Source of the DNA: Eledone cirrhosa
Lineage: Eukaryota
NCBI GenBank assembly: GCA_964016885.1
Contig: OZ024745.1
Span: forward strand, 33,542,001-33,606,000
DNA: 64,000 nt
Reading direction: 5' to 3'
Part shown: positions 1-64,000 of the stretch, one piece after another
Layout of the letters: every line of letters starts with the position of its first letter
How positions within the stretch are numbered: the first letter of the stretch is position 1
Made by a program: the position numbers and the translations under genes
Notes under the pieces: generated by a model
Told to the model about the DNA's origin: nothing
The model's database searches: none
The model's input: the letters and a program-made list of their open reading frames with translations, nothing else

Positions 1-47
1 TGTTGTTGTTATATATTGGGAATCAGAAGAAAGATGAGTTAAGGTAC

Positions 48-230
48 CTTTTCATGCAGTTGTTTTAGTTGTTCTTGTAGCTGGAAAATCGTTGATTTAT
101 CAAGTTCAAACTGACTTTTTTCTTGTGCAGATTTATCTTGTTTTTGCTTCAGTTGGTGTAACTGTGATGTCATTTCAAGGATGTGTCTGTTTAAGTCAGA
201 AGTGCAGTTTTGTAGGGACTGTATCATATC
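48..230 (-). CDS. CCDC171: CCDC171-like internal exon (DMIQSLQN...QLHEK), phase 0-0; gene continues past base 1
   Basis: ttctttctag|GAT acceptor, AAG|gtacct donor, 183 nt open coiled-coil frame, phase matches exon 2292-2509. Confidence 0.8.
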
Positions 231-261
231 CTAGAAAGAAACAGAAAAACAGTGGGATGAA

Positions 262-578
262 TCATCATCATCATCATCATTTCATTTTACGTCCACTTTT
301 TCCCTGCTTGCAAGGGTGGGACGGGAACTGATTCTGGCTTGATTTCTACAGCTGGATACCCTTCCTAACACCAACCTCATTTACAGTGAGTGCTGGGTGC
401 TTTTTTGCCGTGGAATGATATGGACCCCAGTCCCTATCATCTCATTTCTACAGCTGAGTAAACTGGAGCAATGTGAAATAAAGTGTCTTGCTCAAGGAAA
501 CAACACATCACCCGGTCTGAGAATTGAACTCACAACGTTTTGATTGCAAGGCCAATGCTCTAACCACTAAGCCATGTG
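262..578 (-). mobile_element. tRNA-derived SINE family 1 with RTE-type tail
   Basis: tRNA-like A/B-box head at ~510-578, (TGA)n tail at 262-280; similar copies at 628-989, 36002-36357, 40559-40937. Confidence 0.85.
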
Positions 579-627
579 TATAATTAATTCAATTTCATAA
601 AATATATTATATACCATATATATATAT

Positions 628-989
628 GGAGGCACATGGCTTAGTGGTTAGAGCATTGGGCTTGCAATCGAAAGGTTGTGAGTTCAATTCTCACACCGGC
701 TGATGTGTTGTTTCCTTGATCAAGACACTTTATTTCACATTACTCCAGTTTACTCAGCTGTAGAAATGAGAACACAGGACTGGGGTCCCTATCATTCCAC
801 TGCAAAAAAGCACCCAGCCCACACTGTAAAGTGGACATGTAGGCGCCATGGAAAAAAAACACCCAGCGCTCACTGTAAATGAGGTTGGTGTTAGGAAGGG
901 CATCCAGCTGTAGAAATCAAGCCAGAATCAGTTCCCGTCCCACCCTTGCGAGCAGGGAAAAGCGGACGTAAAATGATGATGATGATGAT
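628..989 (+). mobile_element. tRNA-derived SINE family 1, full length
   Basis: head ggaggcacatggcttagtggttagagca...gagttcaattctc, tail ccacccttgcgagcagggaaaagcggacgtaaaatgatgat; preceded by (TA)n. Confidence 0.85.
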
Positions 990-1144
990 ATACTTGTGTA
1001 TAAGTCACACCAACATATAAGCCATTCCTCCATTTTACTTATAACATTTACAATGTATTATATCTCTGTGATCTGGTTTAGAATAGATACACCATATCAC
1101 TACATGTTGTGATAGGTGTGTTGCTAGTTGAAAGCTATATTTAA

Positions 1145-1395
1145 TTAATATAAAGAATGGTGTGCTCATGCGTGAAGATGCTATAAAATAGGCTGAAGAC
1201 CCTTAAAGACAGAAAAAAATGCCATCAGTCGCTATGAGGAATCAAACCCAATATCTCTCAGATATCAGCTAGGCACTTTAGCCAGCATGTGGGAGATATG
1301 GGGTTTGATTTCTCATCAGCCGATGGCATCTTTTTCCTATTTTATAAGCTATTTTATAACATCTTTGCTCATGAGCACACCATTTTTTATATTAA
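1145..1395. mobile_element. foldback/MITE-like imperfect palindrome of about 250 bp
   Basis: taatataaagaatggtgtgctcatg matched by catgagcacaccattttttatatta; inner arms atgccatc..atcaaaccc / ggggtttgat..gatggcat. Confidence 0.65.
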
Positions 1396-2291
1396 CTTTT
1401 ATCACCTCAGCACTTCATAAAGTCTGAGAGATCAGCTATATAAACCCGATGTTTGTTGACACTATTTCATATTTTTACATACAGCTAGCACTACAAGTCA
1501 CTCACATCAGCTGTTAACTAGAAACCATGATTTCAAAACCTTCTGATAGTATTGCTCCCCCCAGTGATGCTACAAGGGAATATCTGTTTCTTTTTTTTGT
1601 CCACAGTGTAGTATGCTGTTCCCTCTATCATCCATGCAGCCTCTACTCCAGCCATATAGCAAAGCATTTTATGACCATTTATCCTGCTAAAACAGGAGTT
1701 GGCCTAGCGAGTCCCATGACATGCTTCTCCATTTTGCACAACCATCTGCCTCCTGGCTTTCATTCCCTCCTTCATCAACCATACATTTCTTGGTCTTCCC
1801 CTTCCTCTACTTCCACATTCATCCCTCACTCCTCTCATCTAATCACTTTCATCCTTCTTTAACTCATGACTTAGCCATCTCTTTCCATTTCTATTCTCAA
1901 CATTTATCACTGGCTCTATTCCCATCATCCTCTATAGTTCATTGTCTTCCTATATTTGAACAATACTCCATTCATCCACTGAACCATATACATATACAAG
2001 TTATACTATATATTATTTACTATATATTATACCATATGTATTTTGGTGCTTAGAATATACTGCGACCATGCTGGAGCACCACTTTGAAAGTTATAAGCAA
2101 TTATATCAATCACATTATTTATTTCATAAGCTGGTACATATGTCATTGACCTTAGACAGTTGAAAAGCAATGTGGACTTGGACAGCATTCAAAATTAGAA
2201 TTTAAAGAGATGTAAACACCATCCACTCTACATAATATGAAGATTAAAAAAAAAAACATTGTATTTTATTTATTGATTATATATTATTTAC

Positions 2292-2509
2292 CTTCTGGTA
2301 TAGTAGAGAATTAGTATCAGTTAATCGTCTACGTCTTAGTTGTGCCTGCAAACCATGAGTTAGTCTAGAGCTTAGAGACTCCCTATTTATAATAGTATTT
2401 GGAGTGTTCCAGTAATTCTTATTCTGAAAGTTCTGTACAAGTATGTTGGCAATTTGGTTTAAGGCACCACGGGTACAAACAAGGAATGATTTGAAACCTA
2501 TTTGAGATA
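2292..2509 (-). CDS. CCDC171: CCDC171-like exon (VSQIGFKSFL...LLYQK), phase 1-0
   Basis: ttctattccag| acceptor, AAG|gtaaat donor, 218 nt, open frame, phases fit both neighbours. Confidence 0.8.
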
Positions 2510-2961
2510 CTGGAATAGAAAACAAAATAAAATAATATAAAAATTAAACAAGTGAGAGAATATTTTATGTAATTGTGTTAGCAGAGTTGTGGTCTCTTCC
2601 CCTGGCTCAAACATTAAATGTTTAAGTAGCTATTCCTTATACTACTTGTGTCAGTTAAGTTATACTATTACAACATAACAACAAGCTAAAGCAAGGGGTT
2701 AGCTTTGTGGGCTCATACTAATTAGCTGACTGTTATGACGGGCATCCAACCATAATGTTACCATACCAATTAACTAACCCAATCCTTCTGTTCTGGCCTG
2801 AACATATCCCCATCATTCTCATTATCCATTTTCTATGCTGGCATGGGTTGGACAGGTTGTCATGTTTTGAGACTAGAAGACCATGTGTTGCTCATATGTT
2901 TCATTTTGGCACAGTTTCTACAGCTGGATGCCTTTCCTAATGTCAACTCCTTTACAGTGTG

Positions 2962-3392
2962 TGATGGGTGCATTTAACTAGGAATTATATATTAAACCAG
3001 CCTCTGATGGGTGCATTTAACTAGGAATTATATATTAAACCAGCCTCTGATGGGTGCATTTAACTAGGAATTATATATTAAACCAGCCTCTGATGGGTGC
3101 ATTTAACTAGGAATTATATTATTAAACCAGCCTCTGGTGGGTGCATTTAACTAGGAATTATATATTAAACCAGCCTCTGATGGGTGCATTTAACTAGGAA
3201 TTATATATTAAACCAGCCTCTGATGGGTGCATTTAACTAGGAATTATATTATTAAACCAGCCTCTGATGGGTGCATTTAACTAGGAATTATATTATTAAA
3301 CCAGCCTCTGATGGGTGCATTTAACTAGGAATTATATATTAAACCAGTCTCTGATGGGTGCATTTAACTAGGAATTATATATTAAACCAGTC
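2962..3392. repeat. minisatellite, about 10 near-identical 43-44 bp units
   Basis: unit tgatgggtgcatttaactaggaattatatattaaaccagcctc, starting inside a decayed SINE/RTE-UTR segment. Confidence 0.95.
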
Positions 3393-3882
3393 CCCATTAC
3401 ATAGGAGTTGTTATGGTATCATCATCATCATTCTATGTCTGCTTTCGACACTGGCATGAATTGGATAGGTTGTCATGGTTCATGACCAGAAAAGTTGGAG
3501 CAACCTCATTTTGCTCTTACATTCCAAATTTCGCAAGGATGGTATGGTTGGATGGCCTTCATAACATCAACCATCTTACAGGGTGTACTGGGTCGGTTTT
3601 TCGTGACACCATCACTACCACTTTTCAGAGTACACTGCGTGCATTTTGTCATGGCACCAGCACTAGAGAGGTTGTGATATATTCCAACAGACCAAAGATT
3701 CTTCTCTACCCTGATAGAAAAACAACTATGTATATGTATAAATATGTGTGTGTGAGTGTATGTGTGTGTGTGTACAGATCAACCAATGCCTTGTCAGTGA
3801 ATTTGGTAGATGAAACATGTCTGGCTGCTAGTTTTGTATTGAAGCTTTAAATAGTTGAAGTAAACAGAAACTAAAGAAATAC

Positions 3883-4020
3883 CGTCATTTAGTGTAGCTT
3901 TTGAGACCACTTGTTGGAGTTCAATGACAGACAACCTCAGAGATTCATTCAGGTTTTGATTGGTTAATAACTGAAGCAGGCTTTTAGATTTGTCTTCATC
4001 AAAGTTGTCTGCAAGACAAC
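3883..4020 (-). CDS. CCDC171: CCDC171-like exon (GCLADNFDEDK...ATLND), phase 1-1
   Basis: GAC G|gtattt donor; two same-phase acceptors (exon start 4020 or 4008); open frame. Confidence 0.7.
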
Positions 4021-4203
4021 CTTTCAAAAATAAATAGAAAAACAGTAAGAAATACATTAGTTTTATTTGTAAGTCTATTTTATGTAGTTCTCTATTTATT
4101 TATACTGGATATGATAAGGTTACAACTATGATTGGGTTATCTGCCAGTCTGGTTATGGTGGCTTTAGCTTCTGAATATAGATTTCAAGTAATATGAATGA
4201 ATG

Positions 4204-4239
<36 letters not shown>

Positions 4240-4418
4240 TCATCGTTTAATGTCCATTTTTCTATGCCGGCATGAGTTAGATGAGTTGTCCTGTTGTGAG
4301 ACTGTATGACACCTGTGTGGAAAGTGCGATGCTGCATGGTAGTGAAACATGGGCTGTGACTGCAGAGGATGGTTGTGAACAGCAGTTGACAGTCAGAATA
4401 AACAACAGCAGTATTGTA

Positions 4419-4613
4419 CAAGGGTGGGCTGAAAAGTTCATAGGCTGACTATGAAGCGGTAATGCTAGAGGTGTGAAATCTTGCAGGCAATTATTTCAAA
4501 TCTTCTTAATAACTGCATTGTTTCTTTCCATGAACGATGTTGAAAAATAAACCTCATCTGGTCATTCCATGAGAGTAACTTGGTCAGTCTGTGAACTTTT
4601 CAGCCAACTCATG
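4419..4613. mobile_element. mariner-derived MITE
   Basis: TA then caagggtgggctgaaaagttc; inverted end gaacttttcagccaactcatg; same end sequence as the mariner remnant at 36860-37232. Confidence 0.65.
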
Positions 4614-7552
4614 CTTGCATATTACATACACAAACATCAACATCAGTAACAGTAGTTATTCCTGTTATATTTATGAAAGGAAGGTAACAAACTCAAATGA
4701 TTATAACAAATATAGAAGACATGTTGTTTGTTGCCTGTTGCACCTCAGGCAACTTTTTCTGAACATTAAAGAAAGTAATGTGTACATCTTACCATTGTCC
4801 TGAGTGTAACACATAAACCAGATGATTGGCGGGAGAAAGATAACTCTTTATTAATTACTCTAAATATATAGTCTGAGTTGTTGTTTAGCCCCAGGCCAGA
4901 TCTATTATCAAATGTATTTCAGCTGATATTGTCCAATATATTTTATAGGGGTTTGATTTAAACTAGATTTGGCTGCTATTTTTGGCAGATTAAGTAACAA
5001 TATAGAAGTTCCTTCACATGCTGAAAATAGTACAATTATCTTTCAGAGATACACAATGTGACTCTAGAAGAGTTAAACTAATTTAACCCACCATGAAATC
5101 TTAGAGAGCTATATATACTGTGAGAATAAGAATAGCCTTTATGTACAGTGGATATAAAATGATGATGATGATGTCTCAGCTAGACATGACAGAATAGTAT
5201 GCCCACTCTACACAAGAACAGGTGGCGACTAATGAAAAAGAATAAAACTTTCTGTCATATCCATCATATAGTGGATTAAAAATTATTGCTGGCATTAAAT
5301 TTAGCTTGCTGAAAGATGTAGAGGCCATGATTATACTGATAGGAAAAAAAGTATACAAAACATTTAAACAATGAGGCAGAAGATAGCTAGTACTTATAGA
5401 TGTGATATTTTCTTTAACCCTTCCATTAACATATTCCTAATGAAAAATACTGCCTATAATTATAAAAATAATCAAGGATTTGGAAGTTTGCAACATAACT
5501 TAACAAAGGTTCTTACATAAAACTATGATGGAAGGTTTTTAGATAAAATAAGACATTCTCAAAAAGTACAAAACATCGATATGACTGCATCACATTAAAT
5601 ATTAAAGTCTTTACTATAATTCTGCAAATTTCCACAATGATTTGTCTACTAGTAAAGTAAAGATATCATGAACAGTTGAGTTAACAAACCCATTTTTAAA
5701 GATATTTTCTGCTAAATAATTAAAGGATGCTAAGAGTTAATAACCAATCTATTATGTTCATGGAAGCAGAAGACAAAGAAAGAAGTAAGGTCACATCTCA
5801 CCAGGTTAGATGACATAAAAGAATACAAAGGTGGCTATCAATCTGTTGTATGGTAGATCCATCCAACCCATGTCAGCATAACAAAATATACCTAAAAATG
5901 CTGTTGTTCATGATGATGATGATGATGATGGTAACAGTTGTAATGGTGTCCATACAATACACGTAGAAGCACATTTATATAGCATAATTGATTAAAAAAT
6001 ATTTAATAATACACACCTAATAATAAAAAAAAGTCTATTAATTTCCAATTTCAATTTACAATGTTTACTATATTAATTGGTATTTTTTTTCTTTTTTATG
6101 TACTAACAGTCATCACCTGACAGTGCTTTACAGCCAAACAAGGTTGTGGGATGAACATGGAAAAAAGGATGATGACAGGAAATGGAAGAGTGATTGGTAT
6201 AAGTGTCAAAATGATGAATGAACTGGTCGTTTGGATGATATTATGGCATGGGGGGGTACTTATTGACCATTTTTTTTTTTAAAAGGTCAATATTTTTGGC
6301 TGCAGGGAAAGTGATCTCTAGGCAATTTGTGATAGGTTTATTGTTTAGTATGCAAATAGTTTATTCAACAAATTTTAATTAAATATATTGTTTGCATTAA
6401 AAAAAAGAGAAAGAAAAAAATTAAATAGCAACATTAAGAGGAAGAAGAGAGAGTGGCAAACTCTACACTCCAGTCTATGTAGTATATCTCAGATGTTTTT
6501 TATGGATAAAACAGTGAAGGTAGTGCCATGGAAACCATCCAGAAATACTAGCTAGATTAGTCACTCCACTGCACAGAGCTCCATTATATTTCAAGTTGAA
6601 TAAAATAACTGTTTTTCAAGACAATAATCTAATAGCAACCACATTGTACAATAGTAAATTCAGCCATTCAAAACACACACAAAAAGTATCTACTTTTCAT
6701 TTATTTTGTGGAATCAATATTTTTGTTAAACTCTTTGTGACCTGACCACTGACACAATTCTACTGCCAATGTAGTAGTAGGATTGTGTCAGTGGCTAGGT
6801 CACATAAGACATCACCATCATTTAACATCAGCTTCCCATGCTTGCATGGGTTGAATGGGTTACCATGGTCTAATACTAGATGTGTTGGAGAGACAATATC
6901 TTGCTCACATGCTCCATATTTTGACTTGGTTTCTACAGCTGGATGCCCTTCCTAATGCCAACCATTTTACCAAATGTAACAAGTGCATTTTATCAGGACA
7001 CCAGTACTACCACTTTACAGAAATATTCTGGGTGCTTTTTATTGTGGCCCCAACATTCACTTTACAGAGTTTACAGAGTGTACTGGGAGCATAATAAACA
7101 TTTTAGCACTATGAAATAAATGGAAAATGAATGTAACAATTTTTAGTGCATTTTTTTTGAATGGTTAAAATGATTACCACATAGTAATTGTTTTAGTTTC
7201 AATGACAAAAAGTGGCCAGTCCATCCTGTAAAGTGGTTGTATTGGTGACATGACAAAAAGTGCCCAGCCCATATTGTGTAGGTGTCATGATAAAAAGCAC
7301 CCAATCCACACTGTAAATGTGGTTGCCATCAGGAAGGGCATGCAGCCATAGAAACCAAACCAGAATTATTTCTGTATGAGCAAGACACGGTCATCTGATC
7401 AGGCTTGTCTCACAATGGGACAACTTGTCTAACCCATGCAAGCATGGAGAAATGGACGTTAAACACTGATAGTGATGATGGTGATACATAATCTCAAGTC
7501 AAGTCAATTGTCAAACAAGTAAAACTCTGAAAAATGAAAAGAAAAAATTTAC

Positions 7553-8075
7553 CTGAAAAGGATTTTGTAAAGTTTTGACCACCAATGATTGCTTGAACTA
7601 TCAGAGAAACAGGTTCCAGGGCTATATTAAAAGCTGAAAGCAATCGTTTGCTGGTCCTCCTCAGAAAAATCAGACGATTAGCAGCCAAAATAACAATGGC
7701 ACAACAACGGAACCTCATAATTGGAGATTTTTTACAGTCGAGTTTAATGTGAAATTTGTTTGTGCTATTTTCTTCAAATTTCAACAACTGACAGTTAAAA
7801 TTTTGAATTAAAAGTCGAAGATGAGAAAATGTAGTCTCGCTTCTTTTGACAGATTCTTTTAAAATATGGCATTGCATAATTAAATCAAGAATTTGAGTGT
7901 ATAATGGCCATACAAGACTACAAAGTAGACAGCAGACTATTTGTAGTTGAGCATTGTTTGTTGTATTCATACAGAGGAGTTCTTGTACTTTTTTACATTT
8001 AGATTCCAGTTCTCTGTGAATGTTACTGGAACACTTCATTTTATCAATGGCCTTCTCTGCTATTGCTTGTTTATC
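7553..8075 (-). CDS. CCDC171: CCDC171-like large exon (DKQAIAEK...RFRCCAIVILAANRL...KSFS), phase 0-1
   Basis: tctccag|GAT acceptor, TCA G|gtaaat donor, 523 nt open; motif resembles CCDC171 FRKGVIAVLAANRL (recalled, not searched). Confidence 0.88.
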
Positions 8076-8876
8076 CTGGAGAAATACAAAACAATAATGA
8101 AATTAATATACACTTCAAAAAACATTTTGTTTATTTTTTAGTTTGACAAGGAATTTTTGACCCATGGATTTTTGCAAAGTCTCCAAGACCCACGAAGAAA
8201 AGCTTGGAAGAAACTATGATTCATAAGTTACTAAAACAAAATGGATTCTGCTAAAGGCACCAAATGACCAAGTGACATTGTTACCATATTTCTAACAAAA
8301 GACACTGCATAGGATTTTCAAATAATCTTGAATATCACCATCACATCATTTTAACGTCCACTTTCCCTGTTAGCAAGGGTTGGATGTGTCCATACAGTCC
8401 AAGTCAGTACTGAAGTGGAGCCACTGATCTCCCAGACAAGCCAGGGATCTGTGTCTCGCTTATGTACGATCTCACGTTCCACCAAGTGCACAGGAGAGGT
8501 TGTCATGCTTTTGACACAACTGAGGGTCCTCCCAACCCTTTATTTGACAAGATTTCTATGGCTAGATGCCCTTGCTATAACCAAACACTTTGAATATATA
8601 ATCAAGAATTTGGAGGGATTTAATGACGTAAGTAAAAACTAATTTTCTCATTATTAAGTTGGTGTTTAGAACATAATTTAAAGGTTCTTACATAAAATTG
8701 TGATGAAGTGTTTTTATATAAATAAAAACAATTTAAAATAAAGTTTCGTATTGTAGAATTAATGGTGGTTTCAGAAAATTTGATATCAAAAGAGTTAAAC
8801 CACGTTATAAAATAAAATTAAAACTGTGAAACACAAAAGCCAAATAGTGTAAAGCATTTTTTAGTTTGGTTCATTA

Positions 8877-8877
<1 letters not shown>

Positions 8878-8930
<53 letters not shown>

Positions 8931-8956
8931 GCTGCTACTGCTGCTGCTGGTGCTGT
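8878..8956. repeat. (ACT)n/(GCT)n microsatellite
   Basis: seen directly. Confidence 0.95.
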
Positions 8957-9647
8957 TAATGTAAGTACAAAGATTCGAGACTCCAAGCAAAAGGTCATCT
9001 GACTGATTGGCCACCATTCACTTAACAAAAAAAAAAGACCAAAACCTGTGACCCACAGACCCCCCCCCCCCCCCACCCGATTTAGTGGGTTTAGTTGATA
9101 TAGAAAGGTTCCTTGTTTAAATCCATCTTGGTTTATAACTTGTTTTTATCTCCCAGTGTGCTCCTCTAGCATTTCCATTCCTGGATTTACCCACAAAGCA
9201 ACAGGGTAATGATCGATCAACTGATTACATATGTGAATACACATATATATTCACAAGCATATACACACTATTGGATGACCATTAACTCTCATGAACTTCT
9301 CCAGCCTTTGAAGGGTTTTATTTTCCATACTGCAGAGGGTCCAAAAGTCACCCTCCTCACCAAGCAAGCTTGACAGGGTTATTGGTTTATTTGTCAATGA
9401 CCTAACAATGCAACAGGTTGTACTGGGTTACCAGTAGCACTCAAAAGTGACCTGACCACATGCATACACACATGACAAGCTTCCTTTCAGTTTCTGTCTA
9501 CTAAATTTCACTCACTGCTCAATCTGAGGCTGTAGTAGAATGTGATTAGCCAAGGTGCCATGCAGTGAGACTAAACAGGAAACCACATAGTTATGAAACA
9601 AACTCTTCACTGCACAGCTATTTGAATGTCTAAAACTCACTTTAGAC

Positions 9648-9937
9648 CAGTGGTTCCCAAACTATATGCCGCGGAGCACTGATGTGCCACAAGATGAAAC
9701 TAGATGTGCCACAAAAAACTAAGAGTAAATTTTAAGATGTGAAGATTATAAACTGAAATTCATATGAAAGTTTATACATAGCTGTGAAAGTGGCTAATAA
9801 GTAAAGTTTAGTAACAAGATTTGCAATTTGGAAATTTCTTTTTGAATAAATTTTTGAATTTATGGTACAAAATGTGGCAGGATATGTTTACTTTTTCAAA
9901 AATGTTTCTTGAGTAAAAAAAAGTTTGAGAACCAGAC
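9648..9937. mobile_element. hAT (Charlie-like) MITE
   Basis: TIR cagtggttcccaaact / agtttgagaaccag; 8-bp TSD ctttagac / atttagac. Confidence 0.7.
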
Positions 9938-10001
9938 ATTTAGACATAACATTGACAAGCTATATATGATGTTGGTGATTAAACACAAATTATTCACATA
10001 C

Positions 10002-10190
10002 CTTAATCTCATTGCTAATTATTCTCAGTTCATTTTCATATTGGCTCTTGATTTCTGTCTTCTGTTTTTGCCATGACAACTCCCGTTCTTTAGACAAAGC
10101 CATCATATGGCTTAACTGTTCTTCATAAGACTTCTTTAAACCAGTTACACAACTCTCTTTTTGACGCACTGTATCTTCAAGATGTGACAC
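10002..10190 (-). CDS. CCDC171: CCDC171-like exon (VSHLEDTVRQK...SNEIK), phase 0-0
   Basis: caaaag|GTG acceptor, AAG|gtatgt donor, 189 nt; SWQKQKTEIKSQY resembles the CCDC171 W-x-x-QK-x-E segment. Confidence 0.88.
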
Positions 10191-11188
10191 CTTTTGAGGA
10201 AGATGATAATTTTAATAGCAACAACAATAACAACAGCAATGATAATAATGGTTTCTTTATTTACACTAGCATGACTGAGATGCCAGGTTGTACCTGTAAT
10301 AAACCCAATTCTTAAATATGGATGGGTGTGTTCGACCGTGCACGAGACATCGGGAACACCAACACAATGGATAGTGTAAGTGTAGGGATGACTAACCTGG
10401 ACAGATCGGCCAAAAGAGTCAGCGATTGATGTTCAGATGGATCACCAAAACACACACTCCTTACAACAATAATAAAGAAATAACTTAACTTTTTTTCTTC
10501 TGTTGATGATATATATATTTTATTCACAGTTGTATAAATAAAATTACGAATTGTTTATAATTCTTACAGAATGAAAATATAAACACAAATAATACATACA
10601 ATTAATTATTGCTAGGATCTTATAAATATAATACACAAAAATATATAAACAAGGGCGGTGCCCCAGCATGGCCTCAGCCGGATGGCTGAAACAGGTAAAA
10701 GAGTAAAAGAGTAAAACAAAGTGTGAGAGAAAAAACAAAAAAAACACTATGTGTGTCAATCACACACCAGTTGTCCCATTTGAGGCAATTTAAGTCAAAT
10801 GACTGTGTCTTGTTCATACAGAACTGATTCTGACTTGGTTTCTATGGCTGGATGCCTTTCTTAACACCAACCACATTTACAGTGTGGGCTGGGTGCTTTT
10901 GTCGTGAACCTACATGACCACTTTACAGTGTGGACTGGGTGCTTTTTATTGTGGCACCGTAACATTAATTCTATATTCTCAGTGCTTCAAAGTCCAGTCT
11001 CTCGGATACATTCTTTGTTTGTTTATATTTAATATTTTAATAGTATCTTAAATATGGTTATGTAAGGTAGGTCTACTATAAATATATATTTGTAAAGACA
11101 GAAATTCTGAATGAGGAGGTTTACTATATGTTGAGTAATAACAGTATCTTAGATATGGTTATATAAGATAGGTCTCCTAATATAAATA

Positions 11189-12300
11189 TCTATATATTAA
11201 TTTCAACAATGTCAGTATTCCGTGTGTCATAATTCTCGATTATCATTGGTTCATAGGTTTCAAACGACTCCGCCCACTTCAACGACGCCAAACTTAAATT
11301 AATATGCCAATGATGGAGTGAGAGGGGAGAGTAAGAAACAGAGAGGCAAAGTGAACGCTGTGTTGGATATACTATGTATATGTGTCAGTGTAGAGACGTG
11401 TGTGATGTGTGTAGAAATAAGAGGGGAAGGAAAGCAATAACTATTAACATGTGTACGTGTGTGTAAGTGTACGGGTGCGTGTGTAAGTTTGCATGCGTGT
11501 GCGTGTTTCCATGTGTGTATGTGTGTGTACGTGCGGCGTACCACAATCGCCACGCAGTTTATCTGTCTGTGTGTCGGTCTGTCAGTCTAACATACACAGA
11601 GTTGTGAAGGGAGTAAATAGGGACCTTTTTTTACATTGACGGACATCTTTTATATTTATTATTGCGTCATTTTTTGACAATTGCTCGAAATGAATACTGA
11701 TAATAAAAGCAATTCGACTTTATCAAACAGTGAACTACAGCGGCGACGGCGTGCAGCCAGGAATGAAGAAAAACAGGCCGAACAGCGCCATCGGAACGCC
11801 GAACTTCAGAGGCGAAGACGTGCCGCCATGAATCAAGAGGAGCTGGCTGAACAACGCCAACGAAACACTGGAGCCAAGCAGCGACGGCATGCTGCGATGG
11901 TTGAAGACGAACTGGCTGAGCATCATCTTTTATATTAATTATCTATATCTATATCTACATATAATATAAAAAATTGTAACTTCCATCATCCTTTTGAGAA
12001 ACGTGGAACAACCACGTCTATGCAATGATACACGTTTTACAGTCAGGCAGAAGATGATCCATCTCCTAGAGGTCACTATTCTAGGTGGGAGCACCTAGAA
12101 TTGTTTATATACTACACACAAACGGTAAAACGAAGAATCTGGTATATCTGGAAGATTCTTTTTACTGTTTTTTGTATCACACAGACACCATGGACTCGCC
12201 TCATACTGTAACCAGACAAACATCCAATACAGTCATTTTCTCTTTTACCTGTCTTCTCTTATCATCTGTTTACCTGGGTGAAGCTGGGTACATCAGCTAG
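11189..12300 (+). mobile_element. non-autonomous Helitron (internal-deletion derivative)
   Basis: 5' TC, 3' gggtgaagctgggtacatcagCTAG, inserted at A|T without TSD; RRRRAA repeat ORF 11681-11938 and helicase C-terminal-like GAPRIVYILHTNGKTKNLVYLE at ~12085-12153. Confidence 0.85.
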
Positions 12301-12499
12301 TATATTTGTAAAGAGAGAAAGTCTGGGGAAAGAGGTTTACTTTATGTTGAGCAAAATGTAAAATGTGTAATGGAGGGGAGTGAATGAAAGAAAGCAACAG
12401 AGGTTTATATGTTGTAAATAGCAAAGAATGATTAACACAATATACAATATCAGCTTCTAACCTTGATAGCAATATCATTAAAGATAATGTCAGATATAA

Positions 12500-12830
12500 A
12501 GCACAAGTAGAAAGAGAGCAAAAGAAAAAGTCACTTTATGGACAAACATCAGAAAGACACAACAGGGCTGAAGGCAAATAAACACTGGAATTGGTTGTGT
12601 AAAGGAAATTTCAAGAGAGAAACAGAATACCTTCTGGTGACTGTCTTATATTATAACAAGTACTTAATACAAGTTCTATTAAGAAAAGCAGCTATCATGT
12701 GCATGGCAATAACAAATATTGTCTTTGTAGAGAGAATAAGTACTCCATTTGATCAGTGGCTATGAAATGCTAACCCTAAAAGCTTAATACTGTCATATGA
12801 AAGTGTGCTGCAGTCTTCATTGGCACCAGC
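12500..12830 (+). mobile_element. decayed R4/Dong-like non-LTR retrotransposon fragment
   Basis: HWNWLCKGNFKRETEYLL resembles the post-RT WL-x-KG-x-LKRETE motif; followed by a degenerate zinc-knuckle-like region. Confidence 0.45.
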
Positions 12831-13439
12831 TTTTAATTGAAAAGTTTCTGGAGAAAACACCAAGTCAAAATAACAAAACATAGCGTTTTAAAATCTAAAT
12901 GGTCCATACAACAATTTTTAAAGCAAAATTGATATCTATTTCTGCTGTTGGTACAGGAAAAATATAAGATCACCAATACAAGTGTTAAATATAAAAAACC
13001 ACCAATACAAGGGTTAAATATAAAAGACCACCAATAACAACAAATATAAAATTAAGAAAAATATAAGACCAAGAACAACAAACATTTTAAGGCCATTTTG
13101 CCTGCTAAAGCAGGCTCCATGACAAGCATCATATTCATCATGGGGTCCTTTTTGAAACAAGATTTTATAGCCAGATGTCCTTCCTGGTACCAACCAAGAT
13201 GGTACATACAAGTAAAATGTGGTCACCTGATTATTCTAGCCTCAGTATGTGACAATCCATCTAACCCTTGCAAGCATAGAAAATAGATGTTAAATGGTGA
13301 TAATGATGATATCTATGTATATAGATAAATATATATAGTATACTAGTGCATAGCTTGGAGATCAGAGAGTCACTCCAGATAGAGCCACTACGTCTCTGAA
13401 TTGAGTGATCACAGCTCTGATATTATGGGCATGTGGGTA

Positions 13440-13650
13440 GAATATCCCAGGAAAGAATCACTGGACAGATTTGACAGGCAAAACCAACCACCAGGATACC
13501 CAGTGGTAAACCCTGGGCAAGATTGTTGGATAACATCCATGAACTCAGCTGGTGTGGTTTGGGGATCCAGACAGATTAATTGGAGATGGTTGCTTCTGAC
13601 AGGACCTGCTGGAAGGAGTGTTTGAGGACTCTGCCCCCACAACCCTCTCA
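13440..13650 (+). mobile_element. old RTE-like LINE 3' fragment (second copy at ~43825-43980)
   Basis: dispersed repeat; decayed KPTGRR..GRP..W.D..W type C-terminus. Confidence 0.5.
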
Positions 13651-15942
13651 GGAATAAGTAGATGAAGAAGTATACCAGAACCATTTAACTAATTTAAAAT
13701 ATATTTAATGGAAAGTTCATAATATATTAACAATGTATCTCATCAGGTTATGTTGTCTACATAACTGTCATTACTTTCATTACAAATATGTCTTTGTGAA
13801 CATTTCTTGCATTATCTTAGTGCATTACAAATAGCACAGTTTTCACAATTGTTTTAGATTGCTGCCTTCTTCCACAGCTGGAAGATTGTAATAAGCAAAA
13901 GCTCAATCACTCCATCATAAACTGCTGTCTGTAAAAAGCATGGCAATGGCAAATGTAGGAAGACATTGTTTAGTTTGACAATACAAATAAATACATTTCT
14001 TTATTTCAGTTGCTCCAAAATGTCATTTTATATTTAACCCTTGTAACCAATCATAGAGTGAGTGGTGTTAGTGGTAGTGGTGGTGGTGGTGTTGGTGGCA
14101 TTGTTTTTTGTGGTGGTGGGGGACACAGTTATAGTTTTTAGTATTGATGCATGATAATTTTACTTTTCAGGATTGATATAATAATGATAATAACAACAAT
14201 AACAACAATAATAATAGTAATAACAATAATAATGGCAGTTGTTCCTATTGATTTCCCCATTAAAATCAAACATTGTTTCATCTCAAAACAATGGCATTTT
14301 ATGAGAAATCTCAAAGAGAGAGCAAAAAACAAAATGAAATAAAAAGCAAAAGCAAAAACAAAATGAAATAAAAAGCAAAAGCAAAAACAAAAAAAACCCA
14401 TTTGCTCCATAAATTTCCCAAATTCCAATCAGCTGTCTTCATCATCTCCTAAAAAACATTTGTTTTCCCTCATATTTTGTATGGATGATAACCAAGATTT
14501 ACAATGTATCTGTGATCTGATGGCTTTGAAGTACATATTTCTCTAACAATTGTCATTATGTATGTAATACACAATGGTTGTTCAGATATTAAATTTCAAA
14601 CTTCTTTTCAAATCTCTCCTGAAACAGATCAGTAACTCGACCTATTTCTTTCCTTCCTTTCTGTTTTTCTTTTCTCTAAGTTAAGGTTTCCTGTTTCGAC
14701 CAGTTTCACTTCTAGAATAAACCATTTGATTATCTGAAGCACATTAACTCTTTTATTGAATAAATGTCTTTCATCCTTTATATTTTCAAAAGCAATAGCA
14801 TAACAAGTTCAGTTTTATACACTTGTATGAGTGGTTTAGAAGTTCACTTCACAATCATAAGCTCTCAGGTATGATTCTACTGATGACATATTGGGCAAAT
14901 AAATGTCTTTACCACAGCTGTGGGTTGATGCAAGCCTTGGGTGTGAAATTAGTGCGGAAGCTCATTATATGGTTGCATCTTTGAATGACAGAAAATGATG
15001 CACAGATTGTTGACTTATAATACAACAAATCAAGTGTTTTAAGGTCATTTTCCTTGTTGAATCAGGTGTTAGTCTTGCAGGTACCATGACAAGAATCACC
15101 ATTTTACCCTATTGTCCACATCTCTTCTTGACCCCTGGATTTTATTTCCTCCATCTTCCTTATTGTTTGTTTTTCCCTCTTCCTCTACTTCCTTCTACAT
15201 TCACCCCCCCCCACTCCTCTCATACAGTCATTTTCATCTTTCATCAAAACATGACCCAAGTCCATGTCATTTCATTTCTCTTCACAACACTTATCACAGC
15301 AATTCAGGATGTTAAGAGTTAAAGAAACCAGTACAGACAGGTGTGCTACTTAATTTACATTTGTGAACCTTATAACACAAGACTCTGTGTGAACAAAGCC
15401 TTGGAGAAAAATTTGGTAAGTTACAACAAAGTTGTTTATGGCAATCTTCCTTGGGAAATGGGGCTTCCCTCAAAATTCAAGGTGATTGAGCAGAGTATAT
15501 AACCACATTGTAAAGTAGCTGTTTTGGTAATGTGACAAAAGTGCCCAGTCCACACTGTAAAGTGGTCATGTTGGTGTCATGATAAAAAGCGCCCAGTCCA
15601 CACTATAAAGGGGTTATGTTTGTGCCACAATAAAAGGCACCCAGTCCACACTGTAAATGTGGATGGTGTTGGGAAGGGCATCCGGATGTAGAAACCAAGC
15701 CAGAAACAGTTCTGTATGAGCAAGACACAGTCATCTGATCTAACTTGTTCATCCGTCTAACCCATGCTAGCAGGGAAAATGGATGTTCAACAGTGATGAT
15801 AATGATGATCAGATATTCACAGGACCCTCCATTGCTTTCTGGACCCCCAAAATCAAAGTGCCAACTGAAATCTATCTCATATAGGCCCTATATGCATAAA
15901 TATCTGTGCAAACGTTTATTAGTAATTGAAGTTTCTACTTAC

Positions 15943-16110
15943 TTTCTGATTTGCCTTTTGGAGATTGTTGAGAACTGATGACACTCGTTCATTAACAAGT
16001 AAAGTTAAACCAAACCAAGTGAAGTCACTAATAGTTCCTTCTTTTGGATATACCAGAGTTTGATCGGTCAGTAGTTGTTGACAGAGAGTGTGAAGATACT
16101 CTAGCTTTTC
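15943..16110 (-). CDS. CCDC171: CCDC171-like exon (EKLEYLHTLCQQL...LQKANQK), phase 0-0
   Basis: ctattttcaag|GAA acceptor, AAA|gtaagt donor, 168 nt; resembles CCDC171 EKLTFLHTLYQHL...FSW...LNRANEK (recalled). Confidence 0.9.
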
Positions 16111-16374
16111 CTTGAAAATAGAAGGGAAAAAAAACTGAACAAATTATATTAAAAATATTAACAGATAAAAAGTTGTCTTTGTTAATCTTTGCACACCTCA
16201 ACAACTCCTACTATTGTGTTGTGAGAAACCCTTCCATTATGTTGTGAGATGGCCAATTATTATGTTGTGAGCAAATCTTCCATTACATTGTGAGCCATCC
16301 TTTTATTATGTGAGCCATCCTTCCGATATGTTGTGTGGCACCCATTCTTTATGGGAATATTCTGCAATAAGAGC

Positions 16375-16582
16375 AGCTGCCATCTGCAACAGATGCATCT
16401 GTCATCTGCAACAAGTACATCTGTTATCTGCAACAGATGCATCTGTAACATGTACAACTGTCATCTGCACCAGATGCACCTGCCCTCTGCAACAAGTACA
16501 TCTGTCATCTGCAACAGATACATCTGTCATCTGCAACTGGTGCAGCTGTTATCTGCAACAGATACAACTGTCCCCTGCAACA
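16375..16582. repeat. 22-bp minisatellite, about 9 copies
   Basis: unit ctgtcatctgcaacagatgcat; a different ~22-bp degenerate repeat (tatgttgtgagccatcc) lies at 16210-16340. Confidence 0.9.
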
Positions 16583-16655
16583 TCTTGAGCAAATATTTTC
16601 TCTTATATTCTTGGGTTGATCAATGACTTGTGAGTGAAATTGGTAGATGGAAGTT

Positions 16656-16690
<35 letters not shown>

Positions 16691-16888
16691 CTTGATATAT
16701 GAAGTTCAGTGGAACAAACATTGTATTAAAAGAAGGATAAAATATATAAAATAATTAAAACAACAACAAAAGTAATTGTTGGCATAAAAAAAGGTATCCA
16801 GCCACAGAATACTTCCTAAAAAGTCTTAGCTAATTCATGTCAGCATGGAAAAGTGGACATTAAAAAAAAATAATATTGGCCAACCTAC

Positions 16889-16927
16889 CTCATTTTCTTT
16901 CTTATGATTTGCCTTCAAATTCACAAT
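16889..16927 (-). CDS. CCDC171: CCDC171-like 39-nt micro-exon (IVNLKANHKKENE), phase 0-0
   Basis: ttttttaataaag|ATT acceptor, GAG|gtaggt donor; fills the 13-aa gap before EKLEYLH. Confidence 0.75.
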
Positions 16928-18689
16928 CTTTATTAAAAAAATAGAAAAATGGGGAATAATCATAACGGTAAGAATCACAATTTAAACAGAATAGTAATTT
17001 TTATACTTATCATAAGGTTTTCTTTTTGAAAAGGATGATGGGGATAAAGCTAGTGATGAATGATATGAGTAGAAATTGAATGATATGAGTAGAAATTGAA
17101 TGATATGAGTAGAAATTGAATGAGATGTTTGAGTCATGTGTTGAGGAAGGATGAAAGTGACAGGTTGAGAGGAGTGATGAAAACGAATGTGGAAGGAAGT
17201 AGAGGGAGGAGAAGACAATGAAAGACATGGCTAAAGATGGAGGAGGGACTGAAAGTCAGGGTGTTGGTGAGAGGAATGTAGATGATAGGATAAAATGAAG
17301 AATTTTGTCATGGGTCCTGCAAGGTTAACCTCTGCTTTAGCAGAGAAAACGGCACTTCATTCTTAACTATCTTATTACTCAAACCTCAGAGAAATACTCC
17401 TGAACAAAGACCCACCTGTATCTACATCTCACAACACCTTTGATATATCTCACCTAGTCAAGCCCTGCACTAACAATTTTTTCCTTCCATTTCTTCCTCT
17501 CCAGAAAGTTAACCTTTTGGAATTCTCCCCTCCCCTATGTTTATGTTTAAGAAAAACACCAACTGTATCAATACCACTAATTTAGAGAGCCTGCAAAGGC
17601 CCTGGACATTGCTATCTCCTTTTGACAAAATCATACCCTACCTCACCTTCCATGAAAATGAAAGTAACCATAGATTGGAATATATCATTCTGTAGTTAAG
17701 AAAAAGGAAATTTCTTTTTTTAGTGACTCGTGATGGCGACAAGACAAAAAGCACCCAGCCCACACTGTTAAGTGGTTGCATAGGCACCAGAAAATGAACT
17801 AAAAACACTTAAACTCTTCAGTCCCAAACTAGATATTATATATAAAATCAGCCCACACTACATAGTTGTTATGGTGACATCATCATCATCATCATCATAA
17901 TTTTATGCCTGCTTTCCACACTGGAATGGGTTGGACAGGTTGTCATGGTCAAATACCAGATGGGACCCAATGGGTTGGAGTGACCCCATCTTGCTCATAC
18001 ATTCCATATTTAGCATATTTAGCATGAATTATATGGTTAGATGCCCATTATAATGCCAACCACCTTACAGGGTGAGGATTTTTATGAAACTATTACTACC
18101 ACTTTACAGAGTGTACTGAGTGCATGTCATCATGGCACCAAAACTAGAGAGGTTGTCACAAAGTCGACCAGACTGAAGGGTTCTCTCAAACCCTAGAATG
18201 TCTCCTGACATAACAATAAATAACAGGAAAGAAGAAAAAAAAACACATTCTTCTAATAACTGGACAGCTTATGACAAGGTATCAAAAGGACAGACATGTA
18301 TATATCAGGGTCTTCTCTCCTGTCAGGCTACTAATTTTTCTTGGGTGCCTCTAAACGGTTGCCTGTGTTGAAAAGACAAAACAGAACCCCAACAAATAAA
18401 AAAAAACAATAACAACAACAACAAAAATGGCCAAATCCCCCTCAAATAACATCCTACATTCTTAAAGTAAGAAAGACATACATTAGATAATGCAATTTTA
18501 GATATAATATGTTTAAATAAAAGCTGAGATGCCTTTGATCACAGAACTGACCTGAGGCTAAACAACAATTCTATAGACTTGATATAGATCTATTGAATTA
18601 ATGAGAAACATTCAAAATAGTCACTGGAACTGCTGAAATTGCAGCCACTTCACCATCAAATCACATTGTGTTTCAGAGGAATACAAAGT

Positions 18690-18921
18690 AGTGTGCAGGA
18701 GAGGAGACTGTGTTGGTACAGGCATGCGATGATGATTGCTGGGTGAAGAAGTGGAAGAAAGCCGCAGTAGAGGTAGACAGAGGAAGACCTGGGAAGAGGT
18801 GGTGAGAGCTGACTTCACAGAAGAAATGACAAAGGAACGTGGTGAGTGGAGAGATGCTGTGCAGAGAAGGACCCACCAACTCATGCAATCATGGAAAAAC
18901 AGATGTAAAAATGATGATGAT
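18690..18921 (+). mobile_element. RTE LINE family B 3' fragment
   Basis: RSRGRQRKTWEEVVRAD...WRDAV, (GAT)n tail; tail-to-tail with the next element. Confidence 0.8.
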
Positions 18922-18924
18922 ATA

Positions 18925-19791
18925 TCATCATCACTGTTTTATGTCCATTCTTCCACGCTAACATGGGTTAGACGGGTTGTCCTGTTGTGCACAATGCAAG
19001 GTCAGGCGACCATGTCTTGCTCATACAGAACTGATTTTGGCTTGATTTCTACAGCTGGATGCCCTTCCTAACACCAACCTCATTTACAGTGAGTACTGGG
19101 TGCTTTTTACTGTGGTGCCTGCACGACCACTCTACAGTGTGGACTGGGTCCTTTTTGTCATGACACCTACACAACCTCTTTACAGTAGGAGGTGGGTAGG
19201 GGCATATTGTCTATATGCTTCAGCTTGTACCCGTGGGAAGTTGGGTCTTCTGTTTTACTGCGTAACGCCAGAGGTCTCAGTCCTGTGTTATCGCCTTGGA
19301 GAGGTGCAATTGGGCAAGGTCAGCTTTTATCACCTCATACCAGGTTTTCTTGCATCTCCCCACCCCAAGACTTCCTTCGACTTTTAGTGCTCTGCACCTT
19401 TTTATGCAGTTGTCATCCTTCATACACATCACATGTGAATACCAACATAATCTCTCCTGCACACACTATTTGATTCCTCTTATGCTTAGTCTCTCTCAAT
19501 TTGTTTATGCTTTAACATTTGCGTATATTACTATTACACATCCATCGGAGCATACAAGCTTCATTTCTTTCTAATCTAAGCAAGTCTTCTGCACACAATC
19601 CCCAGGTATCACTACCATGTAACATAGCTGTTCGTATGGACACATAATACAGTCTGCCTTTCATTTTGAGGGAAAAGCCTTTCGCAGCTAGCAGTGTCAG
19701 TACTGAACTTCTTCCAGCCATTTACTGCTACATGTAAAGCCTACATTCTTAACTAAACTTCCTGAGATCCCACTACATCTCTTGTGTACCC
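18925..19791 (-). mobile_element. RTE LINE family A 3' fragment with internal deletion
   Basis: colinear with 57951-58985; KGFSLKMKGRLY..AMLHGSDTW; long 3' UTR. Confidence 0.85.
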
Positions 19792-19819
19792 CCTCCAAAA
19801 ATATATATATAAATTTTTT

Positions 19820-19947
19820 TTTTCTGAGGAGATGGTGAGATGGATCTACGATATTGAGACTAGAAATAGGTGGTGGCATAACTGATACCAATTAGTCAAT
19901 ATATCGACTTACCATGATTAATCAATCCTCCGAAACAATTGTAAAAC
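19820..19947 (+). ncRNA. minimal type I hammerhead ribozyme-like motif with long loop II
   Basis: ttt CTGAGGA G...C GAAAC AATT GTA aaa: canonical core boxes, palindromic loop III, GUA site; stems I and II are weak. Confidence 0.5.
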
Positions 19948-20950
19948 AATGAAGTGATTAAGAACCTATCTTTGACTTTTGTTTTATTTTTATTGTTTAA
20001 CACACACATACGCACACACAACTGTAGCTTGATTAGAATCTTCGACAGGATCTTATGTGATGGAACCTATGACAAAAACAAGAGTTCTTACCACATGATC
20101 TTGATAAAATAATCTCAAGACTGCATTGAGTTCTAACAATGCTTCTGGCCCCACCACAAACAGGTGGATACCAGTATATATATATATACATCATCATCAT
20201 CATCATCATCATCACAATCTATATTTCATCTGCCTGTCACACACCCTGTGGATTGTCTTTCTGTTGACCACTGGCTGCTGGTCTTTGTCCTTTCAGGCAT
20301 TTTTGCCCATCGCTGTCTTTGACAGTATTTAGCTGTTTTAACGACTGTTCTATCGATGAGTTTTCTCATTTTTATATGTATTCAAATATACTCTTGCTTT
20401 GTCTCGATCAGAGACAACATTGTTTTTATATATATATATATAAAGGATGATCATGGTTGGAATAAATCTAATCAGAGATTTGTTTGACAAGGGCTGATAT
20501 TGGGGCTAAAGAACAATAACAATATTTAAAAATAATAAAAAAAAAATGTTTCTGTTTTTTTAATATGGGTTGAATAATTTTGTAAATGTATATATTTTCA
20601 TTAGTTGGAGGAACATAATATGATAATGAGAATGATCTCATCAGTATTACAGCTACCATCATTTCCTAGCTGGGAAATAAAAGCTTAACCTCTAAAGTGG
20701 AATGTTTCAGTACAAAATTACATTCTCATTAACTGGAGGAAATTGAGAGGAAATAGACAGAAATCCTGCATTTTTATCCACATTTTAAAAATTATTTTTA
20801 TTCGCTATTTTAATAATACATTTTTTGTTAATATATTTTTTGTTAATATATTTTTTGTTAATATAGGAGAGAGAATTCTGCCAAACTGCTACCTAATTAT
20901 TATCTCCCTTGAACTATCAACACCAACTCTACACAGGCTTCGCTTTACAT

Positions 20951-21354
20951 CAGTGGTTTCAAAACTTATTTTGTTGTTGAACCAATGGCGTATTTCTGAG
21001 GGTGAGTGGGAGTGCAGCTGCATCTCCCAAAACTTGTTGTTGGCAAAATTAGTCATTTTTGTCAGGAAATTATGAATGTCTGCAACCCCAAAATGATAGG
21101 AGCAATACACCTATGTGTTGACTATACAATTTCCCCAAATCCTATACATTTACAGAAAAATCGCCACCACTACTACTTTAATAAGACATTAAATTAAATA
21201 AAAATTGTTTTAGAGAGAGAATATATTAAATATTCATAAAAATATTAAACAAAAGACAATGAATTTTTAATTAAATTTTATTAAAAGATACTTTAACTTG
21301 TGGAATTTTTTGTGGAACCATGGGGTTCCTTGGAATCCATTCTGGGAAACAACG
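20951..21354. mobile_element. decayed hAT non-autonomous element
   Basis: cagtggtttcaaaact left end, ggggttcc..gggaaacaacg right end, imperfect 8-bp TSD ctttacat/ttctacat; minus-strand EMQLHSH resembles a Charlie transposase terminus. Confidence 0.45.
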
Positions 21355-22177
21355 TTCTACATAAACCACAAAGGAATGAAGGAAATCACTCTAGTGTCAT
21401 CTTAAATTTGAGGCCACGATATACTAGATAGGGGTTATACTTTTAGAATACATGGAAGACTATGAGGAGGGATGGTTGTGAGAGTATCATTATCATCATC
21501 ATCATCATTTAACATCTGTTCTTCTATGTTGTTATTGGTTGAACAGATCATCACATGTTCAAGTCAGTACTTAATCAGAGTTACTCAGATGGGCTGGGAA
21601 TGGTGGTGTGGTGTCACATCTTACTTAACATATGTTCTACTAAAATAATTGTTTTAGCAGATTATAAGATTTAGTTCTAAATAGTTCTAAGATGAAATGT
21701 CACCAAAATTAACTTTCATTTATATTACTCTTACATAGCCATGTCAGAGTGACTAAGTGCTGCTGGAAACAAGTGATCTATAATGTGTTATATGATTAGT
21801 GACTAAACTGACACCTCTATCAGGCTAATTTTGTGAGGAAAGCTCTAGAATTCCAACAGGACAAATATAAAACCTGTCAAAAGGCTGGGTAAACTTAGCA
21901 TTGCGTCAATGACAATCTAGCAAGAAGTAGATGAGAAAAAATACTTGAGATGATAAATACCCACCATTTTTAGTAGCATTAAAAAAAATATTTCAAAATC
22001 TGTAAATAAAATAAAAAATGACTTTACATAAAGTGCTCCTTTTACAGGCTGCCATGAAAAGGGTGATTCCCAAGAACTTTTTATTTTCTTCTTTGTAAAT
22101 AGTGTATCATAGATTTTTTTCTTTGTGTACCTTCTTTTATATTTCAAATTTATACACAGCTTTGAAATAAATAATAA

Positions 22178-22365
22178 TTATTTCTACTTTTGGAACAAGG
22201 CCAGCAATTATCTCAGTGCATTACTGGTACTTTATTTTATCGACCTGGTAAGGATGAAAGGCAAAGTTAACCTCAGTGGGATTTGAACTCACACTGAAAA
22301 GGGCCGTAACTCTATGCTGCAAAGCATATTTTCCGATGCTCTACCGATACTACCAATTCACTATG
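22178..22365 (-). mobile_element. tRNA-derived SINE family 2 (other copies 24565-24742, 32172-32330, 49243-49400, 54066-54172)
   Basis: reverse strand reads tRNA-like head gagttcaaatccc plus core ttaactttgcctttcatccttac; two copies show 11-bp TSDs (tcccaaataat; aacaaaataat). Confidence 0.75.
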
Positions 22366-23054
22366 AATAATAATAATAATAAAAAAAAGGTGAATAAGCA
22401 TGCTATAAGATGACTGGGAATGGACTCTTGAGTTCTTGTCTGAACATCTGTCTAGAGGATGGGTAGATAGGGCTCCTCAGCTGTATTGGTGGTAACCTAT
22501 CTGCAGTGCCTTGCTGTCTTGTGAGAGAAAGACTAAAGAGGTAAACCCTGAGAGAAAAAAACCAGCTGTGAAAGTTAGTTTACCTCTTTGGTTATGAAAT
22601 ACACTACCTATGTGTTTCAATTACTTCTGAAAATCATACAAAAATTGGGAGAAATTTAATAAAATAATTACCCTTTTGTTTTTAACATTACTTAAAAATG
22701 TCTTTAAAAAGAAATTTTGATGGAGGGTTTTGATATAAATATGAATATTTTAAAGTTGGGGTGTTTTGTATCATAAAAGCAGGAATATTACAGGCAGTTT
22801 AGTATCAAAAGAGTTAAGGTTGTTTCTGACAGACTGTATTTCTGGCAGCCTCCTGGAGGTACTGGTTGTCTTAAGGTATCTTTGCCATTGGAACCATCTT
22901 TTTCACAGCAAAATTGGTGATATTCAGAAATACATACACTCACTGCCACTATAAAGCTTTCTTGTATAGGTACCTTCTTCCACAATGTAATGTAGAACAC
23001 AGATCTTGGGTCACAGGGTTGGTTATTGTTGCACACTTCTTCCAATTATGTACC

Positions 23055-24553
23055 GTATTCTCCGAGTTATGTGTGCCTCATTCTCCGAGTTATGTGTGCC
23101 TCATTCTCCCAGTTATGTGTGTCACATTCTCCCAGATATTAGCTCCATTCTCGAGTTATGTGTGCCTCATTCTCCCAGTTATGTGTGCCTCATTCTCCCA
23201 GTTATGTGTGTCACATTCTCCCAGATATTAGCTCCATTCTCCAGTTATGTGCCTCATTCTGCCAGATATGAGCCTCATTCTTCCAGATATTAGCTCCATT
23301 CTCCAGTTATGTGCCTCATTCTCCCAGATATGAGCCCCATTCTTCTAGATATGAGCCTCATTTTCCAGATATGAGCCTCATTCTCCCAGATATGAGCCTC
23401 ATTCTTCTAGATATGAGCCTCATTTTCCAGATATGAGCCTCATTCTCCCAGATATGGGCCTCATTCTTCCAGATATTAGCTCCATTCTCCAGTTATGTGC
23501 CTCATTCTCCCAGATATGAGCCTCATTCTTCTAGATATGAGCCTCATTTTCCAAGATATGAGCCTCATTCTTCTAGATATGAGCCTCATTTTCCAGATAT
23601 GAGCCTCATTCTCCCAGATATGAGCCTCATTATTCCAGATATTAGCTCCATTCTCCAGTTATGTGCCTAATTCTTCCAGATATGAGCCTCATTCTCCCAG
23701 ATATGAGCCTCATTCTTCTAGATATGAGCCTCATTTTCCAGATATGAGCCTCATTCTCCCAGATATGGGCCTCATTCTTCCAGATATTAGCTCCATTCTC
23801 CAGTTATGTGCCTCATTCTCCCAGATATGAGCCTCATTCTTCTAGATATGAGCCTCATTTTCCAGATATGAGCCTCATTCTCCCAGATATGGGCCTCATT
23901 CTTCCAGATATTAGCTCCATTCTCCAGTTATGTGCCTCATTCTCCCAGATATGAGCCTCATTCTTCTAGATATGAGCCTCATTCTTCTAGATATGAGCCT
24001 CATTCTTCTAGATATGAGCCTCATTCTCCCAGATATGAGCCTCATTCTTCCAGATATTAGCTCCATTCTCCAGTTATGTGCCTAATTCTTCCAGATATGA
24101 GCCTCATTCTTCTAGATATGAGCCTCATTCTTCTAGATATGAGCCTCATTTTCCAGATATGAGCCTCATTCTCCCAGATATGGGCCTCATTCTTCCAGAT
24201 ATTAGCTCCATTCTCCAGTTATGTGCCTCATTCTCCCAGATATGAGCTTCATTCTTCTAGATATGAGCCTCATTTTCCAGATATGAGCCTCATTCTCCCA
24301 GTTATGTGCTTCACTCACCCAGTCATGTACTTCATTTCCCCAGTCATCTGTACCTCATTCTCCTAGTCATGTGTAACTCATTCTCCTAGTCATGTGTAAC
24401 TCATTCTCCCAGTCATGTACTTCATTCTCCCAGTCATGTGCCCCATTCTCCCAGTCATGTGCCCCATTCTCCCAGTCATGTGCCCCATTCTCCCTGTCAT
24501 GTACCTCATTCTCCCAGTTATGTGCCACATACTCCCAGTTACGTGCCACATAG
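23055..24553. repeat. 1.5-kb minisatellite of 19-23 bp units with variant blocks
   Basis: core cagatatgagcctcattctcc with interspersed variants gatattagctccattctcca, gttatgtgcc, gtcatgtgcccc. Confidence 0.95.
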
Positions 24554-25330
24554 TCCCAAATAATTGTTTCTACTATTGGCACAAGGCCAGCAATTACTGC
24601 TGCTTTATTTTATTGACCCCGTAATGATGAAAGGTAAAGTTAACCTCAGTGGGATTTGAACTGAGGACGCAAAGGGCCATAATGCTATGCTGCAAAGCAT
24701 GGTGTCTCATGCTTTACCGATAATGCCAATCCACCACTCTTACTCCCAAATAATATAATTTCAACATATAGTTTGGTAACCTAGTTTTTGAGACTTCTTG
24801 CTCTGACTACACTAGAAAATTACTAGGCCTGCATTTTCCACTACATAGTCCACACTCACCCACACAAAATTATGTGACAAGTTATAACACCGTTTGATGC
24901 TCTCCATTGCTGCAAGGATGTTTAGTGATTTATTTATTGATTGTAGGAAATTATTATATATTTAATTCAAATTTGTATAAGACTGTGATCCTTTAATGTT
25001 CAGTAATGCACCTCTCTGATGGCTGTGCCCTAGGCAACTGCCTATTTGGTTTTAATGGTAGCACAAGCCCCGAGTATTACACATATTTGTGATGATGAAA
25101 TACCACCACTTCTATAATTTCCTCACTTGAGAGGATACATGGTAGATGTAGCATAGATGGTAGCATTTGTGATTCTCCAGGTATACATGTAGGAGCATCT
25201 TCTTTAAGGAGTTCAGTCATCGAAGGATCCACAATTGAAGGGGGAGATAGATTGAGATATGAAGTCATTGAAGGCTCCACAATTGAGAAGATGGTCATCA
25301 TCAAATTTGATAAACAATCATTAGCATTAA

Positions 25331-25538
25331 CCCTTTAGCATTCACATTACTCTATATATACTATTATATTTTCATGGTAAATGAAAATAATTATCTCACA
25401 TAATATCGAATCTATGAGATTTTGAAAGTATTTATTTTGAGAACAATACCTTAACATCAGTTTCAACAGTTACAGCCAGTTTCAACAGAAAAAGGTAGAG
25501 AATTCTGGCCAGTTTTGGCCGGTTTGTACAGTAAAGGG
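25331..25538. mobile_element. piggyBac-type MITE
   Basis: TTAA|cccttta ... taaaggg|TTAA; homologous copy at 31443-31663. Confidence 0.8.
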
Positions 25539-25869
25539 TTAACACAGAATAATACACAGGTTCATTTCAACCAATGGAAAACATCAGAATGGGGTGGGAG
25601 ACGAAGTCAGATATTAGAATACTTAAGAAATTATTCTAATATTAATTGTAAACCAGAATAATAATTAATTGTCATTGTCAAGAAATATTACTTTATAGAA
25701 AGGCATGAGAGTATATATATATAGTAAAGTGGTTGGCATTAGCAAGTGCATCTAGCTGTAGAAACCATGTGAACAAGATGTGGACATCTGGACATCTGAC
25801 CTGTCTAATCTCAGAAGCCAGAACCTACCCAAATATTGTGGAACATGAATGTAAAACAGCGCTGTTGAT

Positions 25870-28800
25870 ATAATAAAATAATAATAATGAAATTATTGTG
25901 TAAAGTGCTCAGGTGCACTACAGCTCGTCAAAGTTGCATGTATAGTACATAGAATAATATACAAATGTCAGGGAAGTGAATAGTGTATGAGTCATGATAT
26001 ACATGTGTGCGTGTGTACGGAGGGGGAATATTAGGTGTAGTGTTGGCAAATCTCAGGAAGCATGGAAGTTTTAAAGGATGCAGTGTCTTGACAGCTAATA
26101 ACTGATGCAGGTAGTTTGTCCCATGCTTCAGCAACTCTGTGCATGAAAAAATGTTTCCGAAAGTCATGGGGGCTGTGCTGTTTTCTGACTTTGTGGGCAT
26201 GCCCACGTGTGTTAGACATATGGAAATCAAAAAGGTACTCAGGGTTGTTGTTGGCAAGATGGTTAATAATTTTGTGGGTGTTTACAAAGTCAGTTGCCAG
26301 ACGTCGGAGCTTCAATGTATCCATGCCCAGGGAAACAAGGCATTCAGAGTATGCTAGATGCCTGATGGAGGGTATTCGCTTGGTTGCACGTCTCTGAACA
26401 GTTTCTAGACGGTCAATGTTCTGAGCAAGATAGGGGTTCAAGACTGGTGATGCAAATTCTAAGTGTGGCCGCACCATAGCTGTATACAGCCTTAAATAGA
26501 TATCTGGAGAGCGGCTGACAAAGGTCTTGCTGAGTGATGCTAAGACACCCTTGGCCTTCTGTACAATTTTAGAGACGTGCTTCGTCCAACACAAATCGCT
26601 GCTGACCGTAATGCCAAGGCCAGGTCACGTTCACAAGAAGACTTCTTGATATCAGTGTTGTGGAGGGAGTACGTGGACGCTGGGTTTTTACTCCCCAAAA
26701 TGCATGGTGGTACACTTGTCCACAGCCAACTTGAGTTGCCAGTCCGTGATCCATTGTTGCATTGTGCCCAGGTCAGATTGCAGGCAAGATCTATAGTGTT
26801 CAGGATCTGCCCTTTTTAACTCAAGGTACAGCTTGATGTCATCTGCCTATTTCAGTACTGTGGCATTCTTTAAGTTGGCATCTATGTCATTAATATATGC
26901 CACAAACAAAAGGGGGCCAAGAACAGATTCCTGTGGTACACCAGATGACATCTTATATGGTGAAGAATGCTGGCCTAGAACTGTGATTACCTCTCTTCGA
27001 CTGAGAATGAAGGACTTCAACCAGTTAAAAAGATCATCCTTCACACCCATTGCAGAGAGTTTTGCCATAAGTCTTTTATGTAGCACAGAATTGAAAGCTT
27101 TAACAAAGTCAAGGTAAACAATCCATGAGCTGCCATCAGTGATCCGGGTGATGTCTTCAAGAAACTCAATAAGTTGATCACAGCAGCTGGAGTTAGGGAT
27201 AAATCCAAATTCAGAGGGCCGGATAAGACTGTGAGAGTTTCAGATATTCCAAAGCATTTCTCTGACACAGGATTCCATCAGTTTGGCAATGCAGCTAGTA
27301 AGACTGACTGGACGATAGTTCACAGGTGATGTGCAGTCACCCTTTTTGAACAGAGGAATGACACTGGCAGTTTTCCACTGTTCTGGAGTAGCACCATTGT
27401 TCAGACAGAATTGGAAGAAGCGTGATAGCTGGTGCAGAAGGAAGTACCCACCACATTTAAGAAGCAGGTACGTAACACCATCAAGACCAGGAGAGGCATG
27501 GTTGCGTTTATTTTTAAGGTGACGTCGCAGCATTGCAGGTGTAAATTCTATAATTGTAATAGAATCCGATGTCAGAGGTGGTGGAGTCGGGACACTCTGG
27601 TCTTCAACAGTGAAAATGCCTGAATAGCATTCAGCAATGAGTTCTGCGCATTCTTTGGGGTCGTCAGTAACCTGGTTTGTGTGGGGATTGCGAAGAGGAC
27701 CAACTGGAGAGTGAGGCCTCTGCTTTGAGTGAACATACTTCCAGAACACCTTACTGTCAGGGTTGGTTGCTATGCGCTGGTCAAATTCAAGCACTGCTTT
27801 TTTGTCACCTGTTTGAGATGGTTGGATGATTTATTTCGCTTCTTCCTATTGATGTCTAATTTATGTAGTTTGTACTCACGTTCAACATTACGACGGTCTT
27901 TTCTGGCAAGACGGACTGCTGCAGTCTCCTAAATTGCACTTTTGAGATGTTTTTCTGCTGACGTGGCACCGATGATGCTCATGCTGTCCATATTGAGCTC
28001 AGGATGTTCTGGAGTACTGTGTTGACATCTCCAGAGTCATAATCCTCAAGCCAGTTTGGATGTTGCAGCTCTGTGCAGTAACAGTTCCAGTCTGCTTTAT
28101 TTCAGTCAAAGGGAGCAGTTTGGAGATGGTTGTGGTTTTTGTTACTGCCCTTGAGGGATAGATTGGCAATGATCATAGCATGATCAGTGTCACCTAAAGG
28201 TTCCTCAGTAGTAACACTAATAACCGTTTCAGGAGTAGTAGTGAAGAGTAGATCCAAAGTGTAGTCACCTCTTGTTGGGGAGGTGACTACTTGGGACCAG
28301 TTCGAGTCCAGCACTAGCTCAAGGAAATCATTTGTATTTTGCGGCCAACGAAAGGTTTCCCAGTCAATCTCAGGGTGATTGAAGTCCCCTGCAATAAAAA
28401 CATAAGTGGCTGTTTTCCTGGCAGCAACTCTGAGGATATCACAAAGTTGAGTGTCCTGATGGTAATTTGGGGAATGGTAAACGACTCCAAGTAGCAGTGT
28501 TGACATGGTTATACGTATATCGCAGAAAAATACTTCCTGCTGCGATTGGTTCAAATCAACACAATTGCTGAAAAATTTGACTGAACGTAGACCATTACAC
28601 CACCACGACAATTAATGCGGTCTTTACGAAACAAGTTGTAGCCAGTTATGCTTAAAACCCCATCACAGAGTAAGGAATGTGCCCATGTTTCCATGACTGT
28701 AATGAAGTCAGGGTTGATACTTTTGACGTAGGAGTTAAAAAGATGAATCTTATTGCATAGACTAGGTGCATTCAAGGACAATAATTTGTACCTTGATTCC

Positions 28801-30000
28801 AGTCTATGATTATGTGCATGGGATGGCAGATTGTTCTGATTTAGTTTCCCAGAGTTTTTTCAGTTTTTTTATTGTCAGTTGTTGTGGGTACAGTGTTTTC
28901 AGACCAGCTGGTATCTCTTTTCCATGTTTCACCAGCCTTAATAAACTTCCATATCTGCCCATCATCACATAGGCCGAAGCTTTCATGTTCTGCCGAGCTG
29001 CGGTTTAAGGAAGCTGCAGCACGCAACTTTGGGCGGACATTTAGGTGGAAGACAAGGGCGTGTTCGGAAAGCAATCCGACTTTCACGCCTAGCTTTATCA
29101 GAGGCTACAAGGTATGAATGTGCCTCAGTTGAGTTCGAGAAAGACAGCTAATTAGCCTGGGTTTCAAACCTGGTCGGCCAAGGCATAGAGCACCCTTCAG
29201 GCGAGCTCAGCCCAAGTCTTTGGATGAACTGGCAGCAAATGTCTGAAGATCAACTATGTCTTCTGGTACACCAATGGCAATCACTTCGTGGTTTACAGAT
29301 TCAGTGGCATTCTCAATGCGTCTAGATTCGGCAAGAGGTACGCGGAGATTTTTTAACAAGTCACTCTGGTAAGATCCCTCATTGTGAGGCTCTACACGAA
29401 CGCTTGATTTTATTCCCGCTATTTCTTGGGTTAAAGCGGAAATCATTTGCCGTATTTCCTCAAACTCTGTATTGACGGTCGATTTTTGTGTTCTTCTTCT
29501 TCAACAGGAATGGTAGGGAAAGACACAGTTGTCGGTTGTTGTTGTTGAAAAGTAACGGGGAAGGAAGACATGGGTTGCTGTTGTTGATGAAGTCCTTCAA
29601 CAGGGGTAGTAGCAGAAGCTACAGTCATTGGTTTTTTGGTTTTTGCTGTTGTTCAGGAACAATGGTAGAGGAAGACACGATCTTCGGTTTTTGTTGTTGT
29701 TGTTCAACAGCAATGGTAGAGGCAGACACACAAGCTAGGCACTGAAAGGACCAATTTGGTAGCTGGACAATTTCACAGAGCCCATCCATCATAGAAGTAT
29801 GGTGTCTCTTTTTCTGACCCGGGATCTTTTGAAAGTTTGTGGCACATTGAAGGCAAACAGAAACACGACATTTGTCACATTCGACCCATCGATTTCGGAA
29901 GGAGTTTTCTGGTTCTATACATAAACGACAGACGTGATTTTCTGGGCAATGTTCTATTTTGGAACATCACCCAGTTCTATCACACACTTCATCCATGGAT
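25870..30000 (-). mobile_element. near full-length decayed CR1-clade LINE (PHD-type ORF1, APE endonuclease, RT)
   Basis: ORF1 from ATG 29996 with CRLC..WVECDKC..CLQC..CLAC; APE motifs ETW, GDFNHP, LDLLF, TDH (28102-28781); RT NYRPVSLTS, SGVPQESVLGPLLF (26830-27794); VRPHLEFA C-terminus; (ATT)n tail; many stops and frameshifts. Confidence 0.9.
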
Positions 30001-30682
30001 GTCACAATAGCTATTTTGTCCTGTTTGTCCATCCGTACAGTAGAACAAAATGTAAATGTAAACAAATAAATATGCTGCGCAAGTTTAGCACATTTGTTAA
30101 CGAGATAAATGTTTGTTTACGTTTTGTTTTTGTGTTTCTGTTTTCCTATGTATTGTGTGTATGCAAAAAGATCTGCACACGAATATATAATTATATATAT
30201 ATAATTAAAAGGTGTATGTGGGTTAGAAGCGAAGTCAGTGTTCAGAAAGATATTACAAATGTACGTAAGATTGGCCAGTATAGTGTCTCACACGAAATAG
30301 TGTGGTTTCTTTTCACTTGTGTGTATGTGTGTGTGGTATGTATCTATATATAAATCTGTGTGTATATTGTTTTTTATAGATTTTGTGAAGTACTTACTGC
30401 GATCCCTAAGGGATGTAATGATTTATTTATTTATTTTTTTCCCCTGTTCATGTCCACACGTGGTTTGTTGGCGAAAATCAAATATACTTCGTTAAAGTAA
30501 TTTTATATTGAAGCTGGTACTAGTAGTCAGGGAACAGTTAAAGTATTTGTAATAATGAATATTGTAATCCATCTGACATGTGTTAAAAGGGCAGTTTTTG
30601 GTAAAAATATATTTTGTTTAGGAAGACGTGGTCAACCGTCCTTCCTTGTCGCTATTTTTTAATATATATATTTATATGTGTG

Positions 30683-30744
<62 letters not shown>

Positions 30745-30799
30745 TTATATATATATATATAAGAAAGTCATTGTTTTTAATGTCACACATGGGTAAAAA

Positions 30800-31700
30800 T
30801 ATGGAGAAAAGAACTTGAAAATGCAACTGGAGTTTTTTAAGAATATTTATTTACTTTACTTTACCGGTTTCACAGTTATCAAAAGTAAAATTGAGATGGA
30901 GGGTTTGTGTTTCTGCTGTGGTGTATCTTGCATCTAACTGGAGTACGAAAATTCTTTCTGTTTTATACAAAAAAATGGAGTGTTATGGTTCAGTGAGTAT
31001 GGCTAAAGTTAAAGTGCTGAGGAATGTCAGAATTTCTATTGTAGTAGACTTGCAAACAATTTAATGTACAAGAATTGGTTTATATGTTTGTATTCCATGA
31101 TGATGATGATGGTGATGGTAGTGTAGTAAGAATATGGGTTTGTGTATCTGTTTTGCATACTAAATTGCATTTGTGTGTAAGTGTGGGAGTAGTTTTTGGA
31201 AAACAAAAATATTGTGTTTGGCGCAAAAATTACTGTACCTAATTAAGTGACTGTCATCAACCAACAAAATTGCATTTTAAATAAATAGCAATCTGAGCCA
31301 CTTTTTTTGTATAAAACAGAAAGATATTTTGAGCTCCTGTTAGATGTGATACACCATAACAGAAACACAAACCCTCCATCTCAATTTTACTTTTGATAAT
31401 CATAAGAACTGTGAAACTGGTAAAGTAAATAGATATTCTTAACCCTTTAACATTTACATTATTCCATATATATTATTGTATTTTCATGGTAAAAGCTTTA
31501 CCTCACATAATTATCTCACATCATATCGAATCTATGAGATTTTGATGTTATTTATTTTGAGAACAGTACTTTAACATCAGTATGAGTGGCCAGTTATGGC
31601 CGGTTTGAACAGAAAGAGATGAGAGAATTCTAGCCGGATATGGCCAGTTTAAATGCTAAAGGGTTAAAAGACTCCAGTTGCATTTTCAATTCTTTTCTTT
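30800..31700. mobile_element. foldback element with ~170-bp inverted arms, probably Penelope-derived
   Basis: 30808-30978 is the reverse complement of 31299-31442 plus 31668-31700; each arm carries a degenerate hammerhead-like motif; (TA)n runs lie near both ends. Confidence 0.7.
31443..31663. mobile_element. piggyBac-type MITE nested in the foldback arm
   Basis: TTAA TSD, cccttta/taaaggg ends; the opposite arm has an uninterrupted TTAA. Confidence 0.85.
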
Positions 31701-31786
31701 ATATATATATATATATATAATCCTCATCATCATCATCATCCTCATCATCGTTTAATGTCCATCTTCCACACTAGCATGGGTTAGAC

Positions 31787-31985
31787 CAGGCATGTCAAAC
31801 ATGGGGCCCGTTGGCCACATGCGGCCCTTTAAAAGCACACCTGCAGCCCGCACAAATGATTTTGCAGCGCGAACATGTTTTATCTTCATAATATAAAATA
31901 AAAAACTAGTTGCAATGAGTGCAATTAGTTGTATGTGGCCCTCAGACAACACATGTGACCATGTGGCCCTCGGTTGACATGCCTG
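31787..31985. mobile_element. hAT MITE (duplicate at 32719-32967)
   Basis: TIR caggcatgtcaa / ttgacatgcctg; 8-bp TSD ggttagac / ggttagat. Confidence 0.85.
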
Positions 31986-32423
31986 GGTTAGATGCTATAC
32001 ATACACGCACATATTATATATATATATATTCAGACACTACACATACACACATATTATATATATATATACACTTTCAGTGTGGATTGGGAGCTTTTTGTCA
32101 TGGAACATAATGTAAAATAATAATAATAATGATGATTAAAGCTCAGTTCAACAAAGAATGGAAACAAAATAATTATTTCTACTTTTGGCACAAGGCCAGC
32201 AATTACTCAGAGCATTACTGGTACTTTATTTTATCGACCCCGTAAGGATGAACGGCAAAGTTAACCTCGGCAGGATTTGAACTTAGAATGGCAAGGTCGA
32301 CTCTCTACCGATACTGCCAATCCACCGGCAATAACAAAATAATGTTATGCTAGCAGAGCAATATTTTCCTTATTTCAGTGATGAAGTCTGTGATAATTTA
32401 TTAAAAAAAAAATATTACTTTAC

Positions 32424-32585
32424 CTCTTTATTTAATCGTTCAATTATCGCTTTGTCACTTTCTTTGATAGAAGTAGCAGAATCTACTTCAAACTGTAGAC
32501 GCACCGTTTGTTCTTCGAGTTGTTTATACCTTATTCTTAGTTGATTTAATTCTTTAACACAATGTGTGTAGTTAGTTTGTTTTTC
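32424..32585 (-). CDS. CCDC171: CCDC171-like duplicated exon, copy A (EKQTNYTHCVKELNQL...IERLNKE), phase 0-0
   Basis: ttttgccag|GAA acceptor, GAG|gtaaag donor, 162 nt open. Confidence 0.85.
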
Positions 32586-33005
32586 CTGGCAAAAATACAA
32601 ACAAAAAGGGACAAAAGTGTTATATCACTACATTTTCCAGATTATTTATTGAAAAAGTTTAAAGCTTTCTACACTATCATCGTTTAATGTCCATCTTCCA
32701 CACTAGCATGGGTTAGACCAGGCATGTCAAACATGGGGCCCGTGGGCCACATGCGGCCCTTTACAAGCACACCTGCAGCCCGCACAAAGGAATTTGCAAT
32801 GCGAACATGTTTTATCTTCATAATATAAAATAAAAAAACTAGTTGCAATGAGTGCAATTAGTTGTCATGTGTGGCCCTCAGGCAACACATATGTGACCCA
32901 TGTGGCCCTCAGGCAACACATATGTGATCCATGTGGCCCTCGGGGGACCATCAGGTTGGCATGCCTGGGTTAGATGCTATACATACACACACACATATTA
33001 TATAT

Positions 33006-33936
33006 GGAAATAGCAGTTGGAATCAAGAGGACTGAGAGTGAATCTAGCTAAGACAAAAGTGTTGGTAAGTAGAAAAGAGGACAAAACTCTGATTCCATCA
33101 AGGAAACGGCCATGTTCGATATATAGGAAAGGAACTGGCATAAATTCCATAAAATGTACGCAATGCAGATCTTGGGTACATAAGAGATGTAGTGGGATAG
33201 CAGGCAAACTAACAGGTAGGGAAAACTACGTATGCATTAGATGTACAGGGAAATTAGACAGTAGAAGTCACATTGATAGACACATTTCTCAGATGCAGGT
33301 GTGTTCTATAGAGGTGGTTGATAGCTTCTGGTACCTAGGTGATCAGATTAGCATGGGTGGGGGTTGTTCTGAGGCCATAGTATCTAGAATAAGGACGAGT
33401 TGGAAGCAGTTTAGGGAGCTGCTTCCTCTGTTGAAAAAGAAGGGTTTCTCCCTGCATACGAAAGGCCGGTTATATGATGCCTGTGTGAGATGCACGATGC
33501 TGCATGGTAGTGAGACATGGGCAGCAACTGCGGAGGATATGGGATGGTTGGAGAGAAATGAAGCAAACATGGTCCGTTGGATGTACAATGTCAATGTGTG
33601 TGAACGACCAACCATAGATGAGTTGAGTGAGAAACTGTGTATAAGAGGATAAGTTGTAGTGTGCGGGAGAGAAGGCTGATATGGTATGGACATGTGATGC
33701 GCATGGAGGATGACCGCTGGGTGAAGAAGTGCCAAGAAATCCCAGTAGAAGGAAGACGCAGTAGAGGAAGACCACGAAAAACATGGGCGGAGGTGGTGAG
33801 AGCAGACCTCAGATCGCTGAAGCTCATGGAGGAGATGACGAAGGACCGTGACAAGTGGAGAGATGCTGTGCTGAATAGGACACGTCCAACCCTTGCAAGC
33901 AGGGAGAAGCGGACATAAAATGATGATGATGATGAT
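33006..33936 (+). mobile_element. 5'-truncated RTE LINE family B inserted in (TA)n of duplication copy B
   Basis: GLRVNLAKTKVL, Cys/His finger, MLHGSETW, RLIWYGHVMRM, GRPRKTW, (GAT)n tail; absent from copy A. Confidence 0.9.
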
Positions 33937-33953
33937 TCAGACACTATACATAA

Positions 33954-34013
<60 letters not shown>

Positions 34014-34197
34014 TTTCAGTGTGGATTGGCCGCTTTTTGTTGTGGCACACAATGTAAAATAATAATGATAATGACGATTAAAACTCAGTTCAACAAAGAA
34101 TGGAAACAAAATAATGTTATGCTAGCAGAGCAATATTTTCCTTATTTCAATGACAAAGTCTGTGATAATTAAAAAAAAAAAAAAAATATTACTTTAC

Positions 34198-34359
34198 CTC
34201 TTTATTTAATCGTTCAACTTTGTTATTCACCCTTTCTTTGTTAGAAGTACGAGATCCTGCTTTAAACTTTAGACACACTGTTTGTTCTTCAAGTAGTTTA
34301 TACCTTAATCTCAGTTGATTTAATTCTTTAGCACAGTATGTGTAGTTAGTTTGTGTTTC
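34198..34359 (-). CDS. CCDC171: CCDC171-like duplicated exon, copy B (ETQTNYTYCAKELNQL...VERLNKE), phase 0-0
   Basis: ttttgtcag|GAA acceptor, GAG|gtaaag donor, 162 nt open, no indels; inclusion in mRNA unproven. Confidence 0.65.
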
Positions 34360-35380
34360 CTGACAAAAATACAAACAAAAAGGGACAAAAGTGTTATATT
34401 ACTACATTTCCTAGATTATTTATTGAAAAAGTTTAAAGCTTTCTACACTATTAATATTAACCTTTGTGTTTTCTGTTGAATAGCATTTCCATTAGTTCAA
34501 TCTTATATTGTTCTTATTCTATAAATACTTATCTATGCAGAAACAGTACAGGATTGAATGTGTATGTAACCAGTCACCTACATAATGTAAACAGACATCT
34601 ATCTAAATTAAAACTTTCCAATGTACATAAGATTCTTCTGATAAGTTGTTACTTTGCTAGCAAAGAAAATGGGACATTAAATGATAATGATGATAATGAT
34701 GATGATGTTACAAATACCCTCTTAATAATTATTTTTACAAGCACAAGGCAAGCTTTATTTTATCAACCCTGTAATAATGGAACAATTCTAGTAAATACCA
34801 TCAAATTATTCATTAATTAATTGAAATATGATGTATTTCATTAGAAATATAGTCATACAAGTGAAGGCATGTGGCCTAGTGGCAAGGGTGTTGGACTTGC
34901 AATCATGTCTTTGGTTTGATTCCTCAAGAGTCCTCTCCACCCTTTTTAGGCATGGTTTCTACAGTGGAGTGCCCTTCTTGTGGCCAACCACCTTACAGGG
35001 TGTACCAGGTGCATTTTCATGGCATCAATGCTAGAGAGGTTGTTGGTCCTTGTTTCAATGAAAATGCCCTCTCGACTCTGTGGAGGGATGGATGGGGTTG
35101 ATAGAAGGGAGATAAGTATGAAGTTGTGGCAAGTGTGGTGTGATTAGACAGTGATGAAGTTGTCGTAGTTTAATGGAACAAGTTTCGATGAACAAGTTTA
35201 ATGGAAATATTCTTGTGGTGTGTGGGCTTACAATGTATTAGAAGTTGTCTGTAAATCCACAATATGGGCACAATCTATTTCAAATGGTCTTTAAATAGGG
35301 GAAAAAAAAATTATCAATCTGTTTCAAAAAGAAGGAGAGGAAGAACAAATTGAAGAAAGAAAATATATGAGAATAGTTAC

Positions 35381-35470
35381 TTCAATCATCTTGTCTTTTG
35401 TATTCAGCAACTCTTTCAAAATATTAGTTTCATTTGTTAATTTATTTGCTAGAGATTTATGCTTGATGTT
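35381..35470 (-). CDS. CCDC171: CCDC171-like exon (NIKHKSLANKL...DKMIE), phase 0-0
   Basis: ttctttatag|AAC acceptor, GAA|gtaact donor, 90 nt open coiled-coil. Confidence 0.75.
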
Positions 35471-35964
35471 CTATAAAGAATAAAAAGAATAGAAACATAT
35501 ACAAGACATTTTCAGAATCTTACTATCCAGATATTTCAATACTGCAATTATCAATATGCCTAGTATATAACACTTTTTGTTTTAAAGAGAGAATAATTAA
35601 AGAGAATTAAAACGATTGTTGGCAAAGTTGTTAGAGTATTGCATATTTATCCTGCATTCTGAGTTCAAACCCCACCGAGCTCTATTTTGACTTTCATCAT
35701 TTCAAGGTTGATAAAGAAAGTACAAGCCCAATGCTGGTTTAGCCCTTTATTTTTCCAGCTATATCCTTGATGTTCTGCTGGATCAAAGGATAGAAGATCT
35801 GTGTCTACTTCAACTGCATGGGCATCAAAGGTCTTTAATGAAAACATGGAAAGATGGTATATACTACCAAGTCATACTCAATTGTGAGTGATGGCTTTGG
35901 TAGTTTGGAATATATATATACATGCTCATGCCTGTTATCTCACTACATCTCTTGTGTACCCAAG

Positions 35965-36001
<37 letters not shown>

Positions 36002-36004
<3 letters not shown>

Positions 36005-36357
36005 TCATTTTACATCCGCTTTTCCCTGCTTGCAAGGGTGAGGTTGGAATTGATCATGGCTTGATTTCTACAGCTGGATGCCCTTCCTAACACCAACCTC
36101 ATTTACAGTGAGTACTGGGTGCTTTTTTTCTGTGGCGCCTACACGACCACTTTACAGTGTGGGCTGGGTGCTTTTTTTTTTTTTGCCGTGGCACCTCCAC
36201 GACCACTTTGCAGTGGAATGATAGGGACCCCAGTCCCTATCATCTCATTTCTACAGCTGAGTAAACTGGAGCAATGTGAAACAACACATCACCCGGTCTG
36301 AGAATTGAACTCACAACCTTTCGATTGCAAGGCCAATGCTCTAACCACTAAGCCATG
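36002..36357 (-). mobile_element. SINE family 1 copy between (TA)n runs
   Basis: homologous to 628-989 with a short internal deletion. Confidence 0.8.
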
Positions 36358-36859
36358 TATATATATAATAACATATATACTGTATATACTTGAATATATC
36401 CGAATATAAGCCAACCACTCTATTTTATGTATTGGAAATGGGCAAAAATCCAAACCCCATTTATAAGGCAACTAATCAACACATTGTTTAGATGGCATAT
36501 ATAAACCAATGCTGCCATTTTACTATTGAATCTTTGGTCATATATTCCTCAGCTTATATTTGAATATATACAATACATATATACACACATAACATACATA
36601 CATTATTAACACCAACAAGAGTTTTAAGCCCATTACTAAAGCAAGGGTTAGTCTTGTGGGTTCAATATTAGGCTTCATACACATCATGGGGTCCTTTTTG
36701 AGGCAATATTTTACAGCTGGATGTTCTTTTGATCAGGTGTCAGAAGATGTGGCACCCACCGACCAGGAAATTTCATCATGCCAAGTTCATTGAGCAAAAT
36801 ATTAAATTTCTCAAGGGATATGCTAATAGCATTGGCTATTTGATTTATAGTCAATTGCC

Positions 36860-37232
36860 TGTCATCCACCACCATGTTGTGAACATGGTCAATGTTTTCC
36901 TCGGTGGTGGCAATTGCAGGATGTCCACTTTTGCACTATTGATAAAGCTGGAGCATCACCCTTAATATAGCAACCATGTCAGCATGAATGTCCTCGGGGG
37001 CTAAAGCTGTTTTCTGCAAGTACTTGATAAAATCCTGATGCCAAATTTTGTCCAGTTTCAAGAGAAGTCGCTATTGGTTACTTTTGCAGTCTTCTTTGAA
37101 CAGTCAGATATCAGTTTACTTGGAAAGAAGCAATGCAGTTATTAAGAAGAGTTGAAATTAATACATGCAAGATTTTACAGCTTTAGCATCACTCCTTCAT
37201 AGTCAGCCTATGTACTTTTCAGCCTACCCTTG
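36860..37232 (-). mobile_element. mariner transposon 5' remnant
   Basis: TA-caagggtaggctgaaaagt end; DKIWHQDFIKYLQK..PEDIHADMVA..APALSIVQKW resembles the mariner N-terminal HTH. Confidence 0.7.
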
Positions 37233-37348
37233 TAGAATAGAAGTACTATAGGCTAAAAGTAAGTTCTATAGTGCGGTAGTAAGAACTCTAGATGAACAGT
37301 AAGTTCCCAAGATCCTAAATATTCTGAGATATTTTGCAAAATGCTTAC

Positions 37349-37461
37349 CTCCTCAGTAGCTACATTTAGCCTGTGTTCAAAGGATCTCAAAACTTGATAT
37401 AATTGATCTGTCATTGATGTAGTTGTTGCTGCACAGACTAAGGGTTTGACAGTATCCGGTT
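37349..37461 (-). CDS. CCDC171: CCDC171-like exon (KPDTVKPL...RLNVATEE), phase 1-0
   Basis: atatcatag| acceptor, GAG|gtaagc donor, 113 nt, phases fit. Confidence 0.8.
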
Positions 37462-38849
37462 CTATGATATAAACACTATCATTATTTTGGAAAAGTCAAA
37501 TACATCACATATCCCCCTTTTCTCCCAAAGACTAAGTTGCTATGTTTAAATAACAAAAAAAAAAGAAGAAAATTGTATCTTTGTTAGCTAAGTTCAGGAG
37601 AACAACTATTGTTAAATTCAATTTGATACAATTAACTGTTAACATCCTGTACCACATAAAATCACATTAGTAAGACATTCTTGAAAGTACAAACCATCCA
37701 TCCTTTTAGGGTTGTTAAAATAAAGTACCAGTCAAGAGTTCTTGGATCAATGTAATCTTTCCCCCTACCTGGCTAAATTATTGAAACCATTATTTTAACA
37801 ATTATAACAAGAAATGTTTTAACAATTTTAACAAGAAATGTTTTAACAATTTTAACAAGAAACCATTATTTTAACAATTACACATTTGTATTTAAAAGTC
37901 ACACAATGACCTGTTTACACCTTACTGAATACTGGCCATATTTATAGTAACAGCAGGCTGCTTCAGTTAATTTTAAAATATATCACAATCTTGAGGAGCT
38001 TAATGATTTAATTATGACTTATTTATTATTCATAGGAATGAATGAAGAACAGTGATGTAAAATAGAGACAAATCTTTAGTCTTCTCAGAGTCAACTTCTT
38101 TAGTACTAGTGGCATGAACTCAATACATAGTCTAAATTGACTGTAAAAAAAATAAAGGAACAAACAGAAATAACAGAGTAGAGAGAGCCTTTTTGTTTCA
38201 TTAAATACACCTTGTCTAGTGCTGGTGACACAATAAAAATTACCCAGTTCATGCTGTAAAGGTTATAGGAAGGGCATCCAGTCACTAAAACCATGCCTCT
38301 TATCCCCCAAAACGACAATGGCAGAGATGGGCAGTTTCCTCTGTTGCTGTATATGTCAAATGATGAGGAATCACAGACAAGTATGATTAATTTCTATTGA
38401 TTTTGTTTGTGAATCATATTTATTATATAAATGTATTATATTTATAAGGTTTCTAGCAATAATTAATTGATTAGCGTGATGGACGTTAAACGATGATGGT
38501 GATGATGATATTTGTTATATGATAATAAAATTACTTATTTTATTAAATTGTGGTTTTTGTAAAATATACAAAAATGTTTATAGTTGTAATTACAGACTGA
38601 CAATTAAATAATAATTTAATGCTAATCAGGTAAATATAGACAATGTTTAAATTGATACCACCGCACTCTGTAACAAGTTGATAACTAAGGACTTAATATA
38701 TTCAGCTCTTTATTTTCTATCATCATCATTGTGGGTTGCCATATTATGCGACAAGTCAGGTCCAGAGACTGCGTCTTGCTCATACGGATCTGTATTTTGG
38801 CTTGATTTCTATGGCTGGATACTCTTCTTAACACTAACTACGTTAGAGT

Positions 38850-39170
38850 GTAGACTGGGTGCTTTTCATCATGTCACCAATGTGGATTGGGTGCTTTTTA
38901 TAGTGTCTCCAGCATGACCACTTTACACTGTGAACTGGGCGCCTTTTGTTATGTCACCAACATGACCACTTTACACTGTGAACTGGGTACATTTTGTCAT
39001 GCCACAGTGTGGACTGTGTGCTTTTCATCTTGTCACTAATACACCACTTTATAGTGTGGACTGGGTGCCTTTTGTCAAATCACCAACACAACCACTTTAC
39101 AATGTGGGCTGCATGCTTTTTGTCTTGTCACCAGCATGACCACCTTACAGAGTGGATAGGGTGCGTTTTC
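38850..39170. repeat. tandem iteration of a ~43-bp SINE/RTE-UTR unit
   Basis: repeated ccactttacagtgtggactgggtgctttt..tgtcacc; similar array in opposite orientation at 47050-47460. Confidence 0.8.
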
Positions 39171-39374
39171 AGATATTATAGTCACACAGATCAATCAGTT
39201 GGAAATTATTACTATCGATTTTACTGAATTCAAATTGTAGAAAATTAATGTTACTCTAGACAGAATTTGAACTTCAAGACATGAGATATGAAATAAATAA
39301 TACAAAGCAGTCATTCTAGTTATGTAGTGTCTACAATAACAATACTAGCAGTTACCTACAGAAATAACAGCTAC

Positions 39375-39709
39375 CATTACAACCACAAGAGCCACTACAA
39401 CTCCACCACCACAACCACCACAACCACCACTACCACCACAACAACAACAACAACTACCGCCATTACTACCACTACCACCACAACAACAGCAACCACCATC
39501 ACTACCACCATTACCAACACTACCGCAACAACCATAACCACCACTACTACCACTACAGCAACGATTACCACTGCCGCCACCATAACCACACCAACCACCA
39601 CCAAAGCAACAACAGTAACCACAACTGCCACCACCACAACAACAATATTGTCTAATCAATAATATATCAGTCACAATCAGAAATGTAGGTACAGCAAATA
39701 TTTATATAA

Positions 39710-39752
<43 letters not shown>
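39375..39752. repeat. (ACC/ACA/ACT)n low-complexity tract and (TTA)n
   Basis: seen directly. Confidence 0.9.
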
Positions 39753-40557
39753 TTATGCAGATTACCAAACAGTTGAAAATAGATATTTCCGTTTACTGTT
39801 GGAATTGGTTCAGTGGACTTCTCTCCCCTGAATCAACTCTCCAGTATAAAAGAGAAAAGGAGGAAGACAAACACACACACAATCTAAAGATCAGGTTGAA
39901 ATCATGAGAAACATAGTGATAAAAAAGGTGGGGTGGTGTGGTGGCAGAAACAAAACTATGACATTGTAGAGAAGATGGAACAATGTAAAAAAAAAAAAAA
40001 CAATAGCCCCCCCCCCCCAAAAAAAAAACAAAAAAAAAAAACAACAAAGAAATAAAAACAAGAAATAAAAAGAAAAAAAGAAAAAGAAGAAAAGAATCAC
40101 AGTGTCTGAAACTGGAGGAGCAAGAACAAGGTGATTATATTTTAGTGTTGGCAAAGTATTTGACTTCGATTTTCGGCAAAATATTTGACATCAAACCTTT
40201 GCCAATAGTTTGCCTGGTTCTTATGTTCACTTTGATCTAGACTTTTGTATAAACAGTCCAAAAAACCTAGTTAACTCTTTTGATACCAACAGACCATCCA
40301 CACACTCTCCCAAACGGACTTTGGTTCTATGAAACACCAACACCACCACTACCATCACCACTACCATCACCATCACCACCATAACAACAACAACAAAAAC
40401 AAAGTTCTACTAATATTTAACTACATCATTTTTTTATGGTTTAATCATAGGATCTCTGAGATTGGAAGGAGAAAGGAGAAAGAAAGAAACTGATCCATGG
40501 ATTAACTTCATGCTGATATCTGGTGTGTGCAATCTGGTAAAGACACACAAGAGCCAG

Positions 40558-40558
<1 letters not shown>

Positions 40559-40588
<30 letters not shown>

Positions 40589-40937
40589 CCATTTTACATC
40601 CGCTTTTCCCTGCTTGCAAGGGTGGGACGGGAACTAATTCTGGCTTGATTTCTACAGCTGGATGCCCTTCCTAACACCAACCTCATTTACAGTGAGTGCT
40701 GGGTGCTTTTTTCCATGGCACCTCCATGTCCACTTTACAGTGTGGGCTGGGTGCTTTTTTGCAGTGGAATGATATGGACCCCAGTCCCTATCATCTCGTT
40801 TCTACAGCTGAGTAAACTGGAGCAATGTGAAATAAAGTGTCTTGCTCAAGGAAACAACACATCACCCGGTCTGAGAATTGAACTCACAACCTTTCGAATG
40901 CAAGCCCAATGCTCTAACCACTAAGACATGTGCCTCC
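40559..40937 (-). mobile_element. SINE family 1, full length
   Basis: complete head to (TGA)n tail, homologous to 628-989. Confidence 0.85.
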
Positions 40938-41961
40938 ATCATGTGCCACCAGATAGTGGTGTTAAATCAAATGACAAATTAAATGTGTCACTTAAGAACA
41001 GTCACAGTTGATTTCATGAGTTTCTACATAGTTTCTGCATATCTGAATTCCTTCATAAGACTTTGACTGATCCACGGCAATGGTAGTAGAAGAGATTTGC
41101 CAAGATGTCATACAATAGGACTGTAATCACCACCACTACCATTATCACCTCAACCACTACCATAACCCCCACCAAACCACCACCACCACCATTATGACCA
41201 TGATCACAATCATCACCACCAAAAATCATTATCATCATCACCATGACCACAATCACCCTTTATGAATGATTACATATTTCACCGAACTAATGTGAAGTGT
41301 TGTACTTATAACAATTAATTGAATTGATTTGAACTTTCTTCCCCTAAATGTTTCAACTAATTTAACTAATCATAATCACTTTAGCTCCCAAGGGGTTTCA
41401 AAGTAGTAGTAGTAGTAGTAGTAGTAGTGATAGAGGTGATGGTGGTAGTAGTGGTAGTATTGTTACAGTTGTAGTAATAGTTGTATTATGATGAGGATAT
41501 TGATTGATTGGCAATGGTAATGATATTGATGATGATGATGATGATGATGATGATGACCTAATGAGTGAGAAATTGGAATCTTCTGGAAGCAGACAAGATG
41601 CACACACCACATACATACACAAACAAAAACAGCACACATAAATACACACAAACAATGCACACACTACACAAACGTACGCACCACATACACAAACAGACAC
41701 AGCACACATACATATACATGTGCATGCAAATACAGACATACACATAGATATTTTGAGAAAAAGTCACTCCAATAGAACCATAAGAACAGAAGATATAAAG
41801 TGTCAAAGCCAGCTTTCCTGTGGCTTTGTAAATTTATGCCTTAAAAGGTATGTCACCTCAGGCTTAAACAGCTACACCACCACCACCGTCACAAAACTAC
41901 TCCATCTCTGCCACCATGCAATTAAACATATATGAATATCATATCTTCATATCATACTTAC

Positions 41962-42082
41962 TCTCAGGCCTATCATTGGTTAGTTTTGATTTCTCTTCAA
42001 GCCGAAAAATCTGTGAAAGCATGCGTAATGACTGCATACACCCAAAGTACTTTTCTTCCAAAAATATCTGACGTTTCTGGGT
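41962..42082 (-). CDS. CCDC171: CCDC171-like exon (TQKRQIFLEEKY...NDRPE), phase 0-1
   Basis: tctctttcag|ACC acceptor, A|gtaagt donor, 121 nt; resembles CCDC171 AKKHQAFLVE (recalled). Confidence 0.85.
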
Positions 42083-42692
42083 CTGAAAGAGACATATACA
42101 AACATCATTATCATCATCAAACGTCTGTTTTTCACTGCTATATATTTGTCCAGCCCATGCCTAACGCTCACGCCCCTCCCATACACCCCCACTCCACCCA
42201 CATCACCTGTCACCCATGTCCTTACACCCACTGACCAGCCCTCAGTCCACACTGTAAAGAGGTCATTTTGGTGCCATGACAAAACACACCTAGTCCACAT
42301 TGTAAATGTGGTTGGCATTAGGAAGGGCATCCAGCCATAGCAATCAAGCCAGAATCAGTTCTGTATGAGTAAGATAACATCACCTGGCCTGACTTGTTTC
42401 AAATGGTACAACACATCTAACCCATGCTAGAATGGAAAAATGGCTGTTAAATGGTGATGATGATGAGGATGATGATATACACATACACGATGGGCTTTCA
42501 AACAATTTGTGCCTATCAAATTTCACTCACAAGGCATTAGTTAACAAAATTCGATAGAAAATCCTTGTCCAAGGTGCTATGCAGTGAGACCAAATCTGAA
42601 ACCACATGGTTGCTAAGCAAGCTCCCAAGCCCCACAGTTATACCCACACCCTTAAAAATATGGTAACAAAAGGGTTACTAGGAAAAGCAAAC

Positions 42693-42831
42693 CTTTGTAA
42701 GTTCACTTTTCAGTTTTTGGAAGGTTTCCATGTGTTTGTCAGTTTGCTTTGACATAGATTGGATTACAGAATTTTTGCTGCTCATTTCAGTTGTCATATG
42801 GGTCTGGATTTGAGTTAATTCATCTCGAAGT
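42693..42831 (-). CDS. CCDC171: CCDC171-like exon (LRDELTQIQ...SELTK), phase 2-0
   Basis: tttttgcag| acceptor, AAG|gtttgc donor, 139 nt. Confidence 0.82.
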
Positions 42832-43333
42832 CTGCAAAAATATACCATTATTATCATCATACTCAACACCATCATAATTAGCAACAACAGAATTATAATT
42901 ATCATCAATATAAGCATTCGGTAATCAGAAGAAGGGAGGTAGGTGTAAAAGCCAAAAACTCACTGATTCAATTTGGTATTCGTGCCTATGGTCGTGAATC
43001 TTGAATACAAGTGACCACAATGGGGTTCCTCTGAAGGGTCTTTGGAGTAATGTTACAGAGATGACTTCTTTTTGAGAGACAGAGAGGGAGTGAGAAGGAC
43101 CAATCCAAGTAGTGGAATGGTATTTTATTTATCAGCTTCAATGGGATGAAAGGCAAAGTTGACTTTGATGGGATTCAAACTTAGACAAAATAAAGAGCCA
43201 GAACAAATATGGCAAGGCTGTCTGCCAATATACTCATCACTCCAATTCACTGTCTTTCTCCTAACAATTAATAAAATAAAATAAATAAAAAACAAATTAT
43301 AACAACAACAACAACAAAAAGAACCTGCCTTAC

Positions 43334-43399
43334 TTTGATGTTTCTGCCTTATATTTGCTGCTGGTTATCTTCTCATCTTCATATGTAGCTTGGACATTA
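43334..43399 (-). CDS. CCDC171: CCDC171-like exon (NVQATYEDEK...AETSK), phase 2-2
   Basis: tctgttacag| acceptor, AA|gtaagg donor, 66 nt; resembles VESAYEREK (recalled). Confidence 0.82.
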
Positions 43400-43577
43400 C
43401 TGTAACAGAGGAAAGTATTCGCTATCAACTCATACCAACATCATATTTTATTAGATATTACATGTTGACACAACTTTCTTGATATTCTGCAGTACTAACT
43501 AATAATGATTCAACAGATGAAATACTTTGACATCATCTCAAAGAGGAGGACTTGTACAAGAGAAGACAGTGACATAC

Positions 43578-43672
43578 CTCAGTTTTTTATTCAAGTTTTC
43601 AAAGCTCTTCTGAGCTTCCTTTGTAGCATAACGTTCCATCTGAAGAATTTTGTCCAAGTCTTGCATATGTGT
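43578..43672 (-). CDS. CCDC171: CCDC171-like exon (THMQDLDKILQMER...NKKL), phase 0-2
   Basis: ctgtttag| acceptor, AG|gtatgt donor, 95 nt; resembles IRDLEGALQVEK (recalled). Confidence 0.85.
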
Positions 43673-44325
43673 CTAAACAGAAGAGAAAAGAAAATTACAA
43701 TAGATTTGGAATGTTTGAAGGAGGAGGAGGATCTAAGAAGTATGAATCTATTATAATATAGTTATATACATTAATAGCATAGTGGTTTCTGATTTAGCTA
43801 CAAGGCCAACAATTTGCTGGACAAATTTTATGGGCAAAACCAACCGGCAGGAGATCCTGGGGTAGACACCTCGAGCAAGAAGGTTGGATAACATTCACGA
43901 GCTCAGTTGGTCTCACTTGGGGATCCAGCTGAATCAATTGGAGATAGTTGCTTCTGACAGAACCTGCTGGAAGCCACGTCCATGAGCCACTTCAGAATGT
44001 GGTAAGAAGAAGGAAGAGAATGAGGAGGAAAAAAAGAAGACTAAAAAACCTGCCAGTTAATCGTATGTTATATTATGTATCAGGGAGTTTTCTCTATATA
44101 TTTTCTGTAAAGTGGTCGTGTAAGTGTCACAACAAAAAGCACCCAGTACTCACTGTAAATGTGGTTGGCATTAGAAAAGGCATCTAGATGTAAAAACCAA
44201 GCCAAAATCAGTTCTGTATGAGCAAAACATGGTCACCTGACCTGGCCTATCTCTCAACAGGACAACTCATCTAACTCATGCTAGTGTGGAAAACAGACAT
44301 TAAATATGTTAAATATATAGTGTAC

Positions 44326-44418
44326 CTGTACGACTTTCGTGTTCAATTTAGTTTCTCGATGTGTTTCCATTACTGTTTCCATGTCGACCTCCATAGTTTT
44401 GATACGGCCTATGGCAGT
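44326..44418 (-). CDS. CCDC171: CCDC171-like exon (TAIGRIKTMEVDMET...LNTKVVQ), phase 0-0
   Basis: attaacag| acceptor, CAG|gtacac donor, 93 nt; resembles RVRKLEENIE...HLESKFNSEIIQ (recalled). Confidence 0.82.
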
Positions 44419-44491
44419 CTGTTAATTGTGAAGTAACTTTTGCTTTAATAATAGCATATACATATACATACATATATATATATACATACAT

Positions 44492-44564
<73 letters not shown>

Positions 44565-44741
44565 ATATTATATATATATATAAAATACAATATGTTGAAA
44601 AGGTAACACACCAGAGAGAGATATACAGTGCGCTATCAATAAAATTTTAAAGAGCTCAAGATTTCTTCTCCTTTGAGCACATTATTTACAGGGAATGGCG
44701 AGGGCCTATGGCTCTGTTAATTTATATATATATATATATAT

Positions 44742-45821
44742 AGTAAAAGAGTGAAGAACATGGTCGGCTGTACAAAAGAGTTTTATTTACAGTATTAACA
44801 ATTGTTTCATTGATCAGGTGAATCTAAAGGCTGCTAATCACTAGAAATTGCATCACTCGACCTTAAATACAGTGTGTGTTTCTGAACAAATCATCGGAAT
44901 ACTGAAGGATGTAACACAGGGCACTAGTATTTATAGATACATCGGAGAATTAAGTAAATGAAAGCAATAACACCAATAATAAAAAGATAAAAAATAGTTA
45001 TTGATGAAAATAGTTATTGGATGTAGATGAAGTTATAATAGTGAGTAAGTGGATGTGTAAAATAGTGATGACAGTAATGATAACAATAACGTGAGAAGAG
45101 ATACGATATATGATAGGCAAAATTTTGGTGAGTGGACGGCGTATTAATATAGTGTATTGAGTTTATGAACTGGCGAAATAAAAATGTAAAAAAGTAAAAA
45201 AAATATTAAAGGATTAAAATAAACAATAAGAGAGAAAGAGATAAATAACAAGAGATAGAGAATAAAGAGTAAGGATTCAAGGATGAGACAAAAAAGACCG
45301 GAGAATAGATAAATAGAGAATAAAAAGTGAAAGGGACAGTGATGATATATAGGTGATTAAGACTGGGTAGATTGGATAATTTATTTTAATGGAGGTAATA
45401 CAACTATAGAGAGAAGGGGAAAGAAAGGTTGGTGGATTCCTGATGTTGATTTAATGACCAGCTGGTTAGTTGACAGCTAATAACACTGATGTGAGGTTAG
45501 TATATTTAAATCCAGGTGGTTCTGACTGAATACTGAGATCACTAGATCGAATTATGCTGGAATGTCCCACTGCGGACTATGTAATATGGACCTGATCCAT
45601 ATGTTAAAATTTGATAAAAGGTTGCTTAATAACAAACTAGAGCAAACAATCTTCTTTTGGCACAAAGTAGCCACCAAATTCTCCAACTTCAAACCACAAC
45701 CAGCATAATTCGATCTAGTGATCTCGGTATTCAGTCAGAACCACCTGGATTTAAATATACTAACCTCACATCAGTGTTATTAGCTGTCAACTAACCAACT
45801 GGTCATTAAATCAACATCGGA
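44742..45821. mobile_element. Penelope-like element remnant with inverted pseudo-LTR
   Basis: 45440-45560 is the reverse complement of 45700-45821; spacer encodes HCGLCNMDLIHMLKFDKRLLNNKLEQTIFFWHK, like the C-x2-C...LLN...H tail of Penelope GIY-YIG endonucleases; hammerhead-like motif at 44790-44904. Confidence 0.7.
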
Positions 45822-46930
45822 CGCAACCACCTCTCCAGCACGCAACATTTGATTCCTCTTATGCTCTGCCTGTCTCTCAATTCATTTATGCTTTGCCGTT
45901 CGCGTATATTACTATTACACATCCATCGGAGCATGCAGGCTTTGTTACTTTCTAATCTACGCAAGTCTTCCACAGACAGCGCCCAGGTCTCACTACCATG
46001 TAACATTGCTGTTCGTATACACACATCATACAGTCTGCCTTTCATTTTGAGGGAGAAGCCTTTTGCAGCTAGCAGTGGCAGTAGCTCCCTGAACTTCTTC
46101 CATCCCGTTCTTACCCTAGTTATTGTACTTTCCGAACACCCACCTCCGCTGCTAATTCGGTCACCTAGGTAGCAGAAGCTGTCTACTGTTTCTACAGAGC
46201 CCTCCCAGAGTTTGGTGGTACTTGTTTCCTGCTTGCTGTCCCAGCACAGCTGCTACATGTGAAGCCTAGATCCTTAGTTAAGCTTCCTGAGATCCCGCTA
46301 CATCTCCTGTGTACCCATTGTTTGCATTTGAGGCAGAGAATGCACTTCCTACCTACACCTTTCCTACATACTGAGCAAGGCCATTTCCCTGAGGGGATCT
46401 GGATTCTGTTTTCTCGTCTACTTACAAGGATCTTAGTCTTTGTCAGGTTGACCCTGAGACCCTTTCTCTCTAGTCCCTGCTTCCAAGTTTGGAATTTTTT
46501 CTCTAGTTCTACCATAGATTCAGCTATAAATGCGAGGTCATCTGCATACAGGAGTTCCCATGGGCATCCGGTCTTAAACTCCTCTGTTATTGCCTGCAGA
46601 ACTATGATGAACAGGAGAGGGCTAAGAACAGAGCCCTGGTGGACACCGACCTGTACGCTAAATTCCTTGCTAAAGTCATTGCTAATCCTAACTTTGCTGA
46701 CTGCTCCTCTATACATGGCTTGTATAGCTTTCACAAGCCATTCATCTACTCCTAGTTTTCTAAGAGCCCACCAGATTATAGCACGGGGAACTCTGTCAAA
46801 GGCTTTCTCGAGATCGACGAATGCCAGGTAGAGTGGCTTACTTTTAGCTAGGTACTTTTTCTGTAACTGCCTCACAAGGAAGAGGGCATCCGTTGTGCCT
46901 CTTCCTGGCACAAACCCAAATTGCATCTCA
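45822..46930 (-). mobile_element. RTE LINE family A internal fragment (RT core plus Cys/His finger)
   Basis: QFGFVPGRGTTDA, DLEKAFDRV, GVHQGSVLSP, YADD; frameshift near 46200; both ends truncated. Confidence 0.92.
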
Positions 46931-47768
46931 TACTTGCTTTTATTAGCCTCTGGTAAAATATAACCGCCATTGCTACCCTTTCTACTACAGTGTTACTTCC
47001 CCCATGTTCTTATTCCCCCCACTCACACTCCCACCATTGCCTGGCTGATCACCCAGTATACTGTAAATGGTAGTGTTGGTGCTGGTGTCATGATAAAATG
47101 CATCCAGTCCACTCTGTAATGTGGTAGCATAAGTACCTTGATAAAATGCATCCAGTAAACCATGTAAAAGTGGTGGTACTGGTCTATGATAAAATGCACT
47201 CAGTCCACCCTGTAAAGTTGTACTGCTGGTACCTTGACAAAATTCACCCAATTCACTCTGAAAAGTGGTAGTTCTGGTGCCACAATAAAATGCACTTACT
47301 CCACTTTGTAAAGTGGTAGTGTTGGTGCCATGATAAAATGCACTTAGTCCCCTTTGTTAAGCGGTAGTGCTGGAACCATGACAAAATGCACCCAATCAAC
47401 TCTAAAGTATTAGTAGTGGTGCCATAATAAAATGCAACCAGTGCACGCTATAAAGTGATTGGTGCTGGGAAGATCATTCAGCTGTAGAAACCATGCCAAA
47501 ATATAACATATGAGAATGATATGTTCATCTAACTTGTCTATTCCATGTCAGTATGGAAATAATGTAAAACAATGATGATGATAACCACTTTAAAACAAAC
47601 AATTTCATAGACATGAGGGCAGTTTCAGGCTGTTTGGTATCAGTAGGGTTTAAATAATAACCAGGCTTAAAAGGAAATGATGAAACTGTAAAAAAGGGTA
47701 ACACACACTGACTAAAACCAAAATACAGACATACCTAACATAAATTGTTGTAATCTGATGTTTCTTAC

Positions 47769-47863
47769 CTCCAGGTCATTCTTTAATTGTAATTCTTTCT
47801 CTTGTAAAATTTTCAGTTGTTCCAATGATTTGTTTAAATTTTCTTGCAGTATCGCCTTTTCTT
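47769..47863 (-). CDS. CCDC171: CCDC171-like exon (EEKAILQENL...LKNDLE), phase 1-0
   Basis: caattgtag| acceptor, GAG|gtaaga donor, 95 nt. Confidence 0.8.
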
Positions 47864-48664
47864 CTACAATTGTAACATGAAAATTTACAAAAGATTTGTC
47901 ATATTTATTGGGAGTAGGGAAAGTGGTGTCTATGTTTAAAGAATGTAACATAGATTTGATAAATTAATCCTTTGTGACCATATTCCACAGTCCACACTGT
48001 AAAGAGGTCATGTGTAATGAAAAAAAGCACCCAGTTGACACAGTAAAATGGTCATTTTGGTGCTATAATATAATAAAAGGCACCCAGTCCATGCTGTAAA
48101 TATGGTTGGCGTTAGGAAGGGACTGCAGCCAAAGAAACCAAGCCAGAAACAGTTATGTATGAGAGCAATACACAGTCGTCTGACATGACGACTTGTCTAA
48201 GCCATGTTAGCATTGAAAAATGGATGTTATATGATGATGATTCCTGATGAAGGTGGTGGGATTTAAACTTAGAGCACACAGCCATATGGGATACAGCAAA
48301 GCATCACATTTGACTCTTTAACAATAGAGGTGGTACTTATTTACCACCACCGAAAGGATGAAAGAAGTTGTAACTGACTTATTCTATCATCAAGGAAACA
48401 TTGTTTCCTTCAACCAATGAGATAATCAGCTCATTTCCTTTTGTTTTTCTTAATGAAATACACTGCATTTTAATTAATTAACAAATGATTTGGGGGGGAT
48501 TTACAAAATTATCAATTATTTCATATATCAAATTATGCTGAAAGATTTTAATTTAAATAAGGACCCTTTAAAATGGGTGGCTTTGTTTCATAGAGCCTTG
48601 AGCTTATTCAAGTATAATTATAATATGAAGTAGATATTTTTCTGGAGATGACATTCTTTCTTTT

Positions 48665-48924
48665 AACTCTTTTGATAGCAATCTGCCAGAAATTGCCCCT
48701 AGTGCCATGTTACAAAACTATTTGTTTTAAAGTGTTTACATTTAGCTTCAAACATTCCATCATAATTTTATGTAAGAACCTTTGTTAATTATGCTCTAAA
48801 CACCAACTTAATAATGTGAAAGTTAGTTATTAATTAGTAAATTCCTCTAAATTCTCGATTATTTACAAAATTATGTAAAAATCATAGGCATTGTCTTTCA
48901 TTAGAAATATGGTAATGAAAAGTT
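48665..48924. mobile_element. TTAA-flanked MITE family (related pieces at ~5417-5550, 8600-8797, 22590-22816, 52800-53052)
   Basis: ttaactcttttgata ... agaaatatggtaatgaaaagtttaa with a shared internal sequence. Confidence 0.6.
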
Positions 48925-49165
48925 TAAACAGCAAACATTACTCTGATGTTTTCTAACAAGTTTATTTTGGCCATGCTGGAGCAATGACATAAAAATACAT
49001 CATACTTCATAAGCTTGCATTGAATTATCCTTGCACAGAGGCCATGTTGCTATTCCCTGTGCTGTTTCAATGTTTCCATTGCTAGCAGGAAAAACATACA
49101 TTAGATGATGATGAAGATGGTGGAGGTGGTGATGATGATGATGATGAGGAGGAGGATGACATTAC

Positions 49166-49197
49166 CTTCAGATTTCCTAACCATTTCTGTAAGTGAT
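49166..49197 (-). CDS. CCDC171: CCDC171-like 32-nt micro-exon (SLTEMVRKSE), phase 2-1
   Basis: ttgtttcag| acceptor, GAAG|gtaatg donor; bridges the phase-2 donor at 49979 and the phase-1 acceptor at 47863. Confidence 0.72.
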
Positions 49198-49978
49198 CTG
49201 AAACAATAACAGTAATAATAGTAGTAGTAAAATCAATAGTAGTTTCTAATCTAGGCACAAGGCCAGCAATTCTAAGGGAAGGCAAAGTCGATTACATCAA
49301 TCCCAATACTTGATTGGTACATTATTTTACCAACCCTGGAAGGATGACAGGTAAAGTTGCTTTTGAACTCAGAGAGGGAGAACAAACTCCAAGGCATTTT
49401 GTTCAATGATCTAATTGAGCCAGCCAATGTTATTTAACCTTAAGTTAGCTCTGTTCAAGCAGACCTATAAAGGCATTCCAGCCATGGCCATCCTGCATTT
49501 TTATAAAACACAAAAAGTATATCAGAAGAGAGTAAAATAACTTTAAGGCAATAAGTTGAAGAAAATAATATTTACTCCCTAAAACTGTAAAATAAATTAA
49601 AATGAAAATAATGTTTCACAGAAATTATAATATGGAATAGCCTGCTTGTGAAATTAATGTACAAGAGTCTGAGCATTCCACAGATAAGTAATTCTCAGGG
49701 TGATTTAGCTTGACATTGTATGTCACAAAGCTGGCTTTTGAAATACAAATACAGACCATTCGGTGGGCCTCCAAACAGTTTTTGTCTATACAGTTTAACT
49801 CATATAGTTTGGGTTGATCCAAGGCTATGGTAAAGACACTTGCTTAAGATGTCACACAATGGGATCAAAACTGAGAATTTATGATTGTATGATTGCAAAG
49901 CGAACTTCTTAACTATTCATACACTCTCTGACCATAAACAACATCAGCCATGTAACAAGAAAAGCTTCACAAACTTAC

Positions 49979-50067
49979 GCCTGTTTATTCTCAAATGATA
50001 TCTTCTCTTGTTCATGTTCTGATTCTAGAGTCTTCTTTTGAATAAACAACTGGGATAATTCTTCCTC
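49979..50067 (-). CDS. CCDC171: CCDC171-like exon (EEELSQLFIQKKTLESEHEQEK...), phase 0-2; most 5' exon recognised
   Basis: tatttccatag|GAG acceptor, GC|gtaagt donor, 89 nt; resembles KLETEH (recalled). Confidence 0.78.
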
Positions 50068-50395
50068 CTATGGAAATACATAAAACATGGAGGTTGTTAA
50101 TTTGGAAGTAAAGTTACAAGACAGTAAAATTAAGGTGTTGGTAGTGGCAGGATGGGGATTTTTACAGGAGGAAATTATAAAGACAGAAGTAGGAAATGAA
50201 GTGATGACCTTGTAGAAAAAAAATGAATGAACTACTCAGATTTTAAGGTTAATGATATAAAGTGTAGGCATGGTTGTGTGGTTAGGAAATTCACTTTGCA
50301 GCCATGTGATATTGGGTTTGCACACACTGTGTAGCACCTTAGACTGACTAGTACATTTAAGTGAAATTTGGGAGATGAAAATGTGTGGAATCCAA

Positions 50396-50474
<79 letters not shown>

Positions 50475-50494
50475 TGCATGTGTGTTAGCCTTAG

Positions 50495-51400
50495 ACTTGG
50501 TTATAGAACAAGAAGATGAATGTTAAGTTAAACTGTCTACAATCTCTGTTAGTAGTTAACTAATAGAATAAAGGTATATATTGAGCCATATAGATTATGT
50601 GTAGTTATAACAAATTTATTATACTGTATTTTAAACAGTGAATATATCACAGCTAAGTTAGTACTGGAGTAAGAGCACTGTATATATGTATTTCAGGATT
50701 TTTGTCCCTCATCAGCAGATATTCACTTTCTCTTAGACACTGAGTGTCTCAGTTCCTAATAGAAGTGTTTATAGAACATAGATATATTATGGGAAGTGTT
50801 TAGTATCTCAGTTAGTACCTTACTAATAGAAATGTTCATAAAACAGAAATATACTGAGGAGTTAAAGTATCTCCAATCTTAGTACCTCAGTGATAGAATT
50901 AGTTATATAATGTATGAAGATATATTAAAGTAAAGAGAAGTGGTTTCAAGTCTCAATACTTAATAGCATCAGTTTTAGGGTACAGCAATATATTGTAGGA
51001 CAAGATAAACTGTTCAGTTTCTAAGTACCTAATTAATACAATACAGGGACATGTATGGAAGTGTTTTGTGTCTCAGTACCAAAGTAATAGAATGAGTAAT
51101 TGAACAACACAACAACAAGCATTTTAAGGTGATTTCCCCCTCCCCCACTAAAACAGAAGTTAGCTATGTGGGCCTCATTGCCAAGGACTACTTTTTTGAG
51201 GCAAGGTTTTACATCTGGATACCCTTCCTGGTGCCAACTCTTTTCCTTGCCTCTTACAAAACATAGGGATACAGTGTACATGTTCTAAATTGGATACTTA
51301 CAGTCATGATTTGGTTATAAAACAGAAATATATTGTATGGTAAGTTAAAGTGTCTACTATTTTAGTTGGTAGCTAACTAATAGAAAATGGTTATAGAACA
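50495..51400. repeat. old degenerate tandem repeat with ~65-70 bp period
   Basis: recurring gtctc..agtacc..taatagaa..ttatagaacagaaatatattg. Confidence 0.6.
50678..50718 (-). ncRNA. minimal type I hammerhead ribozyme-like motif with canonical core
   Basis: CUG CUGAUGA GGGA-caaaaa-UCCU GAA AUA-caua-UAU A CAG: three short stems and an AUA cleavage triplet. Confidence 0.55.
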
Positions 51401-54400
51401 ACAAAATGATGATGATGTAAGTGGTGTAAGTGAAAATTTGTAACAACAATTATATTAGTGTTTATAAATATCAACACATAGTGACCACAATATTACTACA
51501 GTCACAATAAACAAATATTCTTCGAAGTGTAGCCTGTCATATATTATCATTGTCACCATTTTACTTTTATTTATTTTTCATGCTTACATGGATTAGATGG
51601 GTTGTCACGTTCTGTGGTTAGACAGGTTAGATGACTGCATCTTGCCCATATATTCAATATATCATCATCATCATCATTATATATGTTTCCTTAATTTACT
51701 AGCAATGCCTTTATTTTGGGTAACTTTTTAATACAATTTGTTACCTTTTGATCATTTTGTGTTACTTTTATGAAATTGATCTGGCAACCCTGATATGAAG
51801 TACAGTAATATATAGTAGTTTTGTTTACTAAATGCCCTCTTTAATCCTAAGCCTGACCCCACAAATGTATATATATACACATACATGTGTATGTGTTTGT
51901 TTGTGTCCTGATAAATGTCTGTGCTTATATCTACTGTTTTTCATGTAATTTAGTTTATCAAACTACTAAGTATAAAGCTTGAAAAAATAAGTATTGGTGT
52001 TGATATGATATGTAAACCCATTCTAGTCGGTGCTGCAACATGACTGCAGTCTAATGACTGAAACCAGTGAAAGAGTAAAAAAAAAAATGTTGAAAATTAT
52101 TTACGGATTACCAAATACTAATTCTATCATTTGGTCTAATATTGTAGGATTTTACTAACACTGATATAATTATTATAAAATACTGAAATCTAATGAAAGA
52201 AAATTCTATTTATGAACACAACTGACCTTCAGTAAAAGTCATTTGAAATGTGATAATTATTTCCACTATTATATACATATTTAATTTGGACTAATATCCT
52301 CATCTTGGTTGTTATAATAATAACCAATATGAAGACACTAGTCTGAACAAATTGATTTATAATAATATTTTCTAATTTTATCAGTTTATAATATCAACAA
52401 TTACTTATGTCTATAATTCAGATAAAATTATTTTCTCAGTGGAAATATAATTAATGAAATATTACTTTTGTAATATTTGAAAACATCTGGTGAGAGGAAT
52501 GGCCAGAAAAAGGTTAATATAGAAGATATTCAAAACAATTTTACATCTTATAATCATATAACAACATGGGAAGGATACATTTAAAAAGAAAAATAGAAAA
52601 TAGATATTTGCACAAAAATTGTTAAAGGAACCATTATTTTTTTTACAATTTCATGTTCTATTGATCATCAATAATTCAATGATAGCAATAAGGGACACTG
52701 AAGCTATCGGAAAGAACAATGCAAATGGCATATCAAAATTAAAACTCCAGACCAGAAGTGCAGCAGTTCAGTATCCTAACCATTCAGTTGTTAGCCTTCT
52801 GACACCAAACCAACTAAAACTGTCTCTGGTTCAATGATACAAAGCTGACTGTTTTAAAGTGTTTACATCGATCTAAAACCCTTTCATCATAATTTTATAT
52901 AAGAATCTTTGTTAAGTTGTGCTCCAAACACTAGCTTAATAATGAGTAAGTTAGTTATATTACTAAATCACTCCAAATTATTGATTATTTTGAAAATTAT
53001 GTGAAAATCATAGGCAATGTCTTTCTTTAGAAATATGGTAACAAAATGGTTTATAATAAATATCCTGCTAAGATAAATCATATTCCTGACTATATATAGC
53101 ATCCGAAAGATTAAGACTCTTTTCCTACTATATCAAGTGTAAAACTAATATATTTTAATGTGTTGTAGCTTTGTTATTTCTGTTTACTTCTTGTGTGTGT
53201 GTATATATATATATTAACTCTGAAAATTTAAACCACAATCAATTCTAAATGTTTCTTCCATATGATATCATCTTCATTTATTCTGCTGCTATTCTTCAGC
53301 AGAGTAACTCCACGTTTCTGTTTGAATAGGACACAATTCTATTAATGATTTTGTTAATCAGAGATATGAACTCAGATTTACAGGTTAACAAACCATTTAT
53401 CAATTAAACGGTGTCTCCTGTGCTCAGCTCCCATTAAAGGGCCTCCTCATTCTGTGATAGTTAATAGTCAAATACATAATATTGTTATAAGTGAAGTGTC
53501 TTTGTCAGAGATACAGTGCAATAACAGTGGTAGTATTCTAACTATAATCAATTACTAACCATATCAACTGATGTTTTAGTTAATTCCATACCCATTTAGT
53601 TAAATATAGGTTCTCTTTTAAACGTTACAGCCTGGGTAAAACTTTTCAAAGATTTGCTTACCAAATTGTCACTCAGGAAATCACAATAATAATATTCCTT
53701 AAAATAGCATGGAAACTGTCATAATTCTTTATACCCTTCCAAAACACTCCAATATTGTAAATAGTATATATATATAAAAATACTATTATATATATGCCAT
53801 AGCAGACGAGTTAATGTCCTTGAATTATAATAGCAGACGCTTCGAACGGTAATAAGCTGACGGAAGTTACTTCCCTTGCTATTTCACCGGTACTGAGACT
53901 ATTCCACTGCAACAGATCGCTTTGTAAAATAATTCTCTCAGGAAAGATATTGTATTGTATATCACCAATATATAATGGAATTGAAACATTATCACAAATA
54001 TATTTAAATTTATTAATTTGAAAATACAAACACATATATCAAGCGTTAATATAATATATATCACCACAAATCCCGCCGAGGTTAACTTTGCCTTTCATCC
54101 TTACAGGGCCGATAAAATAAAGTACCAGTAATGTACTGTTTAATTGCTGGCCTTGTGCCAAAAGTAGAAACAATTATTACCTTGTGTTGTTTTTCCTTGT
54201 AGACATTTCTTTATATATATATATACATATAAAACATGTATACACACTTCAATAGCATTCTAATAAATATTGCCTGTACAGGTAATCAATGTGTATACAT
54301 TTTTTGGGGACACGTATATAAATATAAACTGTTTATTATCGAGGAATTTCTTATAATCTCTACAGCATTAACTATTATTATGGTTTGTACTACTACTACA

Positions 54401-55301
54401 ATTATAATTGATAGCATTAACATAGTAGAAATACAAAAAAAAATAAAACACGAACATAACGTTTTCACTGGAATCAGCTGGAAGATTCTCCTCCTTCTAC
54501 CCCCTCGCTAAGTTATTCTCCTACTTCTACTATTTTAATATTTACATACAGCTAGACAGTGGATTTCAGTCTAATTTTAGCAGCAACAACTAACTCTTAC
54601 TGATCCAAATTATTAGAAAAAAAACAGGAACACAAAACAAAAACAAAAACCAAAAAGAAAATACTTAGCATTTGGTAAATTGTGTTTTATTTCACTGACT
54701 TTCGAATGATGGGAAATACTAAGTTAACCTAAGCCTATATGTTTATTGTTGTTGTTTAGCCCTAGGATAGCCTTCATCCAACTGACTAAACATGCCACAT
54801 AAAGACATCCCTAATGCTTCATTTATCATATACATGATGGCTGCAACTCGATTTCAAGTAATGCCATTGCTTGATACTTAAGCATGAGCATCATGGACAT
54901 GGCTTTTTAGTGCTGGTGTCACAACAAAATGCACCTAGCAAACAATGAAGTGGTAGTGCTGGTGGCACAATAAATAGCACCCAGTTCACTCAGACAAGTG
55001 GTAGTGGCAATGCTATGATAAAATATACCCGGTACACATTGTGAAGTAATTAACATTAGGAAGGTCATCCAGCTGTAGAAACCTTACTTGAATGGACTGT
55101 ATGAGTGAAATGCAGTCATTCAACCTGTCTAGCCCCAGAATGTGATAACCCGTCTGACCCATGGAAGCATGGAAAATAAACATAAAATGGTGATGATATA
55201 TATATATATATACAAAGCAAGCTTGTTTTGAAACAGCAAACGAAGTTTGAAATAAAGTAGAAATATAAGCTTATGCCGTATCTTGACAAAAAAAGAAATT
55301 A

Positions 55302-55658
55302 TGACCTCTGGCGTCACGCAGTAATACAGAGTACCCGACCTCCCATGGGTACAAGCTGAAGCATATAGACAATATGCCCCCACACACCCCACCGCAAGGT
55401 GGTCGTGGAGGTGCCACGGCAAAAAAGCACCCAGCCCACACTGTAAAGTGGACGTGTAGGCACCACGAAAAAGCACCCAGCACTCACTGTAAATGAGGTT
55501 GGTGTTAGGAAGGCCATCCAGCTGTAGAAATCAAGCCAAATCAGTTCCTGTATGAGTAAGGCATGGTCAGCCGACCAGACACTGCCCACAACAGGACAAC
55601 CCGTCTAACTCATGCGAGCGTGGAAGAACGGACGTAAAACGGTGATGATGATGATGAT
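55302..55658 (+). mobile_element. RTE family A 3' end
   Basis: reverse complement of ~57951-58310 including the end of the ORF and the whole UTR. Confidence 0.85.
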
Positions 55659-56479
55659 ATATTTCAGGGGCCGTCAGTCTAAACGAACGGATGTAGACTG
55701 CCCCCTGAATCAAATATCTCCATTTTTATTTTTTGTCTCCGTGTACCCAGCTTGTATTACCATGATTCTTTTACGATTGTTATGCAATGGAATTGATGAT
55801 GTCGCTGGAATTCTACTGGCCATTGAAATATATATAGTGTCTGCAGAAATAAATACTTTCAAGGAATCTTAACTTTCCGGCCTCCTGTCACTTTATTCAA
55901 TATATGTGTACATATACATACTTCATAAATAACAATCAAAGAGTGTTTAAAACATTTAATCAATTATGATCGTTTCATCCAAGCACAAGGCTAGAATCAT
56001 CGGAGTATATAATAAAGGTTGAAACACAAATATAATATCAGAAGTTTGTCATAAGAACATTAGGAGGATGCATAATATAGGAACCCAAGATACAAACACA
56101 CACACATATATATATATATATATGTATGATGGCTGCCCCCTCGTTATCGAGTATGGCCATTGCACAAAAAACAACAACATAATAACGACAAAAATAATAA
56201 TAACAATAATAATAATAAAAATAATAAAAAAAAATATATACACACACACACAATAACAATTAACGGTGCTGCGATCGAATGTGGCTTTTTAGCCCAGCCA
56301 ATGATCTAAAATGTCTGCCTTGCACAGAGTTGTCAACCAAAACATTTACTGGGAATAGCCGGCTGTGGTTGGAGTTCATGTACTTTTGCATGTCGTTTAA
56401 GCCCTCCTGCTTGGCAGGCATGATGAGTGTAGCATCTTAACAGCAGCCTGGTAGTCAACCACTGGTCTCATTTTATGAC

Positions 56480-57005
56480 TGCGAAGATGACTTTCGAGTC
56501 CAGCTTTACTGAGGCAGAGTCTCGCTCAGACGCTGCATGTCAGCGCCATAGGAGGACCTTTGCTGTGTGGAAATGCAACAGCAATGCCCTTCCTCACATC
56601 CATTTTTACTTTCTCGTATATGATTTGAGATGCCTCAAAGGCAACTTTCCCCTCATATACAGTCTTTCTCCATTTATTATGATCAGCAGCTACATTTTCC
56701 CATGTATCAGAAGAGATGTTAGTGTCTTTCAACGAATCCTATACCCCTTTTTTGGTTTATGTGGAGGTCGTTATCTTTTAACTAACTCCCCATAAAAGAG
56801 TTGTTTTGGTATTCTAGAATCCTTCATCCTGGCAAGGTGACCACTCCAACAGAGTCTTTGCTTAAGCACAGAGAGCTTTCCAAAATCCCGACACCACGAT
56901 GTTGTCTCTCCAGTGAATGCCATGGATCCGTCTGAGACACATCTGATGGAAATGCTCCAATTGTTTAAGGTAGTGTCGATATGTGACCCAGGTCTCACAG
57001 GCATA
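56480..57005 (-). mobile_element. decayed BovB-like RTE fragment (third family)
   Basis: RLCWSGHLARMKDSRIPKQLFYGEL; DTWENVAADHNKWRKTV. Confidence 0.75.
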
Positions 57006-57049
57006 AAGAAGAGAAGAATATATATATATATATATATATATGAATATAT

Positions 57050-57050
<1 letters not shown>

Positions 57051-57081
<31 letters not shown>

Positions 57082-57438
57082 TTTACGTCCGCTTTTCCCT
57101 GCTTGCAAGGGTGGGACGGGTCTTATTCAGCACATCATCTCTCCACTCGTCACGGTCCTTCGTCATCTCCACCGTGAGCTTCAATGATCTGAGGTCTGTT
57201 CTCACCACCTCCGCCCATGTTTTTCGTGGTCTACCTCTACCACGTCTTCCTTCAACTGGCATTTCCTGGCACTTCTTCACCCATCGGTCATCCTCCATGC
57301 GCATCACATGTCCATACCACCTCAGTCTCCTCTCCCGTACACTACATTCTATCCCTCTCAGACACAGTTTCTCTCTCAACACATTTATGCTGGGTCGTTC
57401 ATGCACATTTACACTGCACATCCAACGGAGCATGCTTG
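57051..57438 (-). mobile_element. RTE family B 3' fragment
   Basis: 116-aa open C-terminus RLRWYGHVMRM..GRPRKTW; stop directly followed by (TGA)n; (TA)n on both sides. Confidence 0.9.
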
Positions 57439-57458
57439 TATATATATATATATATATA

Positions 57459-57889
57459 TCATCATCATCACCGTTTTACGTCCGTTCTTCCACGCTAGCA
57501 TGAGTTAGACGGGTTGTCCTGTTGTGGGCAGTGTCTGGTCGGCTGACCATGAATTGCTCATACAGGAACTGATTTTGGCTTGATTTCTACAGCTGGATGC
57601 CCTTCCTAACACCAACCTCATTTACAGTGAGTGCTGGGTGCTTTTTCGTGGCGCCTACACGTCCACTTTACAGTGTGGGCTGGGTGCTTTTTTGCCGTGG
57701 CACCTCCACGACCACCTTGCGGTGGGAGGGTGTGGGGGCATATTGTCTATATGCTTCAGCTTGTACCCATGGGAGGTTGGGTACTCTGTATTACTGCGTG
57801 ACGCCAGAGGTCACGGTCGTGTGTCATCGCCTTTGAGAGGTGTAATTGGGTAAGGTTGGCTTTTATCACCTCATCCCAGCTCATCTTGG
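57459..57889 (-). mobile_element. RTE family A 3' fragment
   Basis: near-identical to 57951-58387; (TA)n on both sides. Confidence 0.9.
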
Positions 57890-57914
57890 ATATATGAATA
57901 TATATATATATATA

Positions 57915-57950
<36 letters not shown>

Positions 57951-57953
<3 letters not shown>

Positions 57954-60292
57954 TCATCATCATCATCATCACCGTTTTACGTCCGTTCTTCCACGCTAGC
58001 ATGGGTTAGACGGGTTGTCCTGTTGTGGGCAGTGTCTGGTCGGCTGACCATGCCTTGCTCATACAGGAACTGATCTGGCTTGATTTCTACAGCTGGATGC
58101 CCTTCCTAACACCAACCTCATTTACAGTGAGTGCTGGGTGCTTTTTCGTGGCGCCTACACGTCCACTTTACAGTGTGGGCTGGGTGCTTTTTTGCCGTGG
58201 CACCTCCACGACCACCTTGCGGTGGGGGGGGGGGGCATATTGTTTATATGCTTCAGCATGTACCCATGGGAGGTCGGGTACCCTGTATTACTGCGTGACG
58301 CCAGAAGTCACGGTCGTGTGTCATTGACTTTGAGAGGTGTAGTTGGGTAAGGTCGGCTTTTATCACCTCATCCCAAGTCATCTTGGGTCTCCCCACTCCG
58401 CGGTTTCCATCAACTTCTAGTGCTCTGCACCTTTTTATGCAGCTGTCATCCTTCATACGCATCACATGTCCATACCAGCGTAACCGCCTCTCCTGCACGC
58501 AGCATTTGATTCCTCTTATGCTCAGTCTCTCTCTCAATTCATTTATGCTTTGTCGTTCACGTATATTACTGTTACACATCCATCGGAGCATGCAGGCTTC
58601 GTTTCTCTCTAATCTACGTAAGTCTTCCACCTTCAGCGCCCAGGTCTCACTACCATGCAACATCGCTGTTCGGATACACGCATCATACAGTCTGCCTTTC
58701 ATTCTGAGGGAGAAGCCTTTTGCAGCTAGCAGTGGTAGTAGTTCCCTAAACTTCTTCCATCCCGTTCTTACCCTAGTTATTGTACTTTCTGAGCACCCAC
58801 CTCCGTTGCTAATTCGGTCACCTAGGTAGCAGAAGCTGTCTACTGTTTCTACAGGGCCCTCCCAGAGATTGGTGGTACTTGTTTCCTGTGGCTGTTTGCT
58901 TGCTGTTTCAGCACAGCTGCTGCATGTGAATCCTACATTCTTAATTAAGCTTCCTGAGATCCCGCTACATCTCTTGTGTACCCATTGTTTGCATTTGGGG
59001 CAAAGAATGGAGTTCCTACCTACACCTTTCCTACATACTGAGCAAGGCCATTTCCCTGAGGGGATCTGGGTTCTGTTTTCTCGTCTACTTATAAGGACCT
59101 TAGTCTTTGTCATGTTGACTTTGAGGCCCTTTCTCTCTAGTCCCTGCTTCCAGGTTTGGAATTTATTCTCTAGTTCTACCATAGATTCAGCTATGAGTGC
59201 GAGGTCATCAGCATACAGGAGTTCCCATGGGCATCCGGTCTTAAACTCCTCCGTTATTGCCTGCAGGACTATGATGAACAGGAGAGGGCTAAGAACAGAG
59301 CCCTGGTGGACCCCAACCTGTACGCTAAATTCCTCGCTATACTCATTGCCAATCCTAACTTTGCTGACTGCTCCCCTATACATGGCTTGTACCGCTTTCA
59401 CAAGCCATTCATCTACTCCTAGTTTTCTAAGAGCCCACCAGATTACTGCACGTGGAACTCTGTCAAAGGCTTTCTCAAGGTCGACAAATGCCAAGTAGAG
59501 TGGCTTACTTTTAGCTAGGTACTTTTCCTGTAATTGCCTCACAAGGAAGAGCGCATCAGTGGTGCCTTTCCCTGGAACAAACCCAAATTGCATCTCGTCT
59601 ATATTCACCCGGTCCCTAATCAGCTGTGCTATAACTCTTTCTGTTACTTTCATGACCTGGTCCATCAACTTTATACCTCTATAGTTTCCTCTATCTAGTG
59701 CATCGCCTTTACCTTTGTAGCAGTTGACAATGATGCTACTGCACCAATCTTTTGGTATGGCCCCCTCTAGTATTACCTGGTTAACGATACGTGTGGTTAT
59801 AGTGTGACCTACAGACCCAGATGCCTTCAGCATCTCGGCAGCTATACCCGATGGACCGGTTGCCTTCCCTATCTTCATATCTCTGATTGCCTTACTTACT
59901 ACGCTGCCGCTGACTTGTACTGCTGGTCCCTCTATAGGGTCTACGTGGGGTAGGGTCTCTTCTTCCCATGCATTCTCCTCATTTAGTAATCTATCATAAT
60001 GACTCTTCCATGCATCTTTCTTCTCAGCACTTGTGAGGGCAAGCTCACCTTTATCATTCCGGATACACTTCTCTCCAATGACATCACAACTATCTCTGAC
60101 ACACTGCCTCGCAATCTTGAATACCTCCTGTTTCTGGTCCTCACGTTGTAAAACATGCTTGAATTTTCTATCCTCTGCTTCCCTCCTAGCTAAGTATACT
60201 TGTCGCCTAGCTTCCCTCTTGGTCTCTATGTAATGTACCCTGCTCCCCCCGTTCTTCCATTCTTTCCATGCCTGTCTCTTGGCCTTGACTGC

Positions 60293-60296
<4 letters not shown>
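57951..60296 (-). mobile_element. 5'-truncated RTE LINE family A with uninterrupted RT and PHD-like finger
   Basis: open frame 58253-60296 (about 680 aa): NYRGIKL, QFGF, DLEKAFD, QGSVLSP, YADD, CSVC..CPKC..H..C..CSSC; no endonuclease domain; (TA)n on both sides. Confidence 0.95.
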
Positions 60297-60334
<38 letters not shown>

Positions 60335-60345
60335 TATATATATAT

Positions 60346-60786
60346 TTCGTTTCTGAATTTGTTTAGCAAGATTCTTTATCTGAAAACGTGTGTTGAAACC
60401 GATATTGTTATACTTTGGGAGGGTCATGTTGCCAATAAGGAACACACGCACCAGTTGCTTTCACTTCAATTTATTATAATAAATTTATAAATTTCCGGTT
60501 GGTTGGTTGGTTCCACAACCAGATGGTTGTTTATATATTGTCAAAGTTCTTTCGTCACACATTCTGTGACCTCTTCAGTGACTGGGGATTCTTTTCTTTG
60601 TTTTTTGTGCCTCTCCTTTGTTCTGTCCTATGCCATCTTATTTTTGTGTGTGTGTTGTCATATAAACAACCATCTGGTTGTGGAACCAACCAGCCAACCG
60701 GAAATTTATAAATTTATTATAATAAATTGAAGTGAAAGCAACTGGTGCGCGTGTTTCTTATTGGCAACATGACCCTCCCAAAGTAT

Positions 60787-60793
<7 letters not shown>
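60346..60793. mobile_element. foldback element with ~135-bp inverted arms between (TA)n runs
   Basis: 60402-60536 is the reverse complement of 60660-60793; degenerate CTGAAAA..GAAACCG motif at 60380-60404. Confidence 0.7.
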
Positions 60794-60824
<31 letters not shown>

Positions 60825-60994
60825 GGGGTAACAGATTATTGTTATAGGTAGTCCACTTAAGTGTAGTCCAGTTATGGTACTCCGGGTAGTGGATGATATC
60901 AACGCTTGGCTAAGTTTGACTCAACAAGGCGTTTCCATAGTGATGTTGCGAGTACGCTGTAATTCCTATGTTGTAAACACTTATATATATATAT

Positions 60995-63900
60995 AACTTT
61001 GATAGGTTTCGGCCAGTATTGGCACAGGCCATGTCTAACTTAATAGCACCACCTGGCAAAGTCTTACAAATCAGTGTTTGGGCACCATGGCCCACTTGAG
61101 CAGAGAGTTATTGTTTACGGAGGCATATCCGGGTGTAGGAGGCTTATCCGGGATTTCTTGAAGGAATTTATCCAAAGACTTCTTAAACTTGATAGGGTCT
61201 GTCTCTGCTTTGATGGAGTTTTGGTGTAATGTTAAAGAGTGCAGGGCCAATTGAGGTAAAATAATTGTGCCGTATTGTTGTTATGTGATGCGAGTGTGAT
61301 TTTTGTCGTGGGCGGATAGCACGTGGACCAAGCCTTGGGTGTACACTAAAGGTGATGCAACATCATTTGGGCTAAGTTGACGGAATATTTTCCACATCAT
61401 ACAGATAATGAAGCGCTCATGGCGACGTTGAAGAGAATAAAGTTTGAGCTTTTCTAATCGACCCCAATAGTCAAGGCCTGTCATGCCAATTATCTTTTTT
61501 GTAATTGACCTTTGGGGTGCTTCAACTTTCATGATACTTTGTTTCGTGTGGAGTGACCACAGTAGACAATAGTATTCAAGGTGGGGTCGGGCAAAAGTGG
61601 AGAAGAGAAGGACAACAGTGTGGATATCTCTCGACTGGAAAGTTCTGAGAATCCAGGAACACATTCTGCGGGCCATATCAACTTTGCTGTTTATATGAGT
61701 GGCCCAGCTTATATTGTTGTCCACAATTACTCCCAGGTCTCTGATGTTATTGGAAGCCACTAGAGTTTCACCCGAAGGAAGAGAGTATGGTAGTTTCAGG
61801 GCATCCTTTTTTCCAAAGTGGATTAGTTCAAACTTATCCTCATTCAACAGCATATTATTCATCTCTGCCCATTGGATAACAGCCAGTAGGTCTGACTGAA
61901 GGCAAGTCCAGTCACCCACCTCATTGATGACCCTTTGGAGCTTGGAATCATCTGCGAAGATTCTGATGTTGCTGTGTTTGATGATGTCAGTAATATCATT
62001 AATGTAGATGATGAAAAGAAGTGGGCTCACACAGTGCCTTGTGGGACGCCACTGCTGACTTTGGCAGGGCTGGGTTCTGCCTGTCAGGAAACATTTGATC
62101 CACTGTAGTAACCTTCCAGAGACACCAATATTGGATAGGTTTTTCAGTAGAATCTTATGATCAACCCTGTCGAAGGCCTTGCTGAAATCAAGGTAGATGA
62201 CATCATTGTTGGAGCCCTCTCCCAAGGCTCTCAAAACACCGTCAAAGTGATGCAGGAGCTGCGTTAGGCAGTCCCCTCCATTACGGAACCCATGTTGGTT
62301 GGAGTTCAGCAGGCTGTTGCTTTCAAGAAAGTGGGTTATTCGTGATCTCACCACCCTCTCAAATACCTTGATAATATGAGAGGTGAGTGAGATCGGATGG
62401 TAGTTCACTGCAAGGGACTTATTTCCCTTTTTGAAGACTGGGATAGAAAGTTTTCAGGAATATAGCCAGTGTCCAGTGAGTTCCTCCACAGATTAGCAAG
62501 AGGAGTTGCAAGTTGGTGTCGACACACCTTCAGGACACAAGCAGGGAACCTGTCGGGGCCTACTGCTGAATTGTGTTTAATTTTGTTTATTGCCGCTAAG
62601 ACATCAGGGGCGCCAAATGTTATGTCTGATATAGGGCGTTGGGTGTTAATATCACTGATACGGCCCAGATCGGCCATATCAGGGTTGCTGAAAACAGAGC
62701 AGTATTGTTTCTGCAGTATCTCGCCCATGGTTTTGGCATTGTCTTGGAGTGTGCCATTTTCATCAACTAGGGGGCCAACAGTGGAGACGGTGACCTTGTG
62801 TTTTTTAGCGAATGAGAAGAACACTTTGGGGTTGAGTTTGATTTTCTCAATGGCCCACCTCTCTTCAGCTATTCTCTGGTTATTGATGATGGTCATAATG
62901 CATTGCTGGAGGTTATTTTTTTTTTACTCAAGCAGGGTGATAGCCATTGAATGTGTGTTGCTGTTGGCAGTATTTTAGTGTGTTAATTTTTTTGTTTGTT
63001 CTTTTTATTTTTCTGATAATTGTTTTTCTGTTTTGGGGGATACTGCACTTGGTTTTGTTCACAGGTTTTGGTGGGGTGTGTTTTGTACATATATTTGTGA
63101 CAGTGTCTACAAAGATCTGCCAAGATGTTTTGATGTTGGTAGAAGTGTGCGCGTGTGTAAAAAACCAGTCGACATGTGATAGTTCGTTCATAATTGCATC
63201 CCAGTTGGCATTGTAGAGATCCATGTTATCAAATGGGTGGGCTGGAGAGAGGACCCTGGGATTAGCATTCGGCTGGTGGAATCTCAGGTTACAAAGAACC
63301 ATGTCATGGTCTGAGAGAAGGGTTTTTTCCACTGTAATATTATGTATAGTGTTAGTGTGGTTACTAAACACTAGATCCAGAATGTTCTTCTGATGCCTCA
63401 TTGGTACAAGGACAAGTTGGGACAAGAAAAACTCATTCATGAAGTCAAGAAGTGACTTGACAGCCTCTTTGTCAGTGGTTGAGGCTGTGGAGCCTGGTTT
63501 CAAAATACATGTAGACCAATCGAAAAAAGTATGTTGCTAGAATGGCACTGTTTAATAAAGCATTTAATACTGTTGAGGCATTCTTTGAAACCGATTATGG
63601 GTGTTTGTGGCGGCCTATAGAGCCCAACTAATGTCAGGTCATTGGCTTTATTGTGCAGTGACTGATTCACAGTATCCATTAGAGAATGTTGTGTTGCCAT
63701 CTGCCGTAAAGGAATCATGCAGGAAAATGGCAGTTCCACCCTTCCTTCTGCCAACATGATCCGCACGGATGGTTGTAAAATTTCTCACTCTTACTTCGGC
63801 CTCCAAGTGGGAGTTGTCAAGGTGGGTCTCAGTAAGAATGAAGAAGGGGATGTGAAATGGATTGTTACCAACCCAATCCTCAATGAATTGGATCTTCCAT

Positions 63901-64000
63901 TTCTGTGCATTGATGGACGGGCTGATACCTTGTGTATTGAGTAAGAATGTGGAGGCTAGTGTGGTGGCTGGTTTTGACTGTTGCAGGGGGCTTGTTTTGT
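60995..64000 (-). mobile_element. decayed CR1/L2-group LINE ORF2 (APE plus RT) running off the window
   Basis: GLYRPP, NILDLVF, LSDHD (APE); NYHPISLTS, QHGFR, YLDFSKAFDRV, FADDSKL, RPHLEY; several frameshifts. Confidence 0.9.

What the first reader, a model, noticed from the sequence alone, without database searches (positions are those of the whole stretch)
32424..34359. Tandemly duplicated CCDC171 exon diverging about three times faster than its own introns
Seen: two 162-nt phase 0-0 exons with intact splice sites, no stops and no indels. By hand they differ at 27/162 nt and 18/54 aa; only 3 codons differ purely synonymously, and 13 of the amino-acid changes fall in residues 29-48. Adjacent duplicated intron differs at only 4/91 and 3/58 nt. 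A neutrally decaying pseudo-exon should track the intron rate. Inference: positive selection after exon duplication, producing either mutually exclusive isoforms or a coiled coil 54 aa longer. The vertebrate protein, as recalled, has one copy.
Basis: partly seen in the sequence, partly recalled or inferred. Interest (0 to 1): 0.85.

Follow-up and report, generated by a model that had tools for sequence, protein, structure and literature searches.

The report
Octopus rod protein lengthened by exon
In an octopus-like genome one exon of the CCDC171 gene is duplicated and both copies lie one after the other in a spliced transcript contig, which would add 54 amino acids to a predicted rod whose length is otherwise nearly fixed across animals; the copies' fast divergence is likely drift more than positive selection.

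Summary
Counts confirmed: two intact 162-nt phase 0-0 exons, 27/162 nt, 18/54 aa. The duplicate is a ~0.8-kb tandem unit; its introns differ at 29/528. A spliced contig from run X1 (RNA by behaviour) joins upstream exon, A and B in order with no mismatch: both copies are included together; no one-copy form was seen. The segment is 230 residues long in 6 of 8 aligned orthologues from molluscs to starfish, so +54 aa (~8 nm) is a real departure. Positive selection is not shown: dN/dS 1.11, synonymous sites as diverged as replacement sites; 9 of 27 differences fit a two-codon shift; transposon clocks put neutral divergence at about 8-11%, above the 5% of the flanks, which suggests partial gene conversion. 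Against the intron yardstick replacements stay in excess (p 0.003-0.008), so selection remains possible (~0.3). Eleven neighbouring single-copy exon segments are also fast against Octopus. No earlier scan note on this gene.

The parts
35381..35470 (-). Upstream CCDC171 exon (30 codons; O. sinensis residues 483-512)
   Evidence: tblastn; in X1 record 1, letters 187-279
34198..34359 (-). Exon copy A, 162 nt, phase 0-0; 26/54 identical to O. sinensis
   Evidence: X1 record 1, letters 280-438
32424..32585 (-). Exon copy B, 162 nt, phase 0-0; 30/54 identical to O. sinensis
   Evidence: X1 record 1, letters 439-602
34216..34233 (-). Codons 43-48 of copy A: 9 of the 27 differences, likely a two-codon shift (in-frame gain and loss of 6 nt); counterpart in B at 32442-32459
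   Evidence: pair-HMM and gapped alignment; outgroup match 3/4 shifted vs 0/6 unshifted
16889..16927 (-). Next downstream CCDC171 exon (13 codons); join from B inferred, outside the stretch laid
32677..34448 (-). Duplicated unit A (exon A with intron flanks, LINE insertion, MITE and tail)
   Evidence: alignment; breakpoints with a 2-nt shared AT
31744..32676 (-). Duplicated unit B (exon B with intron flanks, SINE insertion, MITE and tail), directly abutting unit A
33006..33936 (+). 5'-truncated LINE fragment, in unit A only (RTE-like label recalled, not tested); lower bound on duplication age if it inserted afterwards
32174..32332 (.). Short interspersed repeat in unit B only, with an 11-nt target-site duplication (32333-32343, 32163-32173) and a clean empty site in A
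32719..32967 (.). MITE in unit A (terminal inverted repeats; hAT-like label recalled), present before the duplication
31787..31985 (.). MITE in unit B, sister of the one in A; MITE plus tail differ at only 10/254

Best explanation
A ~0.8-kb piece of this octopod's CCDC171 gene is duplicated head to tail, and both 162-nt exon copies lie one after the other in a spliced transcript contig, which would lengthen a predicted coiled-coil rod by 54 residues (~8 nm); the copies likely diverge at about the neutral rate because constraint on most of their residues was relaxed. SHOWN: the tandem unit and its breakpoints, intact splice sites, joint inclusion of A then B in one contig, a single copy and fixed local length in orthologues, dN/dS near 1. 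INFERRED: (a) the duplication arose by a 2-nt microhomology join; (b) a phase 0-0 exon with a 690-nt or longer intron between copies has nothing that forces a choice, so the spliceosome takes both; (c) frame, splice sites and the a/d core of the first four heptads stay under purifying selection, while surface and hinge residues (29-48) drift in both copies; (d) the apparent three-fold excess over introns is the sum of neutral-rate exon change (13/134 non-CpG sites outside codons 43-48), one local two-codon shift counted as nine substitutions, CpG transitions, and flanks held too similar by partial gene conversion (mainly the MITE segment); (e) the longer rod is tolerated because this exon is a module (skipped in Octopus gene models) ending in a likely hinge that absorbs the 5-residue heptad mismatch, in a part of the protein already evolving fast in this lineage. 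The protein is likely centrosomal, by analogy with human CCDC171.
For: Joint inclusion: X1 record 1 (1917 nt, depth 6.98, 0 other letters, 0 gaps) lies on 35472-35380, 34358-34200, 32587-32424 in record order; X1 has zero depth in 4 unique-intron bins of 30; its depth in the four exon bins equals that one record's share (my arithmetic from tables 2 and 8). dN/dS 1.11, Fisher p=1.0; 0.84 without codons 43-48. Shift. Non-CpG exon without codons 43-48 13/134 vs unique flanks 17/270, p=0.23; vs all intron 26/510, p=0.064. Transposon clock: LINE in A differs from the column majority of 29 copies at 37/838 non-CpG sites, terminal branch 0.048 in a star-like tree; MITE 9/167 and 9/173; the bracket predicts 10.6-14.9 non-CpG differences for the exon outside codons 43-48 (13 seen) but 41.7 or more for the introns (26 seen, p=0.006) and 20.4 for MITE plus tail (9 seen, p=0.004). 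Both copies changed: 6 A-derived, 4 B-derived, 8 unpolarised. Core a/d positions 6-30 changed 0/8 vs 7/20 non-core, p=0.075. A neutral pseudo-exon pair would carry a stop in 50-76% of simulations. Single-copy segments 197-512 and 580-635 show 50 vs 20 lineage-specific changes against O. sinensis, elsewhere 23 vs 39 (p=1e-4, boundaries chosen after seeing the data). Exon absent from O. sinensis X5 and an O. bimaculoides 1271-aa model. Neutral drift in length-conserved coiled coils has precedent (PMC8598163, passages).
Against: With the introns as yardstick (5.1% or 6.3%), replacements outside codons 43-48 still exceed neutral simulation (13.5 seen vs 5.6 or 6.8; p=0.003, 0.008); at 8.2% p=0.06, at 10.6% p=0.25; with all 54 codons ungapped p is 0.0095 or lower at every yardstick. 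The LINE clock assumes the LINE inserted after the duplication and that its nearest relatives were sampled (40 of 11538 candidates scored); counting only letters seen in at most one other copy gives a lower bound of 22.7 intron differences, which fits the 26 seen with no conversion. The SINE, certainly later than the duplication, gives a weaker bound (6/161; nearest copy 3/129). No identical run is longer than 68 nt, so there is no fresh conversion tract. Only about 35 synonymous sites: dN/dS near 1 has little power. The regional acceleration is not significant against Argonauta (35 vs 26, p=0.31). One RNA-like run of unknown tissue, contigs only.
Confidence: 0.5

Rival explanations
1. Positive selection drove amino-acid change in both copies after the duplication, either against a true 5-6% neutral background or as a selected 'peak of divergence' that resists gene conversion, tuning the new, longer rod.
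For: Exon vs intron p=2e-5, non-CpG p=0.0015; replacement excess survives removal of codons 43-48 at the intron yardstick, p=0.003-0.008; 18/54 aa vs 2/54 between O. sinensis and O. bimaculoides, p=1e-4; 7 of the 18 changes hit sites invariant in 4 outgroups; both copies expressed; divergent exon between similar introns is the opsin signature (PMC3924837, passages).
Against: pS 14-16% equals pN 12-17%; the excess is not significant at the transposon-clock yardstick once the shift is removed (p=0.06-0.25); clustered multi-nucleotide events are a known cause of false signals (bioRxiv 10.1101/165969, search listing only); relaxed constraint also explains 18 vs 2.
Confidence: 0.3
2. Plain neutral drift with a true 5-7% age, no conversion and no selection; the exon excess is one complex mutation, CpG transitions and sampling noise.
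For: Non-CpG exon without codons 43-48 vs unique flanks p=0.23; a 6/30 cluster also occurs in intron; private-letter LINE clock fits the flanks.
Against: All-site 18/144 vs 29/528 p=0.006; scan statistic for the densest 60 nt p=1e-4; tree-based LINE age 0.048 per lineage.
Confidence: 0.12
3. The copies are mutually exclusive or tissue-switched exons, and the tandem form is a minor product.
For: The ancestral exon is skipped in two Octopus gene models; contigs drop rare variants and only one RNA-like run was laid.
Against: The only X1 contig on either exon carries both; 1612-nt intron and phase 0-0 give no steric or frame barrier.
Confidence: 0.06
4. Assembly artefact: two haplotypes placed in tandem.
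For: X4 contig depth on exon A (7.5) is lower than on exon B (10.9); depth does not settle whether both haplotypes carry A.
Against: A and B are joined in one spliced contig with 0 mismatches; DNA contigs match both exons exactly; each unit has its own transposon insertion and a defined junction.
Confidence: 0.02

Closest known systems
Tandem exon duplication with joint inclusion (internal duplication), e.g. 4Ig vs 2Ig B7-H3 (PMC3172298, search listing only)
   Same: Symmetric exon duplicated in tandem, both copies in one transcript, protein lengthened by one module.
   Different: Here the module is 54 aa of predicted coiled coil, not a folded domain; 54 is not a multiple of 7; the event is young (flanks 5-7% apart).
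Tandem exon duplication-derived substitutions / mutually exclusive homologous exons (PMC8373072, abstract and outline)
   Same: Two homologous, equal-length, same-phase exons side by side.
   Different: Those replace each other and more than 90% are at least 425 My old; here both are included together in the only contig seen and the pair is recent.
Peak of divergence under gene conversion: red/green opsin exon 5, RNase1 (PMC3924837, passages)
   Same: Exon more diverged than flanking introns between nearby duplicates, synonymous sites included.
   Different: Those are whole-gene duplicates with known selected residues and cross-species proof of conversion; here conversion is inferred only from transposon clocks and no selected site is known.
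Length-conserved, sequence-divergent coiled coils: synaptonemal-complex SYP proteins (PMC8598163, passages); Sas-6, Bld10p, NuMA spacers (PMC5082667, passages)
   Same: Long coiled coil, fast neutral-looking sequence change, fixed length across distant animals (230 residues in 6 of 8).
   Different: Here the length rule is broken by +54 aa; no spacer function has been shown for CCDC171 (human protein only confirmed at centrosomes, PMC7618310, passages).
Accelerated exons between conserved introns in venom genes (PMC2474615, PMC3862624, search listings only)
   Same: Exon divergence above intron divergence.
   Different: Intracellular structural protein, single gene, dN/dS about 1, no known arms-race partner.

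Membership tests
CCDC171 orthologues | Sequence similarity and colinear exons along the named protein | tested here: met
   79% to O. sinensis on exon 8075-7551; colinear exons in the window and its flanks; names from sources
Tandem exon duplication | Two homologous adjacent exons from one head-to-tail duplication; single copy in outgroups | tested here: met
   one strong profile hit in each of 22 proteins hit, of 32 proteins over 800 aa searched; the 10 without a hit include the two exon-skipping models and the echinoderm, placozoan and salamander proteins
Tandem exon duplication | Both copies spliced (not pseudo-exons) | tested here: met
   X1 record 1; RNA nature of X1 inferred, library not on record
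Mutually exclusive homologous exons | One and only one copy per transcript | tested here: not met
   both copies in one contig, no one-copy contig laid, in 1 RNA-like run; other tissues untested
Positively selected duplicate | dN/dS significantly above 1 with synonymous control | tested here: not met
   1.11, p=1.0; 0.84 without codons 43-48; low power
Positively selected duplicate | Replacement rate above a neutral non-coding yardstick | tested here: inconclusive
   p=0.003-0.008 with introns, 0.06-0.25 with transposon clocks
Positively selected duplicate | Branch/site codon model or McDonald-Kreitman test | not testable with these tools
   no nucleotide orthologues held; RAD runs X5 and X6 have near-zero depth on the exons
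Peak of divergence under gene conversion | Flanks homogenised after duplication | tested here: inconclusive
   introns 26 vs 41.7 expected (p=0.006) under the full LINE clock, 26 vs 22.7 under the private-letter clock
Peak of divergence under gene conversion | Paralogous introns closer than orthologous introns of sister species | not testable with these tools
   G000 has no relatives held
Coiled-coil molecular spacer | Length conserved while sequence diverges | tested here: met
   230 residues in 6 of 8 aligned proteins, 227 in a crinoid, 182 in the placozoan model
Coiled-coil molecular spacer | Length change alters a measured distance or function | not testable with these tools
   needs cell work

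The most novel reading that the evidence does not exclude
An octopod lineage has adaptively lengthened, by about 8 nm, a centrosomal coiled-coil ruler whose local length has been fixed since the mollusc-echinoderm split, and positive selection has been reshaping both exon copies and the neighbouring rod, giving a natural length mutant of an unstudied centrosome or sperm-centriole protein.
Probability: 0.25. Interest if true: 0.7.

Novelty: new member of a known kind. Interest (0 to 1): 0.42.

Why it matters
It is a young, expressed exon duplication caught with datable transposons on both copies, so it shows how a misleading 'exon faster than intron' signal can be built from a codon shift, CpG decay and flank conversion. 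Independently of selection, it is a natural +54-residue variant in a rod segment that is 230 residues long from cuttlefish and snails to starfish; if CCDC171 is a centrosomal spacer, this lineage offers a direct test of whether its length matters. I found no paper on it: 'CCDC171' gave 106 papers, 30 listed, none on cephalopods or on its evolution by title; 'octopus' plus 'exon duplication' gave 7, 6 listed, none on this gene.

Tried and rejected
Protein search with exon A alone found nothing. Search for shorter octopod fragments of residues 470-640 gave 1 hit of 328 candidates, a single-exon reading frame: no close relative with or without the duplication, so changes could be polarised only with protein outgroups. 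The run finder listed no holder on record as RNA (no RNA holder listed); X1 was judged RNA from its spliced contig. RAD runs X5 and X6 do not cover the exons, so no polymorphism data. X4 depth could not tell whether both haplotypes carry copy A. Pfam gave no family above cut-off for 5 of 5 proteins. Considered and dropped: positional subfunctionalisation (A's 3' half and B's 5' half free): A fits, B does not. LINE older than the duplication and deleted from B: disfavoured, as B lacks it exactly and the 8-nt spacer beside it is absent from 29 of 29 other copies, but not excluded. A-to-I editing: the contig has 0 other letters. A 10-nt exon-intron complement seen by eye was judged chance level and was not folded. 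Rows dropped before counts: microsatellite and pre-MITE columns (6/39 and 7/32 differences) were left out of the intron count as poorly alignable; the L006 row (11 vs 1) ran into intron and was removed; exons 567-579 and 872-917 gave no row; the CpG class was defined as CpG in either copy, which is biased towards differences. No structure or complex was predicted.

Full report
OBSERVATION. Three codons differ only synonymously and 13 residue changes lie in 29-48. A DNA search of the own genome finds only these two copies, and a protein search finds one CCDC171 locus (stricter first look, so a floor). The gene name comes from source names of the hits: O. sinensis 79% and Argonauta 74% on the largest exon (members). 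The organism is thus octopod-like. P0005 is called cuttlefish because a member of its 90% cluster is named Sepia pharaonis.

ANATOMY. The duplicated unit is about 0.8 kb without later insertions: A 34448-32677 directly followed by B 32676-31744, with a shared AT at the breakpoints. A MITE and a repeat tail lie in both units. A 930-nt LINE fragment lies only in A; a 159-nt short repeat with an 11-nt target-site duplication lies only in B, with a clean empty site in A. Over 528 alignable intron columns the units differ at 29 (5.5%); outside the MITE at 19/274 (6.9%). Exon versus intron is significant (p=2e-5; 0.002), and the densest 60 nt exceeds shuffles (p=1e-4). Two poorly alignable microsatellite-like stretches (6/39, 7/32) were left out, which if anything lowers the intron figure.

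EXPRESSION. Four of seven listed runs hold all 15 sampled words of exon B; none is on record as RNA. I laid 4 of the 7 (X1, X4, X5, X6) on 31700-35600. X1 record 1 (1917 nt, depth 6.98, no other letters, no gaps) lies on the upstream exon (record 187-279), exon A (280-438) and exon B (439-602), in that order. X1 has zero depth in 4 of 30 bins, all unique intron, so it behaves as RNA. Table 8 shows only 16 pieces, but X1's depth in the four exon bins (4.95, 2.08, 6.39, 5.43) equals this record's share by my arithmetic, so no other X1 contig lies there. Both copies are therefore spliced together. The join to 16927 lies outside the stretch and is inferred. Contigs drop rare forms and the tissue is unknown. 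DNA contigs of X4 match both exons exactly; RAD runs do not cover them.

ORTHOLOGUES. A profile of the exon finds one strong hit in each of 22 of 32 long proteins; the non-hits include the O. sinensis X5 and O. bimaculoides 1271-aa models, which skip exactly this exon. The segment matching O. sinensis 460-690 is 230 residues in O. sinensis, Argonauta, cuttlefish, Pomacea, Elysia and Asterias, 227 in Antedon and 182 in the Trichoplax model (8 aligned). In the window the matches over 457-698 are ungapped exon by exon, so joint inclusion would give 284: +54 aa, about 8 nm at 0.148 nm per residue (rise recalled), 5 residues off a heptad multiple. Hydrophobic residues favour one register (a/d at 6, 9, 13, 16 and so on), which cannot run on from A into B. 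Human CCDC171 was confirmed at centrosomes (PMC7618310, passages). Coiled coils can conserve length while sequence diverges (PMC5082667, passages), and such divergence was neutral in nematode synaptonemal proteins (PMC8598163, passages).

IS THE EXON UNDER POSITIVE SELECTION? (1) Nei-Gojobori: pS 5.5/35.4, pN 21.5/126.6, dN/dS 1.11, p=1.0. Synonymous sites are as diverged as replacement sites, though few. (2) Codons 43-48 hold 9 differences. A pair-HMM gives the ungapped alignment probability 0.005 or less at 5.5% divergence, 0.0002-0.08 at 8% and 0.07-0.96 at 16.7%. A matches Octopus at 3/4 residues if shifted by two, 0/6 unshifted; Argonauta 2/4 vs 1/6; cuttlefish 1/4 vs 0/6. Without these codons pS is 14.1%, pN 12.0%, dN/dS 0.84. 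(3) Non-CpG: exon 20/150 vs intron 26/510, p=0.0015; without the cluster 13/134, p=0.064; vs unique flanks 17/270, p=0.23. (4) Transposon bracket. The MITE, older than the duplication, is 9/167 and 9/173 non-CpG from the majority of 28 copies; the LINE 37/838 from 29 copies; the SINE-like repeat 5/148. The LINE's terminal branch is 0.048 in a star-like tree. If the LINE inserted after the duplication (favoured), introns should differ at 41.7 or more non-CpG sites; 26 do (p=0.006), and the deficit is in MITE plus tail (9 vs 20.4, p=0.004), not in the unique flanks (17 vs 21.2, p=0.21). The exon outside the cluster (13) falls inside its bracket of 10.6-14.9. Against this, counting only private letters gives 22.7, which needs no conversion and leaves the exon in excess (p=0.006). 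(5) Neutral simulation with CpG and GC effects: replacements outside the cluster, 13.5 seen, p=0.003, 0.008, 0.06, 0.25 at yardsticks 5.1, 6.3, 8.2, 10.6%; with all codons ungapped p is 0.0095 or lower throughout. The verdict on selection therefore depends on the yardstick and on the alignment.

WHAT IS CLEAR. Constraint changed: 18/54 residues differ between the copies against 2/54 between O. sinensis and O. bimaculoides (p=1e-4; 12/48 vs 2/48 p=0.007), where the whole protein differs at 56/1325. Both copies changed (6 A-derived, 4 B-derived, 8 unpolarised). Core positions 6-30 are unchanged (0/8 vs 7/20, p=0.075). The neighbouring single-copy exons are also fast in this lineage: 50 vs 20 lineage-specific changes against O. 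sinensis in 197-512 plus 580-635, 23 vs 39 elsewhere (p=1e-4, post hoc boundaries); not significant against Argonauta (35 vs 26 in 197-512).

MECHANISM. Most likely (0.5): a microhomology tandem duplication of a symmetric, modular exon; both copies kept in frame and included; relaxed constraint outside the heptad core; the three-fold contrast inflated by one codon shift, CpG decay and partial conversion of the flanks. Main rival (0.3): positive selection, possibly as an opsin-type peak of divergence (PMC3924837, passages). Lesser rivals: drift plus noise (0.12), alternative use in other tissues (0.06), haplotype artefact (0.02).

COMPARISON AND NOVELTY. It works like an internal duplication that lengthens a protein, and fails the defining test of mutually exclusive exons in the one run seen (class described in PMC8373072, abstract and outline). 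It is a new member of a known kind. I found no paper on it and no earlier scan note on this genome or gene; the 8 notes shown concern other genes and were not used. No supplements were read; they could hold selection scans that list CCDC171. Labels RTE-like and hAT-like are recalled, not tested. Interest 0.42: the selection claim is unproven, but an expressed +54-residue break in a length-conserved rod is a solid and testable oddity.

Noticed in passing
window 50067-15943 (CCDC171 residues about 197-635): Eleven single-copy exon segments in the middle of the gene are accelerated in this lineage against O. sinensis (50 vs 20 changes), while both ends are not.
   Followed up: partly
P0002, P0015: O. 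sinensis and O. bimaculoides gene models skip exactly this 54-aa exon; the 1279-aa O. sinensis model P0001 and the Argonauta model lack the segment near residues 872-917.
   Followed up: partly
window 55302-55662, 57439-57889, 57933-58386: Three near-identical repeat blocks (94-97%), two in tandem and one inverted, in a CCDC171 intron.
   Followed up: no
window 58253-60460 (-): 735-codon open frame of a LINE reverse transcriptase, with a 92% copy at 45822-46929; family label recalled.
   Followed up: no
window 2962-3390 and 23057-24541: A 43-nt tandem repeat (9.9 copies, 98%) and a 1.5-kb 21-nt minisatellite in introns.
   Followed up: no
window 26031-29966 and 61281-63784: Broken frames of a second kind of LINE in the introns.
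   Followed up: no
window 34364-34675: X4 record 12 differs from the assembly at 3 of 312 letters, a likely second allele; X4 depth is 7.5 on exon A and 10.9 on exon B.
   Followed up: partly
window 31995-32070 and 32980-33005 / 33937-34010: A roughly 30-nt direct repeat with an 8-nt spacer marks the LINE's insertion site in both units.
   Followed up: partly
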